A stretch of DNA of 64,000 nucleotides, taken from contig JBAZNA010000001.1 of the NCBI GenBank assembly GCA_041649475.1, forward strand, positions 197,022-261,021. The letters are read 5' to 3'. Of the stretch, positions 1-64,000 are shown piece by piece. Made by a program: the position numbers and the translations under genes. The DNA comes from Patescibacteria group bacterium (GTDB lineage Bacteria > Patescibacteriota > Patescibacteriia > Magasanikbacterales > GWA2-37-8). Below the pieces are notes generated by a model. That model searched no databases and was not told the origin of the DNA. It was given only the letters and a program-made list of their open reading frames with translations. Every line of letters begins with the position of its first letter. The stretch's first letter is position 1.

Positions 1-1269
1 GTTGGTCATATATTTATCGGCCAGTTTGGCCGCCGCTTCAATGGCTTCGCCCGTAATTTTCAAGTGGTGATAATTTTCGTAATTGGTTTTTATGCCGTTT
101 AAAATTTTTATGGTGTCGCCAACGCTTGATTCTTTGATATAAATTGGTTGAAACCGACGCTCCAGGGCGGCATCGCTTTCAATGTACTTTTTAAATTCCG
201 CGGGGGTGGTGGCGCCAATGCATCGCAGTTGTCCGCGTGCCAAAACCGGTTTTAAAATATTTGACGCGTCCAGTGTGCCTTGGTTGGAGCCGGCTCCGAC
301 AATATTATGCAGTTCATCAATAAACAGTATGATGTCAGGATTGTTGGCCACGTCTTCAATTATTTGCCGCAGTCGCGCTTCAAATTCACCGCGATAGGTC
401 GTGCCGGCAATTAGCAGTCCCATATCCAGGGCGTATATCTTTTTGCCCCGCAAAATATCCGGTACGTCGCCGGAGACGATTTTTTTAGCCAAACCTTCCA
501 CAATGGCGGTCTTGCCAACGCCCGGATCGCCTAAAAGCACCGGATTGTTTTTAGTGCGTCGGCAGATTATTTGAATCATTCTTTCAATTTCGGTCTCGCG
601 ACCGATAACCGGGTCAATGTTTGTTTGAATTTCCGGACTGGTCAGGTTGGCGGCAAAAAAATCCAGGGCTGATTCCTTTTTTTTGCCTTTTTTTGATAAT
701 TGGGAAAGATTGTTAAGTCCAAGCGGTTCTTCGCCCAAACTCAAACTGTCTTGCAACTTATCAATCATTTCCGGTACGTCATTTATCTGCGGAAACCCCG
801 CAACATTATTCATGACCGTTTCCAACTGGCTTTGCAGATCTTCTGTTTTTAAACTGTGATGCTGGAAAAATTTATCCAGCCACTCATCTTGCGTGGCCAA
901 AAGGGCGGATAATAGATGTTCGGTGCCAATATAGTTGTGGCCATTTTCCTGGGCGATCAGCATGGCTTTCTCTAAAGCCATTTTTGAAGACAAAGAAAAA
1001 GGAGATAAGCTGATTTGGTCTGTTTCCGGACTGTTTGTGGTTGGGTCTTGCGGTACGCTCTCGTCATAACTTAACATGGCCCGTTCAATTTTTTTGGAAT
1101 CAACCTTATATTTGACGAGCAGTTCATTGGCCACTGAGCCCTTTTGCAAAGAAATCGCAAAAAACAGATGCATCGGCTCAACTGATGTGTTTTTGAGTTC
1201 GGTGGCGAGACGAATGCTTCTGATTAAGACCTCGCGCAAATGGGTGGAAAATCTATCTATGATATTCAT
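1..1269 (-). CDS. ClpC/ClpB-family AAA+ ATPase chaperone, N-terminal part (truncated by window edge)
   Basis: Reverse-strand translation starts [15 protein letters not shown] at 1269 and carries Clp_N-like repeats, then a Walker A motif [15 protein letters not shown], then FIDELH and GATT motifs. The ORF runs off the window start. Confidence 0.8.
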
Positions 1270-1336
1270 AATAGTTGCTTTCATTTATATTGTATAATAT
1301 AATGATTTTAGCTTAATTTGTCAAAAAAATAACGCT

Positions 1337-2704
1337 ATGATAACAATATCTCCAGGAATTTTTAAAGCATACGATATCAGGGGGGTTTATGAAGTGGAAT
1401 TGGATGAGGATTTGGCTTACCGGGTGGGCAAGGCGTTTGCGGAATTTATTAAGAAAGATGCCGGTAAAAACGACTTAACAGTCGCGGTCGGGCAAGATAT
1501 GAGAATTTCTTCGCCGACCTTGTTTGAAGCGGTGGTAAAAGGCATAACCGAACAGGGTGTTAATGTGGTGGATATTGGTTTGGTTTCCACGCCGACTTTT
1601 TATTTTGGCGTCAGCTTCTACGGTTATGACGGCGGTTTGCAGGTTTCGGCTTCGCACAATCCGGCAAAGTATAATGGTTTTAAAATGGTGCGGGCCAGGG
1701 CGGTGCCCATCAGCGGGGAAACCGGAATAATGGAAATCCGGGATATGGCGATTAAAAATGAGTTTGTCGCGGCGCCGGAAAAGGGAAATGTGACAAAGCG
1801 CGAAGGTGTTTTGGAGGAGCAAATAAAATTTGCTTTGCAGTATGTTGATCTCCAAAAAATAAAACCGTTTAAAATTGTCATTGACACGGCCAACGGCATG
1901 GGTGGGCCGATGATGGAAGAATTATTTAAACATTTGCCGTGTAAATTGGAAAAATTATATTTTGAATTGGATGGAACCTTCCCCAATCACGAGGCCGATC
2001 CGTTAAAAGAAGAAAACATGAAGGACTTGCAGAAGCGAGTACTTGAAACCAAAGCGGATTTGGGAATTTCTTTAGATGGCGACGCGGACAGATTATTTTT
2101 TGTTGATGATAAGGGCGTAACCATTGAGCCGGCCATGGTGCGCGGAATTTTGGCCAAGATATTTTTGCGGGATAATCCGGGCGCGAAGATTTGCTATGAC
2201 ATCCGACCGGGAAAAATTACCATTGATATGATTGAAGAGGGCGGGGGCGTGCCGATTGTCACCCGCGTCGGTCATTCTTTGATCAAAGAAAAAATGGCCG
2301 AGGTCGGTTCGGTATTCGCCGGGGAGTCATCCGGGCATTTCTTTTTGAAAATGCCGCACGGAATTTTTGAAGCGCCGGAAATTATGATTTTAAAGATTTT
2401 ACAGGAGTTGTCGGAGAGTGGCCAGAGTTTTAGCGAGTACACCGCGCCCCTGTATAAGTATTTTCATTCCGGTGAAATTAATTTTGAAGTGAAAGACAAA
2501 CAAGCGGTGTTTGATAAGTTGCGGGAAAAATACGGAGCGAATTTGCAGTATGATTTTGACGGTTTGTCATTCCAGTGGCCGGAGTGGTGGTTTAATGTTC
2601 GGGCAAGTAACACAGAGAATAAAATGCGTTTGAATTTGGAAGCGACTAGTGAAGAGATTATGAAAGAGAAAGTTATGGAAGTAAGTGGACTTATTAAATT
2701 TTAA
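1337..2704 (+). CDS. phosphomannomutase/phosphoglucomutase (alpha-D-phosphohexomutase family)
   Basis: 455 aa ORF with the active-site serine motif SASHNPAKYNGFK and the conserved ISLDGDADR and GESSGHFF motifs of the family. Confidence 0.85.
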   Translation: MITISPGIFKAYDIRGVYEVELDEDLAYRVGKAFAEFIKKDAGKNDLTVAVGQDMRISSPTLFEAVVKGITEQGVNVVDIGLVSTPTFYFGVSFYGYDGGLQVSASHNPAKYNGFKMVRARAVPISGETGIMEIRDMAIKNEFVAAPEKGNVTKREGVLEEQIKFALQYVDLQKIKPFKIVIDTANGMGGPMMEELFKHLPCKLEKLYFELDGTFPNHEADPLKEENMKDLQKRVLETKADLGISLDGDADRLFFVDDKGVTIEPAMVRGILAKIFLRDNPGAKICYDIRPGKITIDMIEEGGGVPIVTRVGHSLIKEKMAEVGSVFAGESSGHFFLKMPHGIFEAPEIMILKILQELSESGQSFSEYTAPLYKYFHSGEINFEVKDKQAVFDKLREKYGANLQYDFDGLSFQWPEWWFNVRASNTENKMRLNLEATSEEIMKEKVMEVSGLIKF

Positions 2705-2729
2705 TTTATTTATATTTAATTTTTAGAAT

Positions 2730-3035
2730 ATGGCGTATGCAGAAAAAAATTTAATAGATAAATTACAAGATGAGATTAGGAATAAGAAGGATAAACAAAT
2801 GGAGGGGTTACGCAGGGCTTTTGAAATTTCTTTTTGGAAATATTGGGATGATCATAGTGAATATCCTAATCTTAATAATGACCAGGATGTTAATCTTTAT
2901 CTTGAGGGCCGTCCAGATTTAAAAGCTGCTGTTTTTAAACTGGATTTGGTTTTGCCTAGAGTGAAAGAAATTGCTTTTGAAATTCTTGAGAATTTAAGGA
3001 AAACAGGGGTAAGAAAAGGTGCGAAGAAGAAATAA
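2730..3035 (+). CDS. hypothetical small protein
   Basis: 101 aa ORF in host-like composition with no recognisable motif. Confidence 0.4.
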   Translation: MAYAEKNLIDKLQDEIRNKKDKQMEGLRRAFEISFWKYWDDHSEYPNLNNDQDVNLYLEGRPDLKAAVFKLDLVLPRVKEIAFEILENLRKTGVRKGAKKK

Positions 3036-3162
3036 GAGTTAAACAATTTCTAAAAATATTTTTAGTGGCCATACCCACTGTTTCACTGTGGTGGGCAACT
3101 CCAACAACTTCGTAAAGTTTGCCTTTGTAGCGCTCGTATTTGCCTAATTTTAGCATAAATAT

Positions 3163-4047
3163 TTACGCCATCCCTCTTAATTTTTTGATTCTGTCTTCAA
3201 TCGGCGGATGAGTGGAGAAAAGATTGGAAACTTTTTTACCGCTAAACGGGCTTGCCAGAAATAAATGGGCAGTGGCCTGATTGGCGTGTGCCAATGGTTG
3301 ATTTTCAGCCGCAATTTTTTCCAAAGCCCGAGCCAAACCTTCGGGATAGCGGGTGAGCAATGATCCGGAAGCATCAGCCAAATACTCTCGCCGGCGGGAA
3401 ATAGCCAATTTTATCAGTTCGGCAATAATTGGAGATAAGATCGCCAAGATAATTCCCACCACCATAAAGATAATGCCGAGATCTCCGCCTTCGCGGTTGT
3501 TGTTTCTTCTCGGCAGCCAACGGCTTCGTAAAAAAATATTTGATAAAATCGCAATTGCTCCCACCATCACCGCCACCAAAGTCATGAAGCGAATGTCATA
3601 GTTCTTAACGTGGGAAAGTTCATGAGCGATTACGCCTTCCAATTCTACGCTTTCTAATTTTTCAATCGCGCCGCGGGTGATGGCAATGGTGGCCATGTCC
3701 GGTTTGCGGCCCGTGGCAAAAGCGTTGATGGCAGGATCTTCCATTATGTATACCTTTGGCACCGGCAAACCGGCAGTGATGCATAAATTTTCAACCAGAT
3801 GATACACATATGGATTTTCATCATGTTCAATCGGGTGGGCGCCGTTTGTCCAAAGCGCAATTTTGTCGCCCTGGAAATATGAAATCGCCGTCATGCCCAG
3901 AGAAAAAATAATCGCAAAGAAAACACCGCCATAACTTCCGGAACCGGAGGCCTGATCAAACACAAACCCCAAAGCAATGATGACCACAATAAAAATCATC
4001 ATCAAAATTATGGATTTTCGTTTGTTGGAATCTATCTCGTTATACAT
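3163..4047 (-). CDS. htpX: zinc metalloprotease HtpX (M48 family)
   Basis: N-terminal transmembrane segments and the HELSH zinc-binding HExxH motif. The size and layout are typical of HtpX, and it sits directly downstream of lemA on the same strand. Confidence 0.85.
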   Translation of the reverse strand: MYNEIDSNKRKSIILMMIFIVVIIALGFVFDQASGSGSYGGVFFAIIFSLGMTAISYFQGDKIALWTNGAHPIEHDENPYVYHLVENLCITAGLPVPKVYIMEDPAINAFATGRKPDMATIAITRGAIEKLESVELEGVIAHELSHVKNYDIRFMTLVAVMVGAIAILSNIFLRSRWLPRRNNNREGGDLGIIFMVVGIILAILSPIIAELIKLAISRRREYLADASGSLLTRYPEGLARALEKIAAENQPLAHANQATAHLFLASPFSGKKVSNLFSTHPPIEDRIKKLRGMA

Positions 4048-4062
4048 TTTATGTGTGGCCAG

Positions 4063-4614
4063 CTAGAATTTCACTTGCACGTTTTCCTTTTCCGCCGCAT
4101 CCGCCTGGAAGAAATCGTATTTTTTGAAATTCATCATGCCGGCAAAAATATTTGTCGGGAAGACCTGAATTTGGGTGTTGAAGTCGCGCACGTTGCCGTT
4201 GTAGAAGCGGCGGGAGGCCTGAATTTTATTTTCCGTATCGCTAATTTCACCTTGTAATTGCAAGAAATTCTGATTGGCTTTTAAGTCCGGGTAATTTTCA
4301 CTGACGGCAAACAAGGTTTTTAAGGTGCCTGATAATTGATTTTCCGCTTGTTCGCGTTCAGCCATTGAACCGCCTTTGGCCGACATAGCCGCGGTTCTGG
4401 CTTCAGTTAATTGAACCAAAGTGTCGTGTTCATGGGTCATGTAGCCCTTTACCGTTTCCACTAAATTCGGAATCAAGTCATAGCGGCGTTTCAATTGGAC
4501 GTCAATATCGCTAAAGGCCTCATCCACGCGGTTTTTTGACTTAATTAAACCGTTGTATATGGCTATAATCCAAAAAACGATCACGGCCACTATTGCCAAA
4601 ATTACCCAAAGCAT
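4063..4614 (-). CDS. lemA: LemA family protein
   Basis: 183 aa with an N-terminal transmembrane helix and a LemA-type sequence (NGLIKSKNRVDEAFSDIDVQLKRRYDLIPNLVETVKGY). LemA-HtpX pairing is a common operon. Confidence 0.85.
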   Translation of the reverse strand: MLWVILAIVAVIVFWIIAIYNGLIKSKNRVDEAFSDIDVQLKRRYDLIPNLVETVKGYMTHEHDTLVQLTEARTAAMSAKGGSMAEREQAENQLSGTLKTLFAVSENYPDLKANQNFLQLQGEISDTENKIQASRRFYNGNVRDFNTQIQVFPTNIFAGMMNFKKYDFFQADAAEKENVQVKF

Positions 4615-4727
4615 ATGATTAAGATTAAAATTAAGTTATATTTTCTGCCCGCAGGGCAGCTATTGGCTTTTTCGTGAGTTTATTATATGATATAGCAATA
4701 AAATAAGCAAGATTTTCTCTTTATTGT

Positions 4728-6026
4728 ATGATTACCCTATTAATCTTTTTGGCCATCTTGGCAATTTTGGTTTTATCCCATGAATTTGGGCATTTTGTTG
4801 CCGCGCGCCGAAGCGGGATGAAGGTTTATGAGTTTGGTTTTGGCTTTCCGCCAAGGTTATTTGGCATCCAACTGCTCAAAAGCAGAAAACCGGCTAAAAT
4901 TGGTGAAATTCAAGAAACAGATATAAAAATTGAAGATATAAAAACAGCGGACGGCCAGGAGGTTGTGACCGAAACAGTGACGACAGACACTAAGACAATA
5001 GTTCAAACCACGAAAAAGTGGCGTTTTATTTGGTGGAATAAGGATGTTGTACCTGAAGAAGGAGACAGCACGCTGGAACATGGCACGGTTTATTCTTTTA
5101 ATCTGATTCCCCTGGGCGGTTTTGTGCGTATCAAAGGTGAAGAAGGCGACGAAACAGGTCCGGATAGTTTTAATACGCAAAAAACTTGGAAAAAGGCCAT
5201 CACGCTGGTTGCCGGCGTGGCCATGAATGTGGTTTTAGCCGCGATTTTGCTTTCAATCGGGTTTATGACCGGCATACCGCAAGCGGTTGATGATTCTACG
5301 GTTGGAGTGAGAAACAGGCACGTGGAAATCGTCCAGGTTTTGCCGGGCAAGCCGGCCGAGCTGGCTGGTTTAAAAGCCGGCGATGAATTTTTAAAAATTG
5401 ATAATATAAATTCTCCCAGTTCAAAACAATTGCAGGATTATTTAAATGCCAATAAAGATAAAAATATTAATGTCGTTGTAAACCGGAATGGCCAGCTTAT
5501 TACAAAAGATATTCATCCAATTATTTATCCGGATACGGGCAAGGCGGGTTTGGGTGTGTCCATAGTTGATGTCGGCGTGGTTGGTTATCCGTGGTATAAA
5601 GCCATATATTATGGAATAATAACCACCGGATTTTATTTGAAAGAAATCGTGTTGGCGTTTTACGGTTTGATTAAAGGGCTCTTTGTCGGCGCGCCGGTGG
5701 GTGATGCTGTTTCCGGGCCGGTGGGCATTGCGGTTATGACCGGGCAAGTGGCTAAACTTGGTTTTGCTTATTTGTTAAATTTTACCGCCTTATTATCATT
5801 GAATTTGGCAATCATAAATATTTTGCCGATCCCGGCTTTAGATGGCGGTCGGTTGTTATTTCTGGTAATCAATAAATTTAAACGCAAGCAAATTAATCCC
5901 AAGCATGAACAGTTGGCGCATACCATCGGTTTTGCCCTGTTGATGCTTCTGGTGGTGGTGGTGACGGTAAAAGACATCGGCGCGTTTAGCGGTTCAATCG
6001 TGAACTTCTTTAAAAATTTATTTTAA
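4728..6026 (+). CDS. rseP: RseP-type site-2 protease (M50 family) with PDZ domain
   Basis: An HEFGHF zinc motif close to the N-terminus, multiple transmembrane segments, a central PDZ-like region and a C-terminal LDGG motif. Confidence 0.8.
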   Translation: MITLLIFLAILAILVLSHEFGHFVAARRSGMKVYEFGFGFPPRLFGIQLLKSRKPAKIGEIQETDIKIEDIKTADGQEVVTETVTTDTKTIVQTTKKWRFIWWNKDVVPEEGDSTLEHGTVYSFNLIPLGGFVRIKGEEGDETGPDSFNTQKTWKKAITLVAGVAMNVVLAAILLSIGFMTGIPQAVDDSTVGVRNRHVEIVQVLPGKPAELAGLKAGDEFLKIDNINSPSSKQLQDYLNANKDKNINVVVNRNGQLITKDIHPIIYPDTGKAGLGVSIVDVGVVGYPWYKAIYYGIITTGFYLKEIVLAFYGLIKGLFVGAPVGDAVSGPVGIAVMTGQVAKLGFAYLLNFTALLSLNLAIINILPIPALDGGRLLFLVINKFKRKQINPKHEQLAHTIGFALLMLLVVVVTVKDIGAFSGSIVNFFKNLF

Positions 6027-6034
6027 TTTTAAAT

Positions 6035-7066
6035 ATGCAATCTAAACTGCAGAAATTAAAAACCGAAGCCCTGCTGGCGATAAAATCCGCAAAAGATAAA
6101 TTGGAAGTTGAGGCCTTGGAACAGAAATTATTCGGCCGCAAGGGCGGAGAGATGACGGATATCTTGAAAGGCATAAAAGATTTGAGCGAAGATGCAAAAA
6201 AAGAAATCGGGCAATTGGCCAATGAAGTGAAAAAAGAAATTGAAAACGCGCTGGCCGCAAAAAAACAAGAGGTTTTGTCAAAAAGTTTTGCCGGCGCCTT
6301 GGAAAAAGAGCGAGTGGATTTAACCCAGCCGGCTTTGCCGCATCAAGAACGCGGGCATCTTCATCCGGTGTCAGTAATTCAAAATCAGTTGGAGGATTTA
6401 TTTGCGTCAATGGGTTTTATGGTTTTAGACGGTTCGGAATTGGAAAGCGATTATTATAATTTTTCAGCGGTAAATATTCCGGAAGATCATCCGGCGCGCG
6501 ACATGCAGGATACTTTTTATATTAAAAACCATCCGGATTGGGTGATGCGAACCCACACTTCTTCAATGCAGGTGCGGGGAATGCAAAAATACGGCGCGCC
6601 GCTTCGGGCGATTATTCCGGGCAAGTGTTACCGGAATGAAGCCACCGATGTCAGGCATGAACACACCTTTTATCAAATGGAGGGGTATGTTGTTGATAAA
6701 AATATCAACTTCGGGCACATGAAAGCGGTTTTGGAAACCGTGGCCAAAAATTTGTACGGCGCGGAAACCCAGGTTCGGCTGCGGCCGAAGTTTTATCCGT
6801 TTGTGGAGCCGGGCGTCAACGGCGAAGTGACTTGTTTTTTGTGTCATGGCAACGGTTGCCGGTTGTGTAAAAACAGCGGCTGGCTGGAGATTTTTGGCGC
6901 CGGTATGATTCACCCCAATGTTTTAAAAGAAGCCAATATTGATTCGAAAATTTATTCCGGTTTTGCTTTTGGCTTTGGTCTCACCCGTTTGGTGATGCTT
7001 AAATACGGCATTGAAGACATCCGCCTGCTCCAAAGCGGGGAGATGAAATTTTTAGAACAATTTTAA
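6035..7066 (+). CDS. pheS: phenylalanine--tRNA ligase alpha subunit
   Basis: 343 aa with class II aminoacyl-tRNA synthetase core motifs (FPFVEPG, GAGMIHPNVL), located immediately upstream of pheT. Confidence 0.9.
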   Translation: MQSKLQKLKTEALLAIKSAKDKLEVEALEQKLFGRKGGEMTDILKGIKDLSEDAKKEIGQLANEVKKEIENALAAKKQEVLSKSFAGALEKERVDLTQPALPHQERGHLHPVSVIQNQLEDLFASMGFMVLDGSELESDYYNFSAVNIPEDHPARDMQDTFYIKNHPDWVMRTHTSSMQVRGMQKYGAPLRAIIPGKCYRNEATDVRHEHTFYQMEGYVVDKNINFGHMKAVLETVAKNLYGAETQVRLRPKFYPFVEPGVNGEVTCFLCHGNGCRLCKNSGWLEIFGAGMIHPNVLKEANIDSKIYSGFAFGFGLTRLVMLKYGIEDIRLLQSGEMKFLEQF

Positions 7067-7084
7067 CTTTCTTTCACACAGAAT

Positions 7085-9532
7085 ATGCTTATCTCTTTTA
7101 ACTGGTTAAAAAAATACGTCAAGTTACCTGATTCGGTTAGTGCCGAGGATGTAGCTGAAAAATTAAAGCAAAGCACGGTGGAAATTGAAAAAGTGGCCAG
7201 TCGCGCCAAGGATTTGGAAAATATTGTAGTTGGAAAAGTTGTGTCTTGCGATAAACATCCGAATGCCGATAAATTACAGGTTTGCAAAGTCAGCGTCGGC
7301 AATGAAGAAGTGGAAGTTGTTTGCGGAGGCAGTAATGTGAAAGAAGGAATGCTGGTGGCGCTGGCAAAAGTTGGCGCCAAAGTGCGCTGGCATGGAGCCG
7401 GGGAGTTGGTTGAGCTTGCGCCAACAGAGATTCGCGGCGTGAAATCATTCGGGATGATTTGCGCGTCAACTGAAATCGGTCTGGCTGACATGTTTCCTTT
7501 AAAAAGCGAAAAAGAAATTTTGGATTTGAGCGGCGTGAAAGCAAAGCCGGGCGCGCCTTTAAACAAAGCGTTGGGTTTGGATGATGCGGTTTTAGAAATT
7601 GATAATAAATCTTTGAGCAACCGGCCCGATCTGTGGGGGCATTACGGCCTGGCGCGTGAAGTGGCCGCGTTATATAAAAAGGATTTAAAAGCATACGAGG
7701 TCAAGAAAATAAAATCGGGCAAGGGCCTGAAAGTGAAAGTAGAAATTGAAGATAAAAAGTTGTGTCCGCGGTATATGGCCGTGGCCGTCTCGGGAATTAA
7801 GGTGAAAGAGTCCCCGGAGTGGCTAAAGAAAAGTTTGTTAGCAGTGGGCCTGCGACCAATAAACAACATCGTTGATATCACCAATTATGTGATGATGGAT
7901 TTGGGTCAGCCCATGCATGCGTTTGATGCCAAGGTTTTATCTGGCGATAAGAAACAGGCCGCGATTGTGGTGCGGCGTGCGAAAGACGGCGAAGAATTCG
8001 TTACTTTGGATGAACAGAAAAGAAAATTGGATTCGTCAATGCTTATGATTGCCAATCCGGAAAAATCGTTGGCCATTGCCGGCGTAATGGGCGGGATGGA
8101 AAGCGGAATTAATGCCGGTACTGATACTATAATTTTTGAATCCGCCAATTTTGATGCTTCATCAATAAGAAAAACGTCTACTAAATTGGGTTTGCGCACT
8201 GATTCATCGGCTCGTTTTGAAAAAAGTTTGGATCCGAATTTGTGCGTGTCGGCTTTAAGCAAAGCCGTCCAATTGGCGCTGGAATTAAATCCCGGCGCCG
8301 GTGTAGGCGGTAATATTGCCGATGAAGCAAATTTTCATCTTAGCACGGGTCCAATAGGATTTGGCCTGGAATATTTGAAGAAAATTGCCGGAGTGGAAAT
8401 TTCCAAAAAAGAAGCGGTAAGCATTTTAGAACGATTGGGTTTTGCGGTCACCGGTAAAGGCGATGAAATGAAAGTAAAAATTCCCAGCTGGCGCGCCACC
8501 AAAGACATCTCTCTTCCCGAGGACTTGGTTGAAGAAATTGTGCGTATTTATGGCTATGAAAATATATTGTCTGCGATGCCGACGTTTCCGATAAACCCGC
8601 CGGAAGAAAACAAAGTGCGTAAACTGGAAAGACAAATTAGGGATTTGCTGGTAAAAGAAATGTCATATACGGATATGTATAATTATTCTTTTGTCAGTCC
8701 GCAGATGATTGCCAAAATGAATGATGATGTTAAAAAATATATTGAACTTGATAATCCAATTTCGCAGGAACGGCCGTATGTGCGCCGGCATTTAATCACT
8801 AACCTGTTGGAAAATATTTTAAAAAATATTGATAATCATCCCACTTTGCGTTTATTTGAAATCGGTAAAACCTTTATAAGTGAAAAGCCGGGGCAAAGAA
8901 CAATGGCCAACAATGACGATCTGCTTCCGCGCCAGGACACCTGGCTGACAAGTGTGTTTGTGGAAAAGAAAAATGCGGCGCCGTTTTGGCAGGCACGCCG
9001 GGTAGTGGAAAATATTCTGGGCGATTTGGGGCAAAATTTTGAAGTGAAGGTGCCGAAAGAAATTTATCCGTGGCAGCATAAAGCGCGCGTGGCCAGAGTA
9101 ATGGTTGCCGGAGAAGATGTGGGTTCGGTTTATGAACTTAATCCGGCCGCGGGAGCCAACTTAGGTTTAGAGTGGAGCGTGGGCGTGGCGGCGTTAAACA
9201 TTGATAAGCTGGCAATGCTGCCTGTGTCTGACAAAAAATATAAACCACTGTCAGAATATCCGGCCATAGAACGGGATTTGGCGATTTTGGTGAAAAAAGA
9301 AGTTTCACACGGTGAAATTATTTCAGCCCTGGCGCACACTGATCCGATTTTAGCATCTGTGGATCTGTTTGACGTCTATGAAGGAGAGAACATCGGCGCC
9401 GGTTACAAAAGCATGGCTTATCATTTTGTCTATCGCGACCTTAAGCGAACCCTTACGGCCGGAGAGGTTGAAAAAGTGCACAGTAAAATTTTAAAAATTC
9501 TTCAGGAAAAATTTAAAGCGAGCGTGAGATAG
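7085..9532 (+). CDS. pheT: phenylalanine--tRNA ligase beta subunit
   Basis: 815 aa with an N-terminal tRNA-binding domain (MLISFNWLKKYV, CDKHPNADKLQVC), B3/B4 and B5 regions and a C-terminal FDVY anticodon-binding domain. Confidence 0.9.
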   Translation: MLISFNWLKKYVKLPDSVSAEDVAEKLKQSTVEIEKVASRAKDLENIVVGKVVSCDKHPNADKLQVCKVSVGNEEVEVVCGGSNVKEGMLVALAKVGAKVRWHGAGELVELAPTEIRGVKSFGMICASTEIGLADMFPLKSEKEILDLSGVKAKPGAPLNKALGLDDAVLEIDNKSLSNRPDLWGHYGLAREVAALYKKDLKAYEVKKIKSGKGLKVKVEIEDKKLCPRYMAVAVSGIKVKESPEWLKKSLLAVGLRPINNIVDITNYVMMDLGQPMHAFDAKVLSGDKKQAAIVVRRAKDGEEFVTLDEQKRKLDSSMLMIANPEKSLAIAGVMGGMESGINAGTDTIIFESANFDASSIRKTSTKLGLRTDSSARFEKSLDPNLCVSALSKAVQLALELNPGAGVGGNIADEANFHLSTGPIGFGLEYLKKIAGVEISKKEAVSILERLGFAVTGKGDEMKVKIPSWRATKDISLPEDLVEEIVRIYGYENILSAMPTFPINPPEENKVRKLERQIRDLLVKEMSYTDMYNYSFVSPQMIAKMNDDVKKYIELDNPISQERPYVRRHLITNLLENILKNIDNHPTLRLFEIGKTFISEKPGQRTMANNDDLLPRQDTWLTSVFVEKKNAAPFWQARRVVENILGDLGQNFEVKVPKEIYPWQHKARVARVMVAGEDVGSVYELNPAAGANLGLEWSVGVAALNIDKLAMLPVSDKKYKPLSEYPAIERDLAILVKKEVSHGEIISALAHTDPILASVDLFDVYEGENIGAGYKSMAYHFVYRDLKRTLTAGEVEKVHSKILKILQEKFKASVR

Positions 9533-9607
9533 TAAAAAATTTGTTGCATCTTTAAATTTGTGCTATAATATCTTCAGATTATTTTTATTTTTAATTTAAG
9601 GAGCGGT

Positions 9608-9994
9608 ATGATAGAAACTTCCAAAGATATTTTATACCTGGTCATCGCGTTTTGTGTTTTGTGGCTGACGGTTTTTCTCTGCTGGACGTTTTTCTACGTG
9701 GTGAAAATTTTAAAGAACACCAACCGGGTGGTTGAAGAATTTCGCTCGCGCCTGCAACTGCTAACTGAAACCATAAATTATGTGCGCGGCAAGGTGGAAA
9801 GCATTCATGCTTTGATTGGTTTAGCCGGCGGCAATGTAGCCAATGCCGTAAAAAATATCGTGAGCAAGAAAGCCAAAGAATGGGTTGATAGCGGTTCTAA
9901 AAAAATGAATACTTCAGCTAAAGACGCGGTGGACTTTGCGGTAAAAGCGACTGCAAAGGGCATGAGCAAGGTAGCAAAGAAGATTAGAAGATAA
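9608..9994 (+). CDS. hypothetical small membrane protein
   Basis: 128 aa with an N-terminal transmembrane helix and a Lys-rich C-terminus. It is preceded by an extended -10 (tgcTATAAT) and an AAGGAG ribosome-binding site, and followed by a terminator hairpin. Confidence 0.5.
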   Translation: MIETSKDILYLVIAFCVLWLTVFLCWTFFYVVKILKNTNRVVEEFRSRLQLLTETINYVRGKVESIHALIGLAGGNVANAVKNIVSKKAKEWVDSGSKKMNTSAKDAVDFAVKATAKGMSKVAKKIRR

Positions 9995-10008
9995 AATAAA
10001 TTTAAACA

Positions 10009-10033
10009 AGAGAGCCCACCCGGGCTCTTTTAA
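10009..10033 (+). terminator. intrinsic terminator hairpin agagcccacccgggctct followed by a T-tract
   Basis: Perfect GC-rich inverted repeat followed by ttttaag. Confidence 0.6.
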
Positions 10034-10046
10034 GTTGCCTCCTATC

Positions 10047-10075
10047 TTGACAAAAAAATATTTTTAGTGTATTCT
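10047..10075 (+). promoter_or_regulatory. sigma70-like promoter (TTGACA -17- TATTCT) driving GC-rich cassette A
   Basis: Consensus -35 TTGACA, a 17-nt AT-rich spacer and -10 tattct. A structured GC-rich leader with a strong GAAGGAG ribosome-binding site lies downstream. Confidence 0.5.
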
Positions 10076-10149
10076 TGGTGATTATTCCTTAGGTAAGGAA
10101 GCCCGGACCATTCCGGTTCGGGTATGATGATAGAGGAAGGAGAAAAAAG

Positions 10150-10497
10150 ATGGGAATGCGCGCGAAGGACTGGGAGGCGGCCCAGGCCGTTTTCTTGAAA
10201 GAGGCCGGTGCCGACCCTGACCCCGACGATTCGTGGACCGTAGTTCGGTCGCCGAGTTTGCAGGAGCTTCTGCTGGCAAAGGAGCAGGAGTTCCCGGTTG
10301 AGCTCGAGCTCTCCGACGGCCGCAAGATGACCGTGTTCGTCGAGGATATCAAGGACCCCGACGCGCACGGCGAAGTGGAGGTGTACGTAATGTACGTCGC
10401 CAACGGCAACCGGCGCCGGCGGTACCTGCACTTCACCCCCGACGTCTACGAGCCCAGGGTCAACGTCTACCCCGAGCCCAAGGAATCCGTGGGCTGA
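10150..10497 (+). CDS. hypothetical protein, compositionally foreign GC-rich cassette A (115 aa)
   Basis: ATG preceded by a GAAGGAGAAAAAAG ribosome-binding site. Codon third positions are strongly G/C-biased, and the first 60 nt count about 63% GC against about 28-40% in neighbouring genes. Its own promoter is upstream and an intrinsic terminator is downstream. No recognisable domain. Confidence 0.6.
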   Translation: MGMRAKDWEAAQAVFLKEAGADPDPDDSWTVVRSPSLQELLLAKEQEFPVELELSDGRKMTVFVEDIKDPDAHGEVEVYVMYVANGNRRRRYLHFTPDVYEPRVNVYPEPKESVG

Positions 10498-10520
10498 CCC
10501 CACTTCCTCCCTCGTCTCAC

Positions 10521-10549
10521 GCCCAAGCATCTGCTTGGGCCTTTTTTTG
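10521..10549 (+). terminator. intrinsic terminator gcccaagcatctgcttgggc + T7
   Basis: 9-bp GC stem followed by ctttttttg. Confidence 0.7.
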
Positions 10550-10587
10550 TTGATTTTGTTATGGCTTTCGGGTAAGATACGAGCACT

Positions 10588-13500
10588 ATGCCCGACTTTG
10601 TTCACCTCCATGTCCACAGCCATTATTCGCTTTTAGATGGCCTGCCAAAAATTGACGAGCTAGTTAAGCATGCCAAAAGTTTGGGCATGACTGCCCTTGC
10701 CCTCACCGATCATGGTAATATGTATGGCGCCATTGAGTTTTATGAGCGGTGTCAGAAAGAGGGAATAAAACCGATCATCGGCATGGAGGCATACTTGGCT
10801 CCGGGCAGTCGTTTTGATAAAAATCAAAATGACAAGTATTATCATCTGGTGTTGTTGGCTTTGGATTATACCGGTTATAGAAATTTGATGAAGCTGGCTT
10901 CGCTGGCTCATCTGGAGGGGTTCTATTACAAACCCCGTGTTGATAAAGAACTTCTAAAACAATATCATGAAGGTTTGGTTGCTTCATCTGCCTGTTTTGG
11001 CGGCGAGATTCCTTGGATTTTGCGCAAAGAAGATAATTTTGAGAAAGCCAAAAAAGTGGCGTTGGAATACGAAGAAATTTTTGGCAAAGGAAATTTTTAT
11101 CTGGAACTGCAGGACTTGCCGGGTTTGGAAGGTCAGATGGAGATGAATACAAAATTAATTAAGCTTTCCCAAGATACTGGCGTCCCGCTTATTGTCACCC
11201 GTGACGTGCATTATTTGAAACCGGAGGACGCCGAAGCCCAGGATATTTTAACCTGCATCCGCGACGGCCGGACTTTGGATGAACCCAATCGCCAGACCAT
11301 GAATGCGGTTGATTGTTCAATGGCTAGCGTCAAAGAAATCGCCGGCCGCTTTAAACATATTCCTGAAGCATTGGAGAACACGGTTAAGATTGCCGAAAGA
11401 GCGAATCTGGTTTTAGAACTTAATAAATGGCATTTTCCGCCTCTTGAGCTTCCGGTCGGGCAGACCGCCGACAGTTATTTGCGCGAGCAGGTTTATGAAA
11501 GATTGCCGAAGCTGTTGCAGATAACCGAGGAGGTGAAAAAAAGAGTTGACTATGAGTTGGAAATTATCGCCAAAAAAGGTTATTCTCCGTATTTTTTAAC
11601 AGTTGCCGATTATGTGCAGTATGCGCGCGACCACGGCATTGCCGAAACGACCAGGGGCTCGGCTGCTGGTTCAATCGTTTCTTACGCTATAGGAATCGTC
11701 ACTGTTAATCCGCTGTATTTCAAATTGCCGTTTGAAAGATTTTTAAATCCATTCCGTCCCAGCCCGCCGGATATTGACGCGGACTTCGCCGACGACCGCC
11801 GCGACGACATGATTGCTTATGTCACGCAAAAATATGGTGCGGACAAAGTGGCGCAGATTATTACCTTCGGAACGATGATGGCGCGCGGAGCGGTGCGCGA
11901 TGTGGGCCGAGCGCTGGGCTATACCTATTCTTTTTGCGATCAGATTTCAAAAATGATTCCTTTTGGCGCGCAGGGTTTTCACATGAATATTGCCAAAGCC
12001 ATGGAGCTGGAGCCGGATTTAAAAAAATTATACGATCAAAATCCGCAAGCCCACCGTTTATTGGATTTGGCGCAAAAAGTGGAGGGCTGCGCCCGACACA
12101 CTTCCATACACGCGGCCGGAGTGGTGATTTCACCGACGCCGCTTACGGATTTTACTCCGGTTCAGCGCGAAACCGGCGGTGAGAGAATTACCACTCAATA
12201 TGAAATGCACGCGGTGGAGGCGGCTGGAGTTTTGAAAATGGACTTTTTGGGGATCCGCAATTTATCTATTTTGGGTCATGCCGTGGAAATTATAGAAAAA
12301 ACAACCGGCCAGAAAATTGATATCTACAAATTGCCCTGGGATGACAAAAAAACCTATGAAATGCTGGCGCGCGGTGAAACTATCGGTGTGTTCCAGCTTT
12401 CCGGATCTGGCATGACCAGATATTTGAAAGAATTAAAGCCGGCCAGCATCTTTGATATTATGGCCATGGTGGCACTGTTTCGCCCCGGGCCAATGGAATC
12501 AATTCCCGAATATATAAAAAGAAAAAATCATCCGGAACTGATTGAATATCTTGATCCGCGCATGGAAAATTATCTTGATCAGTCCCTGGGCTTGATTGTT
12601 TATCAGGACGACGTTTTGCTTACGGCTATAAATTTGGCCGGATACAATTGGGAGGAAGCGGATAAATTCAGAAAAGCGATGGGCAAGAAAATTCCGGAAG
12701 AAATGGCCAAGCAGAAAGAGAAATTTTTTAAGGGCTGCCGTGAATTCGGGCATTTGTCCGAAGCAAAAATCAACACCCTGTGGGAACGCATTGAGCCGTT
12801 TGCCGCTTATGGTTTTAACAAGGCCCATGCCTGCAGTTATGGAGTTGTGGCCTATCAGACCGCCTATCTGAAAGCTAATTTTCCGGTGCAGTATATGACC
12901 GCGATTTTGATTGCGGAAAGCGGCGACATTGATAAAGTGCCGGAAATTATTCATGAGTGCGAGAGAATCGGCATAAAGGTCTTACCGCCCGATGTTAATG
13001 AAAGTTTTAAAAATTTCGCCATGATTTCGCCGGAAGACGGATCCGAGCCGCACATTAGGTTCGGTTTAAACGGCATAAAAAATCTGGGCGAGCATATTGC
13101 CGAAGTGATTTACCGCGAACGCAAAGAACATGGCACGTATAAAGACCTGCAGGATTTGCTCACGCGTGTAAATGATAAGGATTTAAACAAAAAGTCCCTG
13201 GAAAGTTTGGCTAAATGTGGCGCGCTTGATTGTTTTGGCCATGACCGGGGATTGCTTTTGGCCAACACGGACAACCTTTTGGGTTTTGTCAGGCAGATGC
13301 ATGAGAAAACCCAATCAAACCAGAATTCGCTTTTTTCAGGCACAACGATTGATTTGTCCGCCAAAGTTCAGCTTAATCCGGCGCCCCTGGCCGATGAAGC
13401 CGACAAGCTGATTTGGGAAAAAGAATTGCTGGGACTCTTCGTCACTTCCCATCCATTTAAGTATTTTGAAAAAATTATGAACGGCGTGCTGACACCGATT

Positions 13501-14055
13501 AAGGACTTGCCCAATCAGCCGCGCAACAGCCGGGTGGTGGTGGGCGGATTTATTGATTCCACCAAGAAAAAAATTACCAGAAGCGGCAAGGCGATGATGT
13601 TCGCCAAAATTCAGGATCTAAGCGGTGGGTTGGAACTTTTGATTTTCCCGCGCACCTTTGAAACCACCAAAGATGTTTGGCAAGAAGGAAAACCGGTTTG
13701 CGTGGTGGGCAAGACATCAGAAGAAGAAGGGGATGACAAACTGTTTGTGGACCGGGCGTATATTTTAACCAAAGAAAACGCGGCTACGCTGGCCATGCAA
13801 ATGAATATCAATCAGGGTGCGCCGTCTTTGCGCCAGTATGCGCCGAATTTTGTCAGTCCGGAAGAAGAGGGCTTTGAAGTTGTGGTCAGCCCGGCCAAGA
13901 TAAAAACCGAATCAGATAATATTAAAAAAATTCTAGGGAGGTATCCGGGCGATAAGGTGGTGTATATAAAAGTGGGGAATAAAAAAATAAAAAGCGGCTA
14001 CCGGGTGGACGGCTGCACAGAGTTGAAAGAAGAACTTAAACAATTTTCCAATTAG
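10588..14055 (+). CDS. dnaE: DNA polymerase III alpha subunit
   Basis: 1155 aa with an N-terminal PHP domain (HLHVHSHYSLLDG) and the polymerase core. The length and motifs are typical of DnaE. Confidence 0.95.
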   Translation: MPDFVHLHVHSHYSLLDGLPKIDELVKHAKSLGMTALALTDHGNMYGAIEFYERCQKEGIKPIIGMEAYLAPGSRFDKNQNDKYYHLVLLALDYTGYRNLMKLASLAHLEGFYYKPRVDKELLKQYHEGLVASSACFGGEIPWILRKEDNFEKAKKVALEYEEIFGKGNFYLELQDLPGLEGQMEMNTKLIKLSQDTGVPLIVTRDVHYLKPEDAEAQDILTCIRDGRTLDEPNRQTMNAVDCSMASVKEIAGRFKHIPEALENTVKIAERANLVLELNKWHFPPLELPVGQTADSYLREQVYERLPKLLQITEEVKKRVDYELEIIAKKGYSPYFLTVADYVQYARDHGIAETTRGSAAGSIVSYAIGIVTVNPLYFKLPFERFLNPFRPSPPDIDADFADDRRDDMIAYVTQKYGADKVAQIITFGTMMARGAVRDVGRALGYTYSFCDQISKMIPFGAQGFHMNIAKAMELEPDLKKLYDQNPQAHRLLDLAQKVEGCARHTSIHAAGVVISPTPLTDFTPVQRETGGERITTQYEMHAVEAAGVLKMDFLGIRNLSILGHAVEIIEKTTGQKIDIYKLPWDDKKTYEMLARGETIGVFQLSGSGMTRYLKELKPASIFDIMAMVALFRPGPMESIPEYIKRKNHPELIEYLDPRMENYLDQSLGLIVYQDDVLLTAINLAGYNWEEADKFRKAMGKKIPEEMAKQKEKFFKGCREFGHLSEAKINTLWERIEPFAAYGFNKAHACSYGVVAYQTAYLKANFPVQYMTAILIAESGDIDKVPEIIHECERIGIKVLPPDVNESFKNFAMISPEDGSEPHIRFGLNGIKNLGEHIAEVIYRERKEHGTYKDLQDLLTRVNDKDLNKKSLESLAKCGALDCFGHDRGLLLANTDNLLGFVRQMHEKTQSNQNSLFSGTTIDLSAKVQLNPAPLADEADKLIWEKELLGLFVTSHPFKYFEKIMNGVLTPIKDLPNQPRNSRVVVGGFIDSTKKKITRSGKAMMFAKIQDLSGGLELLIFPRTFETTKDVWQEGKPVCVVGKTSEEEGDDKLFVDRAYILTKENAATLAMQMNINQGAPSLRQYAPNFVSPEEEGFEVVVSPAKIKTESDNIKKILGRYPGDKVVYIKVGNKKIKSGYRVDGCTELKEELKQFSN

Positions 14056-15034
14056 GGTCGGCCTTAAGGTTCCGCCAATTTGTAAAATCTTCTTTAAGGG
14101 TATGATAATATCCGGCCACGGCAATCATGGCCGCGTTGTCCATGCAGTATTTTAAGTCCGGATATTTTATGTTGCTGCCGGAAAGTGCATCGGCGAAGGT
14201 TTCCCGCAGTTTTAAATTTGCGCTCACGCCGCCGCCAACCACGATTGTCTTCGGCCGGAATTCTTGCACCGCTTTGACGGTTTTAGAAACCAAAACATCA
14301 ACAATGGCCTGTTCCAAACTGGCGCAAAAATCTTCCAGTGTAATTTTTTTATTGATTTTATGATCTCTTAACCAATAAAGAGCCGAGGTTTTCAGTCCGG
14401 CAAAACTAAAATTATAATTATCATCATTTATCATCGGCCGCGGAAATTTTATCGCCTGCGGATTTCCGTTTTTTCCCAGTTTAGAAATTTGCGGACCGCC
14501 CGGATAGGGGAGATCAACCAGCTTGGCCACCTTATCAAAACATTCTCCGGCTGCGTCGTCACGGGTCGCGCCCAGTAGTTTATATTGCCTGGGTTTTTTT
14601 ATTAAAATTAATTCGGTATGGCCGCCGCTCACCACCAAACACAAAGCTGGAAATTCTATCTTGGAGTCGGCCGCGATCTCCGTAGAATAAATATGGCCTT
14701 CAATATGATTTACTGCCACCACCGGAATTTTTAAAGCGTACGATAAAGTTCTGGCCGCTTCCACGCCTACCAATAATCCGGTAATCAGCCCGGGTCCGGC
14801 CGTGACCGCAATCGCATCCGGCTGGGGCTGGTTTTCCAAAATGAGTTCAATCAGCGGCGTAATTTTTTCCGCATGCGCCCGGCCGGCGATTTCCGGCACC
14901 ACCCCGCCGTATTTTTTGTGAATGTCAATTTGCGAAGCGGTTTTTTCCGATACCACAACGCAACCTTGGCTTGAACAATTGAGCAAGGCCACCGAAGTAT
15001 CGTCACAGGAACTTTCTATACCAAGAATAAGCAT
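14036..15034 (-). CDS. tsaD: tRNA N6-adenosine threonylcarbamoyltransferase TsaD
   Basis: Kae1/TsaD family motifs (MLILGIESSCDDTSVAL, HIEGHI). The true start is placed at the MLILGIE methionine (15034). The ORF-track extension to 15151 runs into the downstream hairpin of cassette B. Its 3' end overlaps the dnaE 3' end by 20 nt. Confidence 0.9.
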   Translation of the reverse strand: MLILGIESSCDDTSVALLNCSSQGCVVVSEKTASQIDIHKKYGGVVPEIAGRAHAEKITPLIELILENQPQPDAIAVTAGPGLITGLLVGVEAARTLSYALKIPVVAVNHIEGHIYSTEIAADSKIEFPALCLVVSGGHTELILIKKPRQYKLLGATRDDAAGECFDKVAKLVDLPYPGGPQISKLGKNGNPQAIKFPRPMINDDNYNFSFAGLKTSALYWLRDHKINKKITLEDFCASLEQAIVDVLVSKTVKAVQEFRPKTIVVGGGVSANLKLRETFADALSGSNIKYPDLKYCMDNAAMIAVAGYYHTLKEDFTNWRNLKADPNWKIV

Positions 15035-15117
15035 ATTTTTCGCAATACCGAATTTCCTATTTAGAAACTCGGTATTACGGAGGAAGACGTGTGTCTTCCT
15101 CGACTCCTTATGTCTCC

Positions 15118-15564
15118 TTATGGCCAGTTGAGTTCCGCCGGCATAGGCCAATCACTGGCGTCGAAACTCACGAATCCCGGCGTCCATTTGAACTTGGACG
15201 CTTCTCCCGGACCAGAAGTGCCCGTGAGCTCGTGAATTTTTTTAGAACTGAGCACCTTGAGCGGCGACATCTCTTTCGGCTCCGGGCTATCGATAGTGGC
15301 CTGGAGAGAATAACCAATCCCTTTCGTGGGATTGTAGAGGAGAAGTTGCGTGGCGACTTTTGCCCGTTTGTGCTCAAGGCAGTCCCACACCATCTTCAAG
15401 AGCGGCTTCTCCACTACGACCACAGGTTCATTATCCTCTGCAGTCAGAGCTGGGAATACACCCATCAGTCCGTGTTCGATCAGCAGTAGGTAACCGTACC
15501 GAAGCTGCCATCCGCTCAGATCCTTTTCGAAGATGCTTCCCAGCGCCGGTCCTTGTTTGCTCAT
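15118..15564 (-). CDS. hypothetical protein, GC-rich cassette B (148 aa)
   Basis: Start chosen at MSKQGPALG because it is preceded by TTGGAGGAAACC-ATG (GGAGG ribosome-binding site). The coding sequence is GC-rich, unlike the host. It lies 33 nt downstream of the 3' end of tRNA-Met on the same strand and is followed by a GC hairpin. No recognisable domain. Confidence 0.55.
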   Translation of the reverse strand: MSKQGPALGSIFEKDLSGWQLRYGYLLLIEHGLMGVFPALTAEDNEPVVVVEKPLLKMVWDCLEHKRAKVATQLLLYNPTKGIGYSLQATIDSPEPKEMSPLKVLSSKKIHELTGTSGPGEASKFKWTPGFVSFDASDWPMPAELNWP

Positions 15565-15597
15565 GGTTTCCTCCAAGATCGAGATCGTTTTCCCGAG

Positions 15598-15671
15598 TGT
15601 CAGGGGAGGGAGTCGGACCCTCGACCTTAGGGTTATGAATCCTACGCTCTTACCAACTGAGCTACCCTGAC
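15598..15671 (-). tRNA. tRNA-Met (anticodon CAT; could also be a lysidine-modified tRNA-Ile2)
   Basis: The reverse complement folds as a cloverleaf. It has a 7-bp acceptor stem GTCAGGG/CCCTGAC, a D-arm GCTC-AGTTGGTAA-GAGC, an anticodon loop TTCATAA and a T-arm GAGGG-TCCGACT-CCCTC. There is no encoded CCA. G1-C72 is paired, so it is an elongator type. Confidence 0.75.
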
Positions 15672-15680
15672 ATTACCGAA

Positions 15681-15709
15681 AGTATACAAAAAAAAATGGC
15701 TTTAGTCAA
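15681..15709 (-). promoter_or_regulatory. sigma70-like promoter (TTGACT -17- TATACT) for tRNA-Met, with probable read-through into cassette B
   Basis: On the reverse strand: ttgact aaagccatttttttttg tatact, placed 7-10 nt before the tRNA 5' end. Confidence 0.55.
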
Positions 15710-15755
15710 TGTTGATTTTGGCTCTGTTCTGTGATAGTGTAAATTCAATAATTTT

Positions 15756-16796
15756 GTGATTATGTTGGAAAAAAGGCCTTATGAAAACTCAATACCGCTT
15801 GTCGGCCAGAATCGGCCGTCTTTTGCTGTGGAAAAAGTTGTTTTGGGGCAGAAAAGAGAAGCCAGGGAGTGTTTGAGACGCTGTTATGAATATCGCGACA
15901 GCAAGGGTGAATTTATCGCCCAGGGGTTGGTTGATGTAAATGCCAAACCGTTTCCTATTGAATCGCCGGATCCAAAGCTTGGATTTTACAACGGCTGGAA
16001 GCTGGAGTCCTTTATTATTATATCCAAAGAAGGAAAAAAGCGTGACGTATTAAAAAATTTAAACAAAGACGGCCAGCCGCTGCCGGATATAGTCATAGAC
16101 GATTTGGTGGAGCAATGTGGGTATATCAATGAACCAAAAAAGATGATAGTCGTGCCGCCGCTTAAGTCCGCCAAAGAAATTGAAGAGTTGGTGCATGAAA
16201 ATATGCACGCACAACAGGATAATAACAGCCATTTTAAACCACTTTTGGATTTGTATGAATGGTCGGAGATGGATGCCGGTGCGCTTGGCGAGGCGGAAGT
16301 GGAAAAACGGTTGCGTGAAATTTTGCGGGCGGTTTCCCATTTTGGCGAAGCAAAAAAGTTTGCCAAGCAATTGAAGGATGATGTTACTTTTTTTGAAGGC
16401 GCACTGCGGTCTGGCAAAGTGCCGGCCTCTGAAGTGCCAAAGATGATGGAAGAGCGGGTCAAACGGATACAAAAAATGTTTTCTTTACCAATGCAGATAT
16501 GTGAGATAGACGCCGAAGACGGGGGATTAAAAGGGTTGGAAGAAATTAAAGAAACCATAGGCGCTGATTTTTTGGCGCCGTTTATCTGGACACCGTCAGT
16601 GATTGCCGACACCCCGCACTCCAGAGCGCTGGACGCGGAAGAAGAAAACCGCTTTGAGGTGTTGGGAACATCTGATTTATACGAGCAAAAGAAAAAATTT
16701 GAGCACGGCAAGCCGTCAGTCACCAGTGTGCCGGCGATTGTCAAAATGTATCTTGAATCCGTGGGCGCTTTGCCGGCGCCATGGGAAAAAGGTTGA
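15756..16796 (+). CDS. hypothetical protein with HExxH motif (possible metallopeptidase-like)
   Basis: 346 aa in host-like composition. The only recognisable feature is the HENMH motif. Confidence 0.45.
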   Translation: MIMLEKRPYENSIPLVGQNRPSFAVEKVVLGQKREARECLRRCYEYRDSKGEFIAQGLVDVNAKPFPIESPDPKLGFYNGWKLESFIIISKEGKKRDVLKNLNKDGQPLPDIVIDDLVEQCGYINEPKKMIVVPPLKSAKEIEELVHENMHAQQDNNSHFKPLLDLYEWSEMDAGALGEAEVEKRLREILRAVSHFGEAKKFAKQLKDDVTFFEGALRSGKVPASEVPKMMEERVKRIQKMFSLPMQICEIDAEDGGLKGLEEIKETIGADFLAPFIWTPSVIADTPHSRALDAEEENRFEVLGTSDLYEQKKKFEHGKPSVTSVPAIVKMYLESVGALPAPWEKG

Positions 16797-16834
16797 CTTT
16801 CACCGAATTTTCTGGTATCATAATGCCGCACTAT

Positions 16835-16909
16835 GGCCCCATCGTCTAGTGGTTAGGACATCTCGCTTTCAATGAGAAAACACGGGTCCGATTCCCGTTG
16901 GGGCTACCA
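16835..16909 (+). tRNA. tRNA-Glu (anticodon TTC), CCA encoded
   Basis: Cloverleaf with acceptor GGCCCCA/TGGGGCT (G1-U72 wobble), D-arm GTCT-AGTGGTTAG-GGAC, anticodon loop CTTTCAA and T-arm CGGG-TCCGATT-CCCG, followed by ACCA. Confidence 0.85.
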
Positions 16910-16913
16910 ATAC

Positions 16914-16945
16914 AAAAGATTCCGGAGAACCGGAATCTTTTGTTA
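16914..16945. terminator. bidirectional intrinsic terminator gattccggagaaccggaatc flanked by A/T runs
   Basis: Perfect 8-bp stem with aaaa upstream and tttt downstream, lying between tRNA-Glu (+) and a convergent lipoprotein gene (-). Confidence 0.65.
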
Positions 16946-16955
16946 CGGGCGATGG

Positions 16956-17666
16956 CTAGAGGCCGAGCTTTGTTTTACAAGTTTTCGTAATAGCTTCTTT
17001 TGTCACACCGTATTTTGCCGCAAGCATATACCAATAATTATACAATCTTTGGGCATTTAACATGGCTACAAAAATATTATGGGAACGAACGTCGGCCGAT
17101 TGGGCCAGCTCCAGCATTTTTTGACACTCTCCGGTTGTCACTGTCCCGCCCAGATTAAACGGTTCATCAATTCTCATCATGACAAGTGCCTGACATTCCG
17201 CTCCTTCCACCAAGTTAATGCTAAGGGCCAGTTTGTCCTTTGTAACTACCATGATATTACCCGACAACGCTATCTTGTAACCGTGTTTTTTAAAGGCGTT
17301 TTCCAGTTTCGCTGTTGTCGGTTTGATTTTGACAACATACATTAGGGCATCTCCGACCTGATCGCCTTGTCCGATATTGGCGGAAAAAATTATTTCACCG
17401 CCGGCTTCGCTGTAAATTGATTTTAATTCTTTGGCCAACCCATTGGGAACCTCTGCTTCTGTGGCTGAATTGCACATATCCCCGGAATCTTTGTTATCAT
17501 CCGGCGGTTCCGTCGCAGTGCTGTTCGGAGACTGTTGGTTGACAGCCGGCGGGTAAATGTTCTCCTGCTTTGAATTTTGAGCGGGACTTTTATTAATACA
17601 TCCGGCGCCGGTTAAAATCAAAATACTGCCTAAAACAAACGCAATACCAAGAATTTTTTTGTTCAT
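16956..17666 (-). CDS. hypothetical lipoprotein
   Basis: Signal peptide with lipobox LTGAGC followed by a Pro/Gln-rich linker, 236 aa. Confidence 0.6.
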   Translation of the reverse strand: MNKKILGIAFVLGSILILTGAGCINKSPAQNSKQENIYPPAVNQQSPNSTATEPPDDNKDSGDMCNSATEAEVPNGLAKELKSIYSEAGGEIIFSANIGQGDQVGDALMYVVKIKPTTAKLENAFKKHGYKIALSGNIMVVTKDKLALSINLVEGAECQALVMMRIDEPFNLGGTVTTGECQKMLELAQSADVRSHNIFVAMLNAQRLYNYWYMLAAKYGVTKEAITKTCKTKLGL

Positions 17667-17840
17667 ATTTGAAATTAGTGCATTAATAAATTTAGCAAGG
17701 AAAATTTTTGGCTGATATAATTATATCATTTTATGTTAAGAATAACAAAAATCGTCTACAAACCAAACTCCACCCATAAGGTGGAGTTTGTGATATAATA
17801 CAAATATCAATAATTTAATTTTTTATTCTTAACAAACACT

Positions 17841-18014
17841 ATGACCAAACATCAAGGCGTCTCAAGCGGAATCTACGGCCTGGCATTCATCGGCGCTCTT
17901 ATTTATTATATCCAACACGCCACCACATTCTGGATGGGCGTGCTGGGATTTTTGAAGGCCCTGGTTTGGCCGGCATTTTTGATTTATAAATTGTTGGAAT
18001 TTTTACACATGTAA
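17841..18014 (+). CDS. putative small membrane protein (57 aa, below the ORF-track cutoff)
   Basis: ATG at 17841 preceded by an extended -10 (tgaTATAAT at about 17786-17794). It encodes two predicted transmembrane helices (GIYGLAFIGALIYYI, WPAFLIYKLLEFL) and is followed by the 18021-18052 terminator. Confidence 0.3.
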   Translation: MTKHQGVSSGIYGLAFIGALIYYIQHATTFWMGVLGFLKALVWPAFLIYKLLEFLHM

Positions 18015-18020
18015 ATATAA

Positions 18021-18052
18021 AGATCCTGTTGCTTCGCAAGCAGGATCTCTTT
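18021..18052. terminator. bidirectional intrinsic terminator (gatcctgttgcttcgcaagcaggatc) with flanking T/A runs
   Basis: Imperfect 10-bp stem with a T-run on each strand. It ends the small + ORF and the minus-strand cassette C. Confidence 0.6.
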
Positions 18053-18073
18053 TTCTCCTTTCACATTATCCTT

Positions 18074-18400
18074 TCACAGGACCACTTCTTCGTAGTAGTC
18101 GGCCCGCTCGTGGCTAGCGTAGGGGCTTGATTTGGCATCCTTGAGCGCAGCTGCGGCGAACGGTTCGTCTATGGTGACCTCGGCAACGTTCTCGCACTTG
18201 GCGATCAACAGCTGACAACCATCACAGCCGAATCCGGTCACGGTTGCCAGAACCAGCGCCTCCTTGATCTTCGGTACCCGGCCCTCTTTGCGGATGGCTT
18301 CGGCCACATCGGCCGCGTTTTCTCCACCGCAGTCGGTCCAGAACTTGAAAACAACCTCATCACCCTTGCGCACACTAACGAGTCCGGTTTTTCCGTGCAT
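18074..18400 (-). CDS. hypothetical protein, GC-rich cassette C (108 aa, contains a GCDGC Cys pair)
   Basis: The ATG is preceded by a perfect AAGGAGG ribosome-binding site that overlaps the TAA stop of the upstream FAD oxidoreductase gene. The coding sequence is strongly GC-rich. It has no promoter of its own and ends at the terminator at 18021-18052. Confidence 0.55.
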   Translation of the reverse strand: MHGKTGLVSVRKGDEVVFKFWTDCGGENAADVAEAIRKEGRVPKIKEALVLATVTGFGCDGCQLLIAKCENVAEVTIDEPFAAAALKDAKSSPYASHERADYYEEVVL

Positions 18401-18411
18401 ATCACCCCTCC

Positions 18412-19713
18412 TTAGGTAACTTTACATGTTTTTTCATAAAGATCAAGAAAAATATCCTCCGGGTCAGTTTTCTTTTTAACCGCGTAATAATTATCTTTGT
18501 TCCAGGTTTTCCAAAAGTCATCTTCCGAATAATAGTTGGTGGAAATCAAGGTTTTGATGCCGCCAATAGCCATCAATTCTTCCTCAAACATTTTGTAATA
18601 GTTTTTGTCCGGCCGTTTTGGCAGTCCGTAGATGGCCAGATCTAAAAACAACTCGTCTTTCATTTTTTCAAAAAATTCTCCGGAAATCCATTCATAATGC
18701 CGGGCAATTTTATAAGGCACGCACCATAAAGGGAAAAAATTTATCTCTTTTTCATACCATTTCATAAAATTTTCACCTTCAGAAAACGGGATGAAGGTGT
18801 CAACCGTTACTGGTATCTTATCAGCCGGGATAACTTTGCGAAATTTTTGCACCAGTTTTAATAAGCTTGAAGAATTAATAAATTTACCAAAAAACAAACG
18901 TCCCAGAAATGATTTTGGGGTGACATTGGTCACACCTTTGTCATAGCGGAAAAAATAATCAATGGTTTTAAGATAATCTTCTTTTCGTATTTTTGTGCTT
19001 TTATAATATACCCTCATCCAGTCATAACTGTGGGTGTAGGGCGCCGTGTCAACAAAATTTCCTGTACTTAATACTAACTCGGTGGGGGAATGGATTATAC
19101 CATCCATAAAATCAACATCTTTTTTGGTGTAGTGATCCCAGATGGTAGCTTTATACTCCTTAATATCCACACATTTTTGATAAGTGACTTTAACAAACGG
19201 CTTGGCCGGAACCAATCTGAATTTGAGTTTAGCCAGAAGGCCCAAAGTGCCAAAGGTGCCGTGTATCATTTGAAATAATAAACTGTTGTCATTATCCGGA
19301 GAGCAGGTCAGAACCTCGCCTTGCGCGGTAATAATCTCATATTCCAGACAAGTGTCGTGGAAACCCCCATATTTGTATGACATTGATTCTAATGAACAGC
19401 CGGAAACCGCGCCACCGATGGTAATTGTTTTCAGTTCCGGTACAACAATCGGCACCAGGCCATATTTCAGAGTGGCTGTTGCCAAATCTACAAAAGTTAC
19501 GCCTGATTCGGCAACACAAGTCCGCGCATCAGGGTCAATACTGATAATTTCATTTAAATCACTGATGTCAATTTCTTCATTCCAGTATTTCTGTTCTTCA
19601 GGTTTGGGCACTACATGAGAAACCGCTTTCTTTTTAAATAATACCGGCTTGCCGTTTTTGTGCGCTTTCAGCTGTCCGGCAATTCTTTCAATTTTTTGTG
19701 CATGAGTTATCAT
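18412..19713 (-). CDS. FAD-binding oxidoreductase (FAD-linked oxidase, PCMH-type FAD-binding domain)
   Basis: 433 aa with an N-terminal FAD_binding_4-like region (IISIDPDARTCVAESGVTFVDL, TIGGAVSG) in host-like composition. Confidence 0.7.
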   Translation of the reverse strand: MITHAQKIERIAGQLKAHKNGKPVLFKKKAVSHVVPKPEEQKYWNEEIDISDLNEIISIDPDARTCVAESGVTFVDLATATLKYGLVPIVVPELKTITIGGAVSGCSLESMSYKYGGFHDTCLEYEIITAQGEVLTCSPDNDNSLLFQMIHGTFGTLGLLAKLKFRLVPAKPFVKVTYQKCVDIKEYKATIWDHYTKKDVDFMDGIIHSPTELVLSTGNFVDTAPYTHSYDWMRVYYKSTKIRKEDYLKTIDYFFRYDKGVTNVTPKSFLGRLFFGKFINSSSLLKLVQKFRKVIPADKIPVTVDTFIPFSEGENFMKWYEKEINFFPLWCVPYKIARHYEWISGEFFEKMKDELFLDLAIYGLPKRPDKNYYKMFEEELMAIGGIKTLISTNYYSEDDFWKTWNKDNYYAVKKKTDPEDIFLDLYEKTCKVT

Positions 19714-19878
19714 ATTTTTGATAACTTATCTTAGCAAAATTTTTCATTCTTAGCAAACTATAGGGAAGTTATCCACATCTCCTCAAAAAAAGTACGAAAT
19801 GTGCTATAATATACATAATTAATTAATTGCCGGGGTACTTGATTTTTTTAAGTATCCGCTGGCTATAGCAAGATACAT

Positions 19879-21693
19879 ATGAAAACATTTAAAATGTTTT
19901 CTGGAGTTGTAGGAATTTTTTTATTTATTCTTCTCGGTCTGGCCGGACCAAACACCGCGTATGCGGCAATAGCAACGTCTCCCAATCTTGGAGATGCAGC
20001 TAGTTTTTCAGTTTTGGCCGGTTTATCAATGAGCGCCGCCGGCGCCGGCACTACAATTTCCGGTGATTTGGGCCTAAGCCCAGGTCTTGAGACCTCAAAA
20101 ACCGGGCCTTGGACAGTGGGGGGATCACAATATTTTGGTACAACTGGTTTGTCCGCGACTGCTCAAGGGGCTGCTTTAATTGCTTATGGTAACCTGGCAG
20201 GTCAAACAACCAGCGGGGTGTGGGGTACAACCCCATGGACTCCGGTGCCGGGTGTGTGGACTTCAGCCAGTGATAAAACGTTTACCGGAACGATCTATCT
20301 TAACGGCACTTACGATGATGTTTGGGTTTTTCAGGTTGGGGGTGACTTTACGTTCAGTGGTTCAATTGTTTTGCAAGGCAATGCCCAGGCCTGTCATGTG
20401 TTTTGGCAGGTTGGCAGCAGTGCGACCATCGGTTCAGACAGTACTTTTGTCGGAACACTCATTGCGCAAACTTCTGTCACGCTGGTCTCTGGTGCAACTG
20501 TTAATGGCAGAATTATAGCTCTCAATGGTTCTTTAACAACAGACGGAAATAATATTTCCGGACCAACATGTGCGACTGCGCCTGTAGTTGCAACACCCGT
20601 ATCCGGTGGCCAGCGTTATGGAACGATTAGTGTTGTTAAAACAGTCATCAACGACAATGGCGGAACCAAGACCGTTGCTGATTTTCCACTGTTCGTTAAT
20701 GGCACAGCCGTTGTTTCTGGTCAGACCAACGTTTTCCCCGCGCCTGCCGGTGTGTATTCTATTACCGAAACCTCTGATCCTAATTACACCCAGACATTTT
20801 CCGGTGATTGCAACTCCACCGGGCATCTGGATCTTAATGTTGGCAATACCGCGGTCTGTATAATTACAAATGATGACATTGGCGCGCCGGTAGTTGTTCC
20901 GCCCGTACCACCACTCATTGATGTGATAAAAGTACCGGATCCTTTGGCTTTGCCGGCTGGTCCAGGTCCGGTGGCATACACCTACACGCTCCGTAATATT
21001 GGAACGGTTCCAGTAACCGACCTAACGATGGTTGGCGATACTTGTAGTCCAATAAATCTTATTTCCGGCGACACAAATGGCGATTCAAAGCTTGATATGG
21101 ATGAAACTTGGGTATACCGCTGTTCAACAACGCTTTCAGAAACTCACACCAACACCGTTGTCGCGACCGGATGGGCCAATGGCATCAGTGCGGTTGATAT
21201 CGCGCATGCTACGGTCGTTGTCGGCGCACCAATAATTCCACCTTTGATTCACATTACAAAAATTCCTAATCCGTTAACACTCTTGGCCGGAGGGGGAATG
21301 GTTACCTATACTAAACAAGTAACCAACCCGGGAACGGTTGCGTTAAGCAACGTCCGTGTTACTGATGATAAATGCAGTTCGGTGGTATATATTTCCGGCG
21401 ACACAAATAGCGATTCAAAGCTTGATCCAACCGAGACATGGACATATACCTGTCGGACCAGAATAACCAAAACTACGACTAACACCGCCGTGGTAACCGG
21501 TGAAGCCAATGGTCTGACTGTGAGAGATTTTGCAGTCGCCACTGTCGTTGTGACCGCGGTTGCTCCGAAATTACCAAATACCGGGGTTGCTTCCAGTGAA
21601 AATCATATTCCCTGGAATAGTATCATACTGGTTGGTGTCCTTATATTAATTTCAACTTCAACAATTGTCGTTCTAAAGAAACGCAGAATTTAA
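19879..21693 (+). CDS. LPXTG-anchored surface protein with an N-terminal ice-binding-like (DUF3494) domain and two DUF11-like repeats
   Basis: Signal peptide, then a DUF3494/IBP-like region (SFSVLAGLSMSAAGAGTTISGDLGLSPG, QACHVFWQVGSSATIG, VNGRIIALNGSLT), then two repeats of about 110 aa. The C-terminus is LPNTG followed by a hydrophobic helix and a KKRRI tail. Confidence 0.75.
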   Translation: MKTFKMFSGVVGIFLFILLGLAGPNTAYAAIATSPNLGDAASFSVLAGLSMSAAGAGTTISGDLGLSPGLETSKTGPWTVGGSQYFGTTGLSATAQGAALIAYGNLAGQTTSGVWGTTPWTPVPGVWTSASDKTFTGTIYLNGTYDDVWVFQVGGDFTFSGSIVLQGNAQACHVFWQVGSSATIGSDSTFVGTLIAQTSVTLVSGATVNGRIIALNGSLTTDGNNISGPTCATAPVVATPVSGGQRYGTISVVKTVINDNGGTKTVADFPLFVNGTAVVSGQTNVFPAPAGVYSITETSDPNYTQTFSGDCNSTGHLDLNVGNTAVCIITNDDIGAPVVVPPVPPLIDVIKVPDPLALPAGPGPVAYTYTLRNIGTVPVTDLTMVGDTCSPINLISGDTNGDSKLDMDETWVYRCSTTLSETHTNTVVATGWANGISAVDIAHATVVVGAPIIPPLIHITKIPNPLTLLAGGGMVTYTKQVTNPGTVALSNVRVTDDKCSSVVYISGDTNSDSKLDPTETWTYTCRTRITKTTTNTAVVTGEANGLTVRDFAVATVVVTAVAPKLPNTGVASSENHIPWNSIILVGVLILISTSTIVVLKKRRI

Positions 21694-21696
21694 GTT

Positions 21697-22359
21697 ATGC
21701 GTTCCGTAAGAAAATCTAGGCGATCCAAAAGTAAAAGTCCGTCAAAACGGTCCTTGTTTATCGTCAGTATTGTGGGGGTTGCATTTTTTCCGGCAACCAT
21801 TCTTTTTCCGACCCTACTTCCCGTTAGTCAAATTTCACAAATTAATCAAATCCCGCTAGGTGTAGTTGGAAATAAGTTAGCCGACGCCATCGTTTTACCG
21901 GAACAAATAAGTCCGGGAATTCCGATTCATCTCAAAATTCCGAAAATCCAGGTTGATACTGTTCTTGAACAAGTGGGCCTCCTGCCCAACGGAACAGTGG
22001 GTGTGCCGAAAGGCCCTGCTGCCGCCGGGTGGTTCAATCTTGGACCGCATCCCGGAGATATTGGCAGCGCAGTTATTGCCGGCCATTATGGTCGCTGGCA
22101 AAATGGTGCAAATTCAGTATTTAATAATTTAAATAAGTTGAGGAAAGGTGATAATTTATTCGTTGTTGATGAAAATGGAGCGACCACTACTTTTGTGGTA
22201 CGTGAAAGCCGAAAGTATGACCCGAACGCTGATGCTTCAGCTGTGTTTAGCTCCAATGACGACAAGTCACATCTTAACCTCATTACTTGTGAAGGAAGTT
22301 GGAATAAAGCTGCCAAAAGTTATTCCGGCCGGTTAGTAGTATTTGCAGATAGGCAGTAG
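21697..22359 (+). CDS. sortase (transpeptidase)
   Basis: N-terminal membrane anchor with a conserved His (VIAGHYG), the TLITC-type catalytic Cys motif (LNLITCEGSW) and a downstream Arg. It lies immediately downstream of an LPXTG substrate. Confidence 0.75.
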   Translation: MRSVRKSRRSKSKSPSKRSLFIVSIVGVAFFPATILFPTLLPVSQISQINQIPLGVVGNKLADAIVLPEQISPGIPIHLKIPKIQVDTVLEQVGLLPNGTVGVPKGPAAAGWFNLGPHPGDIGSAVIAGHYGRWQNGANSVFNNLNKLRKGDNLFVVDENGATTTFVVRESRKYDPNADASAVFSSNDDKSHLNLITCEGSWNKAAKSYSGRLVVFADRQ

Positions 22360-22368
22360 AGCTAAAGT

Positions 22369-23586
22369 ATGATTAAAAAAATTATCATTGGTTTGCTATC
22401 ATTAGCTGCGATTGGGGTTTTTGTATTCGCCGCGGTTTTTTATTATCAAAATCTGCAGGGAAACAGCGCCCCGGAGAGCAATACTATCAGTAGTGCAGCC
22501 GCAGTCGCTACCATTACCACATCGGATCCACCAAACAATCTGGGTCTTTCCCTGCCTGCCGGCATGTCGGTTAAAGTATTCGCGGAAAAGTTAAATAATC
22601 CCCGCGTCTTAAAATTAGACCCCAAAGGCAATTTAGTAGTCAGCGAATTTGCCGGCGGCCGCATAACCGTTTTAATTGATAAAAATGGTGATGGCAAAGT
22701 TGATAGCCAAAAAGTAATTTTGAAAAATTTGAACCAGCCGCATGGTTTTGAATTTTATTGTCTTAAGGGAAAATGTAAATTATACGTAGCCGAAAATGAC
22801 GCGGTTTCTGTGTATGATTACAATTCCAGCACCTTAACCGCCTCCAACCGCAAAAAAATCATTGATTTGCCTGCCGGCGGCGTACATGTGACGCGGACAT
22901 TATTAATTAAAGACAATAAATTATATATAGCCATTGGTTCCAGCTGTAATGTTTGTCATGAAAGCGATAACCACCGTGCCAAGGTTTTGGTCTCTAATTT
23001 GGATGGTTCGGGTTTAAAGGATTTCGCAACCGGCCTGCGCAATTCGGTGTTTATGGTCACCAATCCTCAAACCGGAGAAATCTGGGCCACGGAAAATGGA
23101 CGCGATTTGTTGGGTGATAATATTCCGCCTGATGAAATTAATATCTTGAAGCAAGGAAAAAATTACGGCTGGCCGATTTGTTATGGAAAAAATATTCATG
23201 ATACCGAGTTTGATAAAAATACTTATATCCGTAATCCCTGCATGGAGCCGTTTGAAACCCCAAGTTATATAAACATCCAGGCCCACAGCGCGCCTTTGGG
23301 GTTGGCTTTTGTGCCTAAAGACGGCTGGCCGCAAGCGTGGCAGGGGAGTTTGTTTGTGGCTTTTCACGGTTCCTGGAACCGTACTGTGCCCACGGGTTAT
23401 AAAATTGTCCGGTTTGATTTTAAAAGTAATGGCACGGCCGTGCAGACCGATTTTATTACTGGTTGGCTGAAGGGGGGCACTGCCTGGGGCCGGCCAGTTG
23501 ATATTTTGACCTTACCCGGTGGCATCATGTATGTGTCCGATGATACATCCAATGTGGTTTACCGGTTTACATATAAAATGTTATAA
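22369..23586 (+). CDS. PQQ-dependent sugar dehydrogenase (soluble glucose/sorbosone dehydrogenase family)
   Basis: Signal/anchor then a beta-propeller region with family motifs (ENGRDLLGDNIPPDEINILKQGKNYGWP, LGLAFVP). Confidence 0.7.
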   Translation: MIKKIIIGLLSLAAIGVFVFAAVFYYQNLQGNSAPESNTISSAAAVATITTSDPPNNLGLSLPAGMSVKVFAEKLNNPRVLKLDPKGNLVVSEFAGGRITVLIDKNGDGKVDSQKVILKNLNQPHGFEFYCLKGKCKLYVAENDAVSVYDYNSSTLTASNRKKIIDLPAGGVHVTRTLLIKDNKLYIAIGSSCNVCHESDNHRAKVLVSNLDGSGLKDFATGLRNSVFMVTNPQTGEIWATENGRDLLGDNIPPDEINILKQGKNYGWPICYGKNIHDTEFDKNTYIRNPCMEPFETPSYINIQAHSAPLGLAFVPKDGWPQAWQGSLFVAFHGSWNRTVPTGYKIVRFDFKSNGTAVQTDFITGWLKGGTAWGRPVDILTLPGGIMYVSDDTSNVVYRFTYKML

Positions 23587-23613
23587 TCTAACTAATAAAC
23601 GCCTGCAGAAGTT

Positions 23614-24366
23614 ATGAAGAAATACATAGCAATCGTATCGGTTTTGGTAGTAGCCTGTTTGGGCCTGTATCTTAATCGGGCCTATCGTCATATTTCTGTG
23701 TCTATTGGTGAAAAAAATTTAGCGAATCCGACTGTTCATCAAACCATCGTTTTACCGCCGGCCACAACCACATCAACCGCCAAAATAGTTTATGCGGCGC
23801 TGGGAGACAGCTTAACCGTCGGCGTTGGCGCGACTGCAGAGCAAAAAACATACCCATATCTTGTAGCCAAACTTTTGGCACAGGAAAAAAATATTCAAGT
23901 GACAGTTGCCAATTTAGGCATACCCGGAGCCACCAGCGCCGATGTTTTAAATCAGCAGGTGCCGCAAGCAGCAAAGCTTCACCCGGATATGGTTATATTG
24001 GCCGTTGGTATTAATGATATGTTAAACAGAGTGCCGACAGATGTGTTTGAAAAAAATATGGTTTCCATTGTTAACGGCTTGGCCGGCGCCGCTACACATA
24101 TAACTGTTATCAATATCCCGTATCTCGGGGGTAGCCAGGCATATTGGCCGCCATACAGATGCTATTTTGATTGGCAAACTAGACGTTATAATAATTTTTT
24201 AAACAAGGCGCTCGCCAATAAAAATGTTGCAGTTATTGATTTATATACCCTGACGCACGAGCAAGCGTTTAATGATAAAAATTACTATTCAGTTGACGGT
24301 TTTCATCCGTCAGATGAAGGATATCAATTTTGGAGCAATATAATTTATGGCAATCTTAATTACTGA
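23614..24366 (+). CDS. SGNH/GDSL hydrolase family protein
   Basis: Signal peptide and a GDSL block (VYAALGDSLTVGVGA), 250 aa. Confidence 0.75.
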   Translation: MKKYIAIVSVLVVACLGLYLNRAYRHISVSIGEKNLANPTVHQTIVLPPATTTSTAKIVYAALGDSLTVGVGATAEQKTYPYLVAKLLAQEKNIQVTVANLGIPGATSADVLNQQVPQAAKLHPDMVILAVGINDMLNRVPTDVFEKNMVSIVNGLAGAATHITVINIPYLGGSQAYWPPYRCYFDWQTRRYNNFLNKALANKNVAVIDLYTLTHEQAFNDKNYYSVDGFHPSDEGYQFWSNIIYGNLNY

Positions 24367-25447
24367 TGCTTTAAGACAAAATTGGGTGGTGATAACGGGG
24401 CTACTATTGGCGCTAGTGGTATCAATACGCCGCACTAAAGACGACTCTTTTTTTCCACCGCAAACCACCACCGAACTCAAAGGTTTGGCGATTTTAATGG
24501 TGGTTTTTTCTCATATTGGTTATTTTTTAGTCAGCGATCGCCAGTTTTTAGTGCCGCTCTCCAATTATGCCGGCGTGGGGGTGGATTTATTTTTGGTATT
24601 GTCCGGTTATGGTTTGGTGGTTTCGGCCTTGAAAAAACCATTATCAATCGGTCAATTCTACTCTAAACGTTTGCGCCGTATTTATATACCCGTGGCCGTG
24701 ACCGTGGCGCTTTTTGTTCTGCTTGATTTCTTTTTTCTGCACCTAACCTATCCTTTAAAAACCGTTATAGAAAATTTATTGGGATTTTTTCCGCGCGCGG
24801 ATTTATATCAGGATATTAATTCGCCTTTGTGGTATATCACACCGCTTCTGGCGTATTACCTTCTTTTTCCGCTGATTTTTTGGAAGCGCTTTCCGGCGGT
24901 GTCTGCCATTGGTATGGCTTTAGTCGGGTGGCTGTTTATAAAATACTCTCCCCAATTTCATATTGTTTCCGTGGATATGATAAAGCTGTATAAACTTCAC
25001 TTTCTGTCATTTCCACTGGGCGTAGCTTTGGGGGCGTTAAGTCCGATGTTAAGCCGTCTGCGTCTGTCGGCCGTTTGGCGCTGGCTGATAATTATTTTAT
25101 CTTTGGGCGTGTTTGCCTATACCTATTCTCATTCGTTTGTGACTGATAGTGTGTTAAGAGATGCAGTCGCCAGTTTGATGACGGTGATGGCTGTCATAGC
25201 CCTGTTTGTTTATAAAAAGATCAATTTTAAAATCCTCGCCCTGTTAGGCGTGTTTTCTTTTGAAATATATTTATTGCACTGGCCGCTTCTCTATCGCTAT
25301 AATTTTTTATACGGCAAAATTCCGGCCGGCTTGGCCACGCTTATTTATCTCGCCTTGTTTTTGGGACTGGGATTTTTATACCAAAAATTACTCTCCTTGT
25401 TCTATCCCGTTAGGCGTCAGCCGGATGTTTCCGGTAAGTCCGTTTGA
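24347..25447 (+). CDS. acyltransferase family 3 membrane protein (O-acyltransferase)
   Basis: Polytopic membrane protein carrying the AT3 signature near its N-terminus (LKGLAILMVVFSHIGYF). Confidence 0.7.
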   Translation: MAILITDALRQNWVVITGLLLALVVSIRRTKDDSFFPPQTTTELKGLAILMVVFSHIGYFLVSDRQFLVPLSNYAGVGVDLFLVLSGYGLVVSALKKPLSIGQFYSKRLRRIYIPVAVTVALFVLLDFFFLHLTYPLKTVIENLLGFFPRADLYQDINSPLWYITPLLAYYLLFPLIFWKRFPAVSAIGMALVGWLFIKYSPQFHIVSVDMIKLYKLHFLSFPLGVALGALSPMLSRLRLSAVWRWLIIILSLGVFAYTYSHSFVTDSVLRDAVASLMTVMAVIALFVYKKINFKILALLGVFSFEIYLLHWPLLYRYNFLYGKIPAGLATLIYLALFLGLGFLYQKLLSLFYPVRRQPDVSGKSV

Positions 25448-25822
25448 AGTGCCTTCTAAAGTGGCGGTAATGGTGTAATAATTTGTGCCGCTGGTTGAAC
25501 TGTAAATATAATTTCCGGACTGCGGATCTTTCGGAACTTTTCCCATATAAGCGCCGACACAGCCGGTGGCTTGCCAGCCGTCGGAGTTGAGGCAGGCCGT
25601 ATCAGTGTTTCCTAAAGCTACGTCATCGCCAATCGGGTAATGGTTTTCGTCGTTATTATAAAGTTCCAGGGCCGTGCCAATTTGTCTAAGATCGGCCAGC
25701 CGCTTGGTGTCTCGCGACGCGGATTTGGCCGTGCCGTAGACCACAATCACAATTGTTGCCAGTAGTCCGATAATAGCGATCACAATCAGTAATTCTATTA
25801 AAGTGAAACCTTTTTTGGACAT
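25388..25822 (-). CDS. type IV pilin-like protein (prepilin with N-terminal methylation motif)
   Basis: True start placed at MSKKG|FTLIELLIVIAIIGLLA, the classic class III signal with Gly at -1, Phe at +1 and Glu at +5. The ORF-track extension upstream to 26044 is rejected. Confidence 0.7.
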   Translation of the reverse strand: MSKKGFTLIELLIVIAIIGLLATIVIVVYGTAKSASRDTKRLADLRQIGTALELYNNDENHYPIGDDVALGNTDTACLNSDGWQATGCVGAYMGKVPKDPQSGNYIYSSTSGTNYYTITATLEGTSNGLTGNIRLTPNGIEQGE

Positions 25823-25865
25823 AAATGATTTTAGTTTTTTAAATTCGGTTGAATACATTATAACA

Positions 25866-25906
25866 TAAAAAAAGAGGCAATTCCACCGGCGGCAGAACTG
25901 CCTTGA
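25866..25906 (-). terminator. intrinsic terminator downstream of cassette D
   Basis: The reverse strand shows GC hairpins (ggcagttctgcc, gaggcaattgcctc region) ending in ctcttttttta. Confidence 0.5.
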
Positions 25907-25928
25907 AACCTTCTTCTGGTCTTCCTCC

Positions 25929-26282
25929 TTAGGTGTCAACCGTCTCCACCGGAGGGTTGGGCACTGTTGGCCCCCAGAGAGGGACGAATTCCGTGCTCTG
26001 GAAGTTCTTGCGACACAACTCTTCAAGACCAGGGGTATCGCCATCGTAGATGACCCGGGAGGCCGTAATCACGGCCCGATCCTGCTTGGACCCGAACCCC
26101 ATCTGGGCGGCCAAGTTGTAGGCGTTCCTAGCCGAAGGGGCTTCACCGTTTTTTTGCACTTCCGCGCGAATTGCGTCAGCAAAACGCTTGGTGAGATTGC
26201 CGCCGCGGCCAACCACAACTTTCATCAAAACCACGTCGCCTCGGAAAACGATGACCATTCCCGGAACAGCAGTCGTGGACAT
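25929..26282 (-). CDS. hypothetical protein, GC-rich cassette D (117 aa)
   Basis: The ATG is preceded by AAGGAGG-attctcc. The coding sequence is GC-rich. It has its own consensus promoter and terminator. No recognisable domain. Confidence 0.55.
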   Translation of the reverse strand: MSTTAVPGMVIVFRGDVVLMKVVVGRGGNLTKRFADAIRAEVQKNGEAPSARNAYNLAAQMGFGSKQDRAVITASRVIYDGDTPGLEELCRKNFQSTEFVPLWGPTVPNPPVETVDT

Positions 26283-26318
26283 GGAGAATCCTCCTTATCG
26301 CAAACAAAGCGATGTTCA

Positions 26319-26347
26319 ATTTTAACATGGGAATTTGCCAGTGTCAA
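26319..26347 (-). promoter_or_regulatory. near-consensus sigma70 promoter TTGACA -17- TAAAAT for cassette D
   Basis: Reverse strand: ttgaca ctggcaaattcccatgt taaaat, lying between the hup terminator and the cassette D ribosome-binding site. Confidence 0.55.
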
Positions 26348-26361
26348 GATTCGTAAATAAC

Positions 26362-26390
26362 AAAAAATCCCCTTCGCAGGGGACTTTTGT
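26362..26390 (-). terminator. intrinsic terminator of hup (cccctgcgaagggg + T6)
   Basis: Reverse strand: gtcccctgcgaaggggattttttg, starting 20 nt after the hup stop codon. Confidence 0.65.
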
Positions 26391-26407
26391 TTTTGAAATG
26401 TTAGCTA

Positions 26408-26683
26408 TTATTTCAAAGCATCCTTTAAGGCCTTACCAGCTTTGAATTTTGGTACGGTCACGGCTGGGATTTGGATCTTTTGAGAAGGATTTTGTGGGTT
26501 CACACCCTGGCGGGCAGCGCGCTTTTTAGCGCTGAAAGCGCCAAAACCTGTCAAAACAACCTCTTCGCCTTTCTTTAACATGTCAGTAATTACCTCTACC
26601 ATTGAGTTTAGAGTATCTTCTGTCTGTCTCTTTGGTAAATTTAATTTTTCGGCTATAGCTTGAGCTAAATCTGCTTTATTCAT
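26408..26683 (-). CDS. hup: DNA-binding protein HU
   Basis: 91 aa with a typical HU/IHF sequence (MNKADLAQAIAEKLNLPKRQTEDTLNSMVEVITDML...GFGAF...RNPQT-like arm). Confidence 0.85.
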   Translation of the reverse strand: MNKADLAQAIAEKLNLPKRQTEDTLNSMVEVITDMLKKGEEVVLTGFGAFSAKKRAARQGVNPQNPSQKIQIPAVTVPKFKAGKALKDALK

Positions 26684-26804
26684 AGTGTCACCCCCTTTCT
26701 TTGGGAGATAAATAACATTAGTTTACGACAAGGTGTATTCTATCACATCTACACTATTTTGCCTATATTAAGCAAAACTAGTTGTCCACAGGTCAAAGAA
26801 CGCC

Positions 26805-28337
26805 TTATTTTGCGTATTCCACCACTCTGGTTTCACGAATTATGGTTACTCTGATTTCTCCAGGATACTGTAATTCTTGCTCAATTTTACGGGCAATGTC
26901 CTTGGCTAATTGGAAGGCAGAGTAATCATCAATTTCGTTTGGTTTAACGAAGATCCGTATTTCTCGTCCGGCTTGGATGGCATACACCTTTTCAATTCCC
27001 GGGAAGGAGGTGGCTGTTTTCTCCAGTTCTTCCAAGCGAGCGATGAATTGTTCATAACTGTCTTTGCGGGCGCCGATTCTGGCGCCGGAAATTGCATCCG
27101 CGGCTTTGGCAATGCTGGCAAAGATATTGAATGTTTTATCCAGGTGATGAGTCAAAGCTGTTTGGGCAATGTCTTCATCCATATTGAATTTTTTGAGGAT
27201 CATGTTGCCGATTTCCGGGTGAGAGCCCTGGGTTTCCTGATCAACTGATTTGCCGATATCATGAAAGAAGCCGCATTTTTTTGCTCTGGCGGCGTCCAGT
27301 CCAAGTTCGCTCGCAATCAAGGATGACAAATATCCCACTTCCATTGAATGGTTCAAGATGTTTTGTCCGTAACTGGTTCTGTATTTTAAGCGTCCGACAA
27401 TGCCGACCAGTTTTGGATCAATGCCGGTGATACCCATTTTATATAGGGCTTCTTCACCGGCTTTCTTTATATCAATGGCCAAATCCTGTTTGGCTTTTTC
27501 AATAAATTCTTCAATGCGGGCCGGCTGGATTCTGCCGTCGGCCATTAATTTTTCCAAAGCCAGTTTGGCAATTTGGCGTCTGATCGGGGAGAAGCCGGAA
27601 ACCATGATCGCGTCCGGAGTGTCGTCAATGATAAGTTCACAGCCGGTTAGTTTTTCAATGGTTTTAATGTTGCGGCCTTCTTTGCCGATGATGCGCCCCT
27701 TCATTTCCTCGCTGGGCAAGGACACGGTGGTTGAAGTGATTTCAGCCGCGTGCGAAGAGGCACAGCGCTGAATGGCTTCACCGATAATAGTGCGCGCCTT
27801 TTCTTCAAAGACCTCGCCGGATTCTTTTTCCAGTTTCATGATGCGGGCGGCCAAATCATTTTTACTTTCCTCTTCCACCCTAACTAAGAGTTCGGTCTTG
27901 GCTTCGTCTCTGGTCAGTCCGGCAATGCCCTGCAGTTTTTCAATTTCCTGATCGCGCATTTTTTCCAAATCCTGCTTGATTTGCTGGACTTTTTCCACTT
28001 TTTCCTGGAGTTTTTGCTGTTTGTCCTGGAATTCTAAAAGTTTCTGGTCAAACATATTTTCACGTTTTTCCAGACGCTGTTGCACGCTGTGCAATTCCTG
28101 GCGCAATTGTTTTTCTTCCCGTTTGGCTTCATCAATTATCTGCGCGCCTTTTTCTTTGGCTTGCAGGATGAATTCCTGCTGTTTGGTCTTGGCTTCGTTT
28201 AAAAGCTTTTCGGCTTTGGCTTCAATAGAGTTGGCCTGGGCCTGGGCTATTTTTTTACGTAAAATATACCCCAGCAAGAAGGCTATACCGACGCCGACCA
28301 GGGTGATGATCGCCCAGGTAAAATTAGTTAAATGCAT
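26805..28337 (-). CDS. rny: ribonuclease Y
   Basis: N-terminal transmembrane helix, a coiled-coil region, a KH domain (GRIIGKEGRNIKTIE) and an HD domain (FFHDIGK), 510 aa. Confidence 0.85.
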   Translation of the reverse strand: MHLTNFTWAIITLVGVGIAFLLGYILRKKIAQAQANSIEAKAEKLLNEAKTKQQEFILQAKEKGAQIIDEAKREEKQLRQELHSVQQRLEKRENMFDQKLLEFQDKQQKLQEKVEKVQQIKQDLEKMRDQEIEKLQGIAGLTRDEAKTELLVRVEEESKNDLAARIMKLEKESGEVFEEKARTIIGEAIQRCASSHAAEITSTTVSLPSEEMKGRIIGKEGRNIKTIEKLTGCELIIDDTPDAIMVSGFSPIRRQIAKLALEKLMADGRIQPARIEEFIEKAKQDLAIDIKKAGEEALYKMGITGIDPKLVGIVGRLKYRTSYGQNILNHSMEVGYLSSLIASELGLDAARAKKCGFFHDIGKSVDQETQGSHPEIGNMILKKFNMDEDIAQTALTHHLDKTFNIFASIAKAADAISGARIGARKDSYEQFIARLEELEKTATSFPGIEKVYAIQAGREIRIFVKPNEIDDYSAFQLAKDIARKIEQELQYPGEIRVTIIRETRVVEYAK

Positions 28338-28587
28338 AAAAACCTCAAGATTTTGAGGGCGTTATTCAATTGAAGAAGAGTAGCTTTAGATAAGCACAAA
28401 AACACCGGTCAAATCCATCTGATTTGCCCCGGAAAAGTGTTTGTTTAGGTGTTTATTTAGCATAAAGTTGACAATTCGGTTCGGTCTTAACTCTGCGAGT
28501 CAGCTTTCTTCTTAACTATTTAGAATAACGACTCAAAAATCAATTAATTATTTAGTGACTCTACTATAGCACTAAAGAGGTGTTTTG

Positions 28588-28797
28588 TCAATTGTTTCTG
28601 CCTTTGCCCCAGATTTTCCATTCCCAGACCCCTCTGTTTTCTTTTGGTTCTTCCGGCGAATTTTCACGTCTTTCTTCCTCAATGATAGGCATTTCCTCAT
28701 CATATATTCTTGGCCTCTCTTTTTCTCTCTCTTGCTCTTCGCGTCTCCTTATCTCTTCAATAATTAAATCATCCAGCGGACTAAGTTTTTTAGCCAT
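28588..28797 (-). CDS. putative small highly charged protein (69 aa)
   Basis: ORF starting 4 nt after the truB stop codon. It is extremely Glu/Arg-rich. No ribosome-binding site is evident, and it is supported only by its position. Confidence 0.3.
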   Translation of the reverse strand: MAKKLSPLDDLIIEEIRRREEQEREKERPRIYDEEMPIIEEERRENSPEEPKENRGVWEWKIWGKGRNN

Positions 28798-28801
28798 AAA
28801 A

Positions 28802-29440
28802 TTATGTTAAATTTATTGCGTTTTTTAAATAGTTTTCACCAATAGCCGTCCGTTCCAGTTCCTCGCAGTAAGCGCCAATGCCGAGTTTTTCGCCAATATC
28901 ATTGGCCAGGGAACGGATGTAGGTGCCTGTAGAGCATTTTACCTCAATTTTTAGAATTGGCCAAGAGTAGTCAAGCAGGTTGATTTCGTAAATTTCAATT
29001 TCGTTGGGCTGACGTTCAATTGTTTTGCCCTGTCTGGCCAGTTTATACAAACGCTGGCCGTTGATTTTTTTGGCTGAAAACATCGGCGGGGTTTGCAATT
29101 GTTTGCCGATAAAAGATTTTAAAATTGATGAGATGGTTTTTTTATCTGGAATTTTGGTTGGGTCTTTGGTTGGGTTTTGGTATTCGGAAATTTTGCCGGT
29201 CTTGTCATAAGTGTCAGAGGTTGCACCGAGTTTAATGGTGGCAATATATGTTTTCGGCAATTGTTTGAATTCATCCAATTTTTTAGTGCAGTCGCGGCCG
29301 ACGCCGACAATCAAAAGACCGGTCGCGAACGGATCAAGGGTGCCGGCATGACCAACTTTGATTTTTTTGTCGGTCCGGATATGCGCCACTACATCATGAC
29401 TGGTCCAGCCGGCGGGTTTGTTGATAAATAGAAATGGCAT
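28802..29440 (-). CDS. truB: tRNA pseudouridine(55) synthase TruB
   Basis: Catalytic-Asp motif region (GHAGTLDPFATGLLIVGVG), 212 aa. Confidence 0.85.
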   Translation of the reverse strand: MPFLFINKPAGWTSHDVVAHIRTDKKIKVGHAGTLDPFATGLLIVGVGRDCTKKLDEFKQLPKTYIATIKLGATSDTYDKTGKISEYQNPTKDPTKIPDKKTISSILKSFIGKQLQTPPMFSAKKINGQRLYKLARQGKTIERQPNEIEIYEINLLDYSWPILKIEVKCSTGTYIRSLANDIGEKLGIGAYCEELERTAIGENYLKNAINLT

Positions 29441-29471
29441 ACTATCCCTGCATTATAAACATAATTTTAAA

Positions 29472-29502
29472 ATAAAAAAAGAGCTTCCCTGGGGAGGGAA
29501 GT
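29472..29502 (-). terminator. intrinsic terminator downstream of cassette E (cttccctccccagggaag + T7)
   Basis: Reverse strand: cttccctccccagggaagctcttttttt. Confidence 0.65.
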
Positions 29503-29580
29503 TCAGTGGGGGTTGGCTCCGGTGTGATCGCCTGATGGCGAATTGGAGCACGGTAGGAAAGAGCAGGGCGGGGCGGCTGG

Positions 29581-29922
29581 CTAGCCGGCGGCGGAAGCGG
29601 CGATGGGGGCGATCTTGGGCTGGATGTCGATCACGGGGATCGGCTCGGGCAGACCGTCGAAGCGCTGGCGGAGCCAGTCGATCTCGGGCTCCGAGGCCTC
29701 GCCCATGAAGATCTCGATGTAGAACGTCCCCCTGATGAGGCCCTCGTACTTCAGCTTGAAGCCGGGGATCTCGTCGTCGAAGTCGGCCTTGTGCGGCCTG
29801 TTGACGTACCTGTTGAAGTCGTTGAGCGAGCAGTACCTGACGCTGCCGTCCACGAACTGGATCCGTACGGCCCTTGTCTGCAAGGTCGTGTCCGGGAACG
29901 TCATCAGCTTCTGGATCGGCAT
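29581..29922 (-). CDS. hypothetical protein, GC-rich cassette E (113 aa from MPIQKL)
   Basis: Start chosen at the methionine preceded by AAGGAGagggag. The ORF-track ORF extends to 29994 with an Arg-rich low-complexity N-terminus that is probably untranslated leader. The coding sequence is GC-rich, and both its 5' leader (about 105 nt) and its 3' UTR (about 90 nt) are long and GC-rich. Confidence 0.5.
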   Translation of the reverse strand: MPIQKLMTFPDTTLQTRAVRIQFVDGSVRYCSLNDFNRYVNRPHKADFDDEIPGFKLKYEGLIRGTFYIEIFMGEASEPEIDWLRQRFDGLPEPIPVIDIQPKIAPIAASAAG

Positions 29923-30037
29923 CTCCCTCTCCTTGGGACTACGAGCTCGTGTGACCATCTTGTTATGCCTCCCTTGTTTCCGTGTTGGGCCCAATGCCCC
30001 TAAACTTGTTGGCCTTGTCCAGGCCGTGATGGGCTAA

Positions 30038-30066
30038 ATGGTATCACAATAATACGATTATGTCAA
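30038..30066 (-). promoter_or_regulatory. candidate promoter TTGACA -17- TACCAT for cassette E
   Basis: Reverse strand: ttgaca taatcgtattattgtga taccat. The -10 element is weak. Confidence 0.35.
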
Positions 30067-30082
30067 GAAGAATGGCCAAAAA

Positions 30083-30111
30083 TTGACTAAATGCCAAGAT
30101 AAAGATATAAT
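30083..30111 (+). promoter_or_regulatory. consensus sigma70 promoter TTGACT -17- TATAAT for infB
   Basis: ttgact aaatgccaagataaaga tataat, lying 20 nt upstream of the infB ATG region. Confidence 0.6.
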
Positions 30112-30131
30112 ATAGTGTAATTAAATTAGGT

Positions 30132-32156
30132 ATGAATGTCAGTGAATTAGCCAGACAATTACGCGTACATCCGCAGAAACTCCTGCAAATTTTGCCCGAG
30201 TTCGGTTTTGATATTGGTGCGAAAGCAGTGAAGATTGACGACCGTGTAGCCCAACAGATTCAGCGCGATTGGCGAAAAATCAAATATATTATTGATGAAA
30301 GAGAACGCAAGGAGAAAGAAAAGCAGAAGGAACTGGAGAAAGAAGCCAGAAAAAGCACAGGCACTTCTGTGGCCATACCGCAAAAATTGACTGTCCGCGA
30401 ACTGGCTGATGCTTTGCAAATGCCGCCGACAAAACTGATAATGGAACTGATGAAAAATGGCATTCTGGCCACGCAAAATGAAAACATTGATCATGACACA
30501 GCCATGCTTATTGCCCAGGAATTTGGTTTTACCGTGACGGAAAAAACCGAAGACAACCACAAAGAAGACACCCATGTTCAGAATTTGGAAAATATTTTAA
30601 CCAGCGATGCGAGCGGTGAGAACAAAATTGCGCGTCCGCCGGTGGTGGTGGTTATGGGTCATGTTGATCATGGAAAAACAAAATTATTGGACGCGATCAG
30701 AAGCACGAACGTAGTTGATTCCGAGGCCGGAGGCATCACCCAGCATATTGGCGCCTATCAGGTTGTCTGGACCAATCCAAAAACCAAAGAAAAAACTCCG
30801 CTGACATTTATTGACACCCCGGGTCATGAGGCCTTTACGGTCATGCGCAGCCGCGGCGCCAAAGTGGCGGACATTGCCATATTGGTGGTGGCCGCCGATG
30901 ACAGCGTGAAGCCACAAACCATTGAAGCGATAAATATAATGAAGGCGGCCAAACTGTCAATCGTGGTGGCCATTAATAAAATAGATAAAGAAGGCGCTGA
31001 TCCGCAAAAAGTGCGGGTTGATTTGTCTCAACATAATATTATCTCCGAAGAATGGGGCGGCGATGTGCCGATGGTTGAGATTTCCGCCAAGCAGAAATTA
31101 AATATTGATAAATTATTGGATGTTTTACTCTTGGTTGCGGATTTGCATGCCGATGAAATAAAAGCTAACCCGGACAGATCGGCGGCCGGAACCGTGATTG
31201 AGGCCCACGTTGATAAGGGCGAGGGGCCGGTGGCCACAATCTTGGTGCAAACCGGAACTTTAAAAATCAATGATCCGTTGGTGGTAAACGGTGAAATTTA
31301 CGGAAAAGTTAAGGCCATGAGAAATTATAAAGGCGATATTTTGGAAACCGCCGGACCAAGCAACCCGGTTCGTATCCTAGGATTTAAAGTGGCCCCGCAA
31401 GTCGGAGATGTTTTGGATGTCGGCAGTTTTGAAACCGCCACTAACATAAACATAAAAGAAAAAAGATCAAAACAATCCGGAGCCGAACAAGGTTCCGCGT
31501 CCACAGTAGAGGTCACTGCCGAAGGCGAAGAGAAAAAGTTTTTGAATTTGGTGATTAAGGCGGATACTTTGGGGTCGCTTGAAGCCATCATTGGATCACT
31601 GGAAAAAATTAAGAATGACGAAGTGGGCGTGAAGGTAGTGGGGAAGGGTTTGGGCAATATTACCGCCGATGATGTGGCCAAAGCCGAAGCCGCGGGCGGA
31701 ATTATTTGCGGTTTTAATGTCGTGGCTATGCCTAACGCGCAAACCATGATTGCCGACAAAAACATCAGCTTCATGCAATACAAAATTATTTATGATTTGC
31801 TGGATTATATTAAAGAGGAGCTGCAAAAAATGTTAAATCCTGAAAAAATAATAACGGAGCTGGGCGCGGTAAAAATCATAGCTGTTTTTAGAACCGAGAA
31901 AAATTACATGATTGTTGGCGGTCGCGTAACATCCGGCAAACTTCGTAAAGATTGTTTGGTCAAGGTGATACGAAAAGGCGAAGCGGTTGGCGAGGGTAAA
32001 TTATCTCAATTACAAATTGCCAAACAGACGGTAAATGAGGTTGCTGAAGGCAATGAATGCGGAATGCAGTTTGACGGCAAATTACGACTGGAAGCTGGGG
32101 ATGTTTTGGAGGCCTATAAAGAAGAAATCAAAGAGAAAAAATTAATTTTAAATTAA
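30132..32156 (+). CDS. infB: translation initiation factor IF-2
   Basis: G domain (GHVDHGKTKLLDAIR, DTPGHEAF, NKID) followed by the beta-barrel C-terminal domains, 674 aa. Confidence 0.9.
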   Translation: MNVSELARQLRVHPQKLLQILPEFGFDIGAKAVKIDDRVAQQIQRDWRKIKYIIDERERKEKEKQKELEKEARKSTGTSVAIPQKLTVRELADALQMPPTKLIMELMKNGILATQNENIDHDTAMLIAQEFGFTVTEKTEDNHKEDTHVQNLENILTSDASGENKIARPPVVVVMGHVDHGKTKLLDAIRSTNVVDSEAGGITQHIGAYQVVWTNPKTKEKTPLTFIDTPGHEAFTVMRSRGAKVADIAILVVAADDSVKPQTIEAINIMKAAKLSIVVAINKIDKEGADPQKVRVDLSQHNIISEEWGGDVPMVEISAKQKLNIDKLLDVLLLVADLHADEIKANPDRSAAGTVIEAHVDKGEGPVATILVQTGTLKINDPLVVNGEIYGKVKAMRNYKGDILETAGPSNPVRILGFKVAPQVGDVLDVGSFETATNINIKEKRSKQSGAEQGSASTVEVTAEGEEKKFLNLVIKADTLGSLEAIIGSLEKIKNDEVGVKVVGKGLGNITADDVAKAEAAGGIICGFNVVAMPNAQTMIADKNISFMQYKIIYDLLDYIKEELQKMLNPEKIITELGAVKIIAVFRTEKNYMIVGGRVTSGKLRKDCLVKVIRKGEAVGEGKLSQLQIAKQTVNEVAEGNECGMQFDGKLRLEAGDVLEAYKEEIKEKKLILN

Positions 32157-32163
32157 TCTTCAT

Positions 32164-32487
32164 ATGGAGTACGTTTTTAATCAGGCAAATTTTAATGAGG
32201 AGGTTTTACGGTCAAAGGAGCCGGTGTTCGTGGATTTCTGGGCGCCCTGGTGCGGACCTTGCCAGACCATGGGACCGATGGTGGAAGAATTGGCCAAAGA
32301 ATTTGACGGAAAAAATATAAAAATCGGCAAATGCAATGTTGATGAAAACGGCGATATCGCCATGCAGTATAATATAATGAGCATCCCTTCATTTATTGTT
32401 TTTAAAGACGGACAGGTGGTTGATCAGATTGTCGGGGGAGTACAAAAAGAGAAGTTGAAGGAAATGATAGAAAAACAGGTGGGCTAA
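32164..32487 (+). CDS. trxA: thioredoxin
   Basis: 107 aa carrying the WAPWCGPC active-site motif. Confidence 0.85.
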   Translation: MEYVFNQANFNEEVLRSKEPVFVDFWAPWCGPCQTMGPMVEELAKEFDGKNIKIGKCNVDENGDIAMQYNIMSIPSFIVFKDGQVVDQIVGGVQKEKLKEMIEKQVG

Positions 32488-32502
32488 AACTTTTACTAAA
32501 AC

Positions 32503-32603
32503 AAAAGAGGGGCATCAGTTGTCTTTGAGCGGGTTTGAGCGCCGCAGCGCTCACCCTGAGCCTCGCGGCGAGGAAAGCGAAAAGATAACTGATGCCCCTT
32601 TTG
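32503..32603 (+). other. trxA terminator hairpin containing a nested GC-rich structured core of about 67 nt
   Basis: The outer stem gaggggcatcagtt / aactgatgcccc is flanked by aaaa and tttt. Its loop contains GC-rich sub-hairpins (tgagcgccgcagcgctca; cctcg-cgg-cgagg). It is not a tRNA: the acceptor-like stem is present but there is no D-arm or T-arm. Confidence 0.4.
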
Positions 32604-32660
32604 TTATAGTTTGATTTTTTCCATAGGATTAGGTAAAATGAATATTGGCTCTACAGTATT

Positions 32661-34979
32661 ATGCAAAAATATAATCCTAAGAAAATTGAGAAAAAATGGC
32701 AGAAGTTTTGGGAAGAAAACAAGACCTTTGAGGTTGCTGAAGAAAAAGCCAAGAATAAATTTTATGCCTTGATTGAGTTTCCGTATCCGAGCGGAGAGGG
32801 TTTGCATGTCGGCCATCCGCGGCCATTTACGGCCATGGATGTGATTGCGCGCAAAAAGAGAATGGAAGGTTTTAATGTTTTGTATCCGATCGGTTTTGAT
32901 TCATTTGGTTTGCCGACGGAAAATTATGCCATAAAGACCGGGAAAGCGCCGCAGGAGGTAACTGAAAAAAATATTGCCAATTTTACGCGCCAGTTAAAAA
33001 TGCTGGGCTACAGTTTTGATTGGTCGCGCGTGATTAATACCTCTGATCCAGAATATTATAAATGGACGCAGTGGCAATTTTTACAATTTTTTAAACACGG
33101 CTTGGCTTATAAAAAGAAAATAGCTATCAATTGGTGTCCGAAAGACAAAATCGGTCTGGCTAATGAAGAAGTGGTTGACGGCAAGTGCGAGCGGTGCGGT
33201 ACGCCGGTTGAAAAAAGGGATAAAGAGCAGTGGATGCTGGCCATCAGAAAATACGCGGATAAATTGTTGGCCGGTTTGAAGGATGTTGATTATATTGAAC
33301 GCGCAAAAATTCAACAGGAAAATTGGATTGGCCGGAGCGAAGGCGCGGAAGTGGATTTCAGTTTAAAAAAACATAAAGAAAAGATAAAAGTTTTTACCAC
33401 CCGGCCGGACACTTTGTTTGGCGCGACCTATATGGTTTTGTCGCCGGAGCATGAGTTGGTGCAGAAACTGAAACCGGAAATAAAAAATTGGAATAAAGTG
33501 GAAAAATATCTTGAAGAGGCCAAAAGAAAATCCGATCTGGAACGTACTGAATTGCAAAAAGAGAAAACTGGGGTTGAACTGCAGGGCATAAAGGCGATTA
33601 ACCCTGTTAATAATGAAGAGATTCCGGTTTGGGTGGCTGATTATGTTTTGACCAGCTATGGTACCGGCGCCATTATGGCCGTGCCGGCGCACGATGAAAG
33701 AGATAGAGAATTTGCGGAAAAGTTTAAGTTGGAAATCAGAGAGATGGTTCCCGAAAATATGGAAAAAATAATGAAATGGCTTGAAGAGAAAGGTGTTGGC
33801 AAGGCCGTTGTTAATTATAAACTTCGCGACTGGGTTTTTTCCCGACAAAGGTATTGGGGCGAGCCGATCCCATTGGTTTATTGTGAACATTGCGGCGGTT
33901 GGATTCCACTTCCCGAAGATCAGCTCCCACTAGAGCTTCCTAAAGTAAAAAAATACGAACCCACTGACACGGGCGAGTCGCCGCTCGCGGCCATGGAAAA
34001 ATGGGTGAACACCAAATGCCCAAAGTGCGGCGGTCCGGCGCGCCGGGAAACCGACACCATGCCCAATTGGGCCGGTTCCAGTTGGTATTTTTTAAGATAT
34101 TGCGATCCGCACAACGACCAAACATTTGCGGCGGCAGATAAATTGAGATATTGGATGCCGGTTGATTGGTATAACGGGGGCATGGAACACGTGGTTTTGC
34201 ATTTATTGTATTCAAGGTTTTGGAATCAGTTTTTATACGATATCGGCGAAGTACCCGCCAGCGAGCCGTATAAGAAACGCACTTCGCACGGTTTGATTTT
34301 AGCCAAAGGCGGCGAAAAAATGTCCAAATCAAAAGGCAATGTGATTAACCCGGATGAGATGGTTGAACAGTTCAGCGCCGACACCTTGCGCGCGTACATA
34401 ATGTTTATGGGTCCTTTTGATCAGGCGGTTGAGTGGGACACCAACGGCCTGGTGGGTGTGCAAAGATTTTTGGAAAAGGTTTGGCAGATGCAGGAAAAAT
34501 TAAGCGCCGAGTCATCGCCCAAACTGGTGGCTTTGCTTCATCAAACCATTGCCAAAGTTTCCGAAGACATTGACGGCATGAGATTTAACACGGCCATCGC
34601 CAAGATGATGGAACTGGTAAATGAAATGGTTGATCGTCAGGCGGTGTCAAAATCGGATTATGAAATTTTAATAAAATTATTATCACCGTTTGCTCCGCAT
34701 CTGGCCAATGAGATTTGGGAACTTTTGGGAAATAAATCCGATTTGGCTTTTGAACCATGGCCAAAATTCAATGCGGCACTGGCCAAAGACAGTGAATTTA
34801 CTTTGGCCGTGCAGGTGAACGGAAAATTGCGGGATGCAATTTTAGTTGATGCCGGAATCTCCGAAGCGGAGGCAAAACAAACCGCCTTAGCCAGCGAGAA
34901 AGTGCAAAAATGGCTGGAAGGAAAGAAACCTAAAAAAGTTATTTACGTCAAAGGCAAGTTAATTAGTATAGTTGTGTAA
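32661..34979 (+). CDS. leuS: leucine--tRNA ligase
   Basis: 772 aa carrying class I HIGH (HVGHP) and KMSKS motifs. Confidence 0.9.
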   Translation: MQKYNPKKIEKKWQKFWEENKTFEVAEEKAKNKFYALIEFPYPSGEGLHVGHPRPFTAMDVIARKKRMEGFNVLYPIGFDSFGLPTENYAIKTGKAPQEVTEKNIANFTRQLKMLGYSFDWSRVINTSDPEYYKWTQWQFLQFFKHGLAYKKKIAINWCPKDKIGLANEEVVDGKCERCGTPVEKRDKEQWMLAIRKYADKLLAGLKDVDYIERAKIQQENWIGRSEGAEVDFSLKKHKEKIKVFTTRPDTLFGATYMVLSPEHELVQKLKPEIKNWNKVEKYLEEAKRKSDLERTELQKEKTGVELQGIKAINPVNNEEIPVWVADYVLTSYGTGAIMAVPAHDERDREFAEKFKLEIREMVPENMEKIMKWLEEKGVGKAVVNYKLRDWVFSRQRYWGEPIPLVYCEHCGGWIPLPEDQLPLELPKVKKYEPTDTGESPLAAMEKWVNTKCPKCGGPARRETDTMPNWAGSSWYFLRYCDPHNDQTFAAADKLRYWMPVDWYNGGMEHVVLHLLYSRFWNQFLYDIGEVPASEPYKKRTSHGLILAKGGEKMSKSKGNVINPDEMVEQFSADTLRAYIMFMGPFDQAVEWDTNGLVGVQRFLEKVWQMQEKLSAESSPKLVALLHQTIAKVSEDIDGMRFNTAIAKMMELVNEMVDRQAVSKSDYEILIKLLSPFAPHLANEIWELLGNKSDLAFEPWPKFNAALAKDSEFTLAVQVNGKLRDAILVDAGISEAEAKQTALASEKVQKWLEGKKPKKVIYVKGKLISIVV

Positions 34980-34984
34980 TTATT

Positions 34985-35389
34985 ATGAATACAGAAATGG
35001 GTTCAGTAGAATCTATTCCAGGTGAAAATAGAAAAGATTTATCCTTAGGGATATCCGACCAGGCAGAAGCTAAGGACTACATTAATAAATTACTGGCGGG
35101 CGGGGTTAAGCCAAAAATTTCAGTGCCAAAGAGATTTTTGGAAAATGTTTTAAAGGAAGGTTCGCTTTCCGCAAAGAAATCATGGATACCAAAATTTTCA
35201 ATTTTAGTGGGGACCTTGAATATTGATCCATATTCATATAGCACAGATAAGGAAAGAGTGATATTTGAAGTGACTAATCCGGAAGTGCCGGTTGAACCGC
35301 GATTTACCGGCAAAGATAAAAAATTTCACGGAATAATATATTTTCCGGAAGGACACATTGATCTAAAAGATTTAAAGAGAGTTAATTAA
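34985..35389 (+). CDS. hypothetical protein
   Basis: 134 aa in host-like composition with no motif recognised. Confidence 0.4.
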   Translation: MNTEMGSVESIPGENRKDLSLGISDQAEAKDYINKLLAGGVKPKISVPKRFLENVLKEGSLSAKKSWIPKFSILVGTLNIDPYSYSTDKERVIFEVTNPEVPVEPRFTGKDKKFHGIIYFPEGHIDLKDLKRVN

Positions 35390-35392
35390 TTT

Positions 35393-36712
35393 ATGTTACA
35401 GGAGGGGTTAAAGAAAATTGCTGATTCCAAAAGCAAAATGTTTTTTATATTTTGCCTTTGTTTTATTATTGGGGTTGGTATTTTTACTTTTGACGTAAAG
35501 CCGCCCGACTCGCCCAAAAATATAAATTATTATAACGGCAGTCAAATGGAACTCACTGGCTATGTTTCCAGTGAACCGAATATTGGCCTAAGTAATACGC
35601 AATATATTTTAAAGACAAAAACAGGAAAAGTTCTGTTATCCGCGCCTCTTTACCCGCAGTATAATTACGGGGATGAATTGCAAGTAAAATGTATTTTGCA
35701 AGACACCAAAACATATTTGATCGCGCAAGGGGTGTGGTCAATATGCAATAGGCCAAAAATTTTATCAGTTTCAACCGGCACCGGCGGTTCAATTTTAATG
35801 AAAAAGATATTATGGTTTAAAGCAAAAATAAATAAGCAGTTAAATCAGTTGTGGCCCGAACCAGACAGCAGTTTTATGGCCGGATTATTATATGGCAGTA
35901 AAAGCGGCCTGCCTAAAGAACTTTCCGATAATTTTAGCCGCACCGGTGTGACTCACATTATCGCCGTGTCAGGGTTTAATATCAGTATTATTGTCAGTTT
36001 CCTGATGTCTATTTTGATTTTGATTGGATTATACAGACAGCAGGCCTTTTGGGTGGCCGTTTTTGGAATAATTTTATTTGTGATTTTTACCGGCGCCTCG
36101 GCTTCGGTGGTGCGGGCGGCAATTATGGGGATAATTGTTTTATTGAGCCAATATTTGGGCCGGCCGGCGCAGATAGGTAACACGTTGGTATTTACCGCCG
36201 CGCTCATGTCCGCCTTAAACCCTTATGTTTTGATTTGGGATGCCGGTTTTCAGTTGTCATTTTTAGCCACATTGGGTTTGATCTACTTATCGCCGATAGT
36301 TAATTCATATCTGACAAGATTAAAAATTCCTGAATTTATTCTGGAGAATCTCTCCACCACTTTGGCGGCCATTATTGCTACCCTGCCTTTGATTTTGTTT
36401 CAGTTCGGCCGGTTATCCATAGTGGCTCCGCTGGTAAATATCTTAATTTTATGGATAATACCCTGGCTGATGCTTTTTGGGTTTGTTTCTTTGGTCATAA
36501 GTTTTGTGGTTTTTCCTTTAGGACAGGTGGCGGCGTGGATAGCCGGATTGGGGTTGAATTATGTTATAATGGTAGTTAATTGGTTTGGCAATCAATCGTG
36601 GTCGGCCATTGATATACAAATTCCGTTTTGGGCCATGGTTTTGCTCTACATTTTAATTATTTATATTTATGTCAAAAAAAATAAAAGTGCTGTCGTCCGC
36701 AGAGGGGTATAA
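35393..36712 (+). CDS. ComEC/Rec2-family membrane protein (DUF4131 + competence domain, lacking the C-terminal lactamase domain)
   Basis: Competence domain signature FSRTGVTHIIAVSGFNISII and polytopic membrane topology. Confidence 0.7.
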   Translation: MLQEGLKKIADSKSKMFFIFCLCFIIGVGIFTFDVKPPDSPKNINYYNGSQMELTGYVSSEPNIGLSNTQYILKTKTGKVLLSAPLYPQYNYGDELQVKCILQDTKTYLIAQGVWSICNRPKILSVSTGTGGSILMKKILWFKAKINKQLNQLWPEPDSSFMAGLLYGSKSGLPKELSDNFSRTGVTHIIAVSGFNISIIVSFLMSILILIGLYRQQAFWVAVFGIILFVIFTGASASVVRAAIMGIIVLLSQYLGRPAQIGNTLVFTAALMSALNPYVLIWDAGFQLSFLATLGLIYLSPIVNSYLTRLKIPEFILENLSTTLAAIIATLPLILFQFGRLSIVAPLVNILILWIIPWLMLFGFVSLVISFVVFPLGQVAAWIAGLGLNYVIMVVNWFGNQSWSAIDIQIPFWAMVLLYILIIYIYVKKNKSAVVRRGV

Positions 36713-37280
36713 TTTAGCAGCCGATTATTACGATGAAAAGGAAAAATATTTAAACAGTTTTGAACAAGGCAAAATTTTGCCGATGCTTGGCGATGTGACC
36801 AATAAAAAGGTCTTGGATGTCGGCGCCGGCACCGGCCGCTTGGCGGTTTACCTGGCCAATAGGGGAGCCGAGGTCACGGCTTTAGATATTTCCGGAAAGA
36901 TGCTGGAAATGATTAAACGCAAACATAAAAAAATAGTCACCAAAATCGGGGATGCGGAAAATTTGCCGTTTAAAGATAGTTCCTTTGATATCGCGGTGGC
37001 GGCCTTTTTAATTGTGCATTTAAAAGATCCGAGGAGATTTTTTGATGAGGTCTATCGGGTTTTAAAAGATGACGGTATTTTTGTTGTCACCAATATCAAC
37101 CAGACAGACCCGCCCCTGGTTAAGACCAAGCAGGGAGAAATTATAATAGAATCCTTTTATCACCGGCCGGAAAAAATCAGGGAAATTCTGGAATCGCTGG
37201 CATTTAAGATAGAAAAGGAAACTTTTATAACACAAGGGGATGATGTTTGGATAAACCAAATTATAGTAGCAAGGAAATAG
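36669..37280 (+). CDS. class I SAM-dependent methyltransferase
   Basis: Motif I VLDVGAGTGRLAVYLA and post-I acidic residue (ALDIS). It overlaps the upstream ComEC-N gene by 44 nt. Confidence 0.7.
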   Translation: MSKKIKVLSSAEGYNLAADYYDEKEKYLNSFEQGKILPMLGDVTNKKVLDVGAGTGRLAVYLANRGAEVTALDISGKMLEMIKRKHKKIVTKIGDAENLPFKDSSFDIAVAAFLIVHLKDPRRFFDEVYRVLKDDGIFVVTNINQTDPPLVKTKQGEIIIESFYHRPEKIREILESLAFKIEKETFITQGDDVWINQIIVARK

Positions 37281-37296
37281 TTTACTTCATTGGCTT

Positions 37297-38148
37297 ATGA
37301 CAAAAAGGAGGGTTATTTTGTTTTTGTTTGTTATCCTGATAATGATTTTGGTCTTGTTTTTTTATATAAAACTTTCCCGATCCAATCCAAAATTCAGCGT
37401 CACTTTTTTCAACATCGGCCAAGGCGACGCGGCTTTGATTAAATTTAATAACGGTCAAAAAATGTTGGTTGATTGCGGTCCGGACAGAAAAATTTTAGCC
37501 AAACTCGGTGCGGTTCTGCCGTTTTATGACAAAACCATAGATTTTTTATTAATTTCTCATCCGGATGCCGACCATTACGGGGGTTGTGCTGATGTTTTGG
37601 ACAGATATGATGTTAAAAAAATTATTACCAATAGCACAAAAAAAGAAACGGACCCTTATTGGCGATATTTTGACCAAAAAGAAAAACAGGAGGGAGCAAA
37701 GATAAAAATTATGACCGGGCCGGAAGAATGGGTGATTGGTAGTTCAACTTTGGGGTTTTTAAATCCGGACAGCTCGCTCGCTTTGTCTGCCAAGGATGCA
37801 GAAGGGAACAATGCTTCAATTGTTTTTCGCCTGATTAATGACAATGAAAAATTTTTATTTACCGGCGATATGGAGGTTCCGCTTGAAGACGCGCTTGAAC
37901 AAAAGTATTGTTCATCAACCCCGCGTGATTGTCCAGCGCTTAAAGCCGATATTTTAAAAGTCGGCCATCATGGCAGTGATAGTTCTACCGGCCAGAAACT
38001 GCTAAGCGCCACAAATCCCAGAGAAACTATTGTGTCGGTTGGTCAGAACACCTTTGGCCATCCGTCTTTTCGGGTATTAAAAAAGCTGGAACGGGCCAAA
38101 ATAAAGGTGTTGCGCACTGACGAGATTGGTGATATATTTAAGTACTAG
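37297..38148 (+). CDS. membrane-anchored MBL-fold metallo-hydrolase (ComEC C-terminal lactamase-like domain as a separate protein)
   Basis: N-terminal transmembrane helix followed by a metallo-beta-lactamase signature (LISHPDADHYGG, VGHHGSD). Confidence 0.7.
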   Translation: MTKRRVILFLFVILIMILVLFFYIKLSRSNPKFSVTFFNIGQGDAALIKFNNGQKMLVDCGPDRKILAKLGAVLPFYDKTIDFLLISHPDADHYGGCADVLDRYDVKKIITNSTKKETDPYWRYFDQKEKQEGAKIKIMTGPEEWVIGSSTLGFLNPDSSLALSAKDAEGNNASIVFRLINDNEKFLFTGDMEVPLEDALEQKYCSSTPRDCPALKADILKVGHHGSDSSTGQKLLSATNPRETIVSVGQNTFGHPSFRVLKKLERAKIKVLRTDEIGDIFKY

Positions 38149-38154
38149 AGGTAT

Positions 38155-38796
38155 ATGAAAATTAAAAATGTCATTTGTATAATTTTTGTATCCACGTTGG
38201 TTTTTTTACCCAGTCGGCTTGTTTTTGCCGCCAGCACCTCAACTACACCGGTAACGGTTGATTTTGACAATGATGGTTTGGCAGATACCTTGGAGGTTGC
38301 CTTAGGTACTGATCTGCAAAATCCTGATACCGACAGTGATGGCTTTAAAGATGGTAATGAGGTATATAACGGGTTTAATCCTTTGGTGGGTAATAAAGAC
38401 CGGAGCATGCCGCGCAAAGTTGAAGTTGATTTGTCAAAACAGCAGTTGTATTATTATTTGAATGACGTCAAAATTGGTTCAATGCCGGTTTCTACGGGCT
38501 TGCCAAGAATGCCCACGCCAGTCGGAGATTTTAAGGTAATGCGCAAAGTAATGATTATAGATTATATTGGTCCGGGTTATAATCTGCCCAATACCAAGTG
38601 GAATATGGAATTTAAGAGGCATTTTTTCTTGCATGGCGCTTATTGGCATAATCAGTTTGGCATCAGGCCGATGAGCCATGGCTGTGTGAATATTGCCTAT
38701 AAAAATGCCCAAAAACTTTATGCTTTTGTAGATGCTGGCGATGCAGTTAAGATATATGGAAAAACACCCTTAGCAAGCGTTGCTTTAGCAAAATAG
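38155..38796 (+). CDS. L,D-transpeptidase (YkuD domain) with calcium-binding thrombospondin-type-3-like repeats
   Basis: Signal peptide, DxDxDG-type repeats (DFDNDGLADT, DTDSDGFKDG) and a catalytic HGC motif (SHGCVNI). Confidence 0.7.
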   Translation: MKIKNVICIIFVSTLVFLPSRLVFAASTSTTPVTVDFDNDGLADTLEVALGTDLQNPDTDSDGFKDGNEVYNGFNPLVGNKDRSMPRKVEVDLSKQQLYYYLNDVKIGSMPVSTGLPRMPTPVGDFKVMRKVMIIDYIGPGYNLPNTKWNMEFKRHFFLHGAYWHNQFGIRPMSHGCVNIAYKNAQKLYAFVDAGDAVKIYGKTPLASVALAK

Positions 38797-38842
38797 TTCC
38801 TTTTATGGTATAATATAGACGTTCTAAAATCGCATTTTCTCT

Positions 38843-39991
38843 ATGATCACTCACAGAGTAACAACTAAAGTGGCGCCGGAGCCGCCGGTACGTTTTTATC
38901 GCACCATTGCCATTTCTTTTTTAGTTATCACCCTCGCTCTTTTAGGAATTATTATTTTTTTTACCTCTAAAAGCGCCACGGTGGTGATTGTGGCTAAAAA
39001 TGACAACAAGAATATCAGTTTAAATGTTGATATCGGTTCAGATAATAGCAGCTTGTCTATTCCCGGTATTGTCACAACTACGGTTTTTTCCTGGAGTGAA
39101 AAATATTTTCCAACCGGCAGTGACGTGTCAGATGGCGTGGCCACGGGTAAAGCCATAATATACAATGAATCAAATATTTCTCAAACACTGGTAAAGACCA
39201 CCCGCCTCTTGACTTCTGCCGGCGTATTATTTAGATTATCAGAACGCGTTCTGGTTCCCGCGGGCGGCTCCGTGACAGCTGATGTTTATGCTGATCAAGC
39301 CGGCGCCAGCGGCGATATCGGGCCGAGCACCTTTACCGTTCCGGGTTTATCCGCGGACAGGCAGAAGTCAATTTATGCCAAGAGTACTTCAGCCATGAGC
39401 GGCGGAGTGAAGAAAGTTGGGATTCTAACCGATAATGATTTAAAAACAGCTGCCAAGGATTATGATGATAAAGTTGCCAAGGCGGTTAGCGAAGCCCTGG
39501 GGAACAGTCCGTATAATGCTTATGACGCAAAATTGGTCTCGGTAATTGATAAAAATGTTAAAGCCGATCATAAGGCCGGCGACGAAGTAAGTGAATTTAC
39601 TTTGTCCGGCACCAGTAGTGTGGCAGTGGTTTATTACAACAGAACATCTTTGCAAACGCTGGTGGAAAAATCCATCAAGGATAAAATTGATGTCACGACC
39701 GAGAGAATCCTGTCGGCCAGCAAAGATCCACAGGTCTCATTGGTTGATTACGACGTCAAAAAGAATGTCGCCCGGTTTTCCGTGTATCAGGATGTTTTAG
39801 TCACTTTGGATGCCAATGCCGATCGTCTGTCAGTCAGTAATTTTTTTGGAAAAAATAAAGATGATATTGAGAGATATGTTTTGAGTTTACCGCACGTGGT
39901 AGGGGTGGACGCGCAATTTTCACCGTCTTGGATGGGCAGCGCGCCGAGCGTGTCGGATAAGATAAAGGTGGTTGTAAAGAGCGTACAGTAG
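38843..39991 (+). CDS. hypothetical membrane-anchored protein
   Basis: 382 aa with an N-terminal transmembrane segment and no recognised domain. Confidence 0.45.
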   Translation: MITHRVTTKVAPEPPVRFYRTIAISFLVITLALLGIIIFFTSKSATVVIVAKNDNKNISLNVDIGSDNSSLSIPGIVTTTVFSWSEKYFPTGSDVSDGVATGKAIIYNESNISQTLVKTTRLLTSAGVLFRLSERVLVPAGGSVTADVYADQAGASGDIGPSTFTVPGLSADRQKSIYAKSTSAMSGGVKKVGILTDNDLKTAAKDYDDKVAKAVSEALGNSPYNAYDAKLVSVIDKNVKADHKAGDEVSEFTLSGTSSVAVVYYNRTSLQTLVEKSIKDKIDVTTERILSASKDPQVSLVDYDVKKNVARFSVYQDVLVTLDANADRLSVSNFFGKNKDDIERYVLSLPHVVGVDAQFSPSWMGSAPSVSDKIKVVVKSVQ

Positions 39992-39992
39992 T

Positions 39993-41795
39993 TTGATTAA
40001 TTATATGAATAATGAAAAATTGGAAATCATGAGGCATAGCTGCGCTCATTTGGTGGCGGCGGCTGTTTATGAGCTTTATCCGGACGCAAAGTTCGGCGTC
40101 GGGCCGGTGGTGGAAAACGGCTTTTATTATGATATAGATTTTAAGAAGCCAATCGGTGAAGCTGATTTGGAAAAGATTGAAGCCAAAGCCGGGGAATTGG
40201 CCAAAAAAGATCTAAAATTTGAACGCCAGGAGATGTCTCTTGATGAAGCGATTAAATTTTTCAAAAAAGAAAAACAGGATTATAAGGTTGAGCTTTTGCA
40301 GGATTTAAAAAAGCACGGCACCACCAACCTGAAAGACGTTGAAGAAATGAAAGATATGGATGTAAAAAATGTTTCTTTGTATAAAACTGGGGAGTTTGTT
40401 GATTTGTGCCGCGGACCGCACATCAAGTCCAGCAAGGAAATCGGCGCATTTAAAATCACCAAATTGGCCGGGGCTTATTGGCGCGGTAAAAATGAAAATC
40501 CGCAACTACAAAGAATTTACGGCGTTTGTTTTGCCAAAACATCCGAGCTTGAAGAGTATTTACACATGATGGAGGAGGCGGAGAAAAGAGATCACAGAAA
40601 GATTGGTCAGGAACAGAAATTATTTTTTATTGATGATTTAGTCGGCAAGGGCTTGATCATGTGGCAGCCGAATGGAACAATTATTAGAAATGAAATTGAA
40701 AAATTGGCGGTGGAAGAGGAAAACAAAGGCGGATACGTGCGCGTGGTGACTCCGCACATGGCCAAAGAGGAATTGTATTTAACTTCCAAACACTTGCCAT
40801 ATTACAAAGACAGCATGTATCCGGCCATGACAATGGATGACGGTGTGTATTATTTAAGAGGTATGAATTGTCCGCATCACCATTTGATTTACCGGCACGA
40901 AATGCGCAGCTATAGGGACTTGCCAATCAGAATTGCCGAGTATGGTACTGTTTATAGGAATGAATTGTCCGGAACTCTGGCTGGACTGCTTCGGGTGCGC
41001 GGATTGGCCATGAACGATGCTCATATTTATTGCCGCAAGGATCAAATCAAATCCGAATTTAAAGCCGTGATGGAGCTGACAATGAAATATTTTGACATTT
41101 TTGGGATGAATGACTATTGGTTCAGATTATCAAAATGGAGTCCAAAACATTTGGAAAAATATATCAATGAGCCGGCCAATTGGGAATATGCTCAAAATAT
41201 AATCAGGGAGGTCTTGGATGAAATGAAAGTTAAGTATGTTGAAATAGACGACGAAGCGGCATTTTATGGCCCGAAGGTGGATGTTCAATTAAAATCGGTA
41301 ATTGGCAGGGAAGAAACCATGTCAACCATTCAGCTGGATTTTGTTGCTAAGCAGAGATTTGGCTTGGCCTATACGGACGAGACCGGTAAAGAGAATAATG
41401 AGGTCTTTGTGATTCATCGCGCTCCACTTTCCACTCATGAAAGATTCATGGCGTTTTTAATAGAGCACTATGCCGGCAGTTGGCCGGTTTGGCTGTCTCC
41501 GGTTCAGGTTTTGCTGGCGCCGGTTTCAGAAAAACATGTTGACGGTGCAAAAAAGTTGGCCAAAGAATTGTTTGAAGTCGGAATTCGCGTAGAAATTGAT
41601 GATGCCAATGAAACGATTGGCAATAAAGTGCGCAAGGCCGTGGAACGGAAGATCCCATATATTGTGGTGGTGGGTGATAAAGAGTTGGGCGGGGAGGATT
41701 GGATGATTAGAGTGAGAGGACAGAAGGAGCAAGTGAAGATGTCAAAGGATGAATTTGTTAAAAAAGTAGCTGATGAAATAAGTAAAAGAAAGTAG
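39993..41795 (+). CDS. thrS: threonine--tRNA ligase
   Basis: 600 aa with an N-terminal editing-type region (HSCAHL), a class II core and a C-terminal anticodon-binding domain. Confidence 0.9.
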   Translation: MINYMNNEKLEIMRHSCAHLVAAAVYELYPDAKFGVGPVVENGFYYDIDFKKPIGEADLEKIEAKAGELAKKDLKFERQEMSLDEAIKFFKKEKQDYKVELLQDLKKHGTTNLKDVEEMKDMDVKNVSLYKTGEFVDLCRGPHIKSSKEIGAFKITKLAGAYWRGKNENPQLQRIYGVCFAKTSELEEYLHMMEEAEKRDHRKIGQEQKLFFIDDLVGKGLIMWQPNGTIIRNEIEKLAVEEENKGGYVRVVTPHMAKEELYLTSKHLPYYKDSMYPAMTMDDGVYYLRGMNCPHHHLIYRHEMRSYRDLPIRIAEYGTVYRNELSGTLAGLLRVRGLAMNDAHIYCRKDQIKSEFKAVMELTMKYFDIFGMNDYWFRLSKWSPKHLEKYINEPANWEYAQNIIREVLDEMKVKYVEIDDEAAFYGPKVDVQLKSVIGREETMSTIQLDFVAKQRFGLAYTDETGKENNEVFVIHRAPLSTHERFMAFLIEHYAGSWPVWLSPVQVLLAPVSEKHVDGAKKLAKELFEVGIRVEIDDANETIGNKVRKAVERKIPYIVVVGDKELGGEDWMIRVRGQKEQVKMSKDEFVKKVADEISKRK

Positions 41796-41805
41796 CTTTT
41801 AATAA

Positions 41806-41840
41806 AAAGAAAAAAGCACCCATTACCGGGTGTTTTTTTA
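41806..41840 (+). terminator. intrinsic terminator of thrS (gcacccattaccgggtg + T7)
   Basis: aaaaagcacccattaccgggtgttttttta. Confidence 0.65.
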
Positions 41841-41855
41841 TCCCCAGGTTTACCC

Positions 41856-41884
41856 TTGACCAATTGTCTTTTTTATGCTAAAGT
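41856..41884 (+). promoter_or_regulatory. sigma70-like promoter TTGACC -17- TAAAGT for cassette F
   Basis: ttgacc aattgtcttttttatgc taaagt, followed by the leader hairpin cctgccagagaaaggcagg and an AAGGAGG ribosome-binding site. Confidence 0.5.
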
Positions 41885-41931
41885 ATGTGGTTCCTGCCAG
41901 AGAAAGGCAGGTCAGAAAGGAGGCCTCTCGG

Positions 41932-42312
41932 ATGACACGGGTCATGAGTTTGATGGCTTTCTACGCGACTTATCGTCTCTTAAAGGTCGCGTACCGTGCG
42001 ACCGAGAGACAGCTTAGGCTATTCTTCGTCCCCAAGCCGGGGTGCGAGGGGGCCTACGAGGTGGATGAGCAAATCTTCGCCAAGGTTCGGACGCTCATCG
42101 TCAATTCCAGGTCGTTTCAGACCGAAATCTACCCGCTGAACGCCAGTGACGTGGGGGAAGATTTCCGCCTTGGCGACCAGGATTTCACCGGCTCGGTGAT
42201 GGTCTGGCTGAAGGAAGTAGATCCTTTAGACGCACTGTTTACCGACAGAATCAAGGAGGTTGTGTTCGGAGAGGAGAAAGAGTATCGCTTTCAGTGCGGT
42301 TCCCGCAACTAG
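41932..42312 (+). CDS. hypothetical protein, GC-rich cassette F (126 aa from MTRVMSL)
   Basis: Start chosen at the methionine 8 nt after the AAGGAGG ribosome-binding site. The ORF-track start at 41875 lies inside the leader. The coding sequence is GC-rich, and a GC hairpin follows the stop codon. Confidence 0.55.
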   Translation: MTRVMSLMAFYATYRLLKVAYRATERQLRLFFVPKPGCEGAYEVDEQIFAKVRTLIVNSRSFQTEIYPLNASDVGEDFRLGDQDFTGSVMVWLKEVDPLDALFTDRIKEVVFGEEKEYRFQCGSRN

Positions 42313-42406
42313 CATCTGGGCGCTCATCTTCACTCCTCTCCGGGCGCCTTTACTACTTGGACTCGGATTGGTATAATATATTTACTAAAATTTAATTTTA
42401 TATCAT

Positions 42407-42973
42407 ATGTTAAGCGAAGCATCAGCAAGAGCGGCAAAAGCCAGACAATTTCGCGCTAAAAATGCTGAAGTAACCGTACCTCATAGAGAGGCCGCCAGAA
42501 AACTTAAAGCCCAGATGAAGGAAGAAAAACAGGCAACAGCAAGAAATATGGTTCGTGAGGAAATTGAAACTTTGGCTGACAAATTGGAGGCGGAAGGAGA
42601 TAAAGCAATAAATGGAGTTTTAGGCACCATAATTGAAAATGGCGATGTTGATGATTTGGATGTTTTAAAAATGTTAGACGGTTTCTGTTATCTGAAAAGA
42701 ACAGAATTAGAACATGACAAAGTTGATAGAAGTATTTTGATGAGAGATGATACCTTGAGGGCGCAGGTGAAAAAAGCTTTAGAAAATTATAGCACCGGTG
42801 TTAAAAACCAAAAGAAAATTTTTGACGCCAGTGCGGGATTTGAAACCGGAAAGGAATACGCGCTTAAAGAAGGTGAAGACGCCATCAATGAACTTATGAG
42901 CCGGGCCCGTCAAAATATTGACGGTTTGATAACCGACAGAATCAACGAGATGGCTAACGAAGGAAAAAATTAA
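42407..42973 (+). CDS. hypothetical protein
   Basis: 188 aa, charged and helical, in host-like composition. Confidence 0.45.
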   Translation: MLSEASARAAKARQFRAKNAEVTVPHREAARKLKAQMKEEKQATARNMVREEIETLADKLEAEGDKAINGVLGTIIENGDVDDLDVLKMLDGFCYLKRTELEHDKVDRSILMRDDTLRAQVKKALENYSTGVKNQKKIFDASAGFETGKEYALKEGEDAINELMSRARQNIDGLITDRINEMANEGKN

Positions 42974-44259
42974 TGTCCGGTTTTTATCACATCACAACCT
43001 TCGGCTGTCAGATGAATAAAAATGACTCCGAGCGTCTTTCGGCTCTGTTAAATTCCCTTGGTTTACAAAACACAATTCGGCCGGAACAGGCCGATTTGTT
43101 GTTTATAAATACCTGCAGTGTCCGCCAGCATGCGGAAGACAGGGTGTTTGGCTTGGTGAGGGAATGGCAAAAATTACGGTCGGCCAAACCGAATTTGATT
43201 ATCGGCGTTACCGGCTGTATGCCGGGCAGAGACAAGGACGGAAAGCTGAAAGAAAAAATTCCGGGAGCGGATTTATTTTTTGGCATTGAAGAAATGGTGA
43301 TGTTGCCGAAATGGATCAGGGGATTAAATCCGGATTTGATTGCGCCAGCCAAGGGTTTAAGCGACTATCTTTTGATTAATCCGGTGAGAGAAAATAAAGC
43401 CAAGGCGTTTATTACGATTGCTACCGGCTGTAATAATTTTTGTACCTATTGCGTAGTGCCTTATGCGCGTGGCCGGGAAAAGAACAGGCCGGCTAAAGAT
43501 ATTTTAAATGAGATTAAGACCGCGGCTGTGGATGGCTGTAAAGAGGTAACTCTGCTGGGTCAGACCGTAAATAATTATAAAGATGGAGATTATGACTTTG
43601 TTGATTTGCTGGAGGATGTGAATAAAATTAGCGGGATTGAACGAATAAATTGGACGGCTCCGGATCCGCAGTATTTTAACGATCGTCAGATTGAGGCCTT
43701 AAAATTGCCCAAGCAAATGAATTATTTGCATTTACCAGCGCAAAGCGGGGATAATGAGATTTTAAGAAAAATGAATCGCAAATATACGCGTGAAGATTAT
43801 ATTAATTTGGTGAAAAAAATTCGCGCCGCTCGGCCGGAAATCGCTTTGGGCACTGATTTGATCGTTGGCTTTTGCGGAGAAACCGAAGAACAATTCCAAA
43901 ACACTTTGGATTTATATAAACAATGCGATTTTGATATTTCCTATCACGCCATGTATAGTTCAAGAAGCGGAACAGCCGCGGCCAAGGCGTTTAAAGATGA
44001 TGTGCTCCAGGAAGAAAAAAAGCGCCGTTGGCGCGCGGTTCAGGATTTGATGGAAGAAATTGTTTATCGGAAAAATCAAAAATATTTAAATCAGACAGTT
44101 TCGGTTTTGGTTGATTCGTGCGAAGAGGGGGTATGTAGCGGAAATTCCAGCGAGATGAAACTGGTTCAGTTTCCGGGCAATGAAGATTTAATTGGCCAGA
44201 TTATTGATGTTAAAATCACCAGGCCGGAGATGTGGGTGTTGAGAGGAGTGCTAGTTTAA
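42973..44259 (+). CDS. miaB: tRNA-i6A37 methylthiotransferase MiaB
   Basis: UPF0004 N-terminal domain (TFGCQMN), a radical-SAM CxxxCxxC motif (CNNFCTYC) and a TRAM domain, 428 aa. Confidence 0.85.
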   Translation: MSGFYHITTFGCQMNKNDSERLSALLNSLGLQNTIRPEQADLLFINTCSVRQHAEDRVFGLVREWQKLRSAKPNLIIGVTGCMPGRDKDGKLKEKIPGADLFFGIEEMVMLPKWIRGLNPDLIAPAKGLSDYLLINPVRENKAKAFITIATGCNNFCTYCVVPYARGREKNRPAKDILNEIKTAAVDGCKEVTLLGQTVNNYKDGDYDFVDLLEDVNKISGIERINWTAPDPQYFNDRQIEALKLPKQMNYLHLPAQSGDNEILRKMNRKYTREDYINLVKKIRAARPEIALGTDLIVGFCGETEEQFQNTLDLYKQCDFDISYHAMYSSRSGTAAAKAFKDDVLQEEKKRRWRAVQDLMEEIVYRKNQKYLNQTVSVLVDSCEEGVCSGNSSEMKLVQFPGNEDLIGQIIDVKITRPEMWVLRGVLV

Positions 44260-44286
44260 TTAGAATATTATTTGGTAGAGGGTACA

Positions 44287-45174
44287 CTAAAGTTTGATAC
44301 TTTTGAGAGATATTTTTAAATATAAATTTGAAGTCTTGTTTATTAAGAATTTTAATGTTTTGGGCAATACCCTGTCTAATAATGCAAGAAACGAGATAGT
44401 ATATATTAAGGTTAAAAAATTATTTTTAAGTATCGTGATTATAAAATTTGGTTTATAATCCATCTTCCAGAATATTATATAAAGAATAAAATGTAATATG
44501 CAGAAGAATGCTATTGGCCAGAATGGAGCTTTAAAACCAAGTAGATCCCATTTTTCTGGCTCACCGAATTGGTTATTACTTTCGGGCGAGTTATAAATTT
44601 TATCATTCTTCATAATCCTTGACCAAATATCAGTGAATTTGGTTCCAGATATTATAAGTAGTAACCATTGAAAGCAGTCAGATATAAATTTTATAATATC
44701 GGTTATAATTACCCTCCAAAATAATAATTTTAACCTAAGTTTAAAACCCTTTAGTGGCATGGTTGGTTTTGTATGAAGCAAGTATAGCTCGTCGAGTAAC
44801 ATATTTGCTGTTATTTCTTTATTTTTTTTATAAAATTTGTTCAAGATAACATCATAAAAATACTCATCATTTGAAGTAAAATCTATCGGGCCAGTAACTT
44901 TTTTTATTTTATCTTGGTTACTCAATGATATGTAAGATCCTTTGTCATCTTCTTTAAGTTTTCCATAGCTAACCCTTATGGATAGGGGTTTAATGTTGCC
45001 ATCCTTCAGTACATTTTCATTACTGATGTAAATATAGAATATTGATCCCCAATCGTCTGAACCCATTTTTCTAATTATACTAAAGCCAAATTTGCAATCT
45101 TTTAAAGGAGTGAGATTCAAAAATAATCCATTAGTTCCTATATTAAAATCTTTTATGAAATCTTGATTTTCCAT
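44287..45174 (-). CDS. hypothetical membrane protein encoded by an AT-rich insert between miaB and miaA
   Basis: 295 aa. The N-terminal half of about 190 aa is soluble and Lys/Asn/Ile-rich. The C-terminal part carries about three predicted transmembrane helices. GC is visibly lower than in the flanking genes. Confidence 0.5.
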   Translation of the reverse strand: MENQDFIKDFNIGTNGLFLNLTPLKDCKFGFSIIRKMGSDDWGSIFYIYISNENVLKDGNIKPLSIRVSYGKLKEDDKGSYISLSNQDKIKKVTGPIDFTSNDEYFYDVILNKFYKKNKEITANMLLDELYLLHTKPTMPLKGFKLRLKLLFWRVIITDIIKFISDCFQWLLLIISGTKFTDIWSRIMKNDKIYNSPESNNQFGEPEKWDLLGFKAPFWPIAFFCILHFILYIIFWKMDYKPNFIITILKNNFLTLIYTISFLALLDRVLPKTLKFLINKTSNLYLKISLKSIKL

Positions 45175-45291
45175 ATATAAATTTTATGTTAATAAATTGT
45201 AATCAATTTTTGCTTATTTCCATTAAAACTGCTAGAATGTTTAAAGTTATTCAGATTATATAGTAATTGTGTAGTTAAGTCAAAAATTCAC

Positions 45292-46188
45292 ATGGACCGA
45301 ACCCTGCCAAAATTAATCGTCATCCTCGGTCCCACCGGCTCCGGGAAAACGGATCTGGGGATTGCGGTTGCCAAAAAGTATAATGGCGAAATTATTTCGG
45401 CTGATTCAAGACAGATTTACAAACAAATGAACATCGGCACGGCCAAGCCCAAGGGGGAGTGGCAGGACGGCGCTTATACTGTAAACGGCGTTCCGCACTA
45501 TCTAATGGATATAATCAATCCGGATGAAAATTTCACGGTGGCGGATTTTAAAGAGCAGGCCACTTTCCATATCAATGACATTTTAAAACGTAAAAAATTA
45601 CCTATTATTGTCGGCGGCACCGGATTGTATATTCAATCAATTGTAGATAATTTGGATATTCCTAAAGTGGCGCCCAGCACCGAGCTAAGATCAGAATTAG
45701 AAAAGAAAACCCAGCCGGAACTTATAGAAATATTAAAACAACTTGATCCGGAATCTGCCGAAAAAATAGATTTAAAAAATCCGCGCCGGGTTTTGCGGGC
45801 GCTGGAAGTGGCAATGATAACCGGTGAATCATTTTTTAATCAAAGAAAGAAGCAAGTGCCACTTTATGACGCCAAAGAATTTGGTATCAACATTTCCAAA
45901 GAGGAATTATATAGACGACTGGACGCCAGAGTGGACCAACAAATCAAAGACGGGCTGGTTGAAGAAGTAAAAAATTTATCTCAAAAATACAGTTGGGATT
46001 TGCCCAGCATGAGCGGAATTGGTTATAAACAGATCGGCTGCTTCCTGCGTGGCGAAATGACTTTGGAACAGGCAATTGAAGTTTTAAAGAGAGATACCAG
46101 AAGATATGCCAAGCGCCAAATGACCTGGTTTAAAAAGGATCAGAGAATAAATTGGATTACTGATTTAGAAGAATTTCATCTCCCATGA
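45292..46188 (+). CDS. miaA: tRNA dimethylallyltransferase MiaA
   Basis: P-loop GPTGSGKT and the conserved SADSRQIYK motif, 298 aa. Confidence 0.9.
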   Translation: MDRTLPKLIVILGPTGSGKTDLGIAVAKKYNGEIISADSRQIYKQMNIGTAKPKGEWQDGAYTVNGVPHYLMDIINPDENFTVADFKEQATFHINDILKRKKLPIIVGGTGLYIQSIVDNLDIPKVAPSTELRSELEKKTQPELIEILKQLDPESAEKIDLKNPRRVLRALEVAMITGESFFNQRKKQVPLYDAKEFGINISKEELYRRLDARVDQQIKDGLVEEVKNLSQKYSWDLPSMSGIGYKQIGCFLRGEMTLEQAIEVLKRDTRRYAKRQMTWFKKDQRINWITDLEEFHLP

Positions 46189-47971
46189 AATCAAGACGCT
46201 GACCTGTCACAGTGTCATCGGCCTGAACATGAACCTTGGAAACAAGCGTATTTTGGGTAGGATTGAGTTTGCTTAAGATCAAGGTAAATGGCATAGCCAG
46301 GGTATCGGCGTTTTCCGGCATTTCCGGAATCGTCCAGGTAATTTTTTTAGCCGCGCTGTCAAAATTGAAAGTTCCGGCCGGAGCGGATGGCTGACCTTGC
46401 AAACTAACATCGCCGTAAACATCAGCCGTTAAAGTCACATTCTTCAAAGCATGAAAGTGGTTGGTCAGCACCCAGTTGATTTGATGGGTTTTGTTGTCGC
46501 CGGAAGCGCTGTCGCGCGGATCAAATTTTAAATCGGAATTTAAAGTGATCACAATCAGATTGCTGGAAATGGTGTGGCTGGCGCCGGTGGAATCAGTATA
46601 AGAGACCTCGGCGGCGGCATTTATTTGAAAGGCGGATAAATTGGAAAGATCAAAATTTTCTGAAGTTTTTATCGGAATCTTTGTATCAATGGTAATTTCA
46701 TCTCCTTTGTTAACCGCTCCCAAACCGGCAATCTGTGTTTTGCTAAAGGTCATCTCTCCGCGTCTTATAGTGTCGCTGATTTGTACGCCTTTGATGTCCG
46801 CGTTATATTTATCAACTTCCTGCGACCAATCCAAAACACTCTGCCGGTTTAAAGATGGCGCGTCCAAATTCAATTTAACAATCGCGTTTTTTAGATTACT
46901 GTTGCTGGTGTTTTTAAGATCAATCGTGATGTTAAGCATGTCCCCGGGCTGGGCATTGAAGTTAGCCATTGTTCCGTTCATGGTTAAACTGAATCCCAAA
47001 TCACTTTGCAAAAGTTCTGTGTTAAAGTCGGTTTTGGCCAATTGGAAAACTTTATCATTGGCCGAAGAACTCAAGATACCCGAAATTGTGTTCGCGGACG
47101 AAGAGCTGGAGAATTTGCCGAATAATTTAAAAGTGTAACCGGTGTTGGCTGTGGTTGAAGGGCCTGCGGCCAAATCAATTGACCATTTTTTATTTTTGTT
47201 TAAAACCGGTGTGGCTGAAGCGATGTGAAAATTAGCAGGCACTGAAGGAATTAAATCTAGTTTGCTGACTCGGGACGGGTTTTCTTGCTTGACGGTAAAG
47301 TCATACTCAACCAGATTGCCGATGGCCGCTTTGTCCGGGCCGGCTATAGTCAGAGAGAACGGAGAATTGGTGGTTTTAACTTCTAAAATCGCGGTTTTCT
47401 GAAATTCAGAATTAAAATTTTCCGGTTGATAGGTTAAGAAAGCCCGCCAGGATTGGCTCTGGTCGGTTGAGCCATAAGTGATGCCGGTGATGGTGATGGT
47501 TCCAACTTGGAAAGGGGACAGCTTGCCCAGATCCCATTGGGTATGGCCGGTGTTTTGCGCGTCCGGATTGCTGGAAATGAAGATAAAACCAGCCGGATAT
47601 TCAACATTTAAGACCGCGCTTTCAAGCGACAAGTTTTGGTTGTTTTTATAATCAATTTGGTAGGTGGTGGTTACTCCGGCCATGATGTTATCTGGACCGT
47701 TTACACTAAGATTGACTTTGTCGGCGGAGAATTTTCCGTTTCCGGGCATTAGGAAAAAGCCGATCCAGGCAATGGCGGCGAGTACCGCGCAAAAAATAAT
47801 AAAAATAACCAGAGTTTTTAAAAAAGAACGGCCTTTTTTAATTTTAATTTTTTTCATATCAGGCAAATTACCATGGTCATCTTCATAAATTGAAACCAGT
47901 TGTTTTTCAATCTGTGAGTTTTTAACACTGGCTAATTTTTTTGTCGTCATCCTTTTGCGCGGCGTAGGCAT
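46157..47971 (-). CDS. hypothetical single-pass membrane protein with a large extracytoplasmic beta-rich domain
   Basis: 604 aa with a Lys-rich cytoplasmic N-terminus and one transmembrane helix. It overlaps the miaA 3' end by 32 nt. Confidence 0.5.
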   Translation of the reverse strand: MPTPRKRMTTKKLASVKNSQIEKQLVSIYEDDHGNLPDMKKIKIKKGRSFLKTLVIFIIFCAVLAAIAWIGFFLMPGNGKFSADKVNLSVNGPDNIMAGVTTTYQIDYKNNQNLSLESAVLNVEYPAGFIFISSNPDAQNTGHTQWDLGKLSPFQVGTITITGITYGSTDQSQSWRAFLTYQPENFNSEFQKTAILEVKTTNSPFSLTIAGPDKAAIGNLVEYDFTVKQENPSRVSKLDLIPSVPANFHIASATPVLNKNKKWSIDLAAGPSTTANTGYTFKLFGKFSSSSSANTISGILSSSANDKVFQLAKTDFNTELLQSDLGFSLTMNGTMANFNAQPGDMLNITIDLKNTSNSNLKNAIVKLNLDAPSLNRQSVLDWSQEVDKYNADIKGVQISDTIRRGEMTFSKTQIAGLGAVNKGDEITIDTKIPIKTSENFDLSNLSAFQINAAAEVSYTDSTGASHTISSNLIVITLNSDLKFDPRDSASGDNKTHQINWVLTNHFHALKNVTLTADVYGDVSLQGQPSAPAGTFNFDSAAKKITWTIPEMPENADTLAMPFTLILSKLNPTQNTLVSKVHVQADDTVTGQRLDFMGDEILLNQ

Positions 47972-47979
47972 ATAGGTAA

Positions 47980-50382
47980 TTAATTTATTTTATTATCTTG
48001 ATTTAAAATCATGCTCCAAATCATGTCTTGATTTAGAAGCTGATTGTTGATTGTGGCTCCGTTGGAAGCGAGGGTTATGTTGGTTCCATCTTTCCAAACC
48101 GGATGCCAGAGGTCGGGGTAGATTATTTGATTGTCAAAGTTGCTGTCAATGCCGGATTGATTCTGGACTACCAGCTGGTATTTTGAACTCGGCACTGAAG
48201 ATTGGAAAATCCCGGCCCATTTGTTTGCCGGTTTATTTTGTTCCAGGTTAAATGCTTTAAACGGCAATTTGTAAACAAACTGCACTTCACTGGTTTGGCC
48301 CGGCAGAGTGGCAATCCAATTTCCAAAAGCGGTTTTACTGAATTCATTGGTTACCCTGGTGCCTGAAACCGGGTCAATGTTGATTTCTTTTTCAAATTCA
48401 TTAAGCATTTTATCCTCTGTAGTCCACTTATCGGGAACTTTTAAGTGCTGTTCATCGGGCCAGGAAAAGCCGCTGGCGCTAACGAGTTCACTGCCTTGCG
48501 GAACATAGACCCTGATATAATCAATATTCGTCTGACCGTATAATTGTTCTCCGGATACTCCGGTGTGTTCTCTTTTTACCACCACGCTGTCTAAAATTGT
48601 TCCGTCCGGCTGAACCACTGCCTGGTGGCTGATTGTCTGTTTAATTTTAGCATCGCTTTTTTGACCCTGGATGTTGGTATTTACCACCATCAGGTAATCT
48701 TGTCCGGCCGAGGTCTTGAGTATCTTTCCGCCCCAGCCGAAATTATTTATTGTCTCTTCGGTGTTGTTGTTGGTGAAATAGGCCTGGACCTCTTTTTGTT
48801 GTAAGGCCTCATGCAAATTTGTGAGAATCGGCAGAATATCCTGCGGTTTTATGTTTTTTAAATAATCCACAAACATCGGCGCCAGATCCGATAAAATTTG
48901 TTTTGGTTTGTTGTTGGCTTTGTCTGGTCCGTATTCAACGATATTTTGAATGGCCGGCAGGGCATTAGCCGCGGTTAAAGTGAGGTTGTATTTTTGGGCG
49001 GTAACCGGCCCGATAATAGAAAGAATGCGGTTTAAAACTGTGGCATTAATGGCAATGACGCCATCGGCCGTGATGTTGCGGCTGTGTCTGTAAAACCAGA
49101 GCATGTTTTGCGCGCTGGCAGGAAAATCCGGGAACCAATTTGAATCCTGAAATTCCCAGCGCTTATTGATAAATAACAGGGGGGTGGGCGGTTCTACCGA
49201 TTCAGAAAGCTGGCCTTGCAAATCATAAGATCCGCCGGCCGGAACATCCATGTTCGTAATTTTACCATCCACCACGTCCAGCAAAGCGAAACTGCCGGCA
49301 AAGCCCCCGGTCGCCCTTAGTTCTGCCGGATTTTGGAAAACCAGCAAATATCTGCGTAAACCCTTGCCGCCGAAAATTTCCTGCAAGGATTGATTTAAAT
49401 TTGATAAATTTTCCAGATCGCCGGAGAAAGCCGTGAAAATGGTTTTTAATTGGTTGAAAGAATTTTGATACTCAAAAGGCAGAACCTTCGGGTCAACCTG
49501 ACCTAAATTTTTTAGGGCCTCATTGTAGGTGGGAATGGCATACTGCAGATATGCGTTTAAGATGTTCATGCTCTCGGTGAGGGTGGAACTGGGAGAGTTT
49601 TTAATTTCCGCCAATCCTTTGACCATATAAGTGTTGCCGAGAGCAATACTTTGTCCGGCCAGAATTAGTTTTTGTCGGCTTTGAATTTCATTACCAATTA
49701 TTGGTAAAGTTGAAGCGATAGTTTGCACAAGCTGGTGGTTGCTGTTTAGAGTCGCAAGCGCGGCATCAAAGTTTTTCAAAGCATCGCCCAGTGATTTTTG
49801 GGCGTCATCAAGATTGCCGGCCATAATATCGGTGGTGGAATCCTGCAAGGCGATAAAACCTTGGGTGCTGTTTCCAGCCACTTTGTTTACGGTTGATTGC
49901 AGGTCGGTGTAATAGGACTGCGCGCTTGAGGGGAGAATGAATACCAGAGCAATAAGCGTGGCCAAGGCCACGGCGCGGCGGAGGGTGACGTGTTTAAAAT
50001 AATTCTTTTTGATTTTTGGTTTGTGAATTTTAGGAATTTTGGGGGAAAATGAAGGAATCTTAATTGGGGCCTGGTTTTTTATTTTAGGGGCTTCTTCCGG
50101 TTTATGGTGAAAATAATATTCCTGATTTGTGAGTTCTTCTTCCGGAGCGGCAGTGTCAACATTTTTCCAAATGTCATGATGCTGTTCTTTTAAATTGACA
50201 ACATGCGGTGAATCAGGGGAGTTGTAATTGACATGGTGGACAAAAAATTTAAACGGCTGGTTATCCCGTTTTTTTTCCTGGAGTTGTTCCGGACAGGTGG
50301 ATTTGTTGTGCCCAACTCTTTGGCAAATTGCACAGCGCCTAAGCTGGGGTTTTTTGGTTGTTTTTGGCATTTTTTCAAGCAC
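47980..50382 (-). CDS. DUF4012-like membrane protein with an N-terminal CCHC zinc-knuckle motif
   Basis: N-terminus CAICQRVGHNKSTC (C-x2-C-x4-H-x4-C), one transmembrane helix, and a DUF4012-type signature ELRATGGFAGSFALLDV. Confidence 0.55.
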   Translation of the reverse strand: MLEKMPKTTKKPQLRRCAICQRVGHNKSTCPEQLQEKKRDNQPFKFFVHHVNYNSPDSPHVVNLKEQHHDIWKNVDTAAPEEELTNQEYYFHHKPEEAPKIKNQAPIKIPSFSPKIPKIHKPKIKKNYFKHVTLRRAVALATLIALVFILPSSAQSYYTDLQSTVNKVAGNSTQGFIALQDSTTDIMAGNLDDAQKSLGDALKNFDAALATLNSNHQLVQTIASTLPIIGNEIQSRQKLILAGQSIALGNTYMVKGLAEIKNSPSSTLTESMNILNAYLQYAIPTYNEALKNLGQVDPKVLPFEYQNSFNQLKTIFTAFSGDLENLSNLNQSLQEIFGGKGLRRYLLVFQNPAELRATGGFAGSFALLDVVDGKITNMDVPAGGSYDLQGQLSESVEPPTPLLFINKRWEFQDSNWFPDFPASAQNMLWFYRHSRNITADGVIAINATVLNRILSIIGPVTAQKYNLTLTAANALPAIQNIVEYGPDKANNKPKQILSDLAPMFVDYLKNIKPQDILPILTNLHEALQQKEVQAYFTNNNTEETINNFGWGGKILKTSAGQDYLMVVNTNIQGQKSDAKIKQTISHQAVVQPDGTILDSVVVKREHTGVSGEQLYGQTNIDYIRVYVPQGSELVSASGFSWPDEQHLKVPDKWTTEDKMLNEFEKEINIDPVSGTRVTNEFSKTAFGNWIATLPGQTSEVQFVYKLPFKAFNLEQNKPANKWAGIFQSSVPSSKYQLVVQNQSGIDSNFDNQIIYPDLWHPVWKDGTNITLASNGATINNQLLNQDMIWSMILNQDNKIN

Positions 50383-50447
50383 TAAAAATTGCCGATAAAT
50401 ATTATGGTATTATACACCATTTTTACGTTCGGCGCACCCGGCAACTG

Positions 50448-51572
50448 TTAATAAGTTTTGTAGATTTGAAGCGTTCTTTTGGCGGTTTCCAGCCAGGAGT
50501 ATTTTTTGAGGATTTGTTGCGATTGTTGGATCAGATTAAGGCGCAAATTTTGGTTAGTAAAGCCGTTATAAAGGGCTTGAGTAATTTCTTCGGGGTTTTT
50601 GGGATCAAAATATAGCGCGGCGCTGCCGAGAATTTCCGGTAAGCAGGCGCTGTTTGCGGAAATTACCGGCACATGGTGGGTCATAGCTTCCAGTGGCGGC
50701 AGGCCAAACCCTTCATACAAGCTTGGGAACACATATAACATGGCTCCGGAGTAGATAGTGTTGAGTTCATCGTCATTTAGATAGTCAGTGAAGATTATAT
50801 TCTTGCATTGTTTAAATTTTTTGCTGTTAATCAAGCGATCATAAAAATAATTTTTCTTGCCAACCAAAATCAGCTGAAAATTGTCGCCGTATTTTTTTTC
50901 AAAATCATGCCAGGCGTCAACCAAGCCCTCCAGATTTTTGTGCGGATAGGCCACGCCGACATATAAGGCGTAGGGTTTGTTAATGTTGAATTTTTTAAAC
51001 AGTTCTTTGTGTGAGATATTATTTTGTTTTTGTTCCTGGGGCTGGGGGGACAGAAGGGTCACGAATATTTTTTGGAGCGGGATTTTAAGGGTTTTATGAA
51101 TGTCTTGTTTGGTAAATTCGGAAGGGGTAATTATTTTTTTGGCTTTTTTTGATATTTTTTTTATTAAAATTTTATGGGCCTGATGTTTAAGCCAATAAAC
51201 AATCACACTTCGCGTGCTGGCGCGGCGCGTCGGATAATGAAAAAGAATTAAATCGTGAATGGTTACCATAAACGGCCCGTTGTAAAAATAGGGGACATTC
51301 CAATGCGGAAAATGCATCAGATCAACTTTTTGCTGTTTTATTATTTTAGGTATCTTCGTTTGTTCGGCCAATCCGTACCAATAAACATCGGCTAAAACTT
51401 TTTTAAAGTTTGAATTGGCGGGCTGAAACTCTTCAAAATTTTCTTTGCGCAAAAAAATAATATATTCATTGGCTGAATCAATTTTTTCCAGATTTTTAAT
51501 CAATTGTTCAATGTATCGTCCCAAGCCGCCTTGTTTTGGGCCATACATTCTGGCGTCTATGCCGATGCGCAT
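50448..51572 (-). CDS. glycosyltransferase family 4
   Basis: GT4 C-terminal motif EGFGLPPLEAM. Confidence 0.75.
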   Translation of the reverse strand: MRIGIDARMYGPKQGGLGRYIEQLIKNLEKIDSANEYIIFLRKENFEEFQPANSNFKKVLADVYWYGLAEQTKIPKIIKQQKVDLMHFPHWNVPYFYNGPFMVTIHDLILFHYPTRRASTRSVIVYWLKHQAHKILIKKISKKAKKIITPSEFTKQDIHKTLKIPLQKIFVTLLSPQPQEQKQNNISHKELFKKFNINKPYALYVGVAYPHKNLEGLVDAWHDFEKKYGDNFQLILVGKKNYFYDRLINSKKFKQCKNIIFTDYLNDDELNTIYSGAMLYVFPSLYEGFGLPPLEAMTHHVPVISANSACLPEILGSAALYFDPKNPEEITQALYNGFTNQNLRLNLIQQSQQILKKYSWLETAKRTLQIYKTY

Positions 51573-51574
51573 AA

Positions 51575-52720
51575 TTATAAGTTAGTCACTATATTTAACC
51601 AGTTTTTGGCTGTAATTGTCCAGTTGAACTTGGTTGCCTGGGTCAGGCCTTTATTTTTAAAATACATTTTTAGATCGGTGCTGTTTAAGATTTTAATCAT
51701 GGCTTCGGCAAGAGAGCTGGTATCGGTTGGGTTGGTTAGCAGAGCTGCACCCTCGGTGATTTCCGGCAGTGAAGATCGGTTTGAGGTAATAACCGGCGTG
51801 CCCTCGGCCATAGCTTCTATTACCGGAAAGCCAAAACCTTCATAAAAACTGGGAAAGACAAATAATTCCGCCGCTTTATAAAGGGCGGGTTTGTCGGCCG
51901 AGTCAACGTAATCAATAAATTTTATCTGATCTTTAATTGGCGATGATTTTATTCTTTGAAAAATATGTTTATAGCGCCAACCCCTGGCGCCGGCAATCAC
52001 TAAAGAGCAGGGGAAAGCCAATTTTGGGAAAGCTTTCTCATAGGCCTCAATCAAGCCGATAATGTTTTTACGCGGTTCAAGAGTGCCTAAAAATAGGATA
52101 AATTTTTCCGGGAGATTATATTTTTGTTGGATATTTTGCGTGCCATTTGTGGAGGTATTAAAATTAGAATCCAAGCCCGGATATAAAGTTTTAATCTTTT
52201 CTCCGGCTATGGCGTATTTTTCCACTATGTCTTTTTTGGTATTTTCCGATGGCGTCAGAATTACATTTGCTTGTTCGCATTGTTTTTTAGCGTTGACTAT
52301 TTTATGCCAGAGGCGTTGTTTTAAAGAATAAAAATCAGGAAAAAATTCAAAAGACAAGTCGTGAATGGTAAGAATTATTTTTGTTTTATTGGCGAGCGAG
52401 GTGAAGTTAATGTTGGGCGAATAAAAAATATCAATGTTTTGCCTGGAAATCTTGGTTATCAGTTTATCCAGTCGCGGCCGTTTAAATACTTGTAAAGAAA
52501 AGTTAAATAATTTATTGGGCCATCTGGTGGTCACAAAATGCACGTTGTTTTGCTCCCACTTCGGGATAAATTTTGAAACATCAGCATGCGAATTATAAAA
52601 AAGAAAATATTGATTATTTTTATCAATTTCAAAAATAGCGTTGAGGAGTCCGTAGGTATACTCGCCAACGCCGGTGCGAACTAGTGACATTAACGGGCGG
52701 ATGTCTATGCCGATATTCAT
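51575..52720 (-). CDS. glycosyltransferase family 4
   Basis: GT4 motif EGFGFPVIEAMAEGTPVI. Confidence 0.75.
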   Translation of the reverse strand: MNIGIDIRPLMSLVRTGVGEYTYGLLNAIFEIDKNNQYFLFYNSHADVSKFIPKWEQNNVHFVTTRWPNKLFNFSLQVFKRPRLDKLITKISRQNIDIFYSPNINFTSLANKTKIILTIHDLSFEFFPDFYSLKQRLWHKIVNAKKQCEQANVILTPSENTKKDIVEKYAIAGEKIKTLYPGLDSNFNTSTNGTQNIQQKYNLPEKFILFLGTLEPRKNIIGLIEAYEKAFPKLAFPCSLVIAGARGWRYKHIFQRIKSSPIKDQIKFIDYVDSADKPALYKAAELFVFPSFYEGFGFPVIEAMAEGTPVITSNRSSLPEITEGAALLTNPTDTSSLAEAMIKILNSTDLKMYFKNKGLTQATKFNWTITAKNWLNIVTNL

Positions 52721-52785
52721 AAGCGAAATGAGTGAGAGAAATGAAATTATTTATAATTTCATTTCCGAACGAATGAGCTTATATC

Positions 52786-53130
52786 TTAATATAACTTTTT
52801 GTAACTTTCAAAATGTATCTTATCGTCTGTAAAAATTTCTATAACTTTATACTTTCCCTTAGTATAGCTTTCATTATCTTGTTTAAAATGTGTTGCCTCA
52901 ATTATGATTATGCCGGCCTTTGGTTTGGAGAGGTTTTCATTACCGGTTGTTTCAAGGAGCGGCAGTTCGCCATCCAGCCAATACAAACGTTGTCCCTTTT
53001 TTAAAAATGGATAGATCTCTCCGGTAATCAATTTTTCCGGAATGCACTCTTCAATTTTACGATTTCCAGCACGATATTCAGAAATATTTCGCAGGGCCAG
53101 ATCAGGATTAAATTCAAATTTAATACCCAT
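52786..53130 (-). CDS. hypothetical protein in glycan locus
   Basis: 114 aa with no motif recognised. Confidence 0.4.
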   Translation of the reverse strand: MGIKFEFNPDLALRNISEYRAGNRKIEECIPEKLITGEIYPFLKKGQRLYWLDGELPLLETTGNENLSKPKAGIIIIEATHFKQDNESYTKGKYKVIEIFTDDKIHFESYKKLY

Positions 53131-53134
53131 ATAA

Positions 53135-54256
53135 TTATTTTATTAAAACTTCCTGGTTCATGCCTTTTTTAAATTCCTCATGTCTGTCATTAATCTTTTT
53201 TTTGAAATTATTTTTAAAATTATTTACGTCAAATTTCAGAGCATGTTCGCGGATTTTGGCGCTGTCCCAATTTTCAAAATTAAAATTTAATAGGGCATCT
53301 AAAAGCGATTCCCAGCTTTGGCTGTGGAAAAATTTACCGGTTTCATTGGAGATAACCGTTTCCGTGGCTCCGCCTTGGCAGTAGGCGATTACCGGTCGGC
53401 CGCTGGCCATTGATTCAATGGCAGTGATGCCAAAATCCTCCAGTTGAGGATGAATATATGCTTTGGCACGGCTAAGCAGATCGGCTTTGGCCGTTTCCGA
53501 GATTTGTTCCAAAAATTCAATATTCGGTTTGGCTATTTTTTTTAAGGTTGATAATTCCGGACCGGTGCCAAAAATTTTAAGCGGCCAGCGCAGACGATTA
53601 AAAGCTTTAACAATTAAATCCGTGCGTTTATAAGGCACAAGTCGTCCGCCGGCTACAAAATAATCGCCGATGTTGGGTTGAATTTTGAAGTTTTGGGTGT
53701 CAACCGGCGGATAAATAACTTCGCTTTCGCGGCGGTAGTATTTATGGATTCTTTGTTGGACTGTTTTTGAGTTGGCTATAAAATAATCAACTCGGTCAAC
53801 ACTCATTTTATCCCAGATGCGCAAGTTATGGACCATGCCCGGTAAGAACAGTTTTATTAATCCATTTTGCCGCAGGTCGGAAATATATTCGCGATGATCG
53901 GCCCATAAAAATCTGGGCGGAGTGTGGCAGTATGAAATATGGAGAGTGCCGGGCGGGGTAATTACGCCTTTGGCAAACACGCTTGAGGTTGAAATAACCA
54001 CATCAAATCCATTCAGGTCTTGGCTTTCCGTGGCCACCGGCATCCAGGGTAAGTACCATTGGTAGCTGGTTCGGCCAAAAGGCAAACGGGCCAAAAAGGT
54101 CTCTTTGATATTTTTATCAGGAAAAGAAGTGATTTTTTTCTTGTTATGAAATAAAACAAAAATCGGCGCTTCCGGCCAGATTTCATGCATGGCTTTTAGC
54201 ACTCTTTCGGCCCCTCCATCTTGTGCCAGATAATCGTGAACAAGCGCGATTTTCAT
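53135..54256 (-). CDS. glycosyltransferase family 4
   Basis: N-terminal MKIALVHDYL...GGAERV and a C-terminal GT4 fold. Confidence 0.75.
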   Translation of the reverse strand: MKIALVHDYLAQDGGAERVLKAMHEIWPEAPIFVLFHNKKKITSFPDKNIKETFLARLPFGRTSYQWYLPWMPVATESQDLNGFDVVISTSSVFAKGVITPPGTLHISYCHTPPRFLWADHREYISDLRQNGLIKLFLPGMVHNLRIWDKMSVDRVDYFIANSKTVQQRIHKYYRRESEVIYPPVDTQNFKIQPNIGDYFVAGGRLVPYKRTDLIVKAFNRLRWPLKIFGTGPELSTLKKIAKPNIEFLEQISETAKADLLSRAKAYIHPQLEDFGITAIESMASGRPVIAYCQGGATETVISNETGKFFHSQSWESLLDALLNFNFENWDSAKIREHALKFDVNNFKNNFKKKINDRHEEFKKGMNQEVLIK

Positions 54257-54261
54257 ATTTT

Positions 54262-55680
54262 TTATAGGGAGCCGGTTTTTCTGATGACAACAAAAGGTGT
54301 TTTAATTAGAATTATGAGATCTAAAAATAAACTCCAGTTTTCTATATAAAATGTGTCCAGCTTTATTTCTTCTTCATAGCTTAAATTGCTGCGTCCGGAA
54401 ATTTGCGCCAAGCCGGTGATACCGGGTTTGATTTCTAAAACTATTTTATGCTTTCTTTCGTAATTTTCAACCTCCCGGGGCTGGTGCGGACGCGGGCCGA
54501 CCAAACTCATTTCACCTTTGAACACATTAAAGAATTGTGGCAATTCGTCTATGCTCCAGCGGCGGATAAACCGGCCAAACGGAGTGACACGCGGGTCATT
54601 TTTGATTTTGTAAATCGGACCGTTTTTTATGCTTTGTTTTTTGATCAGTTCCTGTTCTTTGGCCAAAGCCACGGTGGAAGCTTTTTTGCCAAACTGAATG
54701 CCGTTTGAATCTTTTTGATACATTGATCGAAATTTTAGCGTGAAGAATTTTTTATCGGCTTTGCCGACTCTTTCATTTTTGTAAATCACCGGCCGGCCGG
54801 TTTCAATTAAAATTATTAAAGAGATAATTAAATAAATTGGAGAGAGGATAATTATAAAAAATATACTGCCGATAATATCTATTAGTCGTTTGAAAATTCT
54901 GCCCCAACCCGTCAGCCGCGTTAAGCGCAGTTCAATAATCGGAATGCCGGTGATGGTGGAAACGGCCATGTTGGTGGAAATGGTTGAAAACAAATCAGCT
55001 GAATATTTGAAAGCGATGTGATGTTCGTTGGCAAAATCAATTGCTTCCAACGCCTCTTTTTCATTAGCTTTCGGATCCGTAAAAATTATTTCGTCCGGTT
55101 TTAGTTTTAAAATTGTTGGTTCGCTGGCGACATCAAAACCATCGTAGGTGGCCACCACTTTATAGCCAAATGACTTGTTGAGTAGTGATTGCTTGATTTC
55201 CTGGCCGATAATTTCTTTGCCGATAATAATTGTGCGGCGTAGTCCTACGCCGGCTTTGTGTAGCCAGATTTTTAAACCGGCGGTGAGGATGCGCCCCAGT
55301 GACACAAAGATAATGGCTAAAATCCAACCGACCAAAACCAAAAATCTGGAATCAAATTTTTGCAAGGTGAAAAAAACATAAATGGTGATGCCGGCAAAAC
55401 CGGTGGCGGTGGCCATGACCACTCGGGTGAGATCGCGGGCGAGCTTGCGGTTGGGGTTGGTGCTATATAACCCGGATAAAGCAAAAATAATAATCCAGGC
55501 CGCGGCTGTAAGCAAGACCAATGGCCAGTATCTTTGCCAGGAAAGATTAAACAAAACCGGCCGGATGGCTTTGGCAAAATCAGCAAAGCGAAGCGTGTAG
55601 GCAGTAAAGCCGGCCAGTATCAGCAGGGCAAAGTCAAGAGGAAGTTGGAGTAAGGTAAAAAAGAGTTCAAATTTTTTCAT
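54262..55680 (-). CDS. polyprenyl-phosphate glycosyl-1-phosphate transferase (bacterial sugar transferase, WbaP/CpsE-like)
   Basis: True start placed at MKKFELFF (55680). It has N-terminal transmembrane helices and a C-terminal sugar-transferase domain (PQFFNVFKGEMSLVGPRP). The ORF-track extension to 56025 runs into cassette G and is rejected. Confidence 0.8.
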   Translation of the reverse strand: MKKFELFFTLLQLPLDFALLILAGFTAYTLRFADFAKAIRPVLFNLSWQRYWPLVLLTAAAWIIIFALSGLYSTNPNRKLARDLTRVVMATATGFAGITIYVFFTLQKFDSRFLVLVGWILAIIFVSLGRILTAGLKIWLHKAGVGLRRTIIIGKEIIGQEIKQSLLNKSFGYKVVATYDGFDVASEPTILKLKPDEIIFTDPKANEKEALEAIDFANEHHIAFKYSADLFSTISTNMAVSTITGIPIIELRLTRLTGWGRIFKRLIDIIGSIFFIIILSPIYLIISLIILIETGRPVIYKNERVGKADKKFFTLKFRSMYQKDSNGIQFGKKASTVALAKEQELIKKQSIKNGPIYKIKNDPRVTPFGRFIRRWSIDELPQFFNVFKGEMSLVGPRPHQPREVENYERKHKIVLEIKPGITGLAQISGRSNLSYEEEIKLDTFYIENWSLFLDLIILIKTPFVVIRKTGSL

Positions 55681-55734
55681 AGTTGTGGGCGCGGTGCGCT
55701 TAGGTTGAGTATATTTTACGCCAACTGCCCAACA

Positions 55735-55763
55735 TTGACAAGAGAGCTGTTTTAGTGTTAATT
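55735..55763 (+). promoter_or_regulatory. sigma70-like promoter TTGACA -17- TTAATT for cassette G
   Basis: ttgaca agagagctgttttagtg ttaatt, followed by a leader of about 70 nt and an AAGGAG ribosome-binding site 7 nt before the ATG. Confidence 0.45.
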
Positions 55764-55838
55764 TAACGTGCTGTGGCGAAACCATTCTGGCCAAGCCCGA
55801 CAGCGTCTGTAAACACGGTCGTATAAAGGAGACAAAAC

Positions 55839-56504
55839 ATGGCGACCGCAAAACAGATTCCGTTTTTGATGGGAAGGTTGGTGGAGCATCAGTTTTACTT
55901 CTGTGCTTTGTCCACCGCAAGCGCCACGTGGGCGAGCCAAAACCCGAAAGACGCCATTGCCTTGTGCGTGGCGGCGATCGAGAATCGCCAAAAGGAGCGT
56001 CAGTCCGACCCGGCGCCTTCGCCACTCCTCACCTTGGTCGGTGCCGTCGTGATCTGGCTGGCCGTGAGGTTCGTTGCCAGTGAACACCTGGTGAAGAATA
56101 CCGAGAAGAACGCGCCGGTGAAGATTTCCTACATCTTCGATAAGGTCACCGTGTGGTTCCAGGGCAAGATCGAGGAGCGGGTCGAGGGCGAGATGGCTCT
56201 GTGCTGCCATACCCTGAACTCCGACTCGGACGATAACCTCATCATCAACCAGCTCGGCGGCGAGACCAAGGCCGAGACCGCCCTTGCCGAGGTCTTTGCC
56301 TGCTTGGAGAAGCAACCCAACGGCGAGGATGGTGCGCTACTCACTAACGGCCACGCGAACATCTTCTATGTTCGCAACACCGAAGGTGTGTTGTGCGTGA
56401 TCCAAGTGATCTGGCGCGGTGACGGTTGGACCTTCTACACCCGTTCGGTCGGTTCTCTGGACACATGTACCGAGGGCCGCCGGGTGTTCTCCCGCGCCGC
56501 ATAG
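55839..56504 (+). CDS. hypothetical protein, GC-rich cassette G (221 aa)
   Basis: GC-rich coding sequence with its own promoter and ribosome-binding site, followed by an intrinsic terminator. No recognisable domain. There is one hydrophobic segment (LLTLVGAVVIWLAV). Confidence 0.55.
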   Translation: MATAKQIPFLMGRLVEHQFYFCALSTASATWASQNPKDAIALCVAAIENRQKERQSDPAPSPLLTLVGAVVIWLAVRFVASEHLVKNTEKNAPVKISYIFDKVTVWFQGKIEERVEGEMALCCHTLNSDSDDNLIINQLGGETKAETALAEVFACLEKQPNGEDGALLTNGHANIFYVRNTEGVLCVIQVIWRGDGWTFYTRSVGSLDTCTEGRRVFSRAA

Positions 56505-56523
56505 TTTGTTCCTTCCTTCCAAG

Positions 56524-56558
56524 CGCCCCGCCTGTCAGATGGTGGGGCATTTTTTTAT
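56524..56558 (+). terminator. intrinsic terminator gccccgcctgtcagatggtggggc + T8
   Basis: 5-bp GC stem, a long loop and catttttttat. Confidence 0.6.
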
Positions 56559-56565
56559 CCAAATC

Positions 56566-56594
56566 TTGACAAAACCCCTCATTTGTGCTATAGT
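56566..56594 (+). promoter_or_regulatory. consensus-like promoter TTGACA -17- TATAGT for rnpB
   Basis: ttgaca aaacccctcatttgtgc tatagt, lying about 7 nt upstream of the RNase P RNA 5' end. Confidence 0.6.
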
Positions 56595-56600
56595 TAACCC

Positions 56601-56994
56601 ATTCATAGCGGATGATCGAGCCGACTTAGTCGGCTAGGAAAGTCCGAACACCCAAGATGGCAGTGGGTAACGCCCACCGCTACGGTGGCAACGCCGTGGT
56701 TGGGAAAGTGGCACAGAGACAATTCTAACCCCGACAAGCTCGGGGTAAAAGGTGAAAAGTGTATGGGGGATTTGGTTCTCGAGACCAAAGCTACTATACT
56801 CGGCTGATAGCAATATCAGTTCGTGCTAAACCCTGCCTGGTGCAAGAGCAGCGTTTCGCGGCGCAAAACCGCGGTTCGAAAAGTTCGCTCGCTAGAACGC
56901 GTTAGCAATAACGCGTCCAGATAAATGATCGTCACCTCGCCCCATTTTTAAACAAAATGGTGCGGAGCACAAAATTCGGCTTATAGCTATGAAT
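56601..56994 (+). ncRNA. rnpB: RNase P RNA (bacterial type A)
   Basis: P1 pairing ttcatagc/gctatgaa. P2 gagccga...tcggctt and a P3 hairpin ccgacttagtcgg. P4 5' strand AGGAAAGTCCG and 3' strand ACAAAATTCGGCTTA. Conserved GGGTAACGCC, GTGGCACAGAGACAAT and GGTAAAAGGTGAAAAGTG blocks match the E. coli M1 RNA pattern. Confidence 0.8.
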
Positions 56995-56995
56995 A

Positions 56996-57026
56996 AAAAA
57001 GACGACCCGCAAGGGCCGTCTTTTAA
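56996..57026. terminator. bidirectional intrinsic terminator (gacgacccgcaagggccgtc) flanked by A6 and T4
   Basis: aaaaaagacgacccgcaagggccgtctttt. It ends rnpB (+) and the convergent 57040-58578 gene (-). Confidence 0.65.
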
Positions 57027-57039
57027 TATATCCGCGGAT

Positions 57040-58578
57040 TTATGATGTTCCCGGCGCCATCGTTGGTTGCTGTTGCATCATCGGCTGTTGTGGTTGTTGT
57101 GGCATGTATTGTTGCATTCCCTGCGGCATTTGTACTTGTTTAAATTGTTGCGGCCCTTGTTCCCAAGGCATTATTTCTCCTTCTTGTCCGGTCAGTTCAT
57201 TAACCTTATTGCCAAAATCCTGTCTTAAATTTTCTAAGTCATCCAGGGCTGATGTAATCGTATCAACATCATAATTTTTACTCGCAATCAAATCTTTTAT
57301 TTCCTGTCCTTTTACTTTTATTTCATCCAGAATTGGTACAAGTTCGGATGTGTCTATCTTCTTTTTCTTTAATTGATTGATTGTTTGTTGCGCTTGATTG
57401 ACACTTTGTTTAAAGGTGGAATTGAAACTGCCCAGGTTACCCATCATCATTATAATCTGGTCATTCTGCATTATGTCATCCATTTGGCCGAAGAAATCAT
57501 TTTCCACGGTATCAAACGCGCCCTGTGAATCATCGGTGGCCATTTTGCTTACCGCGTCCGCTTTAACCGCTTTGAGTTTATTAACCGCCTCTTCAAATGC
57601 GTTGTAAACACTTTGGATGTCTATGCCCTTCTTAACTAATTTATCAGTGATTTGTTTGGCGCGTTTGAGCTCACGGGTAAGCATGGTGAGCTGTTTGTCC
57701 ATCTGTTTTAAGGTTTGCGGCCAGCGAGCCAGCATCTCCAGTGTCTGACGGTCTTGGTTTAAATTTTCCATTGCTTCAGACATTGAATTGAAATCAATAT
57801 CATTCAACTGATCGGCGGTGGTCGCGTTTTTTATACTGTTAATAATATTCCTTAGGTTAAGAATATTTTCTTGGGTGTTGGTCGGAATGGATATTTTTTG
57901 TTTTTGGAATTTGGCCACTTGTTTTTCAAACATATTAAGCTGCGATTCCATGCCTTTGATATTTCGTTTCATGTCCTGCAATCTTTGGTTTGCCTGAAAA
58001 ACATCCTGCCTATATTGGTCTAAGGATTGTGACAGATCCTGCATCTCGCCCATATCAACATTTTGCATTTCTTCCATGGTGCTCACATTGGAAGCGGCCG
58101 CGACCAAATCTTTTAATTTAACCAAATTTTGTTTGATATCATCCGGTACGGTGATTCCGCTTTTCTCCGATTGGGCTATCATCCGGTCGTATTCTTTAAT
58201 GGATCGTTGCAGTTGTTTTATACTATTTTTTATTTGTTTAAGCTGTTGTTCCGGACTTGGACCATAATTCGGTTGTTGCGGCGGCTGTTGTGGGGGTTGT
58301 GGTTGTGGCTGTGGTTGTGGCTGTGGTTCAGGACCCGGCTGTTGCGGGCCAGGGTTGGGCTCCGGAGATGGTTGAGGTGGAGTCGGGGGAGTTGGTTCGG
58401 GGGGAGCCGGAGCAATGACTTGTTGCTCTTCCGCTGAAGTATTGTTGGTGCCTAGCGTGCTTAAAAAGTTTTTTAATATTTGCGGAAGTTCTATATAAAA
58501 AGCTTTGGCTGGCATGGCAAATGAAAAAGTCACGGCCATGGCCACGGTTAGAATAGAAATGTTTATTATTTTTTTCAT
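57040..58578 (-). CDS. hypothetical secreted protein with a Pro/Gln-rich low-complexity region and coiled coils
   Basis: Signal peptide, then a (PQ)n/PEP-rich region, a long coiled-coil body and a Q/P/M-rich C-terminus, 512 aa. Confidence 0.5.
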   Translation of the reverse strand: MKKIINISILTVAMAVTFSFAMPAKAFYIELPQILKNFLSTLGTNNTSAEEQQVIAPAPPEPTPPTPPQPSPEPNPGPQQPGPEPQPQPQPQPQPPQQPPQQPNYGPSPEQQLKQIKNSIKQLQRSIKEYDRMIAQSEKSGITVPDDIKQNLVKLKDLVAAASNVSTMEEMQNVDMGEMQDLSQSLDQYRQDVFQANQRLQDMKRNIKGMESQLNMFEKQVAKFQKQKISIPTNTQENILNLRNIINSIKNATTADQLNDIDFNSMSEAMENLNQDRQTLEMLARWPQTLKQMDKQLTMLTRELKRAKQITDKLVKKGIDIQSVYNAFEEAVNKLKAVKADAVSKMATDDSQGAFDTVENDFFGQMDDIMQNDQIIMMMGNLGSFNSTFKQSVNQAQQTINQLKKKKIDTSELVPILDEIKVKGQEIKDLIASKNYDVDTITSALDDLENLRQDFGNKVNELTGQEGEIMPWEQGPQQFKQVQMPQGMQQYMPQQPQQPMMQQQPTMAPGTS

Positions 58579-58591
58579 AAGGTTTAGTTTT

Positions 58592-59539
58592 TTATTTGAC
58601 CCCGGATTGGTCCAGGGCAGTACGGATAATTTGAGCCGACCTTTTAAATTTTTTTAATTCTTCATTGTTTAATTTTATATCCAGCACTTTTTTTATGCCG
58701 GTGCGGCCAACTGTGCTGGGCAAAGAGATACAGACATCTTTTACGCCATATTGTCCGCTCATTAGGGAAGAAACCGAGTAAGCATGATCTTCGTCATTTA
58801 TAATTGATTTAACAATGCGGGCAACAGCGGCGGCGATTCCATAGTAGGTGGCGCCTTTTTTACGGATAATTTCCTGGGCTGAGTCCCTGGTTCGGGTATA
58901 AGCGGCGGCAACTGTTTTTTTATCGTATTTAGGCAGGGAAGCAATATTTTCTCCCATAACATTGGCATGGGAATAAACCGGCACTTCGCTGTCGCCATGT
59001 TCGCCGATTAAATACGCGCCCATGCTATGCGGGTCAACATTGAATTTTTTTGCCAATAAATAGCGGAAACGGGAAGAATCCAAAGTTGTGCCGGTGCCAA
59101 AGACCTGGTTTTTTGGGAATTTTGAAACTTTTAACGCGGTATAGGTCAAAACGTCCAAGGGATTTGTGACCATCAGAATAATGGCGTCTTTAGTATATTT
59201 GCAGACATTCTTTACTACTTCGGTAATAATTTTGACATTTGTTTTTGCCAATTCCAGTCGGGTTTGGCCCGGTTTTTGGTTTATACCGGCGGCAATCACC
59301 ACCACATCGGCGTCTTTACAATCTTTATAGTCGCCGGCCCAAACGTGGGAGTCCGGCGCAAAGGAAATGGCATGTTCTATGTCCAGCGCCTCGCCTTCAC
59401 ATTTCTTTTTGTTTACGTCAATCAAGACAATTTCCGAAGCTACGCCTTCAATCATCATAGTGTAGGCGGCGGTTGAGCCGACAAAACCCGTGCCGATTAC
59501 CACCACGCGGGTTGACTCCATTTTTTTTGGTTTGGGCAT
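58592..59539 (-). CDS. ldh: L-lactate dehydrogenase (LDH/MDH family)
   Basis: Rossmann motif VVVIGTGFVGS and the catalytic IGEHGDS region, 315 aa. Confidence 0.8.
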   Translation of the reverse strand: MPKPKKMESTRVVVIGTGFVGSTAAYTMMIEGVASEIVLIDVNKKKCEGEALDIEHAISFAPDSHVWAGDYKDCKDADVVVIAAGINQKPGQTRLELAKTNVKIITEVVKNVCKYTKDAIILMVTNPLDVLTYTALKVSKFPKNQVFGTGTTLDSSRFRYLLAKKFNVDPHSMGAYLIGEHGDSEVPVYSHANVMGENIASLPKYDKKTVAAAYTRTRDSAQEIIRKKGATYYGIAAAVARIVKSIINDEDHAYSVSSLMSGQYGVKDVCISLPSTVGRTGIKKVLDIKLNNEELKKFKRSAQIIRTALDQSGVK

Positions 59540-59544
59540 AAAAA

Positions 59545-59575
59545 AAGCATTATATTATTATAATGCCTTTATTAT
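59545..59575 (-). terminator. intrinsic terminator of rnj (gcattatattattataatgc + T7)
   Basis: Reverse strand: aaaggcattataataatataatgcttttttt. Confidence 0.55.
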
Positions 59576-59588
59576 ACAGGATTTATTC

Positions 59589-61373
59589 CTATACCTCAAT
59601 AACTACCGGCAGCACCATCGGACGTTTCTCGGTCTTGCTGAATAGGAACTGACCGACGTAATCGCGGATTTTGTTCCGGATATAATTGGTGTCTGCCCAA
59701 GACAGGGGATCAGAATCAATCACCAGCTTTTTTACGCGGTGGCGCAGATCCTCAATTAGTTCTTTATTCTCTTTTAAGAACACGAACCCGCGCGAGATGA
59801 TGTCAGGGTTTTGAATCAGTTTGCCGGTTTTGCTGTCAACGGTTGCAATAATTACAATCATTCCGTCTTCAGCCAATACCTGCCGGTCGCGCAAGACAAT
59901 GTTGGTTTCATCGCTTACGCCGAGCCCGTCAACGAACACATAATCAGCCGGCAGTTTTGTGGAAGTCATTTTACCGCTGCCATGCGAGAATTCAATCACT
60001 TGTCCGTTATCGGCAATGAAAATGTTTTCTTTGGGGAAACCCATCGACTGGGCGACTTTTGCATTGTAATGCAGTAAGAAGTGATTGCCTTCAATTGGAA
60101 TGAAGTATTTCGGATTTATCAACCTGATCATCAGTTTTACGTCATCAGATTTGGCATGGCCGCCGGCATGGACGTCCATCATTTGATAATGGATAACTTC
60201 CGCGCCTTTTCTAAACAGCGTGTCTTTCAAACGTTGGACAGTTCTTTCATTTCCCGGAATAACTGACGAAGAGAAAACAACCGTGTCGCCCGGGGTCAGA
60301 CGGATAAACCGGTGTTCGCCGCTCGCAATACGCATTAGCGATGCATTTTTTTCTCCCTGCGCGCCGGTGCAGATTATCACCACTTTGTTATCCGGATAAT
60401 CGCTGACTTTGTTTAGGTCAATTAAGGTTTTGGGAGAAAACTGCATGTAGCCGAGCTCTTTGGCTATGCCGACATTGCTTTTCATGCTGAAGCCGTCAAG
60501 CGCAACTATTTTACCCAGCTTTTCCGATATTTCAATAATCTGTTTGATACGGGAAAGCAGGGAAGAGAAAGTACCGATGATTAATCGTCCCGGCGCCTTG
60601 GAGATGATTTCATCCAGGTTGGTGCCGATTTCCATTTCGGAAATCTGGTGTCCGGGCTGGGAGGCATTGGTGCTGTCGCTTAAGAGTGCGAGCACACCTT
60701 GAGAGCCGATGCGGGCAATTTTCTGTAAGTCCGCCGGCTGTTCGCCTGATGGCTGATAATCAAATTTCCAATCGCCGGTGTGAACAATGACGCCCTCCGG
60801 AGTGTGGATCACCACACCCATTGAATCGGGAATATTGTGGTTTAAGTGGAAAAATTCCAACTCAAAACTTCCCAGCGTCAGTTTGTCATCAACGTTTAAA
60901 TTATTAATGTTGAGCGGGCGCAGGCCTTTGTAATCCTCTTGTCGCTTTTTGATAATCGCGTTGGTGAGCGGCAAGGCGTAAATCGGCGGGTATCCCAGTT
61001 GCGGAATCAAATGGGGGATGCCGCCGATATGGTCATAGTGGGCGTGCGTGATGATAACGCCGCGAATATGTTTTTCTTTGCCTTTGAGATAGCTCATGTT
61101 TGGAATGATGTAATCAATCCCGGGCATGTCTTCTTCGGGGAACTGCAAGCCCATGTCAATGATGATAATATCGCCATTGTATTCCAAAAGCGTGCAGTTG
61201 CGTCCGACTTCTTCCAGGCCGCCCAGCACGGCGATTTTTAATTTTGTTTCATCGCCGCGAAAGCGCGCGAAAGACGGGCCTCTTGGGGCCGGAACCGGTT
61301 GTCTGGGTCTTGCGTCCGTGTGATACGTCCGCTTGCCCCTACTGGATTTTTGTGTTTGTGTGTATCTGATCAT
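59589..61373 (-). CDS. rnj: ribonuclease J (beta-CASP metallo-beta-lactamase RNase)
   Basis: MBL motif ITHAHYDHIGG, a beta-CASP region and an RNase J C-terminal domain. An Arg/Lys-rich N-terminal extension precedes the MBL core, 594 aa. Confidence 0.85.
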   Translation of the reverse strand: MIRYTQTQKSSRGKRTYHTDARPRQPVPAPRGPSFARFRGDETKLKIAVLGGLEEVGRNCTLLEYNGDIIIIDMGLQFPEEDMPGIDYIIPNMSYLKGKEKHIRGVIITHAHYDHIGGIPHLIPQLGYPPIYALPLTNAIIKKRQEDYKGLRPLNINNLNVDDKLTLGSFELEFFHLNHNIPDSMGVVIHTPEGVIVHTGDWKFDYQPSGEQPADLQKIARIGSQGVLALLSDSTNASQPGHQISEMEIGTNLDEIISKAPGRLIIGTFSSLLSRIKQIIEISEKLGKIVALDGFSMKSNVGIAKELGYMQFSPKTLIDLNKVSDYPDNKVVIICTGAQGEKNASLMRIASGEHRFIRLTPGDTVVFSSSVIPGNERTVQRLKDTLFRKGAEVIHYQMMDVHAGGHAKSDDVKLMIRLINPKYFIPIEGNHFLLHYNAKVAQSMGFPKENIFIADNGQVIEFSHGSGKMTSTKLPADYVFVDGLGVSDETNIVLRDRQVLAEDGMIVIIATVDSKTGKLIQNPDIISRGFVFLKENKELIEDLRHRVKKLVIDSDPLSWADTNYIRNKIRDYVGQFLFSKTEKRPMVLPVVIEV

Positions 61374-61426
61374 ATATATTAATGAATTAAGAAGCCAAAA
61401 TATAATTTTGGAGTTTATTTAAATTG

Positions 61427-61508
61427 TGGGCGAGGAGGGATTTGAACCCTCATGACCGAAGTCATACGCTTCTGAGACGTACGCGTATACCAATTCCGCC
61501 ACTCGCCC
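61427..61508 (-). tRNA. tRNA-Leu (anticodon CAG), class II with long variable arm
   Basis: The reverse complement has acceptor GGGCGAG/CTCGCCC, anticodon loop CTCAGAA, a variable-arm hairpin tgacttcggtca and T-arm GAGGG-TTCAAAT-CCCTC. There is no encoded CCA. Confidence 0.8.
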
Positions 61509-61513
61509 TGAAG

Positions 61514-63415
61514 TTAGTTAAATTTCCAATGCCTGGTGGTTTTGATGTACCAGTTATTTAGATCATTATATCTGTCTGACGGTGAAACGATTTTATCTAA
61601 ATTTATTCCCCGCACTTCTTTGCTCACCGTGAAAGTGTAACTGGGTGTATACAAGAAGACAGCCGGAACGTCTTTGTTTAATGTGTTTTGAAAATCAGTA
61701 TACAAACTGGCGCGCTTACTGTCGTCTGTGGTTGATCTGGCCTCTTCAAGTATCTTATCAGCGCTCCTGTTGGAATACAAGGCCAAATTAAGACCCGGAT
61801 AATCAACTTGTGAGGAGTGCCAAAATGGATACGGATCCGGATCACCGCCAACTATTTCTCCATAGAGAATAACTTGATAATTGCGGTCTTTAATATTTGT
61901 TTTGGCAATTTCATGGCTGTCAACGTATTCTATTTTGGTTTGCACGCCAATGGCCTGCCACATTTTGGCTATGGACTCCGCGGCCTGATGATATTCCGGA
62001 GTGTCGGCTGTGGTAATCGTCAGTGTTAAAATATTGTTATTTTTATCTTCCCGGTAAAACGCCTGGCCGCTGTCCATTTCCTGGCGCGCCGCGTCGCCGA
62101 CTTCCTTTTGAATCTGTTCTATAGAAGAAGTGGCGTCCAGAGTTGTGGTTGAGGCGCGAATGTCATCTATTTCTGTCTGTCTGGTTTTAAGCAGGGCGTT
62201 ATATTTTAATTTGTAATAATCCTCCGGTTGGATGCGCTTCCATTTTTTATCCAGCAGGGTATTGGCCTTATCTATATCAAAAGCAATTGATTGTATTTTG
62301 TTGGAGAAGCCGACTTGACCGCGCAAAATCGGTGAATTTATTACTTCGCCATTGCCGCCCGTGGCGTCACTGGCAACTTTGTCTTTATTTATAGCCAGAG
62401 CCAAAGCATTTCGCAGGTCGCTATCCTGCAGATCAGCAGCAAAATTTTGGTTGAAAAATAAAGCGGTATATTGGGGCAATTGCAGTTTATGAAGTTCAAA
62501 ATTTTTATTGCCGATTTTATCGGCCAAATCCTGCGGAATGAAACTCAAAGCCATTATGTCCTGGCCCTTTAGAGCGCTGGCCGCTTGCGTGTAATCGGTA
62601 TAAAATTTAAAAGTGATTGTCTTCAGGTATGGCTGTTTTTGGTAATAATATTTGTTATGGACCAAAACATAATCTTGCAGATTGCCGTTTGAATCTTTTA
62701 TTAATTTATCAAACATCCACGGTCCGGTGCCTACCGGCTGTAGATTTTGTTGAGCCAGCTTAATGCTTGCCGGAGGGACATCCGACCAGGTGTGCTGGGG
62801 CAAAATGCCGACAGTCAAACTGCTTAAGAATGGCGCGTAAGGATTTTTTAAAATAAAGCGTATGGAATAATCGCCGGTTTTTTCAATCTGCACTCCCTGA
62901 AAAGCAGGATAGAGCGGGCTGTTTACTTCCGGATTTTCAATTGTTTCAAAAGTAAACAATACGTCATCGGCCGTAAAATTTTCACCGTCAGACCAGTGAA
63001 TATTTTGTTTTAAATTTATATCGTAAATTTTTCCGTCGGCGCTGATTTTATAATCAGTGGCCAGATCAGCGACCAGATTTTGGTTGTTGTCGTATTTGAA
63101 AAGTCCGGAGTAGATCAAATAGGTGATATCGGCGTCTACGTCATCGGTTGAGGAAAAGACCGGATTTATAAATTGCGGCTGGCCGATCAGACCCTCGCTG
63201 TAATCTCCGCCGGAGGCGGGGACGATGGTGTTGTTGTTGATAAAGAGTAGAACCACAAACGCGGCGAGGGCGCAAACCATCATCAGGGACATCAGTAAGA
63301 TAATTTTTTTCTCAAATTTTGTTAAAAACCGCGGCAAGTATTTTAGTTGCGCGAAGTTGGGAAAAAAATGATGCCTAACCCGCTTGAGTAACTTTTTGTC
63401 AAGATCCGAGTTCAT
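61514..63415 (-). CDS. ABC transporter substrate-binding protein (family 5, peptide/oligopeptide type)
   Basis: 633 aa with an N-terminal membrane anchor. The SBP_bac_5-like sequence is recognised by general similarity, which is moderate support. Confidence 0.65.
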   Translation of the reverse strand: MNSDLDKKLLKRVRHHFFPNFAQLKYLPRFLTKFEKKIILLMSLMMVCALAAFVVLLFINNNTIVPASGGDYSEGLIGQPQFINPVFSSTDDVDADITYLIYSGLFKYDNNQNLVADLATDYKISADGKIYDINLKQNIHWSDGENFTADDVLFTFETIENPEVNSPLYPAFQGVQIEKTGDYSIRFILKNPYAPFLSSLTVGILPQHTWSDVPPASIKLAQQNLQPVGTGPWMFDKLIKDSNGNLQDYVLVHNKYYYQKQPYLKTITFKFYTDYTQAASALKGQDIMALSFIPQDLADKIGNKNFELHKLQLPQYTALFFNQNFAADLQDSDLRNALALAINKDKVASDATGGNGEVINSPILRGQVGFSNKIQSIAFDIDKANTLLDKKWKRIQPEDYYKLKYNALLKTRQTEIDDIRASTTTLDATSSIEQIQKEVGDAARQEMDSGQAFYREDKNNNILTLTITTADTPEYHQAAESIAKMWQAIGVQTKIEYVDSHEIAKTNIKDRNYQVILYGEIVGGDPDPYPFWHSSQVDYPGLNLALYSNRSADKILEEARSTTDDSKRASLYTDFQNTLNKDVPAVFLYTPSYTFTVSKEVRGINLDKIVSPSDRYNDLNNWYIKTTRHWKFN

Positions 63416-63438
63416 TGAAGAAGATTTAAAATTGAGTT

Positions 63439-63705
63439 TTATAAGGCGAGGCGCAGTAAGGAAACGCCAAAGAAAATTATGGAAATAACAATCGTGCCGG
63501 TATGAAGAATTTTATCAACCCCCCGTTTGGTGCTGTAGATGTTGCTTGAACCGCCGAACACCCCGCCCAGTCCGGTGCCTTTTTGCTGGATAAGAATAAC
63601 CGCCACTAAGAAAGCCGCTAGAATGATTTGAATGATGTTAAAAAAAGTGTCCATAGAAGTATTAAATGATGTATACAGTATATCACTAATTTGGAAATTT
63701 GTCAA
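63439..63705 (-). CDS. secG: preprotein translocase subunit SecG
   Basis: Two transmembrane helices with the conserved LIQQKGTGLGG loop. The true start may be the internal MDTFFNII methionine (63654). Confidence 0.75.
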   Translation of the reverse strand: MTNFQISDILYTSFNTSMDTFFNIIQIILAAFLVAVILIQQKGTGLGGVFGGSSNIYSTKRGVDKILHTGTIVISIIFFGVSLLRLAL

Positions 63706-63782
63706 TGTTACGGTGGAGATCTTGTATTTTTACTCATTTGTATGTATAATACCGCAAATGCAAACATAACCTCTTCTTTAAT

Positions 63783-64000
63783 ATGGCAGACACCAACGGC
63801 ATAAATTTAAAATGGTATCAAAAGTGGTGGGGAGTATCGCTTATAGGTTTGATTGGTTTGGTGTCTGTAGCTTTAATTGTTTTCTTGGCTTTAACCGGTA
63901 AATATTGGTGGGATATCAAGCATGGCAAAGCAGAATTTTTAGCTCAAACCTTCTATTCTGGTTTTGCCAAGTCAACCTCAATTGCGGGTAACTCTAAAAT
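63783..64000 (+). CDS. hypothetical membrane protein (5' part, truncated by window edge)
   Basis: The ATG at 63783 is preceded by tgtaTGTATAAT (extended -10). One predicted transmembrane helix. The ORF runs off the window end. Confidence 0.35.
   Translation, partial: MADTNGINLKWYQKWWGVSLIGLIGLVSVALIVFLALTGKYWWDIKHGKAEFLAQTFYSGFAKSTSIAGNSK

What the first reader, a model, noticed from the sequence alone, without database searches (positions are those of the whole stretch)
25866..26347. Cassette D has a near-perfect sigma70 promoter (TTGACA-17-TAAAAT) wedged between the hup terminator and the pilin promoter
Reading the minus strand, the order is the hup stop, the hup terminator, TTGACA-17-TAAAAT, AAGGAGG, a 117-aa GC-rich ORF (GMVIVFRGDVVLMKVVVGRGGN...), and a terminator whose T-run abuts the -10 region of the type IV pilin gene. 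The insert therefore separates a pilin from its likely upstream context and may transcriptionally insulate it.
Basis: seen in the sequence. Interest (0 to 1): 0.6.

Follow-up and report, generated by a model that had tools for sequence, protein, structure and literature searches.

The report
Stand-alone GC-rich accessory gene, phage-linked family
The flagged stretch is a real, self-contained small gene (own strong promoter, ribosome-binding site and terminator) in a Patescibacteria genome; it encodes a diverged member of an unnamed protein family shared with phages and looks horizontally acquired, but it is not a special device that insulates the pilin gene.

Summary
On the minus strand the order is: hup, hup terminator, TTGACA-17-TAAAAT with a TG extended -10, AAGGAGG, a 117-codon ORF with 57.6% GC, a 13-bp terminator, and the pilin's extended -10 four bases after the T-run.

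The ORF is a real gene (WC526_01135). dN/dS is 0.35 against a 76%-identical ortholog. That ortholog keeps both promoter hexamers and the terminator pairing.

The promoter is not exceptional. The window holds ten sites with at least 11 of 12 matches, including those upstream of rny, infB and rnpB.

The protein belongs (hhalign 99.8%) to an unnamed family of about 108 aa with at least 312 clusters. The family has no match in Pfam, PHROGs, PADLOC or NCBIfam. It occurs as solitary genes in Patescibacteria chromosomes and in tailed-phage replication or early regions, including Tunturiibacter phage Tunturi_5 gp18.

Chromosomal copies exceed local GC in 10 of 10 loci. Phage copies track their own genome's GC. 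This argues for horizontal acquisition.

No empty site, repeats or integrase were found. In the sister genome the gene still sits next to the pilin but not next to hup. "Insert between hup and pilin" is therefore only partly supported.

Molecular function is unknown. A T-fold-like model and two fusions to PpnP domains weakly suggest nucleoside or nucleobase chemistry.

The parts
26408..26683 (-). hup (HU-type DNA-binding protein, 91 aa), the upstream neighbour
   Evidence: ORF. The ortholog in L004 carries Pfam Bac_DNA_binding.
26363..26388 (-). hup intrinsic terminator
   Evidence: Found by the scan. Fold energy is -16.9 kcal/mol, z = -4.5.
26319..26347 (-). Promoter of ORF D: -35 TTGACA (26347-26342), 17-nt spacer, TG (26327-26326), -10 TAAAAT (26324-26319)
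   Evidence: Both hexamers and the TG are identical in L001; only two spacer bases differ. Homology with L001 begins at 26351.
26283..26318 (-). 5' UTR with a small hairpin (26312-26298) and the Shine-Dalgarno AAGGAGG (26296-26290)
   Evidence: Sequence and fold. The promoter plus UTR is 91% identical to L001, against 81.5% for the ORF. No Rfam family matches here.
25929..26282 (-). ORF D, 117 aa (WC526_01135), a diverged member of an unnamed family of about 108 aa (core motifs MATQG...K...GFG...FNPRW..GTAD)
   Evidence: dN/dS is 0.345. The profile search is. hhalign gives 99.8% probability. The AF2 model has pLDDT 92.5.
25867..25903 (-). Intrinsic terminator of ORF D: 13-bp stem, 3-nt loop, then C and seven T
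   Evidence: Fold energy is -18.6 kcal/mol. Four stem substitutions in L001 all keep pairing, and the L001 hairpin folds at -18.9 kcal/mol.
25857..25865 (-). Extended -10 promoter (TGTTATAAT) of the type IV pilin gene; no good -35, and that position falls inside the D terminator
   Evidence: Sequence. The stretch from the T-run to the pilin ATG is identical in L001.
25388..25822 (-). Type IV pilin-like gene (144 aa, N-terminal FTLIELL motif), the downstream neighbour
   Evidence: The ortholog in L001 carries Pfam N_methyl and T2SSG.
18074..18400 (-). ORF B, 108 aa (WC526_01095): second member of the same family in the window. GC is 0.58. It has no promoter of its own; its Shine-Dalgarno overlaps the stop codon of the upstream FAD-oxidoreductase-like gene.

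Best explanation
Window 25867-26347 (minus strand) is one ordinary monocistronic gene. It has a strong native-type sigma-70 promoter with an extended -10, a short leader, a consensus ribosome-binding site, a 117-codon ORF and an efficient intrinsic terminator.

The ORF encodes a small protein with no evident signal peptide or membrane segment on reading the sequence (no predictor was run). It is a diverged member of a widespread but uncharacterised protein family. That family is carried by tailed phages, in replication or early-gene regions, and occurs as solitary genes scattered among housekeeping genes in Patescibacteria chromosomes.

The most likely history is horizontal acquisition of the coding sequence from a GC-richer gene pool, such as phages or other mobile DNA. 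This happened before the split from the sister lineage. The gene was then fixed under purifying selection and is expressed from a host-type promoter. It resembles a phage 'moron' in anatomy, but it sits in a chromosome.

The two terminators simply make hup, ORF D and the pilin three independent transcription units.

The molecular function is not established. My best guess, at low confidence, is a small oligomeric nucleobase- or nucleoside-binding or -modifying protein, which could serve nucleotide salvage or phage-host conflict.

Shown: the anatomy, coding status, family membership, phage and chromosome distribution, and the GC pattern. Inferred: the direction of transfer, expression and function.
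For: Anatomy.

Conservation in the ortholog locus L001:
- Both promoter hexamers are identical.
- The leader is 91% identical.
- The terminator keeps pairing through four substitutions.

Coding status: dN/dS is 0.345 with dS 0.41. The neighbouring acyltransferase gives 0.158.

Family:
- 312 clusters at 50% identity with E <= 1e-3.
- 322 proteins found in the word-indexed search with E <= 1e-3.
- hhalign of the D/B group against the core family gives 99.8%, E = 1.9e-30.
- No match to a described family of its own in Pfam, PHROGs, PADLOC or NCBIfam, only isolated weak single-member hits, and no sequence relative in the PDB.

Phage carriage:
- Seven IMG/VR contigs carry a family member. Neighbours scanned in four of them (L027, L031, L032, L033) include terminase, a sliding clamp, an SbcC-like protein, a PD-(D/E)XK nuclease and an HNH endonuclease.
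- Locus L115 has a phage-like early region.
- The cultured phage Tunturi_5 has the domain in gp18, annotated hypothetical, in its replication module.

Chromosomal copies are solitary genes between housekeeping genes at different sites. Several have their own TTGACA-17 promoter and terminator.

GC pattern:
- The gene exceeds local GC in 10 of 10 chromosomal loci, by 5.5 to 22 points.
- It tracks the contig's GC in 9 phage loci, from -7 to +7 points.
- High GC3 is therefore not intrinsic to the family.

Function lead:
- The model has pLDDT 92.5 and beta-beta-alpha-alpha-beta-beta topology.
- Two family proteins are fused to a PpnP nucleoside-phosphorylase domain above Pfam's threshold.
Against: - No empty site was found, so insertion is inferred from composition only.
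- The elevated GC stops at the ORF ends; the promoter and leader have host-like composition.
- GC3 is the same (0.67) in both orthologs after dS of about 0.4, so no amelioration is visible.
- The phages that carry the family and have 55-62% GC are unlikely to infect a 43% GC host, so the donor is unknown.
- ORF D lacks several residues that are invariant in the core family: Q of TQG, N and R of FNPRW, and T and D of GTAD. Any enzymatic role of the core family may therefore not apply to D.
Confidence: 0.6

Rival explanations
1. This is an ordinary, vertically inherited, lineage-specific Patescibacteria gene. The high GC reflects something other than transfer, for example selection on the mRNA or on codons of a short, strongly expressed gene.
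For: - The ortholog sits at the same place relative to the pilin in the sister genome.
- The gene is under purifying selection.
- GC3 is unchanged after dS of 0.41.
- The promoter and leader are native-type.
- There are no mobility signatures.
- The family is common in Patescibacteria chromosomes.
Against: - GC3 is 0.67 against about 0.47 for neighbours, while the strongly expressed hup has 0.37.
- The excess recurs in 10 of 10 chromosomal loci from unrelated genomes and at unrelated sites.
- Phage copies range from GC3 0.23 to 0.78, following their own genomes, so the family has no intrinsic need for GC-rich codons.
- Only two close relatives of D exist among 5.8 billion proteins.
Confidence: 0.2
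2. ORF D is functionally coupled to the pilin gene, for example as a regulator or accessory factor, or as a deliberate transcriptional insulator. On this view the D-pilin pair is the real unit.
For: - D-pilin adjacency is kept in L001 although the upstream neighbour differs.
- The D terminator and pilin promoter junction is identical over about 60 nt.
- The position where the pilin -35 would lie falls inside the D terminator hairpin.
Against: - None of 80 other pilin loci has a family member nearby.
- None of the other chromosomal family loci has a pilin as immediate neighbour. L117 has a PilB-type ATPase gene about 3.4 kb away.
- The paralog B sits behind an oxidoreductase-like gene.
- Phage copies lie in replication modules.
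- Only one related genome shows the adjacency, which is what plain synteny would give.
Confidence: 0.1
3. The six GC-rich units in the window are cassettes of an active mobile system (integron-like, homing or transposon-borne) that targets terminator-promoter junctions.
For: - Five of the six units (A, C, D, E, F) share the layout of a TTGAC(A/C) -35, a 17-nt spacer, a -10 hexamer (preceded by TG in C, D and E), a Shine-Dalgarno sequence, a GC-rich ORF and a terminator, all in intergenic gaps.
- In L004 the gap after the hup terminator holds a different GC-rich ORF.
Against: - The units share no sequence beyond the generic -35 hexamer and T-runs.
- There are no attC-like sites, terminal inverted repeats or target duplications.
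- No integrase or transposase was noticed among the ORFs listed around D and across the window. These were read, not family-scanned.
- Unit B has no promoter.
- Apart from the paralogs B and D, the six ORF products share no detected protein family, and their DNA units share nothing.
- Promoters of this kind also precede rny, infB and rnpB.
Confidence: 0.05

Closest known systems
Phage 'morons' (self-contained extra genes in lambdoid prophages; concept from established phage genomics, my own knowledge)
   Same: - One ORF has its own promoter and its own terminator.
- Its base composition differs from the flanks.
- It is wedged between two genes that do not need it.
- The protein family is carried by phages.
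   Different: - The unit sits in a bacterial chromosome between hup and a pilin gene, not in a prophage. No phage genes lie in the flanks.
- No related genome lacking the unit at this site was found.
- The promoter has host-like composition.
Unnamed family of about 108 aa (core consensus MATQGLVTV..MKIVAGCDG..GFG..YRxTFxQPxFNPRWxxGTAD), e.g. Tunturiibacter phage Tunturi_5 gp18 (XOB77461.1, annotated hypothetical protein)
   Same: - hhalign gives 99.8% probability.
- The length and predicted fold are the same.
- The conserved Lys, Gly, Tyr, GFG, F..P.W and G positions are kept.
   Different: - D and its paralog B are divergent. D has FVPLW instead of FNPRW, GPTV instead of GTAD, and no Gln after the N-terminal Thr.
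- D is only 24-38% identical to the other members, apart from its 76%-identical ortholog P0002.
- No member of the family has a known function.
T-fold (tunnelling-fold) enzymes: QueF, dihydroneopterin aldolase, GTP cyclohydrolase I, PTPS
   Same: - The model has beta-beta-alpha-alpha-beta-beta core topology and a size of about 110 aa.
- Family members fused to a nucleoside phosphorylase domain fit a nucleobase ligand.
   Different: - The oligomeric state and ligand are unknown.
Integron gene cassettes
   Same: These are also short single-ORF units of foreign composition, several of which occur in one region.
   Different: - Integron cassettes are promoterless and end in an attC site next to an integrase.
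- Here each unit has its own promoter and terminator, no attC-like repeat and no integrase, and the units are dispersed.

Membership tests
Sigma-70 housekeeping-type promoter with extended -10 | -35 TTGACA and -10 TATAAT hexamers with 17 +/- 1 nt spacing, and TG one base upstream of the -10 | tested here: met
   The promoter matches 11 of 12 positions, has a 17-nt spacer and carries the TG.
Sigma-70 housekeeping-type promoter with extended -10 | Conserved in orthologous loci and correctly placed upstream of a gene | tested here: met
   The hexamers and the TG are identical in L001. The -10 ends 36 nt upstream of the ATG.
Sigma-70 housekeeping-type promoter with extended -10 | Drives transcription in vivo | not testable with these tools
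   No transcriptome or reporter data are available.
Intrinsic (Rho-independent) terminator | GC-rich hairpin immediately followed by a T-run, with pairing conserved | tested here: met
   The stem has 13 bp and folds at -18.6 kcal/mol, followed by seven T. Four substitutions in L001 all keep pairing.
Phage moron | Own promoter and terminator around a single ORF | tested here: met
Phage moron | Base composition different from the flanks | tested here: met
   The ORF has GC 0.576 and GC3 0.669, against 0.43 and 0.47 for the flanks.
Phage moron | Located inside a phage or prophage genome | tested here: not met
   By their translations the flanking genes are rny, hup, a pilin, an acyltransferase-like gene and truB (rny, hup and the pilin are confirmed by Pfam in orthologous loci). 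No phage genes were noticed.
Phage moron | Absent from the same site in related genomes | tested here: inconclusive
   The unit is present next to the pilin in L001. The region downstream of hup differs in L004. No empty site was found.
Integron gene cassette | attC recombination site, a promoterless ORF and an integron integrase nearby | tested here: not met
   There is no shared repeat or imperfect inverted repeat at the unit ends. The unit has its own promoter. No integrase was noticed among the ORFs listed; these were read, not family-scanned.
Unnamed MATQG...FNPRW family (about 108 aa) | Significant profile-profile match over the full length | tested here: met
   hhalign gives 99.8%, E = 1.9e-30, over 105 columns.
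Unnamed MATQG...FNPRW family (about 108 aa) | Invariant residues of the core family (T-Q-G, K, G..G, Y, GFG region, R.TF, FNPRW, G.A) | tested here: inconclusive
   D keeps T, G, K21, G25, G28, Y55, A58, G62-F63-G64, R91, F94, F..P.W and G. It lacks Q, N, R, T and D.
T-fold superfamily | beta-beta-alpha-alpha-beta-beta core topology | tested here: met
   The DSSP string of the pLDDT 92.5 model reads E8-14, E17-24, H28-45, H51-61, E69-73, E77-79.
T-fold superfamily | Structural similarity at a level that implies homology, and a conserved Glu/Gln ligand anchor at an oligomer interface | tested here: inconclusive
   [not shown]
Ntn hydrolase / proteasome subunit | Four-layer alpha-beta-beta-alpha sandwich of about 200 aa with an N-terminal nucleophile | tested here: not met
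   [not shown]

The most novel reading that the evidence does not exclude
The MATQG...FNPRW proteins are a new T-fold-like family that acts on nucleobases or nucleosides and is shared between tailed phages and Patescibacteria. Streamlined Patescibacteria genomes have repeatedly captured such GC-rich phage-pool ORFs. They wire each to a consensus promoter and terminator in the short gaps between housekeeping genes, and this is a general route of gene gain. ORF D and ORF B would be two independent captures of this kind, serving nucleotide salvage or protection against phages.
Probability: 0.15. Interest if true: 0.6.

Novelty: new member of a known kind. Interest (0 to 1): 0.35.

Why it matters
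As first framed, a remarkable promoter and an insulating insert, the finding is ordinary. Consensus promoters and tight terminator-promoter junctions are how this compact genome is built.

What is worth keeping is the by-product.
- A protein family with at least 312 clusters, absent from Pfam, PHROGs, PADLOC and NCBIfam, now has a confident structural model.
- The family is distributed between phages and Patescibacteria.
- Two fusions give a lead towards nucleoside metabolism.
- The chromosomal copies are consistently richer in GC than their hosts.

Patescibacteria cannot make nucleotides de novo and depend on salvage and on DNA uptake (established knowledge of the group). A recurrently acquired, strongly expressed small protein with such a link would therefore be a reasonable target for biochemical work.

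Tried and rejected
- **Family and structure libraries.** Pfam, PHROGs, PADLOC and NCBIfam scans of D, its paralog and 60 or 18 family members gave no family. A profile search of PDB sequences gave nothing with E < 0.2. Foldseek against BFVD gave nothing with E < 0.1. The afdb50 library was not available.
- **RNA families.** An Rfam scan of the window found only rnpB and three tRNAs, with no element in the D leader.
- **Search for an empty site.**
  - An acyltransferase query in GTDB genomes returned 13 loci. These were too distant (43-59% aa), had no pilin or D, and carried a different HU paralog.
  - A pilin query in metagenomes returned 80 loci. The best was 51% identical, and none had a family member, hup or the acyltransferase arrangement.
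- **Mobile-element signatures.** No terminal inverted repeats or target duplications flank D. The six GC-rich units share no flank sequence.
- **Phage relatives of D, C and F.** tblastn of D, C and F against cultured phages gave no match. Close-relative scans of A, C, E and F in IMG/VR gave none.
- **Alignment-based locus searches.** Searches with A3 and A4 failed for lack of a conserved stretch. A5 worked for viral contigs only.
- **Literature and names.** Literature searches found nothing on the family or on such units in Patescibacteria. A cluster look-up gave no organism names.

Full report
**1. The observation**

- hup is at 26408-26683, and its terminator at 26388-26363.
- The -35 TTGACA is at 26347-26342, followed by a 17-nt spacer whose last bases are TGT.
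- The -10 TAAAAT is at 26324-26319.
- AAGGAGG is at 26296-26290, and the ATG at 26282.
- The ORF has 117 codons and ends at 25929.
- A 13-bp hairpin lies at 25903-25875, followed by C and seven T.
- Four bases later comes TGTTATAAT (25865-25857), in front of the pilin ATG at 25822.

The two hairpins fold at -16.9 and -18.6 kcal/mol. None of 200 shuffles did as well.

The ORF has GC 0.576 and GC3 0.669. Ordinary genes of the window have GC of about 0.43 and GC3 of about 0.47.

**2. Is the promoter special?**

No. My own scan of the window found 10 sites with at least 11 of 12 matches. Markov simulations gave 1.2 +/- 1.25. The sites include TTGACA-17-TATAGT upstream of rny (28591), TTGACT-17-TATAAT upstream of infB (30083) and TTGACA-17-TATAGT upstream of the RNase P RNA (56566; Rfam hit).

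Near-consensus promoters, often with a TG, are how this genome starts its genes. The D promoter is real and probably strong, but it is native in type.

**3. Is the ORF a gene?**

Yes. It is annotated as WC526_01135 in a 963-kb contig of a 'Patescibacteria group bacterium' MAG. A 76%-identical ortholog (P0002) occurs on three short contigs from SRR254905xx runs.

Nei-Gojobori counting gives dN 0.143, dS 0.414 and dN/dS 0.345. The C-terminal part of the neighbouring acyltransferase gives 0.158.

The nucleotide alignment of L001 with the window starts at window position 26351, four bases upstream of the -35. It continues through the ORF, the pilin and the acyltransferase. Identity by segment:
- promoter and leader: 91%
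- ORF: 81.5%
- terminator and pilin promoter region: 83%
- pilin: 84%

Both hexamers and the TG are identical. The four substitutions in the terminator stem all keep pairing (C-G to U-G, A-U to G-U, G-U to G-C, G-U to A-U). The ortholog hairpin folds at -18.9 kcal/mol. The stretch from the T-run to the pilin ATG is identical.

**4. Is it an insert between hup and the pilin?**

- In L001 the gene upstream of the D promoter is a divergently transcribed 288-aa protein with an N-terminal hydrophobic, signal-like stretch, not hup. That gene is absent from the window.
- In L004, a more distant relative, rny-hup is conserved. The hup terminator there is followed by a different GC-rich ORF (239 aa, GC 0.62) on the opposite strand, then by an epimerase and a CmpB-like gene.
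- The conserved pair is therefore D-pilin, and the variable junction lies upstream of the D promoter.

I looked for an empty site in two ways. One used the acyltransferase in GTDB genomes. The other used the pilin in metagenomes. All hits were too distant to be informative.

There are no inverted or direct repeats at the ends of the unit.

The window holds five other GC-rich small ORFs:
- A: 10150-10497
- B: 18074-18400
- C: 29581-29994
- E: 41875-42312
- F: 55839-56504

A, C, E and F share the layout of promoter, Shine-Dalgarno, ORF and terminator. They share no flank sequence with D or with each other beyond the -35 hexamer and T-runs. B has no promoter at all. Nothing points to a common mobile scaffold.

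**5. What the protein is**

D and B are paralogs (BLASTP E = 1e-7). B has its own ortholog (P0004) and a 54% relative (P0005).

A profile of these five sequences, searched against 1.84 billion cluster representatives, found 312 proteins with E <= 1e-3. Nearly all are 100-125 aa long. The core family has a sharp signature: MATQG at the N-terminus, MK(I/V)VAGCDG, GFG, YRxTF and FNPRWxxGTAD.

hhalign of the D/B group against 18 core members gives 99.8% probability and E = 1.9e-30 over the full length. D keeps about two thirds of the invariant positions. It has FVPLW for FNPRW, GPTV for GTAD, and no Gln after the Thr.

D is no closer to B (24-29% to the B group) than to core members (up to 38%). 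I read the two as separate lineages of the family rather than a recent duplication. This is an inference.

No Pfam, PHROGs, PADLOC or NCBIfam model matches, and neither does any PDB sequence.

**6. Structure**

With the 60-sequence alignment, AlphaFold2 gives pLDDT 92.5 and pTM 0.87. The model has a beta-hairpin, two long helices, two strands, a short helix and a final strand.

The topology is that of a T-fold core. The domain is half the size of an Ntn hydrolase. I treat both as resemblance only.

**7. Where the family lives**

- The four named members are Patescibacteria or 'bacterium' MAGs, including a Campbellbacteria genome of 811 kb.
- In chromosomal loci the gene is always solitary and sits between housekeeping genes at unrelated sites. 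Examples are BipA-X-CspA, GatCA-X-Lgt-DnaA, a position next to the ATP synthase operon, and a position near PyrG.
- Several chromosomal copies have their own TTGACA-17 promoter and terminator.
- The family is also in seven IMG/VR contigs of 4.7 to 463 kb. Scanned neighbours in four of them include a terminase large subunit, a sliding clamp, an SbcC-like ATPase, a PD-(D/E)XK exonuclease, an HNH endonuclease and DUF932.
- It occurs in a phage-like early region on a 133-kb contig.
- It occurs in the cultured jumbo phage Tunturi_5 (PP885688). There gp18 carries the domain, between the processivity factor, a DNA methyltransferase, the primase and the clamp loader.

**8. Composition**

In 10 of 10 chromosomal loci the family gene is richer in GC than the rest of its locus, by 5.5 to 21.8 points. 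In 9 phage loci it follows the contig, from -7.1 to +7.2 points, with GC3 ranging from 0.23 to 0.78.

The family therefore has no intrinsic need for GC-rich codons. The excess in chromosomes is best explained by acquisition from a GC-richer pool.

Three points argue against a simple story:
- The excess stops at the ORF ends.
- GC3 is the same in D and its ortholog after dS 0.41.
- Phages of 55-62% GC are unlikely to infect a 43% GC host.

The donor and the time of transfer remain open. The transfer must predate the split from the SRR254905xx lineage, because both D and B are in place there.

**9. Function**

Function is unknown. Two leads point the same way.
- The T-fold-like topology: T-fold enzymes bind purines and pterins (established knowledge).
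- Two family proteins are fused to a C-terminal PpnP pyrimidine/purine nucleoside phosphorylase domain. Their scores are 37.9 and 28.0 bits against a cut-off of 25. One of the two has a tandem duplication of the family domain.

The phage copies lie in replication and nucleotide-metabolism neighbourhoods.

I therefore propose, at low confidence, a small oligomeric protein that binds or modifies a nucleobase or nucleoside. It could serve salvage or the phage-host conflict. D lacks several core invariants, so it may have drifted to another role.

**10. Verdict**

The thing is a normal monocistronic accessory gene. It is moron-like in anatomy and composition but chromosomal, and it encodes a diverged member of an unnamed family shared with phages. 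The 'insulation' is two ordinary terminators between three independently transcribed genes.

I rate it a new member of a known kind, with moderate-to-low interest. The value lies in the family and in the recurrent GC excess, not in the promoter.

Noticed in passing
window 10047-10545 (A), 29470-30066 (C), 41856-42360 (E), 55713-56550 (F): Four further GC-rich small ORFs (GC 0.54-0.62; GC3 up to 0.90 in C) lie between housekeeping genes. Each has a TTGAC(A/C)-17 promoter (TG-extended in C and E), a leader of roughly 45-75 nt, a strong Shine-Dalgarno sequence and its own terminator. They sit upstream of dnaE, between infB and truB, after thrS, and before rnpB. None has a Pfam or PHROG match or a close relative in viral contigs (A, C, E, F); C and F also had no match in cultured phages.
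   Followed up: partly
window 18074-18400 (-): ORF B is the second member of the same family. It has GC 0.58 but no promoter. Its Shine-Dalgarno overlaps the stop codon of the upstream 433-aa FAD-oxidoreductase-like gene. The same arrangement occurs in the sister lineage (L007).
   Followed up: yes
L004 3119-3838 (-): In a related genome the gap right after the hup terminator holds a different GC-rich ORF (239 aa, GC 0.62, GC3 0.83) on the opposite strand. The region downstream of hup may be a recurrent landing place for foreign ORFs.
   Followed up: partly
L010 3556-7018 (Campbellbacteria CP064977.1): The family member here lies in a small island of four GC-rich orphan ORFs (GC 0.53-0.63, against 0.46 for the locus) between recR and dnaB.
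   Followed up: no
proteins P0007 (329 aa) and P0076 (209 aa): These family domains are fused to a C-terminal PpnP (PF06865) nucleoside phosphorylase domain. P0007 and P0043 also carry a tandem duplication of the family domain.
   Followed up: partly
window 44287-45174 (-): This is the opposite kind of compositional outlier: a 295-aa ORF with GC 0.28 in an AT-rich island (44200-45300).
   Followed up: no
window 15118-15576 (-): A 152-aa ORF with GC 0.54 and GC3 0.62 lies next to a tRNA gene (15598-15671). It has no PHROG match and may be a seventh GC-rich unit.
   Followed up: no
window 56600-56999 (+): This is the RNase P RNA (class A, 175 bits). It explains part of the GC-rich stretch after unit F. 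Its TTGACA-17-TATAGT promoter starts right after the F terminator.
   Followed up: yes

What the first reader, a model, noticed from the sequence alone, without database searches (positions are those of the whole stretch)
32503..32603. GC-rich structured core of about 67 nt nested inside the loop of the trxA terminator
trxA is followed by what looks like an ordinary intrinsic terminator (A-tract, stem gaggggcatcagtt / aactgatgcccc, T-tract). The stem is split by a 67-nt core that is GC-rich and unlike the host. The core itself forms two strong sub-hairpins (tgagcgccgcagcgctca and cctcg-cgg-cgagg). It has no ATG and no tRNA-like arms. It looks like a small element inserted into a pre-existing terminator loop, or a bespoke structured RNA such as a small RNA, an RNA thermometer or a leader for the downstream leuS. 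It shares the foreign-GC character of the seven protein cassettes, so it may be a non-coding member of the same set.
Basis: seen in the sequence. Interest (0 to 1): 0.55.

Follow-up and report, generated by a model that had tools for sequence, protein, structure and literature searches.

The report
Small palindromic repeat inside trxA terminator
The GC-rich knot inside the hairpin after trxA is one copy of a previously undescribed small repeated DNA element of Patescibacteria that sits at the tip of long perfect hairpins, flips in place and even occurs in-frame inside an essential gene; here it most likely rides in, and still serves as, the trxA transcription terminator.

Summary
Window 32505-32602 is a hairpin with 22-nt arms and a 54-nt branched GC-rich tip. 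It is the most stable local fold in the 64 kb (z = -8.9). It matches no Rfam family and is not a leuS leader, because a conserved leuS promoter lies downstream of it.

It is not specific to this locus. A covariance model finds 17 copies of the same ~55-nt core in low-GC Patescibacteria-like contigs, next to unrelated housekeeping genes. Each copy sits on different, mutually complementary arms. One copy lies in-frame inside Elp3, and in one lineage that copy is inverted.

Orientation relative to transcription is 6:6, and arm mismatches show no bias towards the transcribed RNA strand. Close trxA relatives have a plain terminator, the same core inverted, or other cores (at least two further families).

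Best reading (0.58): a new family of RPE/MITE-like palindromic elements. This copy sits at the top of, and probably functions as, the bidirectional trxA terminator.

The mobilising mechanism is unknown. No target duplication or transposase was seen, and the arms appear to grow by inverted copying of the flanks. In Elp3 orthologues the core is far better conserved than the surrounding gene (53/56 vs 70%). That leaves open a host-level or dedicated-machinery role.

Only one copy was found in the window.

The parts
32164..32487 (+). trxA (thioredoxin, 107 aa), the gene whose 3' end the hairpin follows
   Evidence: ORF. It is 100% identical to P0001, 'thioredoxin, Patescibacteria group bacterium', on a 963,177-bp contig. 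Pfam Thioredoxin.
32495..32612 (.). Whole palindrome: A-tract, long stem P1, branched tip, T-tract. It fills the gap between the trxA stop codon and the leuS promoter.
   Evidence: MFE -64.2 kcal/mol (z = -8.9) on + and -59.0 (z = -8.1) on -. Most stable 118-nt fold in the window.
32505..32526 (+). 5' arm of P1. The outer part (32507-32516, GAGGGGCATC) is specific to this locus and terminator-like. The inner part (32517-32526, AGTTGTCTTT) resembles the inner arms of other copies.
   Evidence: I1. The outer GGGGCA is shared with the plain terminator of L001. The inner arm is shared with L012 and L079:406-485.
32527..32580 (-). Family-1 core, 54 nt. On the - strand it reads TCGCTTTCCTCGCCGCGAGGCTCAGGGTGAGCGCTGCGGCGCTCAAACCCGCTC. 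It forms a three-way junction with hairpin A, hairpin B and a 2-bp GC/GC closing helix.
   Evidence: Covariance model R1 hits window 32515-32592 (-) at 93 bits, E = 6e-27. The core is 93% identical to L077 and 86% to L079:406.
32536..32553 (.). Hairpin B (TGAGCGC-CGCA-GCGCTCA), extended by GGG 32531-33 / CCC 32554-56. This is the stem that covaries between copies.
   Evidence: 5 of 11 pairs show changes on both sides across the 17 copies.
32561..32573 (.). Hairpin A (CCTCG-CGG-CGAGG). Its sequence is nearly invariant between copies.
   Evidence: Part of this invariance was forced by the search pattern. Copies found by other routes (L069:65, L079) vary slightly.
32581..32602 (+). 3' arm of P1 (AAAGATAACTGATGCCCCTTTT). 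It is positionally orthologous to the 3' arm of L012 and to a relic arm in L001.
32599..32605 (+). T-tract (TTTTGTT) directly after the GC-rich stem base. The mirror-image tract on the - strand reads TCTTTTGTTTT. Together they give the outline of a bidirectional intrinsic terminator.
   Evidence: Sequence. Same style as the palindromic terminator at 16912-16943 (I6).
32611..32639 (+). leuS promoter-like site (TTGATT, 17 nt, TAAAAT), conserved in relatives. It lies downstream of the hairpin, so the hairpin is not in the leuS leader.
   Evidence: Conserved in L001, L011, L012 and L082 while the hairpin region is not.
32661..34979 (+). leuS (772 aa), the downstream gene

Best explanation
The core at 32527-32580, together with its ~10-bp inner arms, is one copy of a dispersed, non-coding, palindromic repeat family ('family 1') found in a clade of Patescibacteria. 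Functionally it is comparable to Rickettsia palindromic elements, Correia/nemis and other MITE-like repeats.

The unit is a ~55-nt GC-rich three-way junction bounded by T(n) and A(n). It always sits at the apex of a long, near-perfect, locus-specific inverted repeat.

Steps I infer about how it behaves:
- It spreads at the DNA level by an unidentified mechanism.
- Its arms are kept and extended as perfect palindromes by arm-to-arm templated copying (replication template switching), which copies flanking sequence in inverted orientation.
- The same process, or recombination between the arms, flips the core in place.

In this window the copy occupies the top of the trxA 3' hairpin. The GC-rich stem base (GGGGC/GCCCC) plus the flanking A- and T-tracts keep the outline of a bidirectional intrinsic terminator. 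The composite hairpin therefore most likely still terminates trxA transcription upstream of the separate leuS promoter, and the core is a passenger.

Shown: the structure, the dispersal, the presence/absence and orientation polymorphism, the in-frame copy, and the covariation. Inferred: mobility as the cause of the dispersal, the template-switch origin of the arms, and terminator activity.
For: (1) Dispersal. Pattern scan and model R1 find 17 distinct copies (68-102 bits) in low-GC contigs. They lie next to unrelated genes: rmlB/rmlD, topA, uvrC, an rRNA methyltransferase, prfA, scpA, yceG/queA, a sigma70/HTH divergent spacer, and Elp3.

(2) The arms differ at every locus yet are complementary. 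They are 14-28 bp, several of them perfect: 27/27, 20/20 and 19/19.

(3) Polymorphism at the trxA locus among relatives:
- L001 (TrxA 97%), L011 (92%) and L082 (88%) have plain terminators.
- L012 (88%) has the core inverted.
- L013/L083 and L014 have other cores.

(4) The window's core is 93% identical to the queA-locus copy in L077 but only 79% identical to the L012 copy at the same trxA locus.

(5) There is an in-frame 33-aa insertion in Elp3 relative to solved structures and relative to the window genome's own Elp3. Four of the six reading frames of the core are open.

(6) P0122 carries the Elp3 copy inverted and still in frame.

(7) Orientation relative to transcription is 6:6 (plus later copies). 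Arm mismatches are G.U versus A.C 15:7 (9:6 without one over-extended case), so the arms behave as DNA palindromes and show no selection on one RNA strand.

(8) Structure is maintained: 95.5% of cells are paired, 17 of 30 pairs show changes on both sides, and 0 of 500 shuffles reach this.

(9) At least two further families have the same architecture. Family 2 is in L013, L083 and L061. Family 4 occurs twice in L084, with cores 95% identical and arms unrelated.

(10) Arms are copied from flanks. The palindrome of L084 copy 1 runs 17 nt into the native, conserved 3' end of infB. The window's 3' outer arm has been remade to match its 5' flank, compared with L001 and L012.

(11) Terminator outline and the separate leuS promoter.

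(12) No Rfam family matches any copy.
Against: - There is no direct-repeat target duplication, no well-defined conserved terminal inverted repeat beyond about 10 weakly conserved bp, and no transposase or other candidate mobilising gene in the loci seen.
- Only one copy was found in the 64-kb window plus 8.8 kb of what appears to be the same genome. Multi-copy status in the source genome itself is therefore not shown.
- In Elp3 orthologues the core is 53/56 identical while the surrounding CDS is 69.7% identical (p = 4e-6). Paralogues on one contig are less alike (78%) than these orthologues. A decaying selfish insert should not be kept like that. This points to constraint on each copy, or to repeated re-homing.
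- L001 keeps a relic 3' arm, so at this locus loss and rearrangement are at least as likely as recent gain.
- Terminator activity of a hairpin with a 54-nt branched tip is untested.
Confidence: 0.58

Rival explanations
1. A host-serving (domesticated) structured DNA or RNA module, in the way REP/BIME elements serve E. coli. In this reading the conserved core is a binding or processing site for a cellular protein (nucleoid protein, topoisomerase, recombinase, RNase). It has been spread through the genome and is kept by selection at each site. At trxA it would double as a terminator or mRNA-end protector.
For: - The core is conserved far above the surrounding coding sequence in Elp3 orthologues (53/56 vs 69.7%).
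- Orthologous copies are more alike than paralogous ones.
- Junction nucleotides are conserved, stems covary and loops vary.
- The core is retained in either orientation, which fits recognition of double-stranded or cruciform DNA.
- Arms are kept palindromic even inside a gene.
Against: - Closest relatives do without it at the trxA locus, and the window genome's own Elp3 lacks it.
- Several unrelated core families occupy the same kind of site.
- The family is absent from all 185,579 species-representative genomes at the pattern used, so any function is clade-specific and dispensable.
- No candidate binding protein was identified.
Confidence: 0.2
2. An RNA-level element. In this reading the long perfect P1 is an RNase III (or similar) processing site, like rRNA intervening sequences or Correia hairpins. 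It would serve to uncouple or destabilise neighbouring cistrons, and the core would aid folding.
For: - P1 stems of 20-28 bp are in the size range of RNase III substrates.
- Most copies lie between co-directional genes.
- Correia elements are cut by RNase III at their inverted repeats (PMC10969869).
Against: - One copy lies inside the essential Elp3 coding sequence, where cleavage would destroy the mRNA.
- One copy lies in a divergent promoter spacer.
- There is no excess of G.U over A.C on the transcribed strand.
- The core sequence is conserved in both orientations.
Confidence: 0.08
3. An elaborate trxA terminator that grew in place by template switching, with no mobility. The resemblance to other loci would be convergence.
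For: - Template switching can create and lengthen hairpins (PMC8794818, PMC13100816).
- The outer arms at trxA do look remodelled in place.
Against: Cores are 79-98% identical over ~55 nt at more than 12 unrelated loci and in different organisms, including a coding sequence. Convergence cannot explain that.
Confidence: 0.04
4. A locus-specific cis-regulatory or small RNA: a leuS leader or T-box, an RNA thermometer, or a trxA 3'UTR sRNA.
For: The element is strongly structured, GC-rich and intergenic.
Against: - The conserved leuS promoter lies downstream of the hairpin.
- No Rfam hit even at E <= 10.
- The element is absent or replaced in the closest relatives.
- It is inverted in L012.
- It is dispersed to unrelated loci.
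Confidence: 0.03

Closest known systems
Rickettsia palindromic elements (RPE)
   Same: - Short palindromic repeats in a small, AT-rich genome.
- Several families.
- Found in intergenic regions and also inserted in-frame in unrelated housekeeping genes, so that they are translated as extra peptide loops (review PMC10969869). Here this is the Elp3 insertion, and four of the six frames are open.
- The mobilising enzyme is unknown.
   Different: - RPEs are ~100-150 bp, and the whole palindrome is conserved between copies. Here only a ~55-nt tip (plus ~10 weakly conserved bp) is conserved, and the 10-20-bp outer arms are unique to each site.
- No sequence similarity to RPEs was tested (no RPE model was available).
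- The host phylum differs.
- In-place inversion was seen here.
Correia / nemis elements of Neisseria
   Same: - A small non-coding repeat whose inverted repeats fold into a long hairpin in mRNA.
- Can sit at gene ends.
- Reported to invert in place and to be cut by RNase III (PMC10969869).
   Different: Correia elements have conserved 26-bp terminal repeats, a TA target duplication, internal promoters and an IHF site. None of these was found here.
[quoted passage not shown]
   Same: - A repeat that looks like, and may act as, a terminator.
- In the window copy, a GC-rich stem base followed by a T-tract directly after a gene.
   Different: - The apical part is a 54-nt branched structure in place of a 3-8-nt loop. 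The terminator scanner therefore does not call it.
- Only about 4-5 of the 17 copies have flanking T-tracts, so being a terminator is not a property of the family.
REP / BIME / REPIN elements with RAYT transposases
   Same: Dispersed extragenic palindromes, often at 3' ends, in both orientations, and possibly useful to the host (PMC3333891).
   Different: REPs conserve the stem and vary the loop. Here it is the reverse. No GTAG-type 5' motif or RAYT gene was seen, and an intragenic in-frame copy exists.
Mitochondrial GC clusters (yeast) and double-hairpin elements (Allomyces). This comparison comes from my own knowledge and was not checked against papers here.
   Same: Short GC-rich, hairpin-forming mobile sequences scattered through an AT-rich compact genome. 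They occur in spacers and occasionally inside protein and rRNA genes. The double-hairpin core is similar.
   Different: The host is organellar. Long locus-specific perfect arms are not a described feature. No homology is implied.

Membership tests
Intrinsic (Rho-independent) terminator | GC-rich stem immediately followed by a U/T-tract, at the 3' end of a transcription unit | tested here: met
   GGGGC.../...GCCCC followed by TTTTGTT, starting 8-20 nt after the trxA stop codon and upstream of the leuS promoter.
Intrinsic (Rho-independent) terminator | Short apical loop (about 3-8 nt) and a stem of about 5-14 bp | tested here: not met
   The stem is 22+ bp and the tip is a 54-nt three-way junction. 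The consensus scanner did not report it.
Intrinsic (Rho-independent) terminator | Transcripts end in the T-tract | not testable with these tools
   Needs 3'-end mapping or an in vitro termination assay.
MITE (miniature inverted-repeat transposable element) | Many copies at unrelated sites | tested here: met
   17 copies at more than 12 unrelated loci in metagenomic contigs, up to two family-1 copies per contig. In the source genome only one copy was seen in 64 + 8.8 kb.
MITE (miniature inverted-repeat transposable element) | Terminal inverted repeats conserved between copies | tested here: inconclusive
   Only about 10 inner bp are loosely conserved (RTTRTNTTT / AAANAYAAY). The outer arms are unrelated between loci.
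MITE (miniature inverted-repeat transposable element) | Direct target-site duplication | tested here: not met
   Flanks are inverted repeats, not direct repeats. A TA next to the inner arms is present in some copies and absent in others.
MITE (miniature inverted-repeat transposable element) | A parent insertion sequence with matching ends | not tested
   No transposase appears in the loci with gene calls. Whole genomes could not be scanned.
Rickettsia palindromic element-like repeats | Palindromic repeat found in-frame inside unrelated protein genes | tested here: met
   One gene (Elp3), in four protein clusters and in two orientations. Only one gene is known so far.
Rickettsia palindromic element-like repeats | Sequence homology to RPE families | not tested
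   No RPE models or sequences were available in the tools.
REP/REPIN | Conserved palindromic stem with a variable loop, and an associated RAYT gene | tested here: not met
   The tip is conserved and the stems vary. No RAYT gene was seen in the gene calls.
Integron attC site | R'' RYYYAAC ... R' GTTRRRY at the outer ends, at cassette boundaries next to an integrase | tested here: not met
   The arms read AGTTRTC...GAYAACT, i.e. GTT at the 5' end and AAC at the 3' end, which is the reverse order, and the purine/pyrimidine pattern fails. The context is conserved infB-trxA-leuS synteny.
Any Rfam family (T-box, riboswitches, self-cleaving ribozymes, sRNAs, tRNA) | Covariance-model score at or near the family threshold | tested here: not met
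   No hit at the gathering threshold in the window. At E <= 10 only noise-level hits appeared around the site (miRNA, scaRNA and lncRNA families). No hit at E <= 0.1 in ten related loci.

The most novel reading that the evidence does not exclude
These are a new class of 'hairpin-apex' elements. A ~55-nt GC-rich three-way-junction core, in several families, homes to or builds perfect palindromes by inverted copying of its flanks. It flips or is replaced in place, and it is kept almost invariant even inside an essential gene. That would imply a dedicated, still unknown DNA-structure-specific machinery or a host function in Patescibacteria. It would be neither a classical cut-and-paste MITE nor a simple decaying insert.
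Probability: 0.25. Interest if true: 0.8.

Novelty: new variant of a known kind. Interest (0 to 1): 0.62.

Why it matters
- Patescibacteria (CPR) have tiny, streamlined genomes. I found no report of MITE- or RPE-like repeats in them.
- A family of structured repeats that colonises terminators, promoters and even an essential tRNA-modification enzyme shows that these genomes carry active or recently active small selfish or structural DNA.
- The architecture gives a natural system for studying how replication template switching builds and maintains hairpins. That architecture is a conserved tip, locus-specific perfect arms, flipping in place, and arms that co-evolve inside a coding sequence.
- It also shows how terminators can be remodelled.
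- For annotation: these elements create spurious small ORFs (for example, the 64-aa call across the copy in L079) and odd insertions in proteins. A covariance model would mask them.

Tried and rejected
- **Rfam.** I scanned the whole window at the gathering threshold, the site at E <= 10, and ten related loci at E <= 0.1. Nothing relevant came up. T-box, thermometer, ribozyme and tRNA readings are dropped.
- **Hammerhead, by eye.** CUGAG-CC...GAAAG does not fit the CUGANGA/GAAA core.
- **Second copies in the window.** I searched for the stem, either sub-hairpin or the inner arm. There are none, and there is no enrichment.
- **Genome-contig scan.** The pattern TCGCCGCGAGGC N20-30 AACCCGCTC gave 23 hits, all in high-GC taxa and none with the hairpin context.
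- **Viral contigs.** Two patterns gave one chance match in a 61%-GC contig and otherwise nothing.
- **Protein search with concatenated core-encoded peptides**, to find more in-frame copies. The word index returned 4 candidates and none scored. The search was wasted. Fuzzy peptide matching in the 240 proteins already held worked instead.
- **'Empty' palindromes.** I looked for inner arms without a core, and for a TTTCGCTCAAA junction. None exists in the window or loci ([syntax error], 88, 89).
- **Empty orthologous sites.** I looked in the window for the other copies' flanking genes. None of those genes is in the window.
- **Target-site duplication.** Not consistent between copies.
- **RNA-strand test** (G.U versus A.C on the transcribed strand). 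No clear bias.
- **attC reading.** Rejected on the consensus and on the context.
- **Link to GC-rich hypothetical ORFs.** No shared sequence and no Pfam hit, and their 'structure' is only a GC-content effect (z = -2.7).

Full report
**What is at the site**

The window comes from a Patescibacteria MAG. TrxA is 100% identical to P0001, 'Patescibacteria group bacterium', on a 963,177-bp contig, and an ENA contig is identical over 20 kb. The gene order is infB (30132-32156), trxA (32164-32487), a 173-nt spacer, leuS (32661-34979), then a ComEC-like gene.

The spacer starts with a long palindrome:
- An A-tract.
- A 5' arm at 32505-32526 and a 3' arm at 32581-32602 (22 nt, 91% complementary).
- A T-tract, TTTTGTT.
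- Between the arms, 54 nt (32527-32580) that fold into a three-way junction. It contains TGAGCGC-CGCA-GCGCTCA (extended by GGG/CCC), CCTCG-CGG-CGAGG, and a 2-bp GC/GC closing helix.

The fold is far beyond chance. MFE is -64.2 kcal/mol with z = -8.9 on the + strand and -59.0 with z = -8.1 on the - strand. It is the most stable 118-nt fold among 7,986 windows across the 64 kb.

The stem is longer, so the tip is 54 nt and not 67. The GC content (61%) is unremarkable: 3.5% of 67-nt windows reach it, and the trxA and leuS motif regions have the same GC.

**What it is not**

- No Rfam family matches at the gathering threshold or at E <= 10, and none matches in ten related loci.
- It is not a leuS leader. 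A promoter-like TTGATT-17-TAAAAT at 32611-32639 lies between the hairpin and leuS. That promoter is conserved in relatives whose hairpin region is completely different.
- Neither the stem nor either sub-hairpin has a second copy in the window.

**The trxA locus in relatives**

I fetched contigs that encode the closest TrxA proteins.

| Locus | TrxA identity | What follows trxA |
|---|---|---|
| L001-L010 | 97% | Plain terminator GGGGCAGAA-GTCA-TTCTGCCCC-TTTT on the same GGGGCA/TGCCCC base as the window, no core. Five nt later comes AAAGACAACTTATCTC-TTTTTT, which aligns with the 3' arms of the window and L012 and so is a relic arm. |
| L011 | 92% | Different plain terminator |
| L082 | 88% | Different plain terminator |
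| L012 | 88% | The same core in the opposite orientation, on arms whose inner 9 bp (AGTTGTCTT) match the window and whose outer part differs |
| L013 | 87% | Long hairpin with another core |
| L083 | 85% | Same core type as L013 |
| L014 | 84% | Long hairpin with a third core |
| L084 | 80% | Two copies of a fourth core, one on each side of trxA |

The site is therefore a hot spot for hairpins with GC-rich tips, and it is polymorphic for presence, orientation and family.

**Dispersal**

A metagenome scan with a 19-base pattern shared by the window and L012 returned 39 stretches. About 15 of them are true copies in low-GC contigs. The rest are chance matches in high-GC DNA.

I built a covariance model from nine copies (R1). 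It finds 17 distinct copies at 68-102 bits, including three that the pattern had missed. It finds only the one copy in the window.

The neighbouring genes are unrelated housekeeping genes:
- rmlB/rmlD
- topA and a cation ATPase (convergent)
- uvrC
- an rRNA methyltransferase
- prfA
- scpA
- yceG/queA
- a sigma-70/HTH divergent spacer
- Elp3

Elp3 and TrxA homologues of these contigs are named Patescibacteria or Magasanikbacteria where a name exists. None of the 185,579 species-representative genomes has the 21-base core pattern outside high-GC chance hits. The family therefore seems confined to a narrow, poorly represented clade.

**Architecture of the family**

In all copies, about 55 nt are conserved: TCGCTTTCCTCGCCGCGAGGCTCRGGG(A)TG-stem-loop-stem-CA(T)AACCCGCTC. 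The stretch is bounded by T(3+) on one side and A(3+) on the other. About ten further bp of the arms are loosely similar (RTTRTNTTT).

Beyond that, the arms are unrelated between loci yet complementary within each locus. They are 14-28 bp, several of them perfect (27/27, 20/20, 19/19).

On the model-based alignment, 95.5% of cells pair. 17 of 30 pairs have changes on both sides (12 of 14 in P1, 5 of 11 in hairpin B). No shuffle out of 500, and no slid register, comes close. Part of the invariance of hairpin A and the 5' junction was forced by my search pattern.

**DNA or RNA?**

- The consensus strand is sense to the flanking genes at six independent loci and antisense at six (plus later copies).
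- Arm mismatches are G.U on the transcribed strand 15 times and A.C 7 times. Without one over-extended case the count is 9:6.
- Most arms are pure Watson-Crick.
- One copy lies in a divergent promoter spacer and one lies inside a gene.

This is the behaviour of a DNA palindrome, not of an RNA selected on one strand.

**The in-frame copy**

In L044, L061, L062 and L079 a copy lies inside the Elp3 gene and is read through as 33 extra residues (...RLPSAD-FSLSSPRGSGMAAAAAITRSK-AADGRL...). These residues replace two residues of the solved archaeal Elp3 structures, in a variable linker. The window genome's own Elp3 (P0125) lacks them.

Four of the six frames of the core are open.

P0122 is 86% identical to P0121. 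It has the insert at the same place but encodes FERVMAAAAAIPEPRGEESEK, which is exactly the reverse-strand frame of the core. The core has therefore been inverted, or replaced, in place and is still in frame.

Between L044 and L079 (CDS 69.7% identical):
- The 20-bp arms are 55-70% identical, yet they stay palindromic in each lineage (17/20 and 20/20).
- The core is 53/56 identical (p = 4e-6), and two of the three differences form a compensatory pair.
- Paralogues on the same contig are less alike (L079a vs L079b, 78%) than these orthologues.

At trxA the pattern is the opposite. The window's core is 93% identical to the queA-locus copy of L077 but only 79% identical to L012.

**Other families**

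- Family 2 (TCGCTG.GTATGCGCA...CAAGCGTACTCGCTTC, inner arms GACTWTTTGT) follows trxA in L013 and L083. It also lies between an ORF and a tRNA gene in L061, a contig that carries two family-1 copies as well.
- Family 4 occurs twice in L084, with cores 95% identical, unrelated arms, and one perfect 23-bp pair.

All families share the layout: unique arm, T-run, GC-rich branched core, A-run, unique arm.

**Where the arms come from**

Pre-existing 20-30-bp perfect palindromes at every site, including a coding sequence, are implausible. Three observations point instead to inverted copying of flanks:
1. The palindrome of L084 copy 1 continues 17 nt (12/17 complementary) into the native 3' end of infB. 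The encoded tail KEKKLVLS* matches KEKKLILN* in the window.
2. At trxA the window's 3' outer arm (TGATGCCCC) differs from the orthologous sequence in L001 and L012 (TTATC(T)C) exactly so as to complement its own 5' flank. L001 has made a new short hairpin from the same 5' flank.
3. Arms co-evolve inside Elp3.

Replication template switching between inverted-repeat arms is known to homogenise and lengthen them, and to create compensatory changes in one step (PMC8794818, PMC13100816). It can also invert the spacer. I regard this as the likely mechanism, but it is inference.

**How the window copy most likely works**

The outermost part (ACAAAAG-AGGGGC...GCCCC-TTTTGT) has the same style as other palindromic terminators in this genome, for example 16912-16943. 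It sits between the trxA stop codon and the leuS promoter.

I therefore take the composite hairpin to be the bidirectional trxA terminator, with the family-1 element in its apex as a passenger. Termination, and possible RNase III cleavage of the 22-bp stem, are untested.

**Comparison with known systems**

The best functional analogues are:
- Rickettsia palindromic elements (in-frame copies, several families).
- Correia/nemis (hairpin in mRNA, inversion, RNase III).
- SPRITE (a terminator-like repeat).

These three are from PMC10969869. REP/BIME elements are a further analogue. From my own knowledge, mitochondrial GC clusters and double-hairpin elements are also comparable.

It fails several MITE criteria. 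There is no direct target duplication, and no parent insertion sequence has been identified. Conserved long terminal repeats could not be established, because only about 10 inner bp are loosely conserved. It is the inverse of REPs, since the tip is conserved and the stems vary.

I found no paper on such repeats in Patescibacteria.

**Verdict**

The sRNA, leader and 'foreign cassette' ideas are not supported.
- It is a new family, with an unusual architecture, of a known general kind.
- The main open points are the mobilising mechanism, the copy number in the source genome, and why the core is so well conserved at fixed sites.

Noticed in passing
L044 2319-2398; L061 3429-3508; L079 10586-10665; proteins P0121, P0122, P0123: A family-1 copy is translated in-frame as a 33-aa insert in the radical-SAM/GNAT tRNA-modification enzyme Elp3. 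In P0122 the insert is encoded by the opposite strand of the core, so it is inverted in place. The core is 53/56 identical between orthologues whose CDS is 70% identical.
   Followed up: yes
L084 9828-9938 and 10330-10436 (GCA_004321885.1, SCQK01000007.1): Two copies of a different GC-rich core ('family 4', ~62 nt, three-way junction) flank trxA. The cores are 95% identical and the arms are unrelated. The palindrome of the first copy runs 17 nt into the conserved 3' end of infB.
   Followed up: partly
L013 2351-2424; L083 1078-1104 (cut by contig end); L061 ~9750-9850: 'Family 2' core (TCGCTG.GTATGCGCA...CAAGCGTACTCGCTTC) with the same layout. It follows trxA in two organisms. In a contig that also has two family-1 copies, it lies between an ORF and a tRNA gene.
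   Followed up: partly
L014 1903-2030: A third kind of long hairpin after trxA, with 23-bp arms and a ~72-nt less GC-rich nested tip. This is the only example seen, and it has no Rfam hit.
   Followed up: no
L001 1479-1500 (and L002-L010): Relic of the 3' arm (AAAGACAACTTATCTC-TTTTTT) just after a plain trxA terminator. It shows that the closest relative lost the core and 5' arm and did not simply never have them.
   Followed up: yes
L011 2244-2522 (-): In one relative (TrxA 92%) an extra 92-aa ORF with no Pfam hit lies on the minus strand between trxA and the leuS promoter.
   Followed up: no
L079 493-517, 574-599, 675-700: Three copies of a 25-26-nt palindrome (ATTTGTATA-N8-TATACAAAT) upstream of an HTH-protein gene, which look like operators. 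The 3' arm of the neighbouring family-1 copy overlaps the first one. A 64-aa gene call (328-522) across that copy is probably spurious.
   Followed up: partly
L077 988-1027 and 6607-6639; window 16912-16943: Perfect palindromic A-run/stem/T-run terminators with almost no loop. In L077 nearly the same stem (one mismatch; GTCCCGGTT/AACCGGGAC) is used at two sites, so it is possibly another small repeat.
   Followed up: no
window 29480-29930, 10145-10544, 55900-56550: Strongly GC-rich stretches (up to 0.72-0.76) inside hypothetical ORFs with no Pfam match. The apparent fold of 29569-29686 is mostly a GC-content effect (z = -2.7). They share no sequence with the hairpin.
   Followed up: partly
window 56600-56999 (+); 15598-15671 (-); 16835-16906 (+); 61427-61508 (-): RNase P RNA (class A, 175 bits) and three tRNA genes are the only Rfam matches in the window.
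   Followed up: no
Elp3 homologues P0121-P0240: Lengths range from 511 to 638 aa, with variation in the same linker after CFEACN. P0123 has a further 12-aa insert whose DNA contains another small palindrome (ATTGG...CCAAT). The linker may be a general landing site for insertions.
   Followed up: no

Follow-up and report, generated by a model that had tools for sequence, protein, structure and literature searches.

Positions 41856 to 42358 of the window (the whole 64,000-nucleotide (nt) stretch of DNA analyzed here) are best explained as one autonomous transcription unit, referred to below as cassette F. In this explanation, which we give a probability of about 0.6, the unit consists of a vertically inherited orphan gene encoding a protein of 126 amino acids (aa), a 5'-stabilizing hairpin, a strong Shine-Dalgarno (SD) sequence, and a weak terminator. 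Considered alone, cassette F would be an ordinary self-contained gene, every RNA element of which has a known counterpart.

A preliminary description of this DNA had placed a cassette in the interval that separates the thrS terminator from the promoter of the next native gene. A sequence check recovered all the features it listed at their given positions, and the reading as an autonomous unit was supported. The thrS gene ends at position 41795 and is followed by an intrinsic terminator on the plus strand (41817 to 41839; CACCC-ATTACC-GGGTG plus seven T residues), which forms the upstream boundary. The terminator scan called this hairpin on the minus strand only, because the A-tract and the T-tract are symmetric; in the orthologous locus L003 the terminator is deleted. 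Just 5' of the −35 element of cassette F lies the motif TATCCMCWGG (41839 to 41848, plus strand), which is kept in the window and in the orthologous loci L003, L007, and L012. Downstream of the unit, a lineage-specific 188-aa gene is located at 42407 to 42973 on the plus strand. It has a host-like GC content (0.40), lacks an SD, and co-occurs with the orphan gene. The genomic neighbors include thrS, miaB, comEC, an MBL-fold gene, and a YkuD gene. DNA 100% identical to the unit was found in one ENA and one Logan assembly, and the 126-aa protein has a further record, on a 963-kb contig with JGI, Logan, and ENA listings. The identical sequence in independent assemblies, together with diverged orthologues in other samples, ruled out an assembly chimera or a synthetic insert.

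The orphan gene has few relatives, and all of them occupy the same site. A word-indexed search of 5.8 billion proteins returned three clusters only (100, 79, and 74% identity). An HMMER profile search of 1.84 billion representatives (approximately 15 billion proteins) added one distant member with 36% identity (L012), and a profile re-search of the 5.8-billion-protein database gave no further family members. Metagenome contigs were also searched with the promoter-leader DNA pattern and the protein profile; no members were found, and the genome of the window itself was not recovered either. Four orthologous loci were thus available for comparison: the window, the close loci L003 and L007, and the distant L012. 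The gene order comEC, methyltransferase gene, MBL-fold gene, unassigned gene, thrS, the orphan open reading frame (ORF), 188/206-aa gene, and miaB is common to all members. In a comparison of the window with L012, identity was 85% for MiaB, 36% for the orphan protein, and 29% over part of the length of the 188-aa protein; dS of the orphan gene is about 1.5 and thus saturated. Because the orphan protein retains 36% identity at the same site where MiaB keeps 85%, the gene is resident yet fast evolving. It is present together with the 188/206-aa gene in four of four genomes. In the more distant relatives L008 and L009 the orphan gene is absent. L008 also lacks the 188/206-aa gene and carries an unrelated GC-rich, SD-led 161-aa ORF directly upstream of miaB. 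Among named genomes, a Candidatus Magasanikbacteria MAG is the nearest, its ThrS being 74% identical. As judged from these comparisons, vertical inheritance at the thrS/miaB locus in a small clade of Magasanikbacteria-like Patescibacteria is the most likely history of the gene.

The orphan ORF spans positions 41932 to 42312 on the plus strand and encodes 126 aa. In the NCBI annotation (WC526_01215, "hypothetical protein") a 145-aa version starts at the ATG at 41875. This ATG lies between the −35 and −10 elements of the promoter; in L003 it does not share the frame of the ORF, and in L012 a stop codon comes immediately after it. The correct length is therefore 126 aa. No frameshift interrupts the ORF in any of the four orthologues, the most distant of which is 36% identical. 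Within it, the three close orthologues show no indels, and three indels fall just outside. In the three close pairs, dN/dS of the ORF was 0.35, 0.65, and 0.48, with a synonymous excess of p = 0.0016, 0.17, and 0.016, respectively; the values for the downstream gene were 0.10 to 0.16. No long ORF is present in the other frames or on the other strand. By this pattern of substitutions and indels, the ORF is protein-coding.

We also considered the possibility that the ORF is spurious and that the GC-rich segment is a structured noncoding RNA. The whole predicted transcript is indeed more stable than its dinucleotide shuffles (z = −4.05), dS of the ORF is below that of the neighboring gene (0.22 to 0.29 vs. 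0.41 to 0.56), and stop codons are rarer in GC-rich DNA. Such an RNA is nevertheless very improbable, given the reading frame kept in four orthologues with indels just outside it, the excess of synonymous changes, and the conservation of SD and ATG at the correct spacing. In addition, none of the Rfam covariance models reached its gathering score when run against the unit (best subthreshold E = 0.4 to 0.9).

Protein F had no match in Pfam, NCBIfam, PHROGs, or PADLOC, and a sequence profile search of the PDB gave no fold relative (best E = 0.1). Matches to a 2605-aa MucBP-type protein and an 806-aa repeat protein (E of about 3e-4, among the 1.84 billion representatives) were judged spurious, as their scores were summed over repeats. 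The analysis suggests that a helix at the N-terminus of the protein precedes a beta-rich domain. With four members among approximately 15 billion proteins, a small size, fast evolution, and no fold relative, the family resembles other ORFan genes. Those are usually AT-rich or host-like in AT-rich genomes, whereas the gene in cassette F keeps a third-position GC content (GC3) near 0.7 and an SD.

The unit starts with a sigma-70-type promoter with an extended −10 element at 41856 to 41884 on the plus strand (TTGACC at 41856 to 41861, a 17-nt spacer, and TAAAGT at 41879 to 41884, with TG at 41876 to 41877). In the promoter scan it scored 9/12 plus the extended −10, and its spacer has a length within the 16 to 18 nt expected of this promoter type. 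Promoter-like matches are frequent in the surrounding 6.5 kb (28 found vs. 15 expected), and a single match alone is not significant. This one is conserved: TTGAC, the spacer sequence CTTTTTTRTGC, and T(A/T)(A/T)AGT are kept in all four orthologues, including L012. Conservation across the four loci extends to the −35, the T-run of the spacer, TGC, the −10, the SD, the ORF, and the position of the hairpin. From this promoter, transcription is predicted to start at about 41889 to 41891.

Shortly after the −10, the leader RNA is predicted to form a hairpin (41893 to 41911, plus strand) with a 6-bp stem (CCTGCC at 41893 to 41898 and GGCAGG at 41906 to 41911) and a 7-nt loop (AGAGAAA). Its folding energy is −10.4 kcal/mol, and 0.4% of shuffled sequences fold equally well. 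When the leaders of the four orthologues were folded separately, each hairpin was more stable than 98 to 100% of its shuffles, and in every orthologue the stem starts exactly 8 nt past the −10. If transcription starts 6 to 8 nt after the −10, the stem would lie 1 to 4 nt from the 5' end. Structure is kept here, not sequence. The stem is CCUGCC/GGCAGG in the window and in L007, and CCUGCU/AGCAGG in L003, corresponding to one compensatory C:G to U:A change. In L012 a 10-bp stem of different sequence (CCUUGCCCCA/UGGGGUGAGG) is found at the same position, and the loop sequences differ among the orthologues. The covariation in these four or five sequences thus amounts to one clean compensatory pair and the different stem of L012. 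RNAalifold gave no net covariation bonus, because L012 misaligns.

The SD (AAGGAGG, 41917 to 41923, plus strand) is located 5 nt past the hairpin and 8 nt before the ATG at 41932, and it is unpaired. The orthologues carry AAGGAGG, AAGGAGA, or AAGGGGG at a conserved distance from the ATG. This arrangement is consistent with SD-dependent initiation, for which a spacing of 5 to 10 nt is expected. The leader hairpin had been described as sequestering nothing obvious, and this view was confirmed: SD and start codon are left free in the folds. Sequestration of either by the leader was rejected, since alternative pairings are weak and nonsignificant (z = −1.1). The stem is not followed by a U-tract, and the hairpin is therefore not an attenuator.

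Most likely, the leader hairpin serves as a 5'-end stabilizer of the mRNA, a role that would explain why it sequesters nothing. In the proposed mechanism, the hairpin close to the 5' end would, together with the strong and freely accessible SD, block 5'-end-dependent decay of the RNase Y/J type; a gene for RNase Y (rny) is present in the window. Known 5'-stabilizers (Escherichia coli ompA; Bacillus subtilis aprE, ermC, and cryIIIA STAB-SD) have a stem-loop within about 4 nt of the mRNA 5' end, and in cassette F the hairpin would lie a few nt from the predicted 5' end. They share with cassette F an unpaired near-perfect SD and a stem that is kept while the loop is free to vary. Cassette F differs from them in its short stem (6 bp) in the lineage of the window, and in its host, an uncultured Patescibacterium with SD-free native mRNAs.

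At the 3' end of the unit, the GC stem of the preliminary description (GGCGC at 42319 to 42323 and GCGCC at 42344 to 42348) is present, ahead of the TATAAT at 42372 to 42377 and the next ATG at 42407. It is, however, no more than the margin of a 15-bp helix, one arm of which is part of the ORF. The 5' arm of this helix (GUGUUCGGAGAGGAG, 42262 to 42276, plus strand) lies within the last 17 codons, and its 3' arm (CUCCUCUCCGGGCGC, 42333 to 42347, plus strand) overlaps four of the five bases of GCGCC. The helix includes a perfect 10-nt inverted repeat and is approximately 85 nt across, with the stop codon within a 56-nt loop. The minimum-free-energy fold of the 133-nt 3' region has −50.7 kcal/mol (z = −3.0). 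L003 and L007 are predicted to share this architecture; in L003, G42343 is replaced by A, which converts a U·G pair to U-A. In the last 19 codons, 2 of 53 sites are variable, compared to 19 to 26% in the remaining codons (p = 0.001), and conservation of the 5' arm exceeds that of the other parts of the ORF fivefold. This near-invariant end is consistent with constraint acting on protein and RNA at once.

The helix is followed by a degenerate U-tract (TTTACTACTT, 42349 to 42358, plus strand), the first 6 nt of which are the −35 element (TTTACT) of the downstream promoter. The tail CUUUACUACUU has three leading U residues only and yielded no call in the terminator scan. The promoter of the 188-aa gene (42349 to 42377, plus strand) is composed of TTTACT, a 17-nt spacer with TG, and TATAAT (10/12 plus TG). 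In the three close orthologues, 5 of 58 sites of this promoter and its leader are variable. The missing T-run is thus explained by the second use of the tail, which also serves the next promoter as its −35 element. At the homologous position, L012 has a canonical terminator (GGTGCCCT-CCCC-AGGGCGCC) with an 8-bp stem followed by TTATCTTTTT, located wholly in the untranslated region (UTR). The preliminary description had noted the absence of a T-tract after the 3' hairpin and considered read-through into the gene at 42407 plausible. The first point was corroborated, and read-through is still plausible for a helix that lacks a canonical T-tract. Compared to intrinsic terminators, the unit has the strong GC-rich helix directly after the ORF, and L012 even shows the full hairpin with T-tract; in the lineage of the window, however, the immediate U-run is absent and the 5' arm lies inside the ORF.

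In the lineage of the window, the 3' helix probably terminates transcription incompletely and, in addition, shields the 3' end. Since the U-tract has been taken over by the next −35, termination would be weak, and some read-through into the 188-aa gene is expected. This gene has its own conserved promoter and would therefore be independent of read-through. A ribosome that is translating or terminating within the 56-nt loop should make it harder for the helix to close, so that translation could modulate read-through; this arrangement is not a family trait.

This geometry also raises the question of whether the unit is mainly a cis-regulatory element for the 188-aa gene and miaB, in which translation of the ORF governs the helix by translation-coupled attenuation. 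The 5' arm in the last 17 codons, the stop codon in the loop, the almost invariant end of the ORF, and the absent T-run would all suit such a device, as would the co-occurrence of the orphan and the 188/206-aa genes in four genomes and the lack of both in L008. Against it, the downstream gene has a strong conserved promoter of its own, L012 uses a terminator with a canonical T-tract wholly in the UTR, and the 126-aa ORF, conserved at the protein level, far exceeds a leader peptide. We therefore regard attenuation as the main function of the unit as quite improbable.

For the autonomous, vertically inherited unit that we prefer, the elements can be combined into a model of the transcript. The canonical SD would draw ribosomes to a GC-rich, heavily structured mRNA, whereas the native genes have AU-rich leaders without an SD. 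The 15-bp helix formed by the last 17 codons and the 3' UTR would close the transcript, shield its 3' end, and act as a weak terminator. The unit probably gives rise to a long-lived mRNA, and its expression may be high.

The composition of the orphan gene differs from that of its surroundings. Its GC content is 0.543, compared to a window mean of 0.435. GC3 is 0.71, while the native genes of the window range from 0.35 to 0.51; GC1 and GC2 are 0.56 and 0.37, vs. about 0.50 and about 0.34 in native genes. The contrast recurs in L012 (GC3 of 0.67 for the orphan gene and 0.42 for thrS). Thus, of the condition under which the preliminary description would have abandoned its reading, a clear homologue at host composition in relatives, one part was found: a clear homologue exists, but it is GC-rich there too.

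A gene of this kind could be a foreign, "moron"-like cassette, acquired horizontally, complete with promoter, SD, and terminator, from a GC-rich donor that uses SDs. The high GC3, the SD where native genes have none, and the complete set of expression signals carried by the unit all point in this direction. So do its absence from L008 and L009, the different GC-rich, SD-led ORF upstream of miaB in L008, and six similar units (GC3 of 0.62 to 0.96) scattered in the window. The comparison of orthologues, however, gives a different picture, as orthologous units including promoter and leader are found at the same site despite 36% identity and saturated dS. Furthermore, the composition is not decaying. 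Among polarized changes in the three close orthologues, 30 were GC-to-AT and 26 AT-to-GC; at third positions the numbers were 7 and 13, while the host regime predicts approximately 73% GC-to-AT changes (p = 0.0004). Since there is no AT drift across saturated dS, the GC-richness is stationary and not a fading trace of transfer.

GC3 correlates with GC1 and GC2, and proteins of GC-rich genomes are expected to show raised GC1 and GC2. Contrary to this expectation, the orphan gene has near-native values of GC1 and GC2. No donor-like homologue was found in the 15 billion proteins, in IMG/VR, or by BLAST against phage records and plasmids. Searches around the unit revealed no flanking direct or inverted repeats and no integrase or prophage context. 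Mobile-element boundaries were likewise rejected, as there are no flanking repeats and the promoter sequence of cassette F occurs only once in the window. The preliminary description had implied a foreign cassette set among native genes. This was not upheld in view of the syntenic orthologues down to 36% identity, the stationary GC content, and the lack of relatives in phages, plasmids, or other phyla, and we consider horizontal acquisition of the cassette unlikely. Recent insertion can effectively be discounted, while the gene may have been acquired once, long ago, at the base of the clade.

A phage "moron" is defined as one ORF of atypical composition that is inserted between two genes and carries a promoter and a terminator of its own (PMC4378225). 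Cassette F is similar in that it is a lone ORF of odd composition between co-oriented genes, with its own promoter and a terminator-like hairpin. It differs in lying among the chromosomal genes thrS and miaB and not in a phage, in having no matches in PHROGs, IMG/VR, or phage records, and in being vertically inherited and compositionally stationary. It is also present in all four genomes that share thrS, the 188-aa gene, and miaB, and no relative is known in which the flanking genes are adjacent. Integron cassettes consist of a promoterless ORF with attC and are organized in arrays. Cassette F has its own promoter and no cassette-flanking repeats, and, unlike the members of an array, the seven GC-rich units of the window lie several kb apart among housekeeping genes.

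What maintains the high GC3 was considered at the levels of codons and RNA structure. Translational codon selection was rejected, since NNY, NNR, and fourfold codons are all shifted alike. Over its full length, the mRNA has a folding energy of −0.39 kcal/mol per nt, compared to −0.19 to −0.33 for native genes. Against synonymous-codon shuffles the structure of the mRNA yielded z = −2.1 to −3.0, a value no lower than that of thrS (also −3.0), and selection for mRNA structure beyond that given by the composition was therefore rejected. Candidate explanations for the upkeep of GC3 are selection for a stable structured mRNA, biased gene conversion, and repeated replacement from an unsampled source.

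Cassette F is one of seven GC-rich small ORFs (units A to G) in the 64 kb, which are located several kb apart in the gaps between housekeeping genes. The flanking genes include pheT, dnaE, tsaD, rny, truB, infB, thrS, and the RNase P RNA gene. All seven units have an AGGAGG-type SD, vs. a clear SD in 1 of 46 long native ORFs (p of about 5e-8), and the same contrast between GC-rich ORFs and native genes is seen in L012 and L008. SD-dependent initiation would call for the anti-SD CCUCC at the 3' end of the host 16S rRNA, the gene for which lies outside the window and the loci compared; in a published survey, just 48% of Parcubacteria had a detected anti-SD (PMC9297842). Apart from cassette F, five units (A, C, D, E, and G) of the six end in a hairpin followed by a T-run. 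None of the six belongs to a known family in Pfam, NCBIfam, or PHROGs. Units A, B, C, D, and G are each the sole member of a 90%-identity cluster, C and D are paralogues of each other, and a word-indexed search with unit E found no homologue outside its own genome. In scans of IMG/VR, neither F nor units C and G had a relative.

These shared properties allow a broader, tentative interpretation, to which we assign a low probability. Cassette F may belong to a genome-wide class of small, fast-evolving, GC-rich, SD-led orphan genes in Magasanikbacteria-like Patescibacteria, which would represent a separate, selected expression regime and not a residue of transfer. It is similarly doubtful, though conceivable, that the class is defined by structured, stable, SD-dependent mRNAs set apart from AU-rich, SD-free housekeeping mRNAs. 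The main point of interest is the combination of high GC3 and an SD in an otherwise SD-poor genome, which is common to cassette F and its six neighbor units. Atypical GC content and "foreign-looking" signals are here not evidence of recent transfer. The strict association of the SD with GC-rich orphans suggests that translation is initiated in two ways within a single, tiny Patescibacterial genome. If it is genome-wide, this association would provide a handle on lineage-specific gene expression and would mark strongly expressed hypothetical proteins.

Six further GC-rich small ORFs are present in the window besides cassette F, the orphan 126-aa ORF unit next to thrS. Units A [10150-10497(+)], B [15121-15564(-)], C [18074-18400(-)], D [25929-26282(-)], E [29584-29922(-)], and G [55839-56504(+)] are located in intergenic gaps flanked by housekeeping genes, and the GC content at their third codon positions (GC3) ranges from 0.62 to 0.96. 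An AGGAGG-type Shine-Dalgarno (SD) sequence was found in all six. A TTGAC-type promoter was clearly matched in four (A, C, D, and G), and a hairpin followed by a T-run terminator was present 3' of every unit except B. In each case, the downstream gene lies on the same strand as the unit. All six are annotated by NCBI as hypothetical proteins, and searches against Pfam, NCBIfam, and PHROGs matched none of them.

The SD sequences set these units apart from their surroundings. The upstream regions of all 46 long native ORFs of the window were inspected; they are AU-rich and almost devoid of SD motifs, the single clear exception being a 128-aa DUF948-like gene (9608-9994). Within the window, SD-led initiation is essentially restricted to the GC-rich orphan ORFs. 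The same contrast between native and orphan ORFs was detected in L012, which harbors the most distant orthologue of F, and in L008, a locus of a more distant Magasanikbacteria metagenome-assembled genome (MAG) without F.

Several units have features of their own. The C and D proteins are paralogues (BLASTP, 38% identity over 58 aa, E = 1e-6), showing that at least one orphan family has been duplicated within the genome. Unit E has a GC3 of 0.956, yet its GC content at second codon positions is only 0.38; it combines extreme synonymous GC with an ordinary amino acid composition. Among 5.8 billion proteins, no homologue of E was found except E itself. Directly upstream of unit B lies a tRNA-Met gene [15597-15671(-)]. 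Because of this position and because no obvious promoter of its own was found, unit B may be cotranscribed with the tRNA. Unit D is located between the RNase Y gene [26805-28337(-)] and a type IV pilin-like gene with N_methyl and T2SSG domains. Because the long pilin ORF as listed [25388-26044(-)] overlaps unit D, the true start of this gene must be situated further downstream, past the terminator of D. The RNase P RNA gene [56600-56999(+)] is located directly downstream of unit G.

Around cassette F, a TATCCMCWGG motif (41839-41848) located 5' of the -35 box is kept in all orthologues. Just 3' of the stop codon, the window contains a 7-nt insertion (CATCTGG, 42313-42319) in comparison to the related loci L003 and L007. 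In L003, the thrS terminator was lost by a 32-nt deletion (at about 310-330). ThrS itself was compared between the window (39993-41795) and L012 (4065-5876). The N-terminal (about residues 1-230) and C-terminal (about 480-600) parts are each roughly 85-90% identical. Between them, at about residues 230-480, the class II catalytic core shows far greater divergence, as judged by eye from the alignment. This mosaic suggests that the core was replaced through recombination in one lineage. Directly after miaB, an AT-rich island represents the opposite compositional anomaly: a mildly hydrophobic 295-aa ORF [44287-45174(-)] with only 28% GC, for which a Pfam search gave no match.

Finally, a GC-rich ORF of about 161 aa (GC 0.58) is located immediately upstream of miaB in L008 (7340-7920). 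It is unrelated to cassette F and is equipped with its own signals, comprising TTGACT, a 17-nt spacer, and TATATT, followed by AAAGGAGG, as well as a hairpin and T-run terminator. Thus, the phenomenon extends beyond one genome.
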